A DNA stretch of 64,000 bases from Podarcis erhardii (lineage: Eukaryota): NCBI GenBank assembly GCA_964252035.1, contig OZ176212.1. One strand, written 5' to 3'. Positions 1-64,000 of the stretch are shown piece by piece. Every line of letters begins with the position of its first letter. The first letter of the stretch is position 1. A model generated the notes under the pieces. That model worked only from the letters and a program-made list of their open reading frames with translations, was not told where the DNA came from and searched no databases. The translations under genes were made by a program, and so were the position numbers.

Positions 1-769
1 ACATCTACAAACACACCACTTTTTTCTTTACTTTCCCCTATACAGTGTCTTGCTGCAGGGTGGGCAGGGTGCCCCCCCTCCATCCATTCTGCATACTTGC
101 AAATACTCTTCTTTATCTTACACACACACACAAAAAAACCACAAACACACAATTCCCATCCAGTCTGTCACATCAGACCCCTTCTCCTGCCTATAGCCCA
201 TTCCTTCCCTTGACAATCCATTGCATTGGTAGGTGTTTTAAACTGCATTTCCCATGTCGTTTTGCAAAGCTTGTTTTTTAAAAAAAAAAACAAAAATCCC
301 CAACTACCCTAAGACTAAAGCATATGATGGGACCAGGGCTTTTTTAAAAAAATGCAAAATTCTTCAACCTGCTATCTTTCCTTCCCCCTATTCACTATGT
401 ACACACTTAGAGGGAGATTTAGGAGACGTATATTCTATCCAACTTTCTACTTAAATATTGCAGATCAGAAATGCTTGTATCACCCCCTATTCCTATGTTA
501 TCAAGCCCCAATCTTTAGATCTGATTATCAGATGCCAGATCACTCTCTCTGGGTGTAAATACAAGCACAGACTGTGCAGCCAGTTTTCTCTTGCTAGACA
601 CAGGCGTTCAGCCCAAACAGATCAAGTCCATCCTTCATCGTCTATCGGATCTAATATATGTATTGCATATCAGATCTCTGCACCCTGCACCTCCCTTCCC
701 CGGTTCTCCATTGTCTCCACCTCCCTGCCTGCAACCCCCCCCCCTCTTCCCTTGCGCTCTCTCTCTCCT

Positions 770-896
770 TCCCTCCCTCCCTCCCTCCCTCTCTCTCCCT
801 CTCTCTCTAAGTCTGTGGGATCCCCCAATCGACCGCCTCTCATTCGCTGCGCTATCCCCCTCCCCACCGTTACCTGTTGACAGGAGCAGCACCCAG
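770..896 (+). promoter_or_regulatory. Candidate DOC2A promoter / non-coding first exon ending at donor CAG|GTAGGA (896/897)
   Basis: CT-rich tract, CCAAT-containing sequence and local CpGs, then a plausible donor and a G-rich intron start. The first coding exon has its own acceptor (CAG ending 4110), so an upstream non-coding exon is required. Exact TSS not determinable. Confidence 0.45.
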
Positions 897-3431
897 GTAG
901 GATGGGGGCAGAGGGTGAGGGGGGAGGTTGGGGTCCCGTGGGTGTGAGGATAAGGTGCAGGCACTACTTTGGGGGAAGGTGGGAAGACAGTTGTGGGGGG
1001 CAGGTTGGGGGGAAAGAGGGTGGGATGTGGGGTTCCAGGTTCTCGAGGAGTTTCTGAAGAAGTGGGGGAGTTGGAAGAGTTGCTTGAGAGGTCTTTTTGT
1101 GCATTGGGGTGGGGGGGCTAGTGCAATTTGGGGGAGGTTGGTGGGGGGTAGAAAAGGCAGCTTCTAGGGGCAGTTTTCAGGGTGTGGGGCTGGTGCAAGA
1201 TGGAATCACAGGGAAAGGGCAATTCAGGCATCTCTCTTGGAGTCCGGTGGGGAATTAAGGATGTATTTGGAAAGTATGGGGGGAGAAGTGAAGGGGTAAA
1301 TTGCTTAGAAGTGGGGTGGACGGTGTGGGAGAAGGGAATAAGTCAGGGGGGAGAGCAAGATGTTAGGTAATTACAGGTTATTTGCATTGATTTACATATG
1401 TGTGGGGCAGATTCTGGGCAGGAAGATCAGAGGGCAATTCTGAGAGTAGGTGAAACTGATTGAGAATTGACGAGTGAAGAGAGAAAAAAATCCACAGACA
1501 TAAAAGAAATAATAATAAAAAGACAACTCAATTTAGCAAACTCATTCTATTAATATCGGTTAATAATCCAATACCAATTAATTAAAAATAACCCTCGCAG
1601 GAACGCCGGTCTCTAAAGAAACTGTCATATCAAAATGCCATTATGCTTCTGGCGATGCAATTTCCTTATTCAATTAGAATCGGCTCACTACCACACACAC
1701 ACACACACAAAACCCAGCACAGTAAATGAATTCTACAGCTTTTGCCTGCGTGTCTACGGAGTTGTAAATCTTGCTGCTTGGCCCATCTACGTTCCATTAC
1801 AACATGACATCGATTTGTCAATGCTTCATTTAATGCCACTTCTAACACACTGTGGGGTTTCATAAAAACAAACAAAAAACAGAAGTCACTCGCCATGCGA
1901 GCCTATATTGCCTACTCAGGAGTAAGCCCCACTGAGTTTAGTGAGACTTACTCCCAGGTAAGTATGTGCAGGATTGCAGCCTCAGTGCATGGATGGACCT
2001 CTGAAGAGCTCAGTTCTGATGCTTCAGAGGAGGGGGGGGGGGGAAGAGCCACCAGTTTTGCCCGTTGCTCCTCACTCTGTAACTTTTGACTTTCGATAAA
2101 GGAACATAAAACTCATTTTTAAAAAGATGGACAGGAGAGAGCAGATTTCCTGCATAATGTGAACAGATGCAGCTGAAAGTTCTTCCTTGGTATTTTCCAG
2201 CAAAAGAGAGAGAAAAATCCACCATTAAGCCAAAACATTCTTTTCGGTTTTACTGGGAAAGTTTCCCTTCTTTAGAGAATGGGAAGCATATAGAAAATGG
2301 GAGCCAGCACAGGTCTTTGTGGTGCTCAGTTTACACCCACAACGTGTGAAGGAAGGTGAAATGTGTGGCTCTCTAAACAAACATTGGACTCAGGAACCAG
2401 CTGTAAGGAATCAGAAATCAGCCTGCCTGGTTAGAACACATTTAAGGGCTCTCTCTCTTAGGAAAACGATGACTGGGGAAGGGTCACAGTCAAAGAGCAT
2501 AAATTTACACTTGGTGTGGACAGAGAAAAATTCTCTCTCCCTCATAACACGTGAATTTGGGATTATCCAGTAAAATTGATGTGGAAAAGATCAGGGTACA
2601 GGAAACATTTCTTAACACGATGTGTAATTGGTTTATGGCATTTGTTGTCACAGGATGTAGTGGTTGTGGTCTGGGGCTTAGACCGCTTTAAAGGGGGATG
2701 AGAAAATTTCATGGGGGGTGTTGATTGTTCCCTCTAATAGTTAACTTGGGATTGGAGCCACTGAGGATAGAGGGGGGATTTTCACATGCTTGCAGAAGTA
2801 CCCCCACAAAAAAACTTTTGTAAAAATAAATAAATCCCTAGAGGGAGGGTGGGGAGGGCTTAAAATAATCCGTTAAGGGCTGAGCATGCTCAGTAACCAT
2901 GGAATTGTTGCTGCTGGCATCCTTCTGTCTCGAGAGACAATGGAGTGTGCCTTCAAACCCTTGCACTAGCAGCACCAAAGTGACCTCCCAGGAAACAAGC
3001 CTGAGCAGGGCATATGGAGGTCCTGGGCTGCCCCAGATGGCAAGATCCCTCTTTTGGCCTCATTGATGTGGTCCAAAGGAAAGCAGGGCAATAGGTTTGG
3101 CACCAGCTTGACTGCAGGAGATGCCGGAAGGTATACAAGGCACCACCCAACCATCTTAGGGATTCCTCTCTGGATTTGTGTAGGGTTTACTCCCTAGCCT
3201 TTTCGTCTCCTGAAGACATCCTGCAAAGCAGCAGAGGTTTGGGATCGGAGCTTTTCTTCTTCTAGATGGGCTACCTTCCCAGGTTGAGAAAATCAGAGGG
3301 TGGAATGGAGTGCCCTGGTGGGAGGCATGGCTGGCTAGCACCCTAAGCAGGAGTACTCTTGCTAGGTGAAGATTCACTGGAACACTTTGCTGTATGTCCC
3401 ACTCATTGATGGCTGTCAGTCAAGGTGGGCT

Positions 3432-3771
3432 GAAAAGGTAAAGGGACCCCTGACCATTAGGTCCAGTCGTGACTGACTCTGGGGTTGCGACGCTCATCTC
3501 GCTTTATTGGCTGAGGGAGCCGGCATACAGCTTCCGGGTCAAGTGGCCAGCATGACTAAGCCGCTTCTGGCAAACCAGAGCAGCGCACAGAAATGCTGTT
3601 TACCTTCCCGCCAGAGCGGTACCTATTTATCTACTTGCACTTTGACGTGCTTTTGAACTGCTAGGTTGGCAGGAGCAGGGAGCTCACCCCATCGCGGGGA
3701 TTCAAATCACCAACATTTTGATTGGCAAGTCCTAGGCTCTGTGGTTTAACCCACAGTACCACCCGCGTCCC
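3432..3771 (-). mobile_element. Sauria SINE, near full length
   Basis: Reverse complement of the GGGACGCGGGTGG...ACCTTT-tailed element also seen at 5320, 31031 and 37724. Confidence 0.85.
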
Positions 3772-4077
3772 AAGGTGGGCTAAATGGAACCACAATAGTC
3801 AGAAGAGGCACAATGCCCCTGACTACTACCTGCTAGGAGTTTGCTAAGGGTGCTGGGAATTGTAGCTCTGTGGTGGGTGAACCACAGTTCCCAGGATTCT
3901 GTGGGGGAAGTAATGTGCTTTAAATACATGGTGTGTGCGCATCCTTCAACCGCTGCACAAACCTGGGCACACTTACCTGAGAGCGACGGCCCCATGAAAC
4001 TTACCGTACTTCTGAGTAATTAGACATAGAATTGTGTTCCACATCAGCCTACATCTGGTCTCACGGTGGAATAATGA

Positions 4078-16014
<11,937 letters not shown>

Positions 16015-16949
16015 GAAGCCACCTCAATTGCCTATATAGAGTTGCATCCTCCCACCTTGCCTGCCTGCCAAAAAAAAGGGAGGGGCACAGCACCAGGGGC
16101 CCCTCCTTTGCACGAGGATGTTTGCACGTTTTGAAAATTACTTGTCGTTGGTGTCCATTTATATTACGCTCTAGGGAAGGGCTTAAATGGAATGAATCGC
16201 CTCTTCTGGTTCCGTGTGTTTTAAGGCATTGGGAAGTGGGAGGTGGTCATAGCCGAGTGGAGGAGCCCAGGAAGAACAGGAGGAGCCCAGGAAGACACTT
16301 GTAGAAAAAGAATTTGAATCAATGAAAAGTCACAGAAATAATTATCCGTCCTCTTCCTCTCTTAACACCTGTCTTTCCAAGCTGTCCATCACTCAGAAAT
16401 CCCACTACTTTCAAACCAAGGCTTAGCTTGGATTTTAAAGGACAAGATATTTGCTGGCACACAAAATTTGAAGCATCGGTTTTGAGTTCTTTTTCTTTTT
16501 TAAAGCATGTTAAAAACCCACTTCTCCATATAGAATTTCTTTCAGCGGTCCAAAATATATTTCACTCTGCTTTCCACACCAGCTCCTTTCCCTGTTCAAC
16601 TTAACCTCAGAGTGCCAAATAGAATTTATACTCCTGAACTGCTGGGGGGGGGGGGGGACGACGACGGACTCTTGTTTATTGTCTCTGGAACTTCCTGCAT
16701 GGATTATAGGGGCATTCATCTGGCACACTTCTTCCTGCTAACTCATTTTTAGAGGCCTGACAAAACTGTTTATCCCTTGTTAAGAGACTCTGCAGTCTCT
16801 CTTGTTACAAACAAGGCTGACCCCACCACCACCCAAGCAGTTTTAAAAACAAGGTTGCAGGAAATTATTGTGCTGTTAATTCTTGCTTCCATTTCTGTCA
16901 GAAAGCTCAAATCACTGGAGGCGATCCAGATGCAGGGAGCAATCTTAAC

Positions 16950-18480
16950 AGCGGGCTGCCCAGCCTCTTCTTAAAAGACTTCCAGGAAGGGAGAGCACCT
17001 CATCTCTGGGCAACTGGGTCCCCATTGTGGAACTGCTATTTCTATGAAAAAGTTTCTCCTAATCTTCAGCCAACACCTGCTCTTCCTGTAACTTAAGCCC
17101 ATCACATCCAGTGACAGTTCTGCACTCTGGTGCAGCAGATCAAGTCTTCTATGTAAGACCCCTTTAGGTATCTGAAAGGTGCTTTCTTCTCCAGGCTAAA
17201 CATACCCAGTTCCTTCAACCTTTCCTCATAGGGATTGTTTTCCATACATTTAACCACCTTCACTGCCCTTCTCTGAACCCATTCCAGCTTGTCTATATCA
17301 TTCTTATAGTGTAGCATCCACAAATGGACAAAGTACCCCGGATGAAGTCCAACTAGCACAGAATAAAGTGGAACTATTACTTCTCATGTCTTGGAAATGA
17401 CGGCTGTATTAATGCCACCTAAAATTGTATGAGTCTTACGCAGTACTACTGGCTCATGTTCAGCTCAAGATCAACTTAATTTTTACTGCTGCTTCCACCC
17501 TATACCTGTGCACTTGATTATGGCCATGATTATTTTGCCTAAATGCAAAACTCTGCATTTGTTTCTGTTGAATCTCATTTTGCTTCCATCCAGTTTCCCA
17601 TGCTATCTTTTCCTAGTTCATAGCATTTAATCAGCTTGCAAATCACATTATCATGGGGGACACTATTAGGTGTTTTGCTGAAACCAAGATCATTGCATTC
17701 ACAGTCGTTCTTCAATCCACTAAACTAGTAACTTGATTTTATATTTCCTTCCCTCCCTCACACACACAGTATATATAGACACACATTTATTCTTTGTAAT
17801 CCGTGCAGGCTTCTGCTAACTATTGCATTGCTACCAAGGTGCTTGCAAACTGACTCCCTTGAAATCTATTCTAGTTATCTTCCCTAGCACTGAAGTCAGA
17901 TAGACTCATTTCACAGATCCTCCTTTTCAAGATCTGGAACAATTGCCTTCAGCCCTGTGGCACTTCACCTGTTCTCCGGGATCTCCCAAAGATGATTAAG
18001 ACAGAAGTTATGAGAGTACACCAGTGAGTTCCTTTAAGTACCCTCTAGGATTCAATTCATCTGGTCCTTGAGACGAAGCAATTTCAGGTAGTGAGGCATT
18101 TCCTGATGAAAGTTCTTGCCAATCTCAAACAGAAGCTCTGGCCACACTACTCGTGTGCTGACTATGCTACTTATGGAAGATGGAACACAATTTCCCTTTG
18201 TGGGGGCAAGACAAGAGGCAAAAGAGCAACTGAGCAATCCAGCCTTCTGTGCCACCTGTTAATATTTCACCATCCTTACTGAGAAACAGCCCTAGTGCCC
18301 TTCCTCTTCCTTCAAACACACCTTTTTATTGTTCTTGGTAGCACTCGCCAGATCTTCTGCTCTCCCAGCAAATCTGGACTACGCAATCCTAGTGGCCTGC
18401 CCTTCCATTTCTTATACAGTACATGCCTTTTTTAAATCTTCAGCTCATTAGGCTTTTCTACAGCTGCTCTGGCTTTAAGG
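16950..18480 (-). mobile_element. Degenerate CR1 LINE (RT C-terminus and 3' UTR)
   Basis: ORF 17102-17359 contains DIDKLEWVQRRAVK...YEERLKELGMFSLEK, the CR1 ORF2 C-terminal signature. Boundaries approximate. Confidence 0.8.
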
Positions 18481-19858
18481 GAAAAAAGGTCCCATTTCCC
18501 TCTCTCACTGGCTTGTTTGAGATGGCTCCCGTTTTCTTCTCTCATTGGAATAGTGCCTTTAGTAACTCCTTTCGGGATTTATCCTGGTCAATGCTGCAAA
18601 TTCTGATGGAGAGTCATGGGAACAGGCAGTGGGCATAAGCCAGGGAGACTTATGTGTCCATCACACACTTCCAGGCCTGGCCTGGCCATACTTTTAGACA
18701 GGGTAGGAAGGCCTGCCACAAGCAACTGTGTTTGTGGTACCATTAAGGGCAGCACATTGTCATGTATTTAACTTTATGTTCTTTTAGTAACATATTTGGG
18801 GGGCCCATTTGACCTGTCCACATCGGGCGCAAAACCATATGTATCCATCTCAGCTAGACACACTTGTTTCCCCATCAAACATTTCAGTTGTCCATCAGAA
18901 GACATTCAGTACCCAAGTGACACACCCATTTGCTGGGTAAAATGTGAATCAGCTCTTAGAAAGGCAGAGTCTTCCATCTATCCTTTTGAGCAAATGTTTG
19001 CAGCTAGGCAAGAATTTGGCATTTGCTCTTACCTTAAAAGTCCTGTCACTGAGGCATGAATCACAACATTTTTTGTCCAGTTTCTAAAGATTACTGTGTG
19101 TGCGCGCACTTATATTTGTAACGACGGGATGGTTTCTTGTATACATCCTACTACCACTTTAAAATATCTGTAGCAAAAATAATAATAAAAACATCGCAAC
19201 AAGTAGCAAAATTTGGGTGCTTACTAGAAACCATCTAGTAAAATATATATATTTTAAAACACTGGTGATCTTTCTATTTTATGTAAAACAATCCCCAAGT
19301 GGGTTTTGAAGGATAAACTCCACAAAGAAATTTCATAAGCAGATTGACTTCAAATGTTTACATGTGCAGCGAAAACCTCTCCTAGTCCTTAAAAACGTTC
19401 ACTTTTTTCTCCCCTCAGGAGATTTCCAGCACTTTTTCAGAGTTCCCTGCCTTTAAAGGGATTTTTTCTTTTGTAGTTTAAAAAAAAAAAGAAGATTCTT
19501 CCCACCTCGTAAAGGGATGCACTTTTTCACAAAGATTTTTCTTAATCAATACAGTTTGTAGATGAAGGTACATGACTGAAGAGAATCAAGAAACCTCTGG
19601 CCTCAGCAGGAGGCAACTTCTTCTAAGGGCTCGTGGGGTTTAGGAGAAGAGGGAAGTTTGGGGTGGGGGTTTGGGGGAGGGTATGTGTAGAAACTGCAAC
19701 TGGAATTTTTTATATATATAAAAAATCCCATTTATTGACTGGTTTGCATGTTTTTTGGAGTCTGTAAACAAAATAAAAATAAAAATTGTGGGGCGCAATC
19801 CCCACACACACCACTGCGAGGCCTGTGTCCTTTGAGCAGAGAGAACCGCTTGCCACTG

Positions 19859-22800
19859 TCACTCGGGAATGTCGATTACCAATTCATCGTCACCATCCAG
19901 GGGGTCTTCGCCACTTCCCTCCCCGGTGTCACTGAACATCTGGTGGGGCACTGTACTGAGGATGGTGGGCGGCGGCAGCTTGGGGGTCCCGCGGGGCGAA
20001 GGGAAGGGCAACCCCACCACCACAGAAGAACAGTCAGAGTGGGAGGTGGGGGGCAGCGGGAGCTGCAGTGGGGAAAAGAACAAGAAATTGTGGGTGGGAG
20101 AGTGAGCCAGGCAGCGCCAAACCTCCTCCTGCTGCATTGCATTCTCTAGTCCCACACAGAAAGGAGCAGCACGTTGCCCACCCCCGTACAAAATGGCAGA
20201 ATTTTGCGGAAATTTCCTTCCACCCAGAGTAACACTGTACTTATTTTAGCCTGCCCAAGCCCATAACACTTGACCTCTCTTCTAGAACTTTCCATGCTTG
20301 CTACCGAGAGCTTAGCTTTTATCCAGGATGTGTAATTTACAGGGTGGGTCTGCAATGTTGTACGTAGCACTGAGTCCCATCCAAGAGAACCTCCTCTTTC
20401 TGCCATGCCCCACATCGTTTTCTTCTTAAAATGCCTCTGTGTCTTTTGGCTAAAAAGGTGCCGTATTGATGGGTTCAAACAATCCCCCAGAACAAACAAA
20501 AATTGTCCTGTGAGGGAAAGTGAAATTTCCCAGCGGGTTGCTCAGAAGAACCCTCCACAATTCCCAGGGTTCCCTGGAGAGAAGCCATGATACCACAGAG
20601 GTTCAAAATGAGTTTTAAGTTTGCAGTGTAGTTGCAGCTTCATTGCTTTTCTATGTTTTTATGCCCTACTGTGTTCAATGAGAATAATTCAATCTACATG
20701 TGCATAGAAAACATCACAATGTGTATGCGTGTGTGTATAGAGAGAGAGAGAGAGAGAGAGAGAAACACACCCAACATTATATTCTATTCTCCCCACCCCC
20801 AAATTATATTGAAATACAGCAATATGAGCCCCAAATTTAATTCAGTCCCCTACATTCAGACTTCAACCTGTCCACTTAGTGGATTGCAGACACCCTCCAC
20901 CCCCCCACCCCACCCCCCGACACAATCTAGATGGTACCTTGAGCTTGCGGGGCCTTTGGGGCCGCCTGGCAGAGCGGGTGGCGTTGGCATCAGGTTGGGG
21001 GGGCCCAGGCTCAGGCTCTAGTGCCAGGTAGTCAGAGGGGAAGGGAGCATAAGGGGGTGAAGCCAGCTGGGTGGGAAAGGGGTGGAGGCGGGGTGGGGAG
21101 ATGGAATAAGAAATCAAAGTATGAATGATGAGCATGCAAGCCCCAGAAAGGGGTTCCGAGTAAGAAGCCACACACATATAATTTGAGAAATCTATGCCTG
21201 TAAGCTTGAGCTGGCCAAGCATCACCACTGACCGTCTTAAGATCAGACCAGAAGGCCACCCAATCCAGCCCCCTCCCAGCAACTCGTGTTCAGAGGTAGC
21301 GTGCCTCTGAATCTGGAGGTTCTACATAGCCGTAGCAGCTAAGTAGCTTTTGGCAGACCTCTCCCCCTCTGCAGATTTGTCTAAACTTTTCTGAAAGCCA
21401 CCTGAGCTAGTTGCCATCACACCCCAGCGGCAGGGGACTCCATAAGCCATGGCACGTTTTGTGAAGTAATATTTTCTTGGGTTGATGCTGAATCTCCTCT
21501 CCATCATTTTTACTGGGTGAGCCCAAGTTGTAGTATTATGAAAGGGGAGGGGAAAGTCTCTCTCCACCTTCTCCACTCCACGTGTCATTTTATAAATCTC
21601 TTACCACAGCCTTCCCCATATTGGTGCCTGCCGGAAGTTTCAGATGACAAGTCCCATCAGGCCCAGACTTGGTTAGTCACCCCCCTCCACCCACCCCCCT
21701 AAAAGGCATAAAATTTTAGCCCTTCCTTGGTAGAGGAGGGGTTCCCAGTTTCTTGATCATTTTGGCTACCCTTTTCAAGCAAAGGTCAAGCCTTCGTTGA
21801 AATGGGCCTTCTCCTCTTTGAGGGGACCAGATGTACATACAAAACATGACTGACTACCCAAACACATAGCTCAGACCCAAACACTGCATGGGTGTGCATT
21901 ATTATACAAGGTGTAGGTAACTAAACATCACCCCACCCCACCCCGCATACCAGTATGACGAACTCACTTCTCCCAACATATTATGCTATCTCTGGCCAAG
22001 GCGGTGAGAGGTTCCATTTCATGTCTATATAGCATGTTAGCAGCCACAAATAAATGCTGTAATAGAAAATAATGAAGCGAAATGGAGGTGGTATGGGGAG
22101 GAGAGGGTGAGGAACAGCCTTGGGCGTTCTGACATCCATATCCAATGTCAGTTCTGTCCTTGAAGTTAGGGAAGCCATTTTGAGAGAGAGGCCCAGAGTA
22201 CTTGTGGCCATAATGAGAAATGGTTATCCTGCCAAACTCAGCAGCAGTACCAAAGACACCAGAGTGACCATTTTGAATGCTGGCCAAGAATCTTAGCCAG
22301 AGTGGGCAATGGCATTCAAGCGTCTGTCAGCGCAGCCATGGTGGACAGTACACAAGATGAGCGCCTTTGTTTCGTCTTGGCCTAGGAAAGCAATGGGAAC
22401 TTCATTGCCACTCTAATCCCTGACACCATTGCCTCATCTCTATGGTAGGCCATGTTAAAGGCCAGGTTAGCTCAACTAAAACCTAGCCAAACCATCTCTG
22501 ATGTTTGAAAGGGACCTTATCCAAGGCCATATTTACCCCACACGTTTAAAGGTCTAGGATGACACTTGGAATAGTCATGGCTTCTTCCCCCAAAGAATTC
22601 TGGGAGTTTTGTTAAGGGTGCCGAGAGTTCTTAGGGAGCCCCCTATTCCCCCCTCAGAGCTACAATTCCCAGGGTGGTTTAACAGTCAATCCCTCTTTCC
22701 AGGGATCTCTATCCCTATCTCTCAGTGCTTTAAACCTACGGGGCAAAGGTGGCCCAAGTCTTTTCCTAGTTCACAGCATTTGAAGGCAGTGCCTGCAAGG

Positions 22801-25800
22801 TTTGACTTGAGCAGCCCTATCCTACCCTGTCTTTTTACCCAGACAGAAATGGAGTTACTCACAGAGGTCAAGTAGGGAGATGGCGTCCCTGAAGCCGGGA
22901 GCCCAAAGCCGGAAGTTGGCTGGAGGGAAAGGCCTGAAGACGAAGGGGATGAAGCGCTGCCAAGCTGCGGACTTTGTTTTCTGTGGGTAGAAGGAGAAAG
23001 GAGTTGCCATGCGGATGAAAAGTTGACACGAGTGCAAGCCACAAGGCCAGAGCACCTACAGGCATGGCTTGCGCATGGTGCCAAAGAAATCATACTGAGT
23101 GGCTCAGTTTACACGTCACACATCTACCCTGTACGTGCCTATCATTACTCAATTACAATTGGATTTATATCCCACCTTTCCCTTTAAAGAAACCCAGGGT
23201 GTCAAAATAGTGAATACTTTTTTGTATTCTAAAAAATAAAATAAAATTCAGAGTTGCCAGAAACAGTGTCTTTCAACTATCAAATGTTCAGGTAAAATTT
23301 CTCCTGGAAGTCAATACTGAGGGAGGGAGACACACCTCACCAGAGAGGGCATTTCACAGACTGGGAATGGCCTCTAGAAAGACCCATCATGGGTCAACAC
23401 CAACCAGGCAGCCCCCAGTGGCAGCAGCACCACCACCAAGGCTATATCTGCTGATCATGTCTGCTCCCCACTTGTACTGGGAGGAAAGAAGACAGAAATA
23501 AATACTGGTTTGGTTTGTTACGTATTATGTGTTCTCATTTGCATTTTTATGCTGTAAACCTCCCTGCAATCTTCGGATGGAGGACAGTATATAAATGAAA
23601 TAAATGAACTTGAAAAAAACAAAAGCCATGATAGCTGGCACAGGGTTCAGTCCAACCTTGGGATTAGGGTTTGTTTTGCTCCAAAAAAACCACCACCAGT
23701 AAGCCAAGAACAACAAAACCTGTTGGGAACGAAGAAAGCTACAGTCCACGGTTCAGGAATAACACAAAGCAAGGAATAACTGTTTATGTTTCATCCCAGT
23801 ATGTCTGGGGTAGGGGAAAGCAGGGGTGATTTGCTCATGCACCGTAATGTGTGGTTTATGGCTTACTGTGGCATGCAATGGACGATCAGCAAAACAGACA
23901 TCTTTGCTTCCTGTAAAGATCACCCCCTTGCATGTACAGTGGTACCTCGGGTTACAGACGCTTCAGGTTACAGATGCTTCAGGTTACAGACTCCGCTAAC
24001 CCAGAAATAGTACCTTGGGTTAAGAACTTTGCTTCAGGATGAGAACAGAAATCGTGCAGCGGTGGTGCGGCGGCAGTGGGAGGCCCCATTAGCTAAAGTG
24101 GTGCTTCAGGTTATGAACAGTTTCAGGTTAAGAACAGACCTCCAGAACAAATTAAGTTATTAACCCGAGGTACCACTGTACATAAAAATGGCCCTGCAAA
24201 GTCATGTAGGAAAACAACATGTGCTCTTTTTTGCTTCCTAAAAAGGGAGAGCATTTTGAAAACTGGCTGAACTTGGCCAAGCAGAAGGATTCTGCCCATT
24301 GGCAGGGCCCACAGGATATATCATCCCGTGGTTGGTGGCACTGATCCTCACCCTTCATCTTGGAGACCAGGGTTCACACACTCACCTCTTTAGGGACTGT
24401 GGCTCTGCCCCCTTGGGGACCTCCCCATCACTATTGTCAGAGGAGGCTGTTGCCTCTGAGTCTGAAATGAAAAATTAGTTTCAGTCAGATCTGAATGCCA
24501 ACATTCGGCTGAGGAACTCAGGTACCTAACATACATGGGGGTAATTTTATCCATACAACACCCTTGCGAGGCAGGTTAGGCCGAGAGACACAATTTGGGC
24601 AAGATTATCCCATAACCTTCAAGGCTGAGTGGTGGATTTGAACTCGTGTCTTCCCAGCCTAAACTCATGCTGCTTCACTGATTCATGTGACCATCTCCTA
24701 GCGCAAGAGCTCTTGCCCCAGATCCTCCTCATTTTGGGCCTCAAACTGCAGACATTTAGGATTAAGCTATAATGTCCTTTCAAATGACTTTTAGCTACCA
24801 GTCTTTCTACCACCACATTTATTGAATTATATGCTACCATGACATAATCATGACACTGCTTTGTTATTTTGGAGAAGGCCGTTACTGCTGCTGTGGAAAC
24901 AACATTTCATTTTCTTCCACTTCTTTGCACATGTCCAAGACAGTGTGGGTGGGATACCCTTCCCAAAGCAAACAACCAGAAGAAAGTCGTGAGCCTTGAA
25001 TTACCTGATGATTCTTCATCCACGTTCTCATACTGGAGCAGGCGATCAAGCAGAAAACTGGAAAACAGGAAACGATCAGGAGGAGAGGAAGTCACAATCT
25101 CAAATGCAACACTTAATTTCTAAGCGGAGAATGTCTGAAGCCAGCACTCTGCCACCCGCCTCAGAAGCCCTGCTCTTCAAACCCAAGTGGCACAGAGATT
25201 GCACCAGAAATTTCAGCAGCAGAAGAAAGGCACTCTGCACGTACACTGAGGCACTTTTCTCTATTTTTAGGGCTCAAAGTCTCAAATTCTGCTCTGGTAT
25301 TGAAAACAAAGTCTGGATCTCAATGCTGGACATCTTTGACATAAACTAAGTCCTGCTGCCACCTCAGATATCCTGTTCCTGCTCCCTCCCCACCATTTAT
25401 GGAACAGTCACCTTTTCAAGGCAAAGCTCGCCTGCAACATTATTAGCAGCTTTTCAGGCAGAAACCAAACAGGTACAGTTTTCCCTATCATGAGATGCAT
25501 TGATTTTCCCCTGTCACATGGCTTTTAAGGATCCAGGAACCCTGCCAAAAAAAAAGATGGCAACCCTATCTATTATTTATTTGTTTGTAGAATTGATATC
25601 CCACCCTTCATCACTAAAAGATTTCATTTCTCCCGTACCAGGCCCACAAGCATCTCTCAGTGTCAGCGCCACAACCTCCCCCATCATCTCCCCATTCTGC
25701 ACCCCCTCTGCCCTTCTCTATCGCATCAGCTCACCTTTTATCCCGTGAAACTTTTAAGAGTTTCCTTTGCGCTTTTCTCAGTTCTTCCTGGAAACATTCT

Positions 25801-28642
25801 TGTTCCTGAGAAATAACAAGAGAGACCATGCAAGTCAGAATGAGACTTTAAAACAATATTAATATTACAGTTTTATTCATACAGAACAAAAATTATTTTG
25901 TTGTGAAAGGATGTAAATGTGGGAAAATAAAACTTGTTAAAATTTTTGTTTTGGAATTTAATCTTAGAGAGGAAGCTGGGGAAAGGGGAGAGATTCCACC
26001 CCCCTCGACCTGAAATTAGAAATGGTAGAAGAAAAAAATCCAAAGTTGAAACACACCAGCAAGGTCATAAGTCAAAAGAATATACTGCAAAATATGAATC
26101 TTACGATTTGCTTTCAGAATTTAAAAGAGAATTGTGCGAGATAAAGGAAAATGTTGATAAAACAGCTTCTCAAATCCGGGAAAATACTAATTTACTTTCA
26201 GAGGCTGTGGGACAACTTAAAGAGGTGAACATACAAACCACTGAGGTGGGAAAGGTTGAGGTGGTAGGCTCAAGGAAAATACAAGGGAAAGTAAAGGTGA
26301 TCCACAGTAAAAATGGCACCTCGTGTGAATTGATCTGGGAAGATTTTACTTTGATAGAGACAAAACAGAAAGGAAGGGGAAAAGGTATGAGAGGCTACTA
26401 TACATGGTGGCAATGTAAAGTTATTAAGAAGGCCTGGGAGGTAACATATAAAGATCTGAAGAGAATGTGAAAATGACCTTTGTTTAAAAAAATAGAATGA
26501 TTCTGAAAGGTACAGGACTTAATGGATTTACTGGGCAAAATACTTTGTTCCTGCACCTGAGAGTGGATGCCAGGCCAAGACCAGGCCATCCCCATAGAAG
26601 GAAGAAGCCACCGCCAAAGAAGATTGGTAAAATAAATTAGTGAACTATGCAGGACATATTAGACAACTTGAAACCCAAAGGACATTGGTTTTCTCTTTTT
26701 TAAATAAGGGAAATGTTTAAAGCATAACCTTGTAAGCTTTGTGGGTAGGCTTTTACATTAGTTGAACTTTTAAAAGTCACTTGTAATAAGATGAATAAGG
26801 TTTAAATATTGAATTGTTAAGAATATAAGATTTTAAGGACGTGCTTGAATAAGAGTAAAATAGTGGAACCAGGAGGGGAAGTGGAGGGAAGTCTATTAAG
26901 ATTATGGTCTAAATTTTTGAATGTGAATATTATTATTGTTTTTTATTCTGGAATTAATTGCAGGACAACGAAGTGCAAGCTCTTGTGATAACTAAGAGAC
27001 ATATCTTGAACCTGAAAGGATAAATACCCACCATCTATTATGGAATGGTCCAAAGACCCTAAAACTCTTGCTACATTTGAACATACTTTTTAGAAATACA
27101 AATCTCGCTTGGATATCTTTTTGGACAGCATATATTGAGCTATTTGTCTAAACTAAAATGTATTGACAGTTACTGTATCATTAATGTGAGCTGACAGTGT
27201 TTTTTCTTTTTCTTTCCTTTTTCCAAGTATCAAATCACTTAATCAAATAATATTTATATACCAGAGGGAAGGGGTGCTTTTTGGATTTCTACTAAAGGGT
27301 CAGCTCTGCTCCCAAAAATCATCACGTTTCACACTAGTCTTATATTCCTTTGTTTCCAAGAGATTCCTTGCTGTTCTGCTGGTTTTAAAATGCTTTCACT
27401 GAAGGACCAGGTGCGCAGCCTGGGAGTCATTTTGGACTCACAGCTGTCCATGGAGGCGCAGGTCAATTCTGTGTCCAGGGTGGCTGTCTACCAGCTCCAT
27501 CTAGTATGCTGGCTGAGACCCTACCTGCCCGCAGACTGTCTCGCCAGAGTGGTGCATGCTCTAGTTATCTCCTGCTTGGACTACTGCAATGCGCTCTACA
27601 TGGGGCTACCTTTGAAGGTGACCCGGAAACTGCAATTAATCCAGAATGCAGCAGCTAGACTGGTGACTGGGAGTGGCCGCCGGGACCATATAACACCGGT
27701 CCTGAGAGATCTGAATTGGCTCCCAGTACGTTTCCAAGTACAATTCAAAGTGTTGGTGCTAACCTTTAAAGCCCTAAGTGGCCTTGGTCCTGTATACCTG
27801 AAGGAGCGTCTCCACCCCCATCGTTCAGCCCGGACACTAAGATCCAGCGCTGAGGACCTTCTTGCAGTTCCCTCATTGTGAGAGGTGAGGTTACAGGGAA
27901 CCAGACAGAGGGCCTTCTCGGTAGTGGCGCCCGCCCTGTGGAAATAAGCAGCTATCCTATTTTTAAAAGACATCTGAAGGCAGCCCTGTTTAGGGAAGTT
28001 TTTAATTTTTATTTTATTTTATTTATACCCCGCCTTCCCTGGCCAAGACCAGGCTCAGGGCAGCTAACATCAAGTATAAAAACCATTGATTAAAATACAA
28101 CTTAAAAACAGGATTAAAATACAACTTAAAATGCAGCCTCATTTCAGTGGAAGCCCAGATCAAAAACTGTTTGGGGGGAGAAAATGTCAAATCTTCACCA
28201 AGGCCAACCATCCAGACTGGTCCTACGTGGGCCAGAAAAAAGCCAGAGAAGTCCCCAAATAGGGGTTTCATCACAGAAGGAAAAGGAAAGAGGGGGAGGG
28301 GATCAGGCTGATTCCAAGCCAAAGGCCAGGCGGAACAACTCTGTCCTACAGGCCCTGTGGAAAGAAATCAAATCCCGCAGGGCCCTGGTCTCATGAGACA
28401 GAGCGTTCCACTAGGCTGGAGGCCTGGATGAAGCTAATCTTACTTCCTTAGGGCCCGGGACCTCTAGAGTATTGCTATTTATGGACCTTAAGGTCCTCTG
28501 CGGGGCATACCAGGAGAGGCAATCCTGTAGGTATGAGGGTCCTAGGCTGTATTGTTTAATGCTGTACTGTTTTTAACAATTGATTGGGAGCCGCCAGAGT
28601 GGCTGGGGAAACTCAGCCAGATGGGCAGGGTATAAATAATAA

Positions 28643-28686
<44 letters not shown>

Positions 28687-29533
28687 CCATTGAATGTACT
28701 GAACTGTAAATGTTTTAACTGTGGTGCGCTGCTCTCCAGACTGAAGAGCAGGATATTAAATGGCTATAAGAAAGCTCTTCTCACACATTTATCTTTTTTT
28801 TAGTGCTCAGACAATAACCCTACAAAGTAGGTTAGCACTATAAGCTCCCACATATTGCTCACTCTTAACCTACAGCTGCCTATCACAGAGCTCATGGTAA
28901 AGATAAGATTTGAAACAGGAATGCAGAACCGAAGCAGCTTCTCCAGTTCTTCTTCAGTTCCCTGCTCCCCAAACCCCCAGAAAAGCCCCCCAAACCTAGC
29001 ACACACACCTCCACGTCACACTAGGTTTCGAAAGATCCTAGGCATGTTTTTTTAGGGAACAAACCCCACTGAAACCAACCCCGCTCTCAGCTCCCTTACA
29101 AGTGAGCAGGCTGTCCAGTCTCGGTCCAGTAAAGGTTCTAAGATCTACTCGGATCTCCCTATAAAAACAAAAGCGCGGGTTGATTCAACAGATCTTAACC
29201 CGGGGCGCCCCACGTGCTCTCTCCCCCCCCCCACGAGACCAGGATGCCCACAATGTTTTGGACACATGGAATCGGAAACATGTTGACACAGCATAACCTG
29301 CCCACCCTCGGCTACCACCCCGCTTCTCACTCATCCGTAACTCACTCCACCTGCAAACGTAAATATTGCCCCCTCCTTCGAAAATAACCTGACCCGCTAC
29401 CCCAAAAGTCCTTCCCTCCAGTGCCTCCCCCCAAGCTCCTCACATAGATCAGGAACTTCAGCCTCCTCTTCAAGGCCCTGTAGCGCCTTTTGTAGCCCCC
29501 GCTGCCAGGATCAGGCTCTCCCGCCCCGTTCAT
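19859..29533 (-). CDS. INO80E: INO80 complex subunit E (246 aa); exons in transcript order 29533-29444, 25805-25735, 25057-25005, 24461-24386, 22980-22863, 21066-20938, 20062-19859
   Basis: GT-AG introns; 741 nt in frame. N-terminal coiled coil [55 protein letters not shown] and C-terminus [17 protein letters not shown]...[12 protein letters not shown] match recalled human INO80E. AATAAA on - strand at 19731-19736. Confidence 0.95.
20739..20763. repeat. (GA)n microsatellite
   Basis: Direct reading. Confidence 0.9.
21305..21600 (-). mobile_element. CR1 LINE 3' remnant
   Basis: Remnant translation ...GGFQKSLDK... and CR1-like 3' sequence; heavily decayed. Confidence 0.55.
23937..24178. mobile_element. 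Tc1/mariner (Tigger-like) MITE
   Basis: TIR CAGTGGTACCTCGGGTTA...TAACCCGAGGTACCACTG flanked by TA on both sides; second copy at 40122-40362. Confidence 0.88.
24542..24685 (-). mobile_element. tRNA-derived SINE remnant
   Basis: B-box-like GAGTTCAAATCC on - strand; body resembles the SINE at 50404-50600. Confidence 0.5.
25900..26940 (+). mobile_element. Internally deleted L1-like retroposon remnant in INO80E intron 1
   Basis: A-rich sense strand. ORF 25934-26470 has a coiled-coil-like segment ([26 protein letters not shown]) followed by [23 protein letters not shown], which resembles the C-terminal Cys/His region of squamate L1 ORF2. GGAGGGAAGTC near the 3' end. Boundaries approximate. Confidence 0.6.
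27390..28685 (+). mobile_element. L2 LINE 3' fragment interrupted at about 28013-28550 by an oppositely oriented L2-type 3' end
   Basis: ORF 27390-27881 ([12 protein letters not shown]...[12 protein letters not shown]...[14 protein letters not shown]...HITPVL...WLPV) is L2 ORF2 C-terminus. The 3' UTR resumes near 28551 and ends in (TAT)n at 28645-28685. Confidence 0.85.
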
Positions 29534-30192
29534 GCCCACCTGGGGGAGCAACTGGAGGCAGGAACTGAGACTGGGAAGGGAGAGAGCGCGGAAGGGGGGC
29601 GGGGGGGGAAAGGTTACAGTGGAAGAACTACATTTCCCGGCATGCTCCGGGAAGAAGCCTCAGCAAAGCGGATGGGCAGGAGGAGCAGGACTACGACTCT
29701 CGGCATGCCTCGCGGCGGGGAGGCTCTTTCCACAACAACTGACCCCCAATTTTTTTTATTATTATTATCTGGAGTCCCTATTGTTCAGACACGGCATGGG
29801 AGCTTTTGAGGGGCCCAAATTCAGGGAATTAAACAAAGGGCAGCGCAGCGTAATATAAAGACAACGTTCCCCCCATTGGACGCGCGTTGGCTTGTCACAC
29901 CCGAAAGTGCCCGCTACCGCCCCGTTGCTACGGGCACGTACGCGTTGCTAGGACTACGTTTCCCGTCAGGCCCGGCGACGCCGTCGAATCCGCTCCCATT
30001 GGCTTATTTGCTAACCCTCGCGAGCCACGCCTCCCGTGCCCTGCGTCGCTCCCCCTGTTTCTCCCGCCGCCTCCGTGAGAGGGTCCTCCGGTTGCTAGTG
30101 CTGCGGTCGCTGTTACCCGGGACTACACTTCCCAGTAGGCCTTGCGGGGAGAAGGACCGCTTCAGCTCGGAGGAGCCCGTTGGCGGGAAAGG
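29534..30192. promoter_or_regulatory. Bidirectional CpG-island promoter of INO80E/HIRIP3 with four ZNF143/THAP11-type motifs
   Basis: Divergent ATGs about 660 bp apart in CpG-rich DNA. Motifs ACTACATTTCCCGGCATGC (29627), ACTACGACTCTCGGCATGC (29690), ACTACGTTTCCCGTCAGGC (29953), ACTACACTTCCCAGTAGGC (30122). ATTGG (reverse CCAAT) near 29875 and 29998. Confidence 0.85.
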
Positions 30193-32545
30193 ATGGCCGC
30201 CGCGGATCCCGCGGAGCTGCAGAGGATGGAAGCCTTTGTCAGGGCTCTTTTCCAGGAAAAGCCCGACCTCAGGTGAGAGTCCGGAGCTGCTGAAGGGGCG
30301 CCCGCAAGGCTGAACCCGGGGCCGGCGGCCTTTGGCCCTGAAACCTGCTGTTCGCGCTCGGAACTAAGGAAGACTGGGGTGCCCCTGAGCATTTGCAGAG
30401 TGCGGTTGCCTCGCCGCTGAAATAAACCGCACAGCCGGCCGCTTTCCCGTCGGGGAGGGCGGGGAGGGAAAGGCGCTTGCTCGGGAATGGGTGTGACGCG
30501 AGGAAAGACTGAACCGCTGAGCGCCCACCTGCTGGCATCTTTTGCCATGAAGATCTGGCTTCCCTTGGAGGAGAAGGTCGTGGTCAGTCGCTGGCCGGGG
30601 GTGGGTGGGTGGGTGGGGGTCCAGGATATCCCTCTGACCTGGTAAGGACGATGGATCCTGAATCTCTTTTGCAAACTTACACCGATTGATACACAGATGC
30701 TCTATTAACATCTTAACAGAAAATATCTTAACAGATGCCAGACCAGTTTTCCAGGGAGGGGTAAGCCCCCTACATGCCAAGCAATTTTATCTTTTAGCAG
30801 GATTTACAGGTGAACTATTTTGGGGGAGGTATTCTCCCTCGTCTCCTTCCTGCTACTGCAGAGAAATAGTTGAGGTCATTTAAGAGACTCAAAATTGCTT
30901 CAGAATTGCTCGCTACATCTTTTCAGAATATGGTTTATATACCTATGTATGTGCATCCACCCTGTATATTTTGAACATTTATTGTTTTGACAATAAATGA
31001 GTTGGGGGCGGCGGCGAGTACACACATAGGGTGGCACTGTGGTCTAAACCACAGAGCCTTTTGAGCTTGCCAATCAGAAGGTTGATGGTTCGAATCCCTG
31101 CGACGGGATAAGCCCCCTTTGCTGTGTCCCAGCTCCTGCCAACCTAGCAGTTCAAAAGCACACCAGTGCAAGTAGATAAATAGGTACTGCTGCAGCGGGA
31201 AGGTAATTGGTGTTTCCTTGCGCTCTGGCTCCTGTCACGGTGTTCTGTGGGCAAACGCTAGGTCCCTCAGCCTGAAAAGCAAGATGAGTGCCGCACTTCA
31301 ATAGTCGCCTTTGATTGGACTTAACCATCCAGGGGTCCTTTACCTTTTACACACATAGGCCAGTTCTCAGGTAACAAGCCCAATGTCTAGGATGAGGGAG
31401 TCCACAGGCACCAGCTGTGACCATTTTAAGTACATGTTGCATCTGTCTCCCATCGGGAGGTTGTGGACATGTAAAACCCTACATGGCTTAGGACCTACAT
31501 ACTCTGTGAATTGCCTGCTCCCATTTAAGCCTGCCCATATGTTGTATTTATCAAGCACTTGCTATGTGGCAACACACAAGAGGGTGCCCTCAGGACTGGC
31601 AGATCAATAATGGAATGCCCTCCTTTCTTAGATTTAACAGGTGCTGACGCTGTTGGGCTTTTGGTGCCAAATAAAAATGTGTTTATTTGCCCCAGATTTC
31701 GGTTAATCCGTTCATTGGTGCTGGAGATGGGCATGCTTGTCTTGCTGGTTCCTTGTGACTTGGTGGCTGTTGATATTTTATTACTTTATTGTTTTTATAT
31801 ATGCATTGGAACTGGAGATGGAACTGGAACTGGAAATGAAATTAACAGTGAATGTGTGGCTATTCAACAAAAGCCTCATTCCTCACCATTATTGCTGTTT
31901 CTTGCAGCACCCTCACGAATGCTATAATCCGGAAGAAATATCTCCTCCATGTCGGGCGGGAGAGTATGGCTGAAGAGCAAAAGGAGCAACTCAGACAGCT
32001 GGTGGAACTAGAGTTGAACCGGATGGAGGTGCGGGCAATGTTAGCGGGTAAAGGGCAGGGCAGCACGTTCTCTGGGGGAGCCAGCTGGAGGAGAGGAAAG
32101 GTGTGCTGTGCCACCGGAGGCAGTGAAAGGGGTCCAAATAGTTAAAGCTGGAAACTTTTCATTTTGATGTCATCTACAGGAGGATTCCGTGAATGCCGTA
32201 GAGTTCATGGCAAAATTCAAGACTCACATCAACTCCATTATCCAGAAGCGACCTCGCTGCAACTCTGATACCCCTGGCGAGGAGTTAGAAATCCAAGAGC
32301 TCAAGAAGCAGCGAACTGGAAGCATACCAGGTACGTGACAAGGTTGCAAAATGCTGTCCTGTATGCAAATGCTCCCTGGCATAGTCTTGGTCTCTCGCTT
32401 GTGGAAGGGTCTTTCTTAAGGTTGGTTTTCACAATTATTTGTAAATGGCAGGCTGACAGTTTTTTGGGAAAGATGACTTTTCCCACCTGTTTACCATCCT
32501 TTCCTTGTGATTTGCAGCTGCAGGGGAGTATCTGAGATTCTTGGA

Positions 32546-32586
<41 letters not shown>

Positions 32587-35500
32587 TGTGTGTGTGTTTT
32601 CTGTGGTTGTTTAAAGCACTTGCACAGTCCATGAGGAAGTGCTGCTTGTTGCCTGTCCAGTATGCACTGCTTTCAGTTTGCTTGGATGACCTTGCTTTTT
32701 GGCAGGAAATTGCTGGGACCTTCCTCTGAAGGACATGCAGTCCAGATAACGGGCTGATAGCAGCACATAATTGAAATCAGCTTCTCTTGTTTTAAAAATC
32801 CACTTTGTTTTGTCTTTTATCCCACACTGAGGCCCTTCCATCCATCACTGATGGCTTGCTTAGCTTCAGCCAGATTCCTGCATCGTAGAATTGTAGAGTT
32901 GGAAGGATTCTGTTAGTTATGTTGAGAATTACCTTAATGGAGATCTGTGTCAGCTGCATTTTTATGTGTAGAGAGAAACGGCTTTCACAGAAAGCATGTG
33001 GTTACCTCCTTTATAGGCTCTCTGCCTCTTTCAGAACACATTTTTAAATGTATAAAAGAATGAAAAAGCTATATGCCCATGGAACACTAGCATGTCTCTT
33101 AATTATCAAAATGCAGAGAGTTTTTCATGTAAGGTGGAACATTCATTCGTGTTTTCTGAACACACATTACCTCCGCCACTGTCAGCTTTCTTCTCCATGG
33201 GTAGATCCCTGTCCTGGCTTGAGCCTAAAAACAGGCCTCGCGGGGAGGAGGCGGCCATAAGGGAAGCATCACATCTTCTGAGTGTAGATGATGGTGGCCT
33301 GAGGTGGTGGAACATTTCTGGAATATTTGCCTGGAACTCACCTTGGCACTACTACAGTGCCGTGTTATACCCACTCTGCATTGGTGCGAAGTTGATGGTT
33401 TAGTGGGGCAGCACCTGCACTTTGGAACTCCCTGCCTCTTGAAATCAGGCCAACGTCTTCACTGTATGCTTTTCGGCACCTGCTAAAAATATTCTTTTTT
33501 TAGACAAGCTTAACCAGATGCTTGGAAAGCTGAGGTAATTTTGATCTATTTTAGTATTTTAACTCTTGTACGTTTTAAAGTAGGGCTGTGTACCTACTTT
33601 ATTGTTTTATCTTTTTGTAGACCGCTTTGAGGTTTGTTTGTTTTTTACAGTCAAGTAGTGCATAAATTTTATGAAATAAATAAATAATAAATACTGAGTC
33701 TCTAAACACTTTTAATAAACACTTATCCTTTTTAAAAAGGATTTTTCCTTTATTTATGGTATTTCAGGTTTGTAATTCTTCTCTCACCAGTAGAAAATAG
33801 GACAGTGGGATATTGTTATGCTCCACTTTCTTGAAGGCAGTAAAAACACCATCCTTCTTGGAGGCTTCTAAGTTGCCCCTCTGCAAGCAGCAATTCATTT
33901 TTTCTGCCCTTGCTTGAAGCAGGCCAGTTTAATCACTGGTGTTCTTTGGGCCTTTAACTGCTGTTTTCTTGTGAGTGCAGTTACTTTGTGTGTGTGTGGT
34001 TTGCCCTTTTTTGAGGGGCTTTTTCCTCAGCAGGTTGTTTTTTGTTTGTTATTAGATGGATTTTTGACCTCTGATCACCGTAATGATTCCTACTTGCTTT
34101 CCTCTGTGGCATTTTCTCTCCTCTGCTGTTTGCTAAATTAATTCTACTGAGTCGGCAAATAAAATTGTGTTTTTTATTCTTTGCTTTTTTTAAAAAAATT
34201 GAACAAATGTTAAAAAGAAACAGGGTGGGAAATAATTTGAATTAAAGTCGGACAAGGGTATATTCCTCATAGTGGGTTGCTATGCATTACAGGGCTATGC
34301 TATTATGGAGGGGGCACACGTGACCCTATTGGCTCCACCACCAGCAGTTGCGACAACATTGGGGATGCCTGGTCGCCTGCAGACAGTTGTTAACTTGCCA
34401 CAGGTGACCAGGCAAATTTCCAGCCAAGTAGACTGATTAGTGCCCCTTCTCAATATCTGTCATGTTGCTCACTTTTTATCTTCCAGAAGTCAGTTCTGAT
34501 GATAAAGATTCTGGGATTGATTCCAAGAAGATACCTAAGCATGTTGGAGCTGGGAAATCTTCTAGCTGCTCCGACCAACAAGATTCCGGAGCAGAAGGGC
34601 AGGCTGGCGGATCTGAGAGCGATGGGCAAAGTGCTAAGAAGAGAAGGAGGGAACGACCCCAGAGGGGGAAAGGTAGCAAACCAAACAGGGGGCAGCAGAG
34701 CAGGAGACAGAGAGAACGATCAGGGAGTGAGTCGAAGGAGACAACAGAAGAGGAACAGAGTGACCCTGAAGAGATCAGAAAACATAAGGCAGCAAAAGGC
34801 CAAAGAATCGAATCAGGGAGTGACTCTGAACAAGAGCTGAGCAACTACAAGACCCAGAAAAAGAAAGGGTTTGGCAAAGAACAGAAGCGGACTGAGACAC
34901 TGGGCAAAGGAAAGAACAGAAATATGGATGAGCAAAGGAGAAAAATAGAAGAAGAGTCAGAAGAGGACATGGCGCTGCCCAAGGCACGAAAAATCTGCAA
35001 GGGGGGGAGAATTGATGGAAGTGAGAGTGAAGAGGAGATGAAGGGCAGTGGTGGCAAAAAGGCTCAGAACAGGCCAAGACGAAGATGTTTGAAGGCTCAA
35101 GAGGAGAGTGAGGGTGAGGATGAATCAGAGAGCGATTCAGAGGATGAGCAGCCCAGCAGGCAGAACAAGATGAGGAGAAATAGTAAACGAAGCAGGGAAA
35201 GTGTTAGGGCAGAGGAGCTGGAGAGGGATTCAGACAGTGCCGGAGGCAAAAGTTGGGTGAAGAAGGAAATGCACAAGGCAGCTAGGAGGGCAAGTGAAAA
35301 ATGGAGCCATAACTCAGAGAGCGATTCTGAAGACGGTGGGGAGTTCAAGAGGCAGGCCAGCAAAGGAATGAAAAAGACGCAGAAGAGGAAGGAACTGGAG
35401 CAGGGAAATCATAAGCCTCCCAAGCAAAGCACAAGCAGGGAAGAATCAGAAAGCGAGAGAAATGAGCGTAAGAGCTCAGAGCGAAAAAGAAAAGGGACCA

Positions 35501-38500
35501 AGAAGCCCAGCAGTAGCGAAGATGAATCGTGCAGTGAGGCAGAGGAGATGGAAAGGGGCAAGAGCAAATCCAAGATGTCTGGGAGCAGTGACGAATCAGA
35601 GGATGGGTCAGAAGAGCGGGAAAGTGGAAAGCGGAAAAAGAAAAGAGAGCCTAAAAAGAAGGGCAAGAGTGTGTCTGGGAGTGAATATAGCTCAGAGGAA
35701 GAGCCGCTGAGAAAGGAAGGAGAGAAGTCCCAGGGAAAGCATACCATCGCTGAAAAAGATCTGGAGACGGATTCGGAGGACAGTGGAAGTGAATTGGTGG
35801 GAAGAAAAAAAGGCCTGCAGAAGACTGGGATGCAGAAGCCCCAAAGGAGGGAAGTGAGTTCAAGCTCAGGAGATGAAGATGACCCTCGTTCTTCCAAACG
35901 CAAAGGAAAGGTAAGGAGATCTTTGCTTGGCAATACCAAACATTAATAGCTCAGTACAATTGCGGGCACAGTTTGTCCTCTCCCTCCCTCCCCCCCAGCA
36001 TGTTAAGATATTCCCAAGATTGATATTTACTCAAGTCTTTTGTGTTCTGGGTGGCAGTTCCAGCACCATAATGTGCTGGTCAGTGTATATTCAGCCTGGC
36101 CATGGAGTGTAGTCTGGCACAAGCTTTTGCTCTCAAAAGTAACCTGAATGTCAGGCACGCAGGGAGCACAGGGTTTTGGGATTAATGGCCAGTGGGGGCC
36201 CTCAGTCTAAGCAAGCTGCCCACCTTTACTCTTTCCTTTTGCTTCTATATCGAAAATCAAATTTGTGTGTGTATTTTAACTATGCATCCTGCCTTTCAGG
36301 ATACACATCCTTCCCAGGCATTTCACTTAAGACCATAGGAACAGAGTCTCAGACCATTGGCCCATCTATCTCATTGTCTACATTGACTGGCAGCAGCATC
36401 TGTGTGGAGAGGCTGGGGATTGAGCCTGGGAATCTTCTACGCGAAAAGCTAAGGGCCTTCCACTAGCATGCGGCACCCAAAAGGGAATGTGGCTGGAAAA
36501 GTTTCCCTTCCCTTGCAATAAGGCACAGCGTGGTTATTTTAAAGGAATGGCTGCCTTTTGAAAATGCAGTGTTTTTATGGACCCCATGTCAGGTTTTGCA
36601 ATCTCTTCCCCGTTCTCCGCCTGCTGCAGGACAAAGAGCATCACTCCAGGAAGAATGAGGAGCACTCTTCAATCCGACGCCTGAAACGCTACATCCGGGA
36701 GTGCGGTGCCCATCGAAATTACAAGAAGCTGCTTAGCGGTTGCCACTCCCGCAAAGCTCAGTTGAAGGTGCTCAAAGAGGAGCTGGAAAACCTTGGCCTG
36801 AAGGGTAGGTGCAAGTTGAATGCTTTAGGCAGAAACTGGGAAGGGCAGGGAAAGCCTATTTTCAAGGGAAGGAGAGAGGGAGGGAGAGGCTGGATCCAGG
36901 AACTAGGGGTCAGCAGCACTGTGTGTGCTTGCTTCCAAACCCCACGTTCAGACCAAGGAAGTTGTGGGTGCTGCAACCAGCCTGTAGGAGTTACGCACAC
37001 ACAGCCCATTTTCAAAGTCAATGGCTGATCTTGTGTGATTATGGAAAGAGCTATTGGGAGTCTCGTGACCACACACACTGCCTTCACTACTGTAATTCCA
37101 ATTGGGGGTCCTCTGGTTCAGAAATTTAAGCAAGTGTCTCCAGAGACTATCTTTTACAGCCTCAAAAGCCAGATTCTTTGCATGATCCAGAAATCCGTCA
37201 GATGAAGCTGTCTTTTAATGTGTTGGACGACTGTTCCTTCTGGCTCAGCATTGGCTGCCAGTGACTCTCCCATACTTTAGGCAGGGGACTTTTCCAGCCC
37301 TAACTGGCGATGCCAAGGGTTGAAGCGTGGACCTTCTGCATGCAGAGCATATGTTCTGTCACTGCACTAAAGCCCTTCTCTAGTTTCTCCCACCCATCAA
37401 GGTTTCTTTGGTTTGTGAGACTTGAAGAGAACTTGCTTTCCTCACTGCTACATCCCCACGTGAATGAAAAGCTGCCCCTGTTTGAATTTGTACCCATCAG
37501 GCTCTTTTAAAGGCACCGTACCTCAGGGAACAGTGTTTCCGTGTGCTGCGCTGGTGCTGGCTCACCAGAGCAGCTTTGTCACGCTGGCCACGTGACCCAG
37601 AAGTGTCTCCGGACAGCGCTGGCTCCCAGCCTCTTAAGTGAGATGAGCACACAACCCTAGAGTCGGACACGACTGGCCCGTACGGGCAGGGGTACCTTTA
37701 CCTTTACCTTTTACCTCAGGGAAAGGGACACGGGTGGCGCTGTGGGTTAAACCACAGAGCCTAGGACTTGCTGATCAGAAGGTCGGCAGTTCGAATCCCT
37801 GTGACGGGGTGAGCTCCCTTTGCTCGGTCCCTGCTCCTGCCAACCTAGCAGTTTGAAAGCACATCAAAGTGCAAGTAGATAAATAGGTACTGCTCCAGTG
37901 AGAAGGTAAACAGCGTTTCCGTGTGCTGCTCTGGTTCACCAGAAGCAGCTTAGTCATGCTGGCCACATGACTGGGAAGCTGTACGCCGGCTCCCTTGGCC
38001 AATAAAGCGAGTTGAGCGCCGCAACCCCAGAGTTGGTCACGACTGGACCTAAGGGTTAGGGGTTCCTTTACCTTTACCTCAGGGAAACTACAGCAACATC
38101 TTTTTCAGAGTGTGGCTATTTTTCAGTCTTATCCTTCTGAGCACAGGGGGACACTTGCCCACGTGTCTCACTTCTTGGCCTGTGTTTTCCCTCCCCTTTT
38201 CTCAGGGGCACCATCTCTGGCCAAGTGCAAGGCCTTGAAGAAGAAGCGGGAAGTGGCCGCCGAAATTGCTTCGCTCGATCTCTGCAACATCATTGCTACA
38301 CAAGGTAAAGGTGGGAGGAGCCAAAGAGAAGGGGCATGGCTAGTGGTAGATAGGAAGAAACCTGGAAACTTTAACTTCCTGATTTCTGCCTTTGTTTTGC
38401 ATGTGTATTTGAGCCTACCCCACACAGGGTGATAACCGGTTATGTCACACTGAGAGCAGGCCCACTGATATCAGTGGATTTAAAATACTAAAGCCCATTT

Positions 38501-39173
38501 GATTTCAGTGCTCCCACTGTGCAATTAACATTTAATATTGCGCATCGTCTGGTGGGAAAACTGGAAATCAGACGTGGGGCTTGTGATATGCTTCTTCCCA
38601 ATCTTGGATATTCTACTTTTCTAACTGATTGTCGTTTACTTCCAGTCTTGTTTTTGCGTCTTATTTATGACCAAAGGATGCACGTCAACCATTCCTTTTG
38701 GTGACAAAGTAAATACTACAGATATTCCAGTTTCTTTTTTCTTTTTCTTTTGCATGCATGCAGGGGCGGGGAGGATAAAGGGCACGGGTGTAAGAAAAAA
38801 GATGGTAGACTTCTAGGGGTGTCGTTTAGATGCAAGGGGAGTGAATGCTGTAAGAGGGGAGAAGCCAAGAGGGGTTTTTGCTTGAAGGCATGTGCTTCAC
38901 ATCTTGTGGTTGTGAGCACAGAGCAAAGTGGGCTTGGTCCATGGAGCCCTACAAGTGTCCTTAGAGCCGCAGCTGTTGCCTCTTCATGCGAAACTCTTTT
39001 CTGTCTCTCTCCACCCTTTTATTCACACAGGCCGCCCAAGGCGTCAGAACGTCTGGAGTCTCTACAGCAAGCCTAAGCAGCACAGCTCCCCAGAGGATTC
39101 ACCCGTCCACAGTCCGATTAGGGACTGGTCCCACCTTAAAGGTGTCATCAGTTCAGATGGAGAAAGCAATTGA
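30193..39173 (+). CDS. HIRIP3: HIRA-interacting protein 3 (730 aa); exons 30193-30272, 31908-32028, 32180-32330, 34487-35910, 36630-36804, 38206-38304, 39031-39173
   Basis: GT-AG introns; 2193 nt in frame. N-terminus KPDLSTLTNAIIRKKYL, large S/E/K/R low-complexity exon, C-terminal IRRLKRYIRECGAHRNYKKLL, EIASLDLCNIIATQGRPRR and DWSHLKGVISSDGESN match recalled human HIRIP3. AATAAA at 39790-39795. Confidence 0.95.
31031..31347 (+). mobile_element. Sauria SINE with 12-bp TSD (TACACACATAGG)
   Basis: TSD copies at 31019-31030 and 31348-31359; same head and ACCTTT tail as other copies. Confidence 0.88.
32546..32596. repeat. Compound (GT)n(GA)n(GT)n microsatellite
   Basis: Direct reading. Confidence 0.9.
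33345..33690 (+). mobile_element. L2-type LINE 3' end remnant
   Basis: Homologous to 8360-8715; ends in (AAAT)n. Confidence 0.6.
37531..38074 (+). mobile_element. Tandem Sauria SINEs: 5'-truncated copy (37531-37711) and full copy (37724-38074)
   Basis: Two ACCTTT tails; TACCTCAGGGAA occurs three times (37519, 37712, 38075). Confidence 0.88.
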
Positions 39174-39980
39174 CTCCAGGGTTGGAGGGAACCGTAGGCA
39201 TTCATGGGTTGCTTGTTGCCCTAATTTTGAGGGAAAACACAAGTTGGTCTGACCCTGACAACCAAGAGAGGGCTTCGTGATGTTTTTGGCCCATTTTACC
39301 CCACTTGACATGCATGACAAAACAAAGATAATGTTAATATTTTTGTTGCTGTTTCCCCATCACTAGCATGAAAGGCGGGACACAAATGTCTCTGCTGAGG
39401 GCAAAGGTTCATCCCTTCCCAAAAATATTTGTACTCCTAAGGGAGATGGGCAGAAAGAGAGAGCACCAGTTCCTTCAAATAGTTGTATTATAGTTGAGGT
39501 ATGGCCACCTTCCCCTATGACTCTTCTTTCCAAGAGTAAACAAGAATCCTAAACAAGAACACATGCAAGAGTATATTGCAAAGGAGGGAATGTGGGGCTT
39601 CATTTCCCATATGGTCTGGTACCTTGCTTCCTTTCATATTTTGTGGCATTTCTCTTCCCTCTGGGGAAGAATTCCCTCTGGGGGAAGAATTGATTCACTT
39701 GGAGGACAGATGTGCCTTTGCAATGTGGACCACATTTAATTATGGATGTTGTTCTGGAGATTTTACAGCTAAAATGTTTTATATTTGTTAATAAATGTTG
39801 GACTTTCTAAGTGAGACTCCGTACACCCTCCCGACTGCTCTTTTCATGAACGTATAGGCTAAGTAATTCACCATAATCCAACAACTGATGCAGAAGCTGG
39901 ATCCGTCAAAGCGTCTAAATTATTGCAGCTTTTCCTAAAAGGGCAAACTTCTAGATCTCGTAGAACCAGAGGCTCTGGCA

Positions 39981-40509
39981 CAGGGGTCAGCAACCTTTTT
40001 CAGCCGTTGGCTGGTCCACTATCCCTCAGACCATGTGGTGGACTATACTTGGCAGGGTGGGGGGGATGAACGAATTCATATGCCCCACAAATAACCCAGA
40101 GATGTGTTTTAAATAAAAGTACAGTGGTATCTCAGGTTACATACGCTTCAGGTTACAGACGCTTCAGGTTACAGACTCCGCTAACCCAGAAATAGTGCTT
40201 CAGGTTAAGAACTTTGCTTCAGGATGAGAACAGAAATCATGCTCTGGCGGCGCGGCGGCAGCAGGAGGCCCCATTAGCTAAAGTGGTCTTCAGGTTAAGA
40301 ACAGTTTCAGGTTAAGTACGGACCTCCAGAACGAATTAAGTACTTAACGCAAGGTACCACTGTACACGTTCTACTCATGGAAAAACACCAGGCAGGCCCC
40401 ACAAATAACCCAGAGATGCATTTTAAATAAAAGGACACATTCTACTCATGTAGATTGAGAAGGCGATTGGGCCGCATTCAGCCCACGGGCCTTAGGTTGC
40501 CTACCCCTG
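39981..40509. mobile_element. hAT-type non-autonomous element containing a nested Tc1/mariner MITE (40122-40362)
   Basis: TIR CAGGGGTCAGCAACC...GGTTGCCTACCCCTG; 8-bp TSD CTCTGGCA/CTCTAGCA. Inner element has CAGTGGTA.CTC TIRs and TA TSD. Confidence 0.85.
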
Positions 40510-43500
40510 CTCTAGCATATTGGGAATGGAGCTTCTGTGGCTGCGTAGCTCTTCCCCGTGACATGATCCCACACTGCTGGGGGGTGCGAGTGCTGTGGGC
40601 TGCAGTGACTTCACCCATTTGGCTACAGACTAGGCTTATTCACACCAATATACCTCTACAGTCTAGGAATCCGCCACAGGGAAGTTGCTCCAGATCCTTT
40701 AACATTGCCTCACTTGCCCAGACTTCTCATCCCGTCACGGCAACATGCTTTGAATGCATACAAAAAATGGCAGTGGAGAGTTTGTTGCAATAGCTACAAA
40801 AACTTTAAAAATAGCAAGGTCCTAATAAAGTATATGGGTGTGGCATGTGCTGATGAAATACTCTGCAAGATTGGGGTTTCCTGGGACAGCATCTTTTGGT
40901 GCCTTACACAAAGTGAGATCGTTCATCATTCAGTCCAGTTTGGATTATTTTGAAAGGAAGCCTACCAAAATCCCCTGTTTCCTCGTCTGTGCCTCCTAGG
41001 AACCAGCTTTATAGCAGGGCAGAAAGTTGGTGCATTTGGCCCAGGGTTGTGCACTGGCTCTTCTGGGTCTTAGGGAGGATTCTTTCCCATCACCAGATCC
41101 TTTTAACTAGCCAAAGATTAAAACTAGGCTCTTATGCATACGAAACATATGCTCTATCATGTAGCTGTGTGGTCCCTCTCTCTCACATGAATGCAAAAAC
41201 AAAACAAAACACCATTTTATCAAACTCTAAAACCAATAGGCAATAACACTGCAGGGAGCGGCTCATTTACATTTTTATATTTATTAAGATCTTTTGTCAT
41301 TGAACTGAAGCAATAAGAAACCCTAACTTTAATTAATATAGATTTCTTTTTCTTTTAATCCTCTAGTATTTACAAAGTATACAGAACTGCAGAGGTTTTA
41401 TGTACATATTCACTTGAAAGGAAGACCAGCTTATGCTCCATCCTCTGTAACAATTTCCTCCTCAGACAGCAGTAGTTCTGTTTCTGAGCCCAATTCAGAG
41501 ATCGGAGGACAATATACACTAGATGTCTCTACACTGACCAGTCCTGTGTTCAGTCTTAGAAGATAGGACTCTTTCTTTTGTGTAAATTCACCTATTAAGA
41601 TGCCAGGCCTTTGGGGAGATTTAAATGCTCTTCTCTAACTTGGGGGTTCAGTGACTAATTTTGAAGCAGGAATATGTAGTTGTATGGGTAAAAAGTTATC
41701 TTTCCAGAGTCACTTTCAGCTCAAAATCCTTCCTGTTTCATGCAAGACTATCCTTAAATAGCCCAAACCTTTGGGCTTTGACACCTGTACTTGAAAACAT
41801 ACAGAGTGAGGGGTGTTTGAGTTTTGCTCAAAAGCAACATAGTTTTCCCTCAGTCTTTTCGATAGATGAATGTTCAGCTGCTAAGAGGTTTGACATAAGG
41901 AACCACTGTACTAGCGTTAGTCTACAAAAGAAAACCTAATATGGCGTGTATATGTTTAGAATTCCTTAACCAAAAGAATTACACTCCTACATTTTCATTG
42001 TCTATAATAGATAACAATGTTGACACAAATGAATACACTGTCCACTTCAATTTATTCCTGGTGAGTATGGTATGTGTGGGGCAGTCGTCCACCTTCAAAT
42101 ATGAGAGAGGGTCTGAGTTGCCAGTTGCTTATCTATGCTTCAAGACATTTCGAATGTAGTAGAAATTTTGCAGTGAGAAAAGAGGAATTCAAAACCCCCA
42201 CCCTCACCTACACACACACACACACACACACTCTTTATAAATTAGCCTTGAAATATTCAGCCAGTAAGCCATCCTTTTCTCAGATACCACACAGGCCTAC
42301 TTTAGCTATGAGCTGCTAGAATTTTCTAGCCAGGCTTGACTGATAGGCAAGGTTCTGGGGGGAAATCGCTCTGAAAAGTCAGTGCAGGCTAAAACTTCCA
42401 AAAGTGAGGGTGAAATAAGTTCCTTGTTCTGGAGAGAAAAGCACTGCTGTGGAAGTCCTAGTTAACCACACCTTTTACAATACTATAATAAAAACCGTAC
42501 TAATAGAAACGAAACAACAACCAAGGGGTTGCTGAGTGTTAAGGCCATCCATCCAACAGGGCAATAACTTTGCTAGGGAAACTTCTTTAAAGGGGTCTCT
42601 CTATCTGGAACATCCTTATTTAAAATGACCAAATTTGTGCTTTCCAATAATTTCTTTAAAGCACTTGGAAACCTGTACCTCCAAAGTTAATTTATATGGC
42701 AGAACACCCTATGTAACTTCTAAAACATATTCCATTTGGAATATTTTACTCCCCACTACCTCACAGCTCCTTATTGTAGTCTGGATAACTCTAGGCCTTG
42801 AACATCCCAAGCTGTTCCCTTGACTTTCAACTATTCAAATTAATTTGAAATAAAACGGCTAAATTTTAACTGAACACACACCTTTCACTCTGTGGTATAG
42901 TCAGAAAATCTTCAAATAGAACCCAGTTCCCCTTCACTAGCATACTTAACTGCGGATCCATCTCCTCAGATGTTAAATTTACCCCCATAACTATTGTTAT
43001 CCTATCATTTTGTCCTCTCTGTGGCATTAAAAGCTTTTAAAAACACATGCACACATTCTACTGAGAGGGGGTTTTTGTCCAGAAAACGTTGCTCTCAACT
43101 TGTGATTAGAAAATGGTTTGCCCTTTCCCACACAATGCCAGAGCCCCACCATATTGTTCATTATTCCTGAGGAAGCGAGGTAACAGGCTTTTAATGCTGA
43201 ACGGTAATACCCCAGTGTCAGAAATAGATATAGTTTTTTACTTTCTCCCCTCCCCACTGGACAATATACCTTTCTTTGTGCTTTTTGCCCTCCACAGCCC
43301 TGTACTGAGGTAATATGAGCATTAATCCTCTGTTCCCCACACGAGTGGATTTTCCTGGGTTGGAACAGTATTATACTGAAACAGCAGTATTCATTATACC
43401 CATGGGCTGCTGGGTTGTAGCCTGCACAGTGAAAATTATTGTACTGAAGACTCCTTCTGCTTTCTGGAGCTGAAATGTACCATCTGCCCTTGGAAGTTTG

Positions 43501-44087
43501 ATCATCTTCAGCTTCTTCACTTCTGCCTTCTATTGGCAAAGCAGTCCTTAAACAATGTGTGCCTTGGGAGCAATGTTAACATTAACGCCTGTCATCACTG
43601 CTAAGATTTCACTCGGGGGGGGGGGGGAGTTTATTGTGTTTGTTAAAACCAAAGTAAACCCAGGCCCTACTGCCGGGAAGTAATTCTGAAGCTGTCTTCA
43701 ATAAATTATTTTTTTTCCCTTTCCTCCTCACAAAGGGAGGGTCAATTTATTCAGATCTTGAAGCTCTGCTTTAGATAAATATATTTACTGCCTATATTCT
43801 GCTATTAACCATCTTCTCTTAATACAAGCAAAACTATATAAGTTCTTAGTAACATTTGACATGGCGGAACCAGTCAATCACACTGAAATGGCCAAGCAAC
43901 TCAAGGTCTTTTTCATGATCTAATCATATTGCAAGGTCTCCCAAAAAAAGACTATTGTAACAGCATTTTCTTACCAAAGTCCACCATGCCGGAAGTTCTT
44001 AGTAGTGGTCCGAACATGGTGGAACTTTTTGATCCTAAATTCAAGCAGCCCGCGTCACCCAACCACATTCCCAAAGTTGCCCAGCGT

Positions 44088-44708
44088 CTATCTTAAGTTC
44101 CACAGGGGGACCAGCCCCCGGGTCTCTTTCTCGTAGATATCTGGGACCAAGCCAATGGGTGAGGGCACCATCTTGACGGTGTTCTTGCCAAACAGCTTGC
44201 GTTCGTACTCAATGAGTTGTCTCCAGAAGCCGACATTGGGCCTTACGACGGGTCGCCTGCTCTTCACCCACTCATGGGCATCCAAGAGACTCAACCGGTG
44301 GTATTTCATCAAGTAGGCGATGCAGAGGGAGGCAGATCTACTGACCCCTGCCACGCAATGGACAAGGGTTCTTCCGTTCTTCTTCCCCGTCTGGTGTATC
44401 CTGTCGGCCACAGAGTCAAAGTACAAGGACAGTGGAGCGTGAGGGAGGTCGGGGACAGGGACCTTGACGTAGTCAATATCTGGCCAGTTGGCATTGGGGA
44501 TTTCCATGGTGGCATTCACGACGCAAGTCACTGCCCTGGAGTAGACCATGTGCCTGTTGGACGCAGCATTGCCGGAGGAGAGGTAGAGGCAAGGGGAGAT
44601 CTGAGCGATGCCTCCTAAGACGGACAGAGTGTTCCCAGCAGCAGGGGCAGGCTTGGCCACGGAAGGAGGCGGAGAACGGCGGAAGAAGCCGTGGTTCCGA
44701 AAATTCAT
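44088..44708 (-). CDS. Atypical dual-specificity phosphatase, DUSP14-like (206 aa, single coding exon; an in-frame upstream ATG at 44729 would add 7 aa)
   Basis: Intact ORF with PTP loop VHCVAGVSRSA, acid loop VPDLPHAP, GGIAQI start of the DSP domain, RPNVGFWRQLIEYE and a DUSP14/18/21-type tail. GCCATG Kozak context. Acceptor (pyrimidine tract + TAG) before 44734. Symbol withheld because orthology is unresolved. Confidence 0.92.
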   Translation of the reverse strand: MNFRNHGFFRRSPPPSVAKPAPAAGNTLSVLGGIAQISPCLYLSSGNAASNRHMVYSRAVTCVVNATMEIPNANWPDIDYVKVPVPDLPHAPLSLYFDSVADRIHQTGKKNGRTLVHCVAGVSRSASLCIAYLMKYHRLSLLDAHEWVKSRRPVVRPNVGFWRQLIEYERKLFGKNTVKMVPSPIGLVPDIYEKETRGLVPLWNLR

Positions 44709-45195
44709 GGCGGATGGTTCAGCGTACATAACAGCTAGGGGGGAAGAAAGAGGTGATAAACTTCAAAGGACTGGTGCACTTAAACAAACAAACAAGTTAA
44801 AAGATGCATGATTCCATTCTTTCACTGAGCAGCTGCTACTGAGTCTGGCACGCTCCCAGAGAGCAAAAGTCCCCATGCCCTGATTCTGCCTCCTCCTTTT
44901 CTGCTATCCCCCCTATTCTAACAAATACAGGAACAAGCATGGGATTTGGGGAGGCATGGGGTGAGGCAGAGGTGGGAAATGAACTTGCAATTTTTTTAAG
45001 CAGGTGGAAGAGATGGATAGGTTATTTGTGGCACTGAAACAGGAGAGAAAGGTGGGTGGATGAGCAGACAGAGCAAAGTGAGGTGATAAGGGGAGCAAAG
45101 GGAGTGAACGGGATGCAAAGATGGGATGTGGAGGGAGAGAGATCAAAGAGTTCTGCTTCCGTGCAAAGCCAAACGTCTCCCAATAGCCTACCTAC

Positions 45196-45420
45196 CTCGG
45201 TCATTCCGTAGTAGCTGCTGTTCTCATCTCAGGGTTAGGTTGTGGGGAGGGAGAAAGGGAAGGAGCTAGAAACTGTGATGCTGCAGGAATGATGCGACGA
45301 TGGTGGGAAAATGGAGGAATAGGGAGTAGGAGTGGACAGCTTCTTAAAGGGCCAGCGGACTCTTTACCAGCCCATCCCCATTCGACCCACCCTGCCTAAC
45401 CCATGCCCATTCCTAATTGG
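45196..45420 (-). promoter_or_regulatory. Candidate 5' non-coding exon (donor after 45196) of the DUSP14-like gene, with possible proximal promoter
   Basis: Minus strand GAG|GTAGGT donor at 45196/45195; candidate acceptor CCTGCAG at 45281; CCAAT (45416-45420) and TTTAAG (45343-45348) upstream. Could be an internal or a first exon. Confidence 0.5.
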
Positions 45421-47345
45421 CTATCTGCACCCCACCCTCTTTGCCATCACAGCCATGGGCTCAAAGCATGATTCATACTGAATGATTATTGGTGCAAAGG
45501 GAGGGTGACAGTTTTGCATCAGAGGTTCCCTCCTCCAGTATAGGAGGTGGGGCATGTTTGTAATAATCCCCCATAGTTTTTGCTTCTTCCCCCAAATGTT
45601 TATCCTCTGTTCAACAATCTGGCCCCATCTCACCTCCACAGTAACTACCACCAAGAACCAACTGAAAGACCACTCCCTCACTATTTTTTTTTTTAAATAG
45701 CAGGGCATTGTGGTCCTAACTAGATATTTCTGGTTTGTCCTGAAATTTGAGATGTCTGGGCAACATATATTTGACATCACGGGGTCTACTAGGCTGTGAG
45801 TATACAAAATGCTTCATTGATGCATTCTGCAAGGATTGTAGTGGGTCCATTTGGAACGCTACATCCTGGAGAATAATGCTGGGTCTTGCTGGGGAATTCA
45901 AAAATATACTAATTTTCCTATTATAGGGCTCAACACATAGTTCAGATATGCCACCAAGCACAATTATAACTTTTCACTCCAATTTACTTTAACTCACACA
46001 GAGAGGTTCTCGTTCTATTTCACTTCCTAACTTAAGTAGAGTTCATTCAACCGTTCTTGTGGGGTGTTTCAGATGCCACTACCCTTGAAAACTAGATGAG
46101 GATATGGGTCCAGGGAGGGCATATACTCAAGATCTTTTAACACAGATCAGTTGGAACTCGTGCTTTAAACTGATCTTCAATGATCAAAATCAAGAGAAAT
46201 CCTGGATTTTGAAAGGCTACCCCCTCCCCCCCCCATGCTTCCATCTTCTTAGGTAGCAGGTCGTGTATTTGTATGTTAATGCTGAGGGGAAAAGGTAAGG
46301 AGGTCTTTTGAATTAACAAGCAGAATGTGTTCTATGCCTGCTTCCTCTTCACTCAAGTTGTGAGTTCCCCCGCAACCAGCTTTGCTCCCTGTTTAGATGT
46401 AACACGAGTCCAGTCCGAACAGCTCTTGAGGGATCCTCACTTTGGCTGACAGTCTCCATCTATTTTATCTCTTCATCCTATGAGGTCCACTCACCTAAAA
46501 ATCTCTCATTCTCAACCTCCTTTGTTTTTAGACATGACTATGATATTGAATCACATTCCTTTCAAACCTCAAAATGCCTAAACCTCTAGCCCCCTCTCTC
46601 TATTGCCTGCCACCAATAAACCCACACCCCTGGGCCCTTAACCTCTGGCTCTGCAACCCATAAAATGCACAATTTCCATGTGTGTATCTAATCCCTTAGC
46701 CTAGTGTTTTAACTCTTTTAGCTAACACAGGCAGACATGAATGGCTTTACCACTAGCAAACCCCAGTATTGTTTAATACCTAAACTGATTAAGAGTTCTG
46801 GGAAATGTGAATGCTAGCACCCTATTTTGTGATCATTGTCTTTTGCTGGCCCAATAAAGGTACCTAATATTGATTTTGGAATTAAGCGTTGCAGCATCTA
46901 ACACTGATTATGTCAATACCACTCCCTGCAAATGTTCGTCCTCAGTCCAACCCATCCTTCAGAATCATACTGGAGAGCACAGCACAGCCGCCCTGTGCTT
47001 GTGTGTGTGGAGTCATGCCTCTCAATAAGGGTGTGGTAGTTATTACGGGTCGACTCGCTTTAAATCTTACATTTATCTTGCTCCCATGTCACCACCAAAT
47101 CTGATCCCATGTGCTCCTCCTCTCAGTACCCCAAATTATTTGCCTCAAACTCCCCAACCGCTCCCGCTATTCAAATAAACACACATCTAAGAACATCCCC
47201 AGCTGCCATTCGACCTTCCCTCCCCACCCACTCAACTTCAGAAATCATGACCCTTCTGCACAAATAGCAACACCAAAATCAGATGTCCCCTCTACTCCAA
47301 ACAACCCCAAACTTTGAAAAAGGAAATGTATGTTTTTTTAATTAC

Positions 47346-49460
47346 CAGGTAGTGCTGTCTTTCAATGGAAGCTCTGAGAACAGCTCTCAAAAACTCTCCC
47401 CACGAAAGAAACCCTCTCTGGCCCACCTAAATGGTTTTGAGGAAGGAGGCTAACGGGCGAGAAGACGTCTGAATGTCTCTGTTTCCGATCGATCTCGTAA
47501 TCCCCTTCTTCTCTGCTTCCAAACAGATCTCCCTTTACAGATGTATCTATAATCTATTTTAATAAATACTATATATCTCTATATAGATTTTTCTCCCCTG
47601 GCCTTGCTTCTTCTCTCCCAGCGCCTCTTTCCTTCTGGGTGGGGATCAGGAGTTTCCTTCCCTGGCTCTCCCCCAGCATTGCCTATATACCACCCTTGCC
47701 ACCCCCCCCCTCCTGGACCACTCAAGCGTTGGAGGTAACAAAAGGTTGCCATGGCGACGGGATGCGGGGGGGGGGGAGGATGCTGTCGTCAGAGCCAGTG
47801 ACACAAGCCGGGGCTCGCGAAGGGGGAGGAGAGGAGGAGGAGGAGGAGGGACTGAAAACCCACGGATTTTCCCTTCCCGCCTCCGCTTCCGGGGTAGATT
47901 CTTCTCCCTCCGCTGCAAACTGTGGAGCGTAAACCCCCTCCTCCAGCTGCCTTGGAGACTTCAGTGTTACAAAATTAACCTCAAGATTAGGCAAGGTTAC
48001 TGATAAGGGGGAGCCTTATCAGGAAGTCCAAAAAGGCTCCATTCCAGGAAATAAGAGGAGGGCAACATTATCTCCCCCACTATTTTCTGTGCGTGGAAAA
48101 ATATTCAAGCAGCAGGATGGGACACTGTCCTCTCTCTAATCACGGGCTGCGGCATTCACACGTACACATAGAAGTACCAATTGGGAACTCGTCTTCGGGT
48201 CACCGTTTTTGGGGAAGCTCACGCCACTGCGGAGAGCCTCCCTCCACCACCACCCCAGTTCTGTGCGTCACAATCAGCCCATCATCCTCGCCCCACTCTC
48301 ACGCTTCCACGTTCCTGTGAGCGAGGAAGGTGCGGGGAACACGCGTGAGTCACAGAGAAGGTGCCAACCGAGGTTCCCGTCCCTGGAGGAGAAGCGATTG
48401 CAAAGCTGTTGGGAGAAAGGGAGGGCGCGGGCTCCAGAGGTGGGATAAGAAAGGCCCGGGGTGGCGGCGGCGGGGGGGAGGTGTTGTTGGGAAGGCTACA
48501 AGTTAGGATCGAGCGGCATCCTGTGCCAGGACACGGCAATAAATTAACTCCGTGGATGTGGGACACTGAGGACAGGTATGGAAAGGTGCTGCCGCCTTAA
48601 AATTAATATCCTCCCGCCCCAGGGATTTATTTTCCTTGAAGGAAGAAGGAGGCCTTTAAAGCTCCGTGTTCAGGGGCAGTGTATCTGCAAATTGCAGCCC
48701 TTGGAAGCGTGCAACAGCAATCGAGGGCGTTTGCCTTCGTACCTTGGTCGTGGGCTTCCGGGAGACATCTGGCCCGTCGCTGTAGGAGACGCGACGCAAA
48801 ACCAGAAGGACTTTGCTCTGACCCAGCAGGGCCGTTTTTAATGTTCAGCTGCGTTTCTCTTTTTAAGCCACGCCTCCTCCAAGCACACTTTGTCACGGGA
48901 AGAAGCCAATCTGTCCCTGCTTAACAATGTGCAAGAGGCTTGGTTCCATTGCCCTAGAAGCTGGTGCGTTGCAGGCAGGTTCGCGTTCGATGCTGAGTAA
49001 GGATTTCTTGCCTTTATTTAATACATTTATAAACCGCCTTTCCAGGGGAAACGCTTCAGGAAACAATGTGCAAATACAAAATTGCCCCATCGTCAAGCAG
49101 TGCAAAACTTATTTAAAACATCTGAGAGCCACAATGATCTTAAAAGATCAATAGGGATCCGCCTGCAGTTCTGTTACGTGCTCAAACGTCACGGATAGTA
49201 ATCCTAAAGTTTGCATCGCCCGCTTTAGTGAACACAAGGGAATACAATACAGTACTGTATACCCAAACGGAGGCAAAAATCATGTCCTTGTATCTAGCTT
49301 ATTACGGTAAGCGTGACTCAGCGTATCGCTTTGTTCGTCTCACCTCCTATGCGGAAATCGTCAAAGCGTTACCGTATTTAGCGGGTTAAAGCCCGCCTCG
49401 CCTCAAAATAATAGTGCGCATTACCGTAACTACTGAGTTGTGTGCCACTTTGTAAATAAC
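47346..49460. promoter_or_regulatory. CpG island with RFX X-box and ETS motif; probable distal promoter/first exon of the DUSP14-like gene on the - strand
   Basis: CpG-rich stretch with no coding exon assigned. GTTGCCATGGCGAC at 47745-47758; CCGGAAGC on - strand near 47885; minus-strand donor CTG|GTAATT at 47346/47345. Confidence 0.55.
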
Positions 49461-50403
49461 GCATAAGATGCTGCCATAGTAAAGGATTCGAAACATTGCA
49501 GGATGCAATGGAGTAAACAGATTCCCTGGAGATATGAAAACAGTACCACAATTGCGGGCATATATAGCTCCATGTGAAAAAGGATATACAGTAAGTGCTT
49601 AAGAGAGGAATAAAATATGTATCTAGGACATCAACATTCTAAGGCTGGGGGTTTTTTTATGGCTGTATTCTGTGACATGTCATTGACACATTATTAGTGC
49701 ATTAGTTAAAGTAACTGCCTGATAGTCATTGGTTGTGGATTTTATACTGGACTGTCCATACATCATCGACTTTATTAGCTGTTCCGTGATGCTTCCTCAG
49801 TGTCACTGCATCGTTGCACTTGTTTTGCTCTGTAGCACAACAAAAGTAATATTTTTTTAAAAGTGGAAGATTTGCGTTCTAAAAAGCTACAGGATTTCAG
49901 GAGGAAATCACAGCCCACGCACTGATTGGGAAGGGAGCAGTATATCCGCACCAAAACTTTTGCAGGCACAAACAATATTGGAAGCAGGATTGGGAATAGC
50001 CACCCAATACCTCACGAGAGCAGAAATAATCAGGGACGCACGATAAAAGAATCCGGAAGGACCCTTAGTGAGGCAAACACCAGAGTCAAAAGGTGAAAGG
50101 GGGAGCAACTATGAACCAACAGCTTTGGGGGCACCGTGCAGGCAGGCTGCCTGTCACACACAACTCTGTTCTCCAGCCAAGGACCGTGGAGGAGGAAAGG
50201 AAGACCAGAGACACCATCATCTGCCCATCTCTCACGGCCTAATGACAGGACTGCTCCCATGTGTAGATGGGGACATTGCAGCAAGAGTGGCTTTTCTTAT
50301 CGCTTCATGACCAATTGCACATGCCAGCTAAAATTCCCTCTTTTACGCAGCTGCAGCTGCTTTACAAACTTATGAGTTTATAGATACAGTATATAGATAT
50401 ATA

Positions 50404-50600
50404 AGCCAGTGTGGTGTAGTGTAGTGGTTAGACTCAGGGTTGGGCCAGGGTTCAAATCTCCACTTAGCCACGAAGCTCGCTAGGTGACCTTGGGCCAGTC
50501 ACCACTTCTCAGCCTAGCCTACCACACAGGGTTGGTGTGGGGATTAAATGAGGAGCGGGGAAGGACAATGTTCGGCTCTGTGGATAAAAAGGTGGGGTAG
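50404..50600 (+). mobile_element. tRNA-derived SINE
   Basis: A-box-like TGGTGTAGTGG, B-box GGTTCAAATCTC (50449-50460), then non-tRNA body; no cloverleaf 3' arm. Confidence 0.65.
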
Positions 50601-52081
50601 AAAGGCATTCAGTATGAAAAATACATGCCCTGTCCCCTCTTCCCCACATTTCATCGCCCAGTAATCCCGGGGAATGTCGTTTGATTAGGGGTCTGCCGGT
50701 GATGCCTAAATTACCTCAGAGGACCACAGTTCTCAGGGTCTCCTGTGGAGAAGAAACGGCTGTTAAACTAATTAATGCATGAAATGCAAAGGGAAATGTT
50801 TATTCTGCAATTGGTCACCCTGCACCAGAAAACTGTTAATTCGGTGTTTTTCAGTGCTTCAGTGTTTTTCGGTCCTTCAGACTAGAAAATGCCAGGAAAT
50901 AATAAGAAAATGGACTTGACCACGTACAGAAGGCAGGTTCCTTCAACACTAAATTACCACAGCCCAATCTCATATGTCTGGGATTATGAGCACAGTTGGA
51001 GGCCAAGCACTTGTTTGTTTAGAAATCCAGCGCTATCGTAACTGCCAGGTGTCCTGGAGTGAAAAGGCTTAGTTGTCATAGCAGCAAAAGCTAGCCTCCC
51101 GGTCTTGTTAACCTGCTTGCTGTTTGCCCATAGCGAAGGACTGTGGTCGTGTTTTGTCCAGCAGGACACCCATGTTTTTTAACGGCCCCAGCACACCAAG
51201 TAACACTTTTCCTGGCATGTAAGGAAGGGGTGGGAGAGCCTGTCAGCAGTCCAATACCCAAAAAGGTAAAGGGCAAAACACTGGCATACATTCACCCCTC
51301 CTCAAAGCCATTGTTGACGTAGCTCTCATTTTTCAAATTCTTCCACTTGCATTGTACAGCATGTACCTTGGAAAGGATGGGATCTACTTTGCTGAGTTAA
51401 ATGTGCCAGGAATCAACAGGCTTGTATTTGTATAAGTCTGGATAAAGACCTCTGGATGTAAAATACGACATTTACTAAATAAATTAAAGCAATACAGCTT
51501 TTTTTAAAAAAAGAGATATACTCCACAAAATATTAATCAGTGCACTAGACACAATCCTTCCCCTAAGGTTGTATTTCTTCTGTGAGGGGTTGGTGGCCTG
51601 CCTAAGAAGTTATGGGACATCAGGCTGAGTGCCAGTATTTATATAAGCACCCTTAACAAGTAGCTGACAAACCAATAATTTGCAGGAGCTTTCCTTGACA
51701 CGGGAGACAAACCAGACTGAAAAACCTCCTTTGCTAAAGGTCTGCTATTCAGATCTTGGTTGAAAGTCCATGAGTGCCCTTCCTAGGAGGGCGGCAACCA
51801 CAGACACCAGTGTTATATGTGAGTGAAGTCTCTGGTCACTTCTTAATACACTGTCAAGGCTTTCCAAAGTGTAGGCAACGAATTGTGTATGGTCTGTTAA
51901 TGAGAGAAAGGAGGCTGCAAGACCATGAAGATGTGTGGTTGGCGTCAGAGAAGGAAAAGTAGGGCAGCAGCTCATAGAACTGGGCAGGTTGCCACCCCCC
52001 TAACAGCATTTTTATTTACACGTGACCAGGTTTACCTCCCATGTTTTGAAAAGGCTGGCCTCTGATAAAGGATCAGGAAGA

Positions 52082-52120
52082 TGGCTCATATTCTGGCTCA
52101 TATTCTGATGGCTCATATTC
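52082..52120. repeat. Three copies of the 12-mer TGGCTCATATTC
   Basis: Units at 52082, 52094 and 52109. Confidence 0.85.
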
Positions 52121-52365
52121 TGCACAGCTGGGGTTTGGCAACCCTACACCCACCTCCCCCTTTCCCCAACACAAGAGAAATACTTAACCAATCCAGAGAA
52201 CTCCGACATACTAATGTCTTCATCCTTTGCTCACTAAATTCCTCCATCTCCTCTTCAGTCCTTTCAGATGGTCCAGAACAATCGTAGGCCTCGAAAGTAT
52301 TTTTCAGACAATCAGTAGATCAGCATCTATTTCAGTAGATCTATTGAGACTTTACTAAACCTAGC

Positions 52366-52520
52366 CATGGGTGCACCCAGGCTTTTTGTTGGGGGGGGTA
52401 GGACTTGGTTAGGGGGAGCAGGACTTTTGTTGGGGAGGCATAACCGATGTGATTGGTCAGTTAGTTAAGTATTTCTATTGTTTTACTTGATATGGGGGGG
52501 GGGAGCAGCCTACACCCATG
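52366..52520. mobile_element. hAT-type MITE
   Basis: Terminal CATGGGTG...CACCCATG; TSD AACCTAGC/GACCTAGC (7/8). Confidence 0.7.
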
Positions 52521-52742
52521 GACCTAGCAGTGTTGAAATAGGTTCAGGACACAGACGGGCTGCCATATGTCCGGATTTCAAAGGCAGAATTGACATATGG
52601 GGAAAGGGGGAGAGGAATTTCTGAAATGTGTCAGTCTCTTGGCATCTCTTGGGGGTTTCCTTAAAAAACAGCTCAACAGCTTTCGGGGTATCCTGGTTTT
52701 TACTTGGAAATATGGGAACCCTAGGCAGACACACCTTGCTGT

Positions 52743-52856
52743 CATGGGCATAGCCAGGGGGGCAGCTGCCCCCCCCCCAAATCCATACAAATCTTAGGTT
52801 ATCCCCCCCAACAAAAACCTGGCCCCCCCCCAACAAAAAGCCTGGCTATGCCCATG
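52743..52856. mobile_element. hAT-type MITE (114 bp)
   Basis: Perfect 16-bp TIR CATGGGCATAGCCAGG/CCTGGCTATGCCCATG and perfect 8-bp TSD CTTGCTGT (52735-52742, 52857-52864). Confidence 0.88.
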
Positions 52857-53475
52857 CTTGCTGTCCTTCAGTGTTTGTCTGGGAATCTCTCTGAGCTTAT
52901 GCTCCAGCTGCTATAAATTGAGAGGCGGCTTGGCAAAAGAAGAGGAGCTGGGGCCTGCCCTGTGGTGTCTTTCTAAACTGAGAGAGAATGTACAGTGAAT
53001 CACCGCTGCAAGAACTTAGCAGAACCAGGGCTAGCTTTCGCTAAAGGGATAAGCAAGAAGGCAGAGGACAAGTGCAGCAGCTGGATAGCTGGTGGAGTTC
53101 CTCGCTGCCAAGGACAAGCACAAGCCAGACTGCCACACGGGACTTTTGGTTGGGAATGGGAGGGGAGCTGTTATCCTGCTTTGTTTTACCTGAATGTATG
53201 CCTCTCTCCTGTGAGCCAACAATAACACCATATGGGGTCGGTACTGGACATCTGCACAGCAGGCCCTGTGGACTGTTCATTCAAAATGGATCACTTTAAG
53301 CCACCCGCTGACTTGTGCTTATCAGGAAATCTTGGTGAAAACTGATTAAGTCCATGCTAGTCTTACTCAGAGTAGGCCTGCTGAAGTTAATGGACACAAG
53401 CAACTTCGGTTCATTAACTTCAATTGTCCTCTTACTGTATAAAAGCTACTGAGTCCTATGGAGAAATGACCACCG

Positions 53476-55326
53476 TGGACTTCCGGGTTAGCGCGAACGG
53501 CTAATGGCGGATTCCCTCCGAGCTCCGGAGGGAATCGGCTCTGCTGAGGACGGGTCTTGCCGTGCCGGCGACACGGGGACCCTCAGAAACCGCAGGCGCG
53601 GAAGCCTGCGGACTTGGTGACTCGGTGGGCACCTTAAGCGCCCTCCCCGACCCACGAAGAGCCTTTTTAAAGGCTGCGGAGAGGGTACGGAGAGTGGCGT
53701 GGTGCTGAGAGTAGACCGCTACCTCAGTAGAGCGAAGCCGCAAGCCATGGCCGGAGAGCGCTGACTTTCTTCCCAAAATTTGGACTGGATAACAAAGGAC
53801 CCGTGAGTAGTGGAATTTGGACTTTAAAAATTTTATCCTGTGAATTCGGCACGATCGGGGGATGTGTTAAAGGGAAGTCCGCACCCCCTCTACTTATAGA
53901 CGTTTCAAAGCAAGGAACGGAGAATTAAGGCGGAATGAATACTGTTTTGAAGATTTAAAAGTTTCTCACAAATTTGTTAGAACAAGATTTTTGTGCTGGA
54001 GAGAAAGGGAATTTGGAACTTTGTGTGTATCCCCCCCAAAAAACCCGGGAGTGTCCTATTTGGGTCCCGGAGGAAGAAGTGAAAGGAGTTTGACAGCTGT
54101 CAAAGAAGCTGTCAAACGGGCGGACAAAGTAAAGAATTTTGCTATTTAATAACTCTTGGATTTAAAGCTGATACATTTGGACTGAAGCGATTGAAACAAA
54201 GTATTGATAATAACAAAGTAACAGATTATTGGAAAAGGACTACTAAATAACTGAAAGCCCCCTAGGGGGAATTAGTGACATTACAATGGCTGCAGAGGGA
54301 AAATTACTGGCGGAGATAGAAAAAATGTTCTTTCTCGTGGGAATCTTGCAGGAGCAGAGTATGGCTCTAAGTAAAGTTTTTATGACCTTGAATCCTGAAA
54401 CAAACAACTCTGCTGAATGCACAAAGGAGATGTATGATAAAAATTCTGCAGCTGAGCAGGAAGAGATGCCTTTGGAATTGACAGAGAAAAAAGAAGGAGT
54501 TCAGACACTACAAGTGGAAAATATCAACCAGGAATCTGCAGCGTTAGAGTATGAGCAAAAAGACCTTTGGATTACAGACCTGCGAAAGATGAGAAAGAAG
54601 AAGAGAGAAGCCCCTGGAGTACTTGGAATATTAAAACTAGAAAGAACAAAGCAATATGATTGGGACTTTTCTCTTGAGTATGGAAAACTAGATGGCCTTT
54701 CGCAGTAAACACTCTTCAACATTCTGAATGAAAGAAAATATGATCTGACTCTGACTGAACTCCTTCGGGGTCTTAGGACCATCAAAGAGGACTACCAATA
54801 TAGCTGGCAGAGAGGGACTGACAGAGAATCAGACGCCTCGGACGTGAGGAATCCGGGCTAGAAATATTTTTTGTTTGTTTTCTGGACATTTGTCTAGGAA
54901 GGGACAGAAACCGGGGCAGGGGGGGGAGAGAATAGAATTATAAAATGTTATGTTTTGTTTTACTTGGTCAATGTGACCTATAATTAATATAATAAAGGGA
55001 AAATTTGTGAAGGGGAAGTTAGATCGACCTTAAAAAAAAGAAATTAATGATTATAAGAGAATTGGATAGTTGAATATAGATAAACAAAAGAATTTAATTT
55101 TTAAAAGCAATGTGAATATCTTTAAGAGGTTAGGTAAGAACTTGCTGAATTAATTTTGGAATTGGGATGTAAGAGGAGGGGGTGGGGGGAAGTCAATGAA
55201 AGTGGGTAAAGAAACTTAGGGTATGTAATTGTATTTGTGTGTTTGTCTGTCTTTGTCTTTGTGTGTGTGTCTGTTGTTATAAAATGTAAAAACCCAATAA
55301 AAATTATTTTAAAAAAAAAAAAAAAA
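53476..55326 (+). mobile_element. Young non-autonomous L1-type retroposon (half-L1-like, about 1.85 kb)
   Basis: Perfect 15-bp TSD GAGAAATGACCACCG (53461-53475, 55327-55341); CpG-rich 5' end starting GGACTTCCGG; 140-aa ORF 54286-54708; AATAAA and poly(A) tail; no RT or endonuclease motifs seen. Confidence 0.85.
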
Positions 55327-58300
55327 GAGAAATGACCACCGATACTGGGTTTAAGCAAAGAGCAAAGCATGTTTTTTTTGCTTTTCTTTAGTGTGGGGTG
55401 CCCGACAGGAAACATGTGGAGCTGGAAAATCTGCTTTAAAACCCACCTGCACTGCACAGTGTACCTTTGTGCACCTGTTGTTGTTGTTGGGTTGGCTGGC
55501 AAAGCTTTTATCTTATTCCCAATTATTCCCCCTCTTGCACACAAACACTCATCTCCTCCCTTTTGCAGCATAGAGGTACAGACACCGCGGCTTTTACAAA
55601 TGGTGCGTTTTATTTATTGCTCCAAAATAAAAGCAAATGAGGGTGGGAAGGGGAATACCTAAGGGCTGAAAAATAGGGGTGTAAGGGGTTATGGATGCAA
55701 AAGGAAGCATTCCCCAGAAATCCCATCTCCCTTGCAGACGGGGGTGGGTGGGTTACATCCCACTGTCCCTTTCCCCAACATGAATGGAACTATGAGGGGA
55801 ACCATGATGCCCACAGAGGGTAGGGAGAACCTGGGAAAATGTGATGCCTTTTGCCCTTTTTCAAAATGCAAGAGAACGGTCACGGGGGCAGGGGGAGAAT
55901 AGTCGTTCCAACAAGTTTGATAATACGGGAGATGAGAAATGGACAGATGGGGAAGTGATATACCTATATCCAGCCCCATATTGGAGGTAGGTGGACGGAT
56001 GTAGTTCTTAAAGAGGGCAAACGCCTCCCCTGCCCCATATACACCCTTGGGGGACTTGAGATTTCGTTCCCTCTAGGGTGTGTGATTTGGCACTCCCCAT
56101 CGGGATTCTCCCATAAGCTTGCAGAGAATGTCCTAAGGGGATGAGGTCTCTTCCTAGCACTTGATTTCTTAAAACATTATTTTCATACATTTTGGCACTG
56201 TGGATCTTGCCTTTTTCTTTTCTTTTCTTTTCTTTTTTTTGCAAACACCTAAGGGGGGAGAGTCACACAAAATGCTTTCTCAGCATCCTTAAAGTGGGTG
56301 TCAAGTGACAGTTAATGACTTTCTATTCTGATGATTAAAGGGGAAAGCCTCTCCCTTGCTTGCGGTATGTATTCTGAAAGAGTAAATGCCCTTCTGCCCA
56401 GAAAGCAGACGCTAACACCTAGTGCACATGTAATTTTCCTGGCAAATGGGTATGGCACCTTTTAATAAGAAAACCAGCCTTTAAAAGGATTAAAACGATT
56501 TTTCAAATGTAAATATTCATCTGTGTTCTATCATTCAAGGGATACTATGGAGAACTAGAGGCTATAAAGCCTCGTTATTTTTATTCTTTTTATAAGCAAG
56601 CTAGAGAAATATACAGTGGGTTGTGTGTGTTTTTTTTTCATTTTAAAAGGCAGCAAACTAAAATAAAAAATAAATATTGGCACAATTGTTCTTAAAAGCA
56701 GGTGTAAGATTAATGGCTTTCAATGGTGTGTTTTTTAATTGAGTCATAAAAAATACCTGCCTATGCTATAGCCTTAGAAATTCCTTTGTCCCCAAATCAC
56801 TACAGCCCAATGTTTTGTTTTTAAGGGAACTTGCTCACTAGGGAAATAACCACTCCGCTTCATTCCTTAAAAGACAAATCTGAGATTCATTTTCCGCCTG
56901 CGTGTTAATCTGAAGAGGCAGAAATTGAGGGAAATTATGGGAAACTTATATGAGGTTATACACAGTAGGAAGTTCTCCTGTGGGAGCTCCATTAAAACAA
57001 AGAACGTAAGCATGTAAGTCAGTCAATGGGGCTTGTTCATGAGAACTTCCCAGAGGCTCATGCCCTAAAAGTCTATGGACCACCAGATTTCAAGTTTTAA
57101 GAGTCTCCGCAACGAATGAAGACTCAGGGATTGTTTTCCCCAGTGGAATATTTATTCAAAGATGAGAGCATATAAGTCTTATTTTCATTTGGGGGGCAGA
57201 CATCCCATAACGTTTTCTTGCCTCAGACAGAAAATAAGAAACGACTCCCTCTCCAGTATGATAACAAACAAAATGACTGAGAAGTTGCTGCCTGAGGCCG
57301 GTCCACCTCGCCATGCCAAAAATTCCTAAGCAAGCATCTTATAGTGGGATCTGTATTTTGCAGGACCTGTTTGACAGGGGGCAGGGGGTGGTTTTTCTTG
57401 CTTTTAGGGGGGTTGGTAGGAGGATTAGAGGAAGAATGGCAAGATGTAATCAGAAAGCCCTTAGTAGGAAGCCCCACTGAACGCAGCAGGATTTCATGCC
57501 AAGTAAACATACACAAGAGTTGCACTATAAAGCTGCTATTCACAGTGCCTTCTTTTTGCGGGATCTACCAAGAGCCCCCTCAATATACCACTTAATTACA
57601 AAGGTGCCATCTAAGCAGAGTGTGTCACCTTAATATCTCCACGAACCTGTTGCTGGTTTCTTTCTCGTACTGCCACCTCAGTTCACCATGTGGGGCCTTT
57701 GCAAAACCCATCTATGCTATGGTATGGTCAGGTGGAAGTACAATGTTCGGGGACCCTGCTCTTCCCCCTCTCAAATGACAGGAGGTGTTGGTTTTATTTC
57801 AGGGGATGTAAATGTTTTTTTTTTCTCAGTTGCACAAGAACATAGCAGAAGTACATTCTGCTGAACTCAACAGGACTCACTCCCATGTAAAGTGTTTAGA
57901 ATTAGGGTTTCTTCATTTAGCAGGGGTGGCTAACCCCCAGGCCCAGGAGCCTGATGTGGCTCCTCCATTTTTTTCTTGCCCTCCAAGACCCCACTGATTT
58001 TGGGCAGCTGTGGGATTAAGTAGATATGGTGCTGGGCTGGGCAGAGAGCTTTCCGTCTCTCTGCCCAGCCCAGCCCCCAATGGGGATGCCAATTGCCCCC
58101 CTCCCAGGTCACCAGATTGATAATTTGATGAGTAGGGAGGGAGCAATAGCCTCCCCCATCCCTCCATCCTCAGATAATCTTCATGGATCAGCAGAGGAGC
58201 AGCCCAAAAAAATAAGGTTAGCCACCACCCCAGATTTACAGCATCTATCAGTTTTCAGTTGTGTTATTCTACTGTTTTATGCCATTCCCTTTGGCACCAA

Positions 58301-58931
58301 GTACAGCTTGCTTACGGCAAGGTCTTCTACAAGCGCCACAAAATGCTGGTTTCGAGTGATGTTACTGTACAATCTACTTTCCAAAGTGTGTGGTGTTGTT
58401 GTTGTTATTTTAATGGCAGCACCTAAAACTGATATCCACCTCCTTAGAAAAGACGTGGGGGACAAGACAAGGGAAGAAAGGGATGAGGCGCAACCCCTCC
58501 TTTCTCAACCACTAAGGAAATAATAAACAACAGGCGGGGAGGAGGGAAGTGAGTTAGTAAACAAACAAACAAATAAACAAAGAAGTAAAGAAACAGGTAA
58601 AGCAGGAAAAAAAACCTGTGTGCGTGTGTGTGTTGTCTGTGTGTGAAACGCGTTTGGCACATTGAAGAGGGTATTTACAAGGAGTGGGGGGCGGGGAGTG
58701 GACGGCGTCCAAAGCTGGGAGAGTGGACAGTGAGGCAGCAACATGGGGAGGAAGGGAGGAAGGTGAATCTGTGGGGCAGAGAGGAGAAGCTCCCCTTCTT
58801 CCCGGCCGTTTCCCCTAAACTCCCCCGAAACCACCTTCCACTATTCCCTCCTTAAATAGGAATCGTTCTCAGTCGCTGCTCCTCAAACCCGCTCAGGTTG
58901 GGGGGGAAGAACACGAATCCTCCGACATCTT

Positions 58932-63412
<4,481 letters not shown>

Positions 63413-63644
63413 TTAGGGACTACCTTCCCTCAGGCCACGTTCCCCACCACCGCCACCTATGCTTCTCCTTCTCCCATGGTAAGCGGGGAGTCCTACAGGC
63501 CCGTCCTCCCAAACAACTCTCCTAGGATAACAGTGAGATGGCAACAAGCTGAAGGGAAATCCCAGATCAGGGATTCTGCACACAACACTATCGGGCTTTC
63601 TTCTTGGTGAGTAAAGTCCATTGTTCCATGGACAAATAGAATGA

Positions 63645-63645
63645 C

Positions 63646-63708
<63 letters not shown>
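63645..63708. repeat. Compound (GT)n(GA)n microsatellite
   Basis: Direct reading. Confidence 0.95.
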
Positions 63709-63712
<4 letters not shown>

Positions 63713-64000
63713 AAACATTATAGAATATCCTGTTCTTCTGGTTAATGATTGTCTCACAGGAAAAGACCCCTGCAATAACACTGTCAAGATAACAAAAACT
63801 GAACCTACATCAGGCTGAAATGGAAGCAGGATTGGTGTCAGCAGTGGAATAACCAATCTATCCCAATCTATCTCTCCCCAAAACTAAAAATGGGCAAGAA
63901 TGGTCCCTCCTTCTTCCCTACGCTTTTCTTCTCCCTCCTCCCAGCCTGCTCTTTTGGCCTTCCTTTCTTTTCCAGTGGGGAATCTCAGACAAGCAGAGCC

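Follow-up and report, generated by a model that had tools for sequence, protein, structure and literature searches.

A DUSP14-like phosphatase gene beside HIRIP3 in the lizard Podarcis erhardii, assigned to an orthology group sister to DUSP14

The closest described relative of the gene reported here is DUSP14 (MKP6, human 17q12), a small phosphatase with the DSPc fold and without a MAP-kinase-binding domain, encoded by one coding exon behind 5'UTR introns. ERK, JNK, p38 and TAB1 are its substrates (PMC6219832). All of these structural features recur in the lizard gene, whose product has about 73% identity to DUSP14 over the catalytic domain and the same Asp/Cys/Arg set; the two genes differ in that they belong to separate clades that split before the divergence of cartilaginous and bony vertebrates, and in that the DUSP14 locus adjoins SYNRG whereas the lizard gene adjoins HIRIP3. 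DUSP18 and its retrogene DUSP21 are members of the same subfamily but lie across the deepest vertebrate split in our tree. The name "DUSP14-like" is shared by the rodent Dusp14l (e.g. of Chionomys), which, as it nests inside mammalian DUSP14, is a recent rodent duplicate with no relation to the clade described here. The "dusp14" of Xenopus, Rana and Hyla, on the other hand, is of the same orthology group as the lizard gene and differs from it in name alone.

In many genomes annotation pipelines have already predicted the gene under the name "DUSP14-like", so that what is new is its recognition as a separate orthology group, for which we use the name DUSP14L. A full-text literature search returned no paper treating DUSP14-like as a group of its own, the term "Dusp14l" being used there for the rodent duplicate; the preliminary description had supposed the gene to be auto-labelled and otherwise uncharacterised, and both the labels in the records and the literature search bear this out. 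DUSP14L does not amount to a new kind of system.

The gene and its predicted product

The gene lies in a 64,000-nucleotide stretch of contig OZ176212.1 of Podarcis erhardii (the window), and the following features were assigned to it.

41.3-49.1 kb, minus strand: the whole DUSP14-like gene
44088-44708, minus strand: coding sequence of the DUSP14-like phosphatase, 206 residues plus the TAG stop, taking the second in-frame ATG as start
41260-44734, minus strand: last exon, comprising a 5-nt leader, the whole coding sequence and ~2.8 kb of 3'UTR; the 3' end is approximate
44735-47345, minus strand: 5'UTR intron, shorter form, with the joint 44734 to 47346 bounded by CT..AC (GT..AG on the minus strand), in runs X5 (depth 185) and X10
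47346-47621, minus strand: alternative first exon 1b, putatively non-coding, joined to 44734 in X5 record 19 and X10 record 13
48743-49107, minus strand: alternative first exon 1a, putatively non-coding, in the CpG-rich stretch, with the joint 44734 to 48743 (CT..AC) in X6 and X5
48000-49600, no strand assigned: CpG-rich promoter region, CpG observed/expected 0.67-1.16, GC up to 0.60
41266-41426, minus strand: conserved block at the end of the 3'UTR, 83% identical in DNA to the gecko locus and at an equal distance from the stop codon

An uninterrupted open reading frame of 213 residues occupies 44088-44729 on the minus strand, beginning at the earlier in-frame ATG at 44729 and ending in a TAG stop at 44088-44090. 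The second in-frame ATG, which gives the 206-residue form, opens the motif MNFRNHGFFRRSPPP, and the coelacanth and lungfish proteins begin there as well. Residues 48-178 match the Pfam DSPc profile over its full length (positions 1-133 of 133) with an E-value of 1.5e-35 and 122.4 bits against a cut-off of 33.5. This is the sole Pfam match above cut-off in the protein of 206 or 213 residues, as two weak, overlapping matches to phosphatase families both fall below their own cut-offs, and Pfam found neither a rhodanese-type MAP-kinase-binding domain nor any other non-phosphatase domain. The nearest solved structure is that of human DUSP14 (2wgp; E 1.4e-82, residues 37-204), with DUSP18 (E 3e-67) and DUSP21 (E 2e-59) ranked second and third.

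The P-loop, HCVAGVSRS, spans residues 124-132 in the 213-residue numbering and contains Cys125 and Arg131, and the general acid Asp94 is present in the segment PVPDLPH; all three residues align with the same residues of human DUSP14. Judged by its domain, predicted active site and small size, the window protein is an atypical dual-specificity phosphatase of the DUSP14/18/21 subfamily. As in the DUSP14 family, Cys125 would attack the substrate phosphate to form a thiophosphate intermediate, with Arg131 expected to hold the phosphate and Asp94 to protonate the leaving group. Because the catalytic domain is 73% identical to that of human DUSP14 and the Asp/Cys/Arg set is intact, DUSP14L is predicted to dephosphorylate both phospho-Tyr and phospho-Ser/Thr, and by analogy with DUSP14 its substrates are probably MAP kinases (ERK, JNK, p38) or proteins of the TAB1 type. 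The conserved N-terminal RRSPPP motif could, speculatively, be a phosphorylation or docking site. In the shark 14-like protein the RSPPP motif is followed by a poly-proline run, and in white shark and sawfish the reading frame stays open ahead of the 14-like start, through long proline/serine-rich simple repeats (L005:8399-10000 and L008:13503-14000).

Transcript structure was read from contigs of four small sequencing runs (X5, X6 and X10 among them), drawn from two sister organisms and four studies, which aligned to 43600-49500 with 95-99% identity. Contig depth is 20-277 over 43600-44735, coverage breaks off exactly at 44734, and the intron is almost without coverage. The splice acceptor lies just upstream of 44734, 5 nt before the first ATG. 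Contigs of 3.4 kb in X5 and X10 span 43600-44735 and continue about 2.25-2.29 kb further 3', and one 1045-nt contig in X6 spans both sides of the joint 44734 to 48743. Coverage confined to exons together with GT..AG joints identifies spliced transcripts and is hard to explain otherwise, even with the runs taken to be RNA by guess only. The CpG observed/expected ratio of the intron is 0.05-0.4, vs 0.67-1.16 in 48000-49600. The upstream, putatively non-coding exons and CpG promoter proposed in the preliminary description are thus real, the exons being joined to the coding exon by GT..AG splices from 47346 and 48743. In gecko, isoform X1 of the 14-like gene gains an in-frame start from an upstream exon. 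Low-depth contigs from three runs also cover 45199-45367, inside the 5'UTR intron; the joint 44736 to 45199 occurs in X10 only, has non-canonical ends (AG..TC) and carries one extra letter, and these contigs may stem from a minor alternative exon, from unspliced RNA or from an artefact of assembly.

Near the 3' end the minus strand has an AATAAA signal at 41280-41285. Outside the coding exon and the adjoining 3'UTR, the block at 41266-41426 is the only part of the gene conserved with gecko, and it may be a conserved 3'UTR regulatory element. In gecko, turtle and ray the length of the 14-like gene is 4.3-4.9 kb.

The coding sequence is under strong purifying selection among tetrapods, with dN/dS of 0.003-0.07. 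The ratio is 0.003 between the window gene and its gecko orthologue (dS 0.81), 0.074 with turtle and 0.037 with caecilian, and 0.18-0.23 with cartilaginous fish, for which synonymous sites are saturated.

Phylogenetic position, distribution and names

A maximum likelihood tree was computed from 84 rows and 203 columns under LG+C20+F+G4 (PMSF) and rooted on tunicates and molluscs; lamprey and hagfish were not sampled, and no cyclostome protein occurs among the 120 matches listed in the protein search. The tree contains four vertebrate clades, given here with bootstrap/SH-aLRT support.

DUSP14 clade: 35 rows, 100/96, with chimaera and basking shark at its base
14-like clade: 23 rows, 99/94, comprising chimaera, sharks, rays, lungfish, coelacanth, frogs, caecilian, turtles, squamates and the window gene
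DUSP18/21 clade: 16 rows, 97/89, comprising teleosts, sharks and amniotes
Fourth clade: 5 rows, 100/98, comprising coelacanth, lungfish and caecilians

DUSP14 and the 14-like clade are paired at 97/89 and DUSP18/21 and the fourth clade at 97/80, which gives the shape ((DUSP14, 14-like), (DUSP18/21, fourth clade)) with cartilaginous fish inside both DUSP14 and the 14-like clade. In AU tests on groups named after the tree had been seen, uniting squamate 14-like and lepidosaur DUSP14 proteins as one clade was rejected with a delta lnL of 148.9 (p 3e-69), and uniting bony-vertebrate DUSP14 and 14-like proteins to the exclusion of cartilaginous fish was rejected with a delta lnL of 42.2 (p 5e-4), the Callorhinchus 14-like sequence forming a long branch. 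The first result speaks against a squamate-specific duplicate and the second against a duplication confined to bony vertebrates. Members of the fourth clade are variously labelled "18-like" or "14-like" (P0069, P0075, P0079, P0089 and P0090; locus L009:10001-10588). The fourth-clade gene of Rhinatrema adjoins a gene of the TMEM230/134 family, and no paralogous block could be identified from that neighbour.

Shared residues support the 14-like clade independently of the tree. Every 14-like protein, including those of cartilaginous fish, ends in W-x-[FLY]-R, whereas DUSP14 ends in W-G-I. Further characters of the clade are Arg17, Leu100, Pro93 immediately before the general acid, where DUSP14 has Ala, and Val126 in the P-loop, again in place of Ala; Val126 is probably ancestral, because it is shared with DUSP18. 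Tree and characters together place the window gene in a distinct predicted orthology group, DUSP14L, and not in DUSP14 itself. Orthology to true DUSP14 was considered for the window gene and rejected, as the gene falls in a separate clade (99/94) at a locus flanked by HIRIP3 and a SEZ6-family gene, not SYNRG.

In a word search with cluster listings, the proteins nearest to the window protein were entries named "dual specificity protein phosphatase 14-like" from squamates, turtles, amphibians, coelacanth and lungfish. The squamates comprise geckos, lacertids, skinks, anguids, iguanians, snakes and an amphisbaenian, and the amphibians comprise caecilians, salamanders and frogs, i.e. all three orders. 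"14-like" entries of shark, ray and chimaera rank next, and these species' true DUSP14 proteins rank below their 14-like ones, at about 58-68% identity to the window protein. Retention in squamates, as first proposed, was therefore found, within a far wider distribution that takes in turtles, all amphibian orders, lungfish, coelacanth and cartilaginous fish. The match list, which is drawn from predicted proteomes and reaches down to tunicate and mollusc proteins, contains no protein of a mammal, bird, crocodilian or ray-finned fish above DUSP14 level among its 120 matches. Bird orthologues of genes in this GC-rich region are often absent from assemblies, and loss of old duplicate genes is common in mammals. 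Both DUSP14 and the 14-like gene are present in Eublepharis, Latimeria, Protopterus, Callorhinchus, Rhinatrema, Pelobates, Spea and Discoglossus, and a true DUSP14 is present in the lacertid Zootoca as well.

Gene names in frogs are at odds with this placement. Xenopus tropicalis "dusp14" (NP_001072193.1) and the X. laevis genes dusp14.L and LOC495963 fall in the anuran 14-like clade (support 100), and so does the "DUSP14" of Rana, Hyla, Ranitomeya and others (P0216, P0208, P0204, P0203, P0220 and P0215). Among frogs, only Ascaphus, Discoglossus, Pelobates, Pelodytes, Spea and Leptobrachium were found to carry true DUSP14; in Xenopus, Rana, Hyla and Ranitomeya the word search and cluster listings yielded none, and because no true DUSP14 showed in these frogs, pipelines named their 14-like gene DUSP14. 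Pipid and neobatrachian frogs seem to have lost true DUSP14 and to have kept its sister gene under the DUSP14 name, and Xenopus dusp14 is likely to represent hidden paralogy in a model organism.

Genomic neighbourhood

Four other genes were recognised in the window.

9288-16011, plus strand: double-C2-domain gene, DOC2A by position, with six exon reading frames matching Pfam C2
29345-29659, minus strand: first coding exon of INO80E (Pfam PF24237 INO80E, E 5.8e-5 on the partial exon), head-to-head with HIRIP3
34462-39173, plus strand: HIRIP3, large acidic exon and C-terminal exons, matched by word search to HIRA-interacting protein 3 (best match Podarcis muralis, 92%)
about 60500 to beyond 63346, minus strand: 3' exons of a SEZ6-family gene, namely three Sushi exons, a transmembrane exon and an NPxY tail

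The matches in the first of these genes fall in two series of C2 profile positions, and the gene therefore encodes two C2 domains. No Pfam match was obtained in the HIRIP3 exons. Two open reading frames in the INO80E region, at 27390-27881 (163 residues) and 25934-26470 (178 residues), resemble fragments of retrotransposon proteins and not host exons. The order and orientations of the double-C2 gene, INO80E and HIRIP3 are presumably those of human 16p11.2, to which the DUSP14L block would correspond.

The Sushi exons of the SEZ6-family gene match Pfam Sushi with E-values of 2e-7 to 1e-11, and its tail exon matches the gecko locus. Pfam gave only Sushi for this gene, and a word search with one Sushi exon led to unnamed fragments and clusters without useful names, so that its identification as SEZ6L2 is by position only; some of the fragment clusters occur across hundreds of metagenome contigs and may represent stray human DNA. 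Across the interval 39173-60500 the SEZ6-family gene lies on the opposite strand to HIRIP3, and we take human SEZ6L2 and HIRIP3 to lie on one strand, separated by ASPHD1, KCTD13, TMEM219 and TAOK2.

In each of lizard, gecko, turtle and frog, HIRIP3 and the 14-like gene form a tail-to-tail pair, and the gene on the other side of the 14-like gene differs. In the gecko Eublepharis it is flanked by HIRIP3 and a 955-residue CUB/Sushi gene, in the turtle Chrysemys by HIRIP3 and PAGR1 (Pfam PAXIP1_C), which we take to be another 16p11.2 gene, and in the frog Anomaloglossus by HIRIP3 and a SAP/DCR (DPPA2/4-like) gene. Since the upstream neighbour varies by lineage, the tail-to-tail pair with HIRIP3 is the invariant feature, and adjacency to a SEZ6-family gene is a feature of squamates. 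In a dozen further squamates the longest contigs bearing the 14-like protein and HIRIP3 are equal in size, and in Lerista the locus tags of the two genes are five apart. The true DUSP14 of Eublepharis is on a different chromosome, convergent with SYNRG, an adjacency which we assume to be that of human 17q12.

The preliminary description had placed an intact, catalytically complete phosphatase between HIRIP3 and SEZ6L2 and had called it the SEZ6L2-linked member of its family. The intact reading frame, the complete active site and HIRIP3 all stand, as does a SEZ6-family neighbour in squamates; the name SEZ6L2 is positional, and linkage to it does not extend to turtle or frog, where HIRIP3 is what is conserved. 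The synteny comparison suggested at that stage came out as HIRIP3 adjoining the gene in both of these lineages.

For caecilian, white shark and sawfish, no informative gene was found within the 10-kb flanks of the 14-like gene. In chimaera the 14-like gene is located 2.5 kb upstream of a gene with DED and TRADD-like_N domains, which is not of 16p11.2 type (L002:13130-16477), and the 14-like gene may have moved in the chimaera lineage.

Origin of the gene and what it means

We conclude, with a probability of roughly 0.8, that the window contains a functional, transcribed phosphatase gene of the DUSP14L group, sister to DUSP14, which arose by a duplication before the jawed-vertebrate split, most likely in 2R. 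The duplication that separated DUSP14 and DUSP14L would have followed the split from tunicates and preceded that between cartilaginous and bony vertebrates; the most likely event is one of the two rounds of genome duplication early in vertebrate history. The timing expected of an ohnologue is what the tree gives, with cartilaginous fish in both clades and tunicates outside. A 2R origin is likely and fits the symmetric four-clade tree. It would also agree with the human map if the block of SEZ6 (17q11), TAOK1, NUFIP2 and DUSP14 (17q12) on 17q and that of SEZ6L and DUSP18 on 22q (22q12 for both) are paralogous to 16p11.2, where no DUSP is known at the position of SEZ6L2; the neighbour of the chimaera copy does not fit such a block.

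The one alternative of some weight, which we nevertheless consider unlikely, is that DUSP14L arose before the jawed-vertebrate radiation as an old small-scale duplicate of DUSP14, segmental or transposed, and not by whole-genome duplication. The tree dates the event and is silent on its mechanism, the chimaera copy adjoins an unrelated gene, and the upstream neighbour varies between squamate, turtle and frog, all of which such an origin would accommodate. A 2R origin, by contrast, predicts the symmetric arrangement ((14, 14L), (18, fourth clade)) with its splits between the tunicates and the jawed-vertebrate crown, and members of the block (the SEZ6 family, TAOK and NUFIP2) presumably have paralogues near human DUSP14.

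Two other readings carry almost no weight. A single coding exon, with DUSP14 as the best named match, might suggest a relocated true DUSP14, a recent squamate duplicate or a processed retrocopy. Such an origin is highly improbable given the AU rejection at p 3e-69, and the tree and the search for a second gene, both put forward in the preliminary description as checks, speak with one voice: the gene falls outside true DUSP14, a forced union costs 148.9 lnL units, and a separate DUSP14 is found in Zootoca and, beside SYNRG on another chromosome, in gecko. The claim that the gene is not a recent processed copy also held, in view of two 5'UTR introns spliced with GT..AG, a gene structure and HIRIP3 neighbour that are alike in turtle and frog, and orthologues reaching to sharks and other cartilaginous fish. 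Nor is it at all credible that the gene is a decaying or non-functional copy with a reading frame kept open by chance. The catalytic residues are intact, dN/dS is 0.003 against gecko at a dS of 0.81 and 0.04-0.07 against caecilian and turtle, and contigs of the exon occur at depths of 20-277 in four runs from four studies.

Beyond the origin of DUSP14L itself, we lean slightly towards a jawed-vertebrate ancestor with four 2R-derived genes of the DUSP14/18 type, namely DUSP14, DUSP14L, DUSP18 and the fourth clade, followed by reciprocal losses in different lineages. Mammals would then have kept only two of the four lineages, and the fourth clade would persist in coelacanth, lungfish and caecilians, where alone it is now seen. 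Mammals, archosaurs and ray-finned fish would each have lost DUSP14L independently, and pipid and neobatrachian frogs would have lost true DUSP14 instead.

The placement proposed here defines a strongly conserved orthology group, hidden until now under the label "DUSP14-like", in a well-studied subfamily of phosphatases acting as regulators of MAP kinases and of immune signalling. Orthology tables in which frog "dusp14" is matched with human DUSP14 are apparently in error, a point relevant to work in Xenopus that models the human gene. The region of reptile genomes that corresponds to the human 16p11.2 copy-number region contains DUSP14L, a gene not found in mammals among the matches listed. 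Reciprocal loss, if true, would imply that DUSP14 and DUSP14L can replace each other, and the pattern of losses offers a natural test of the functional overlap between the two.
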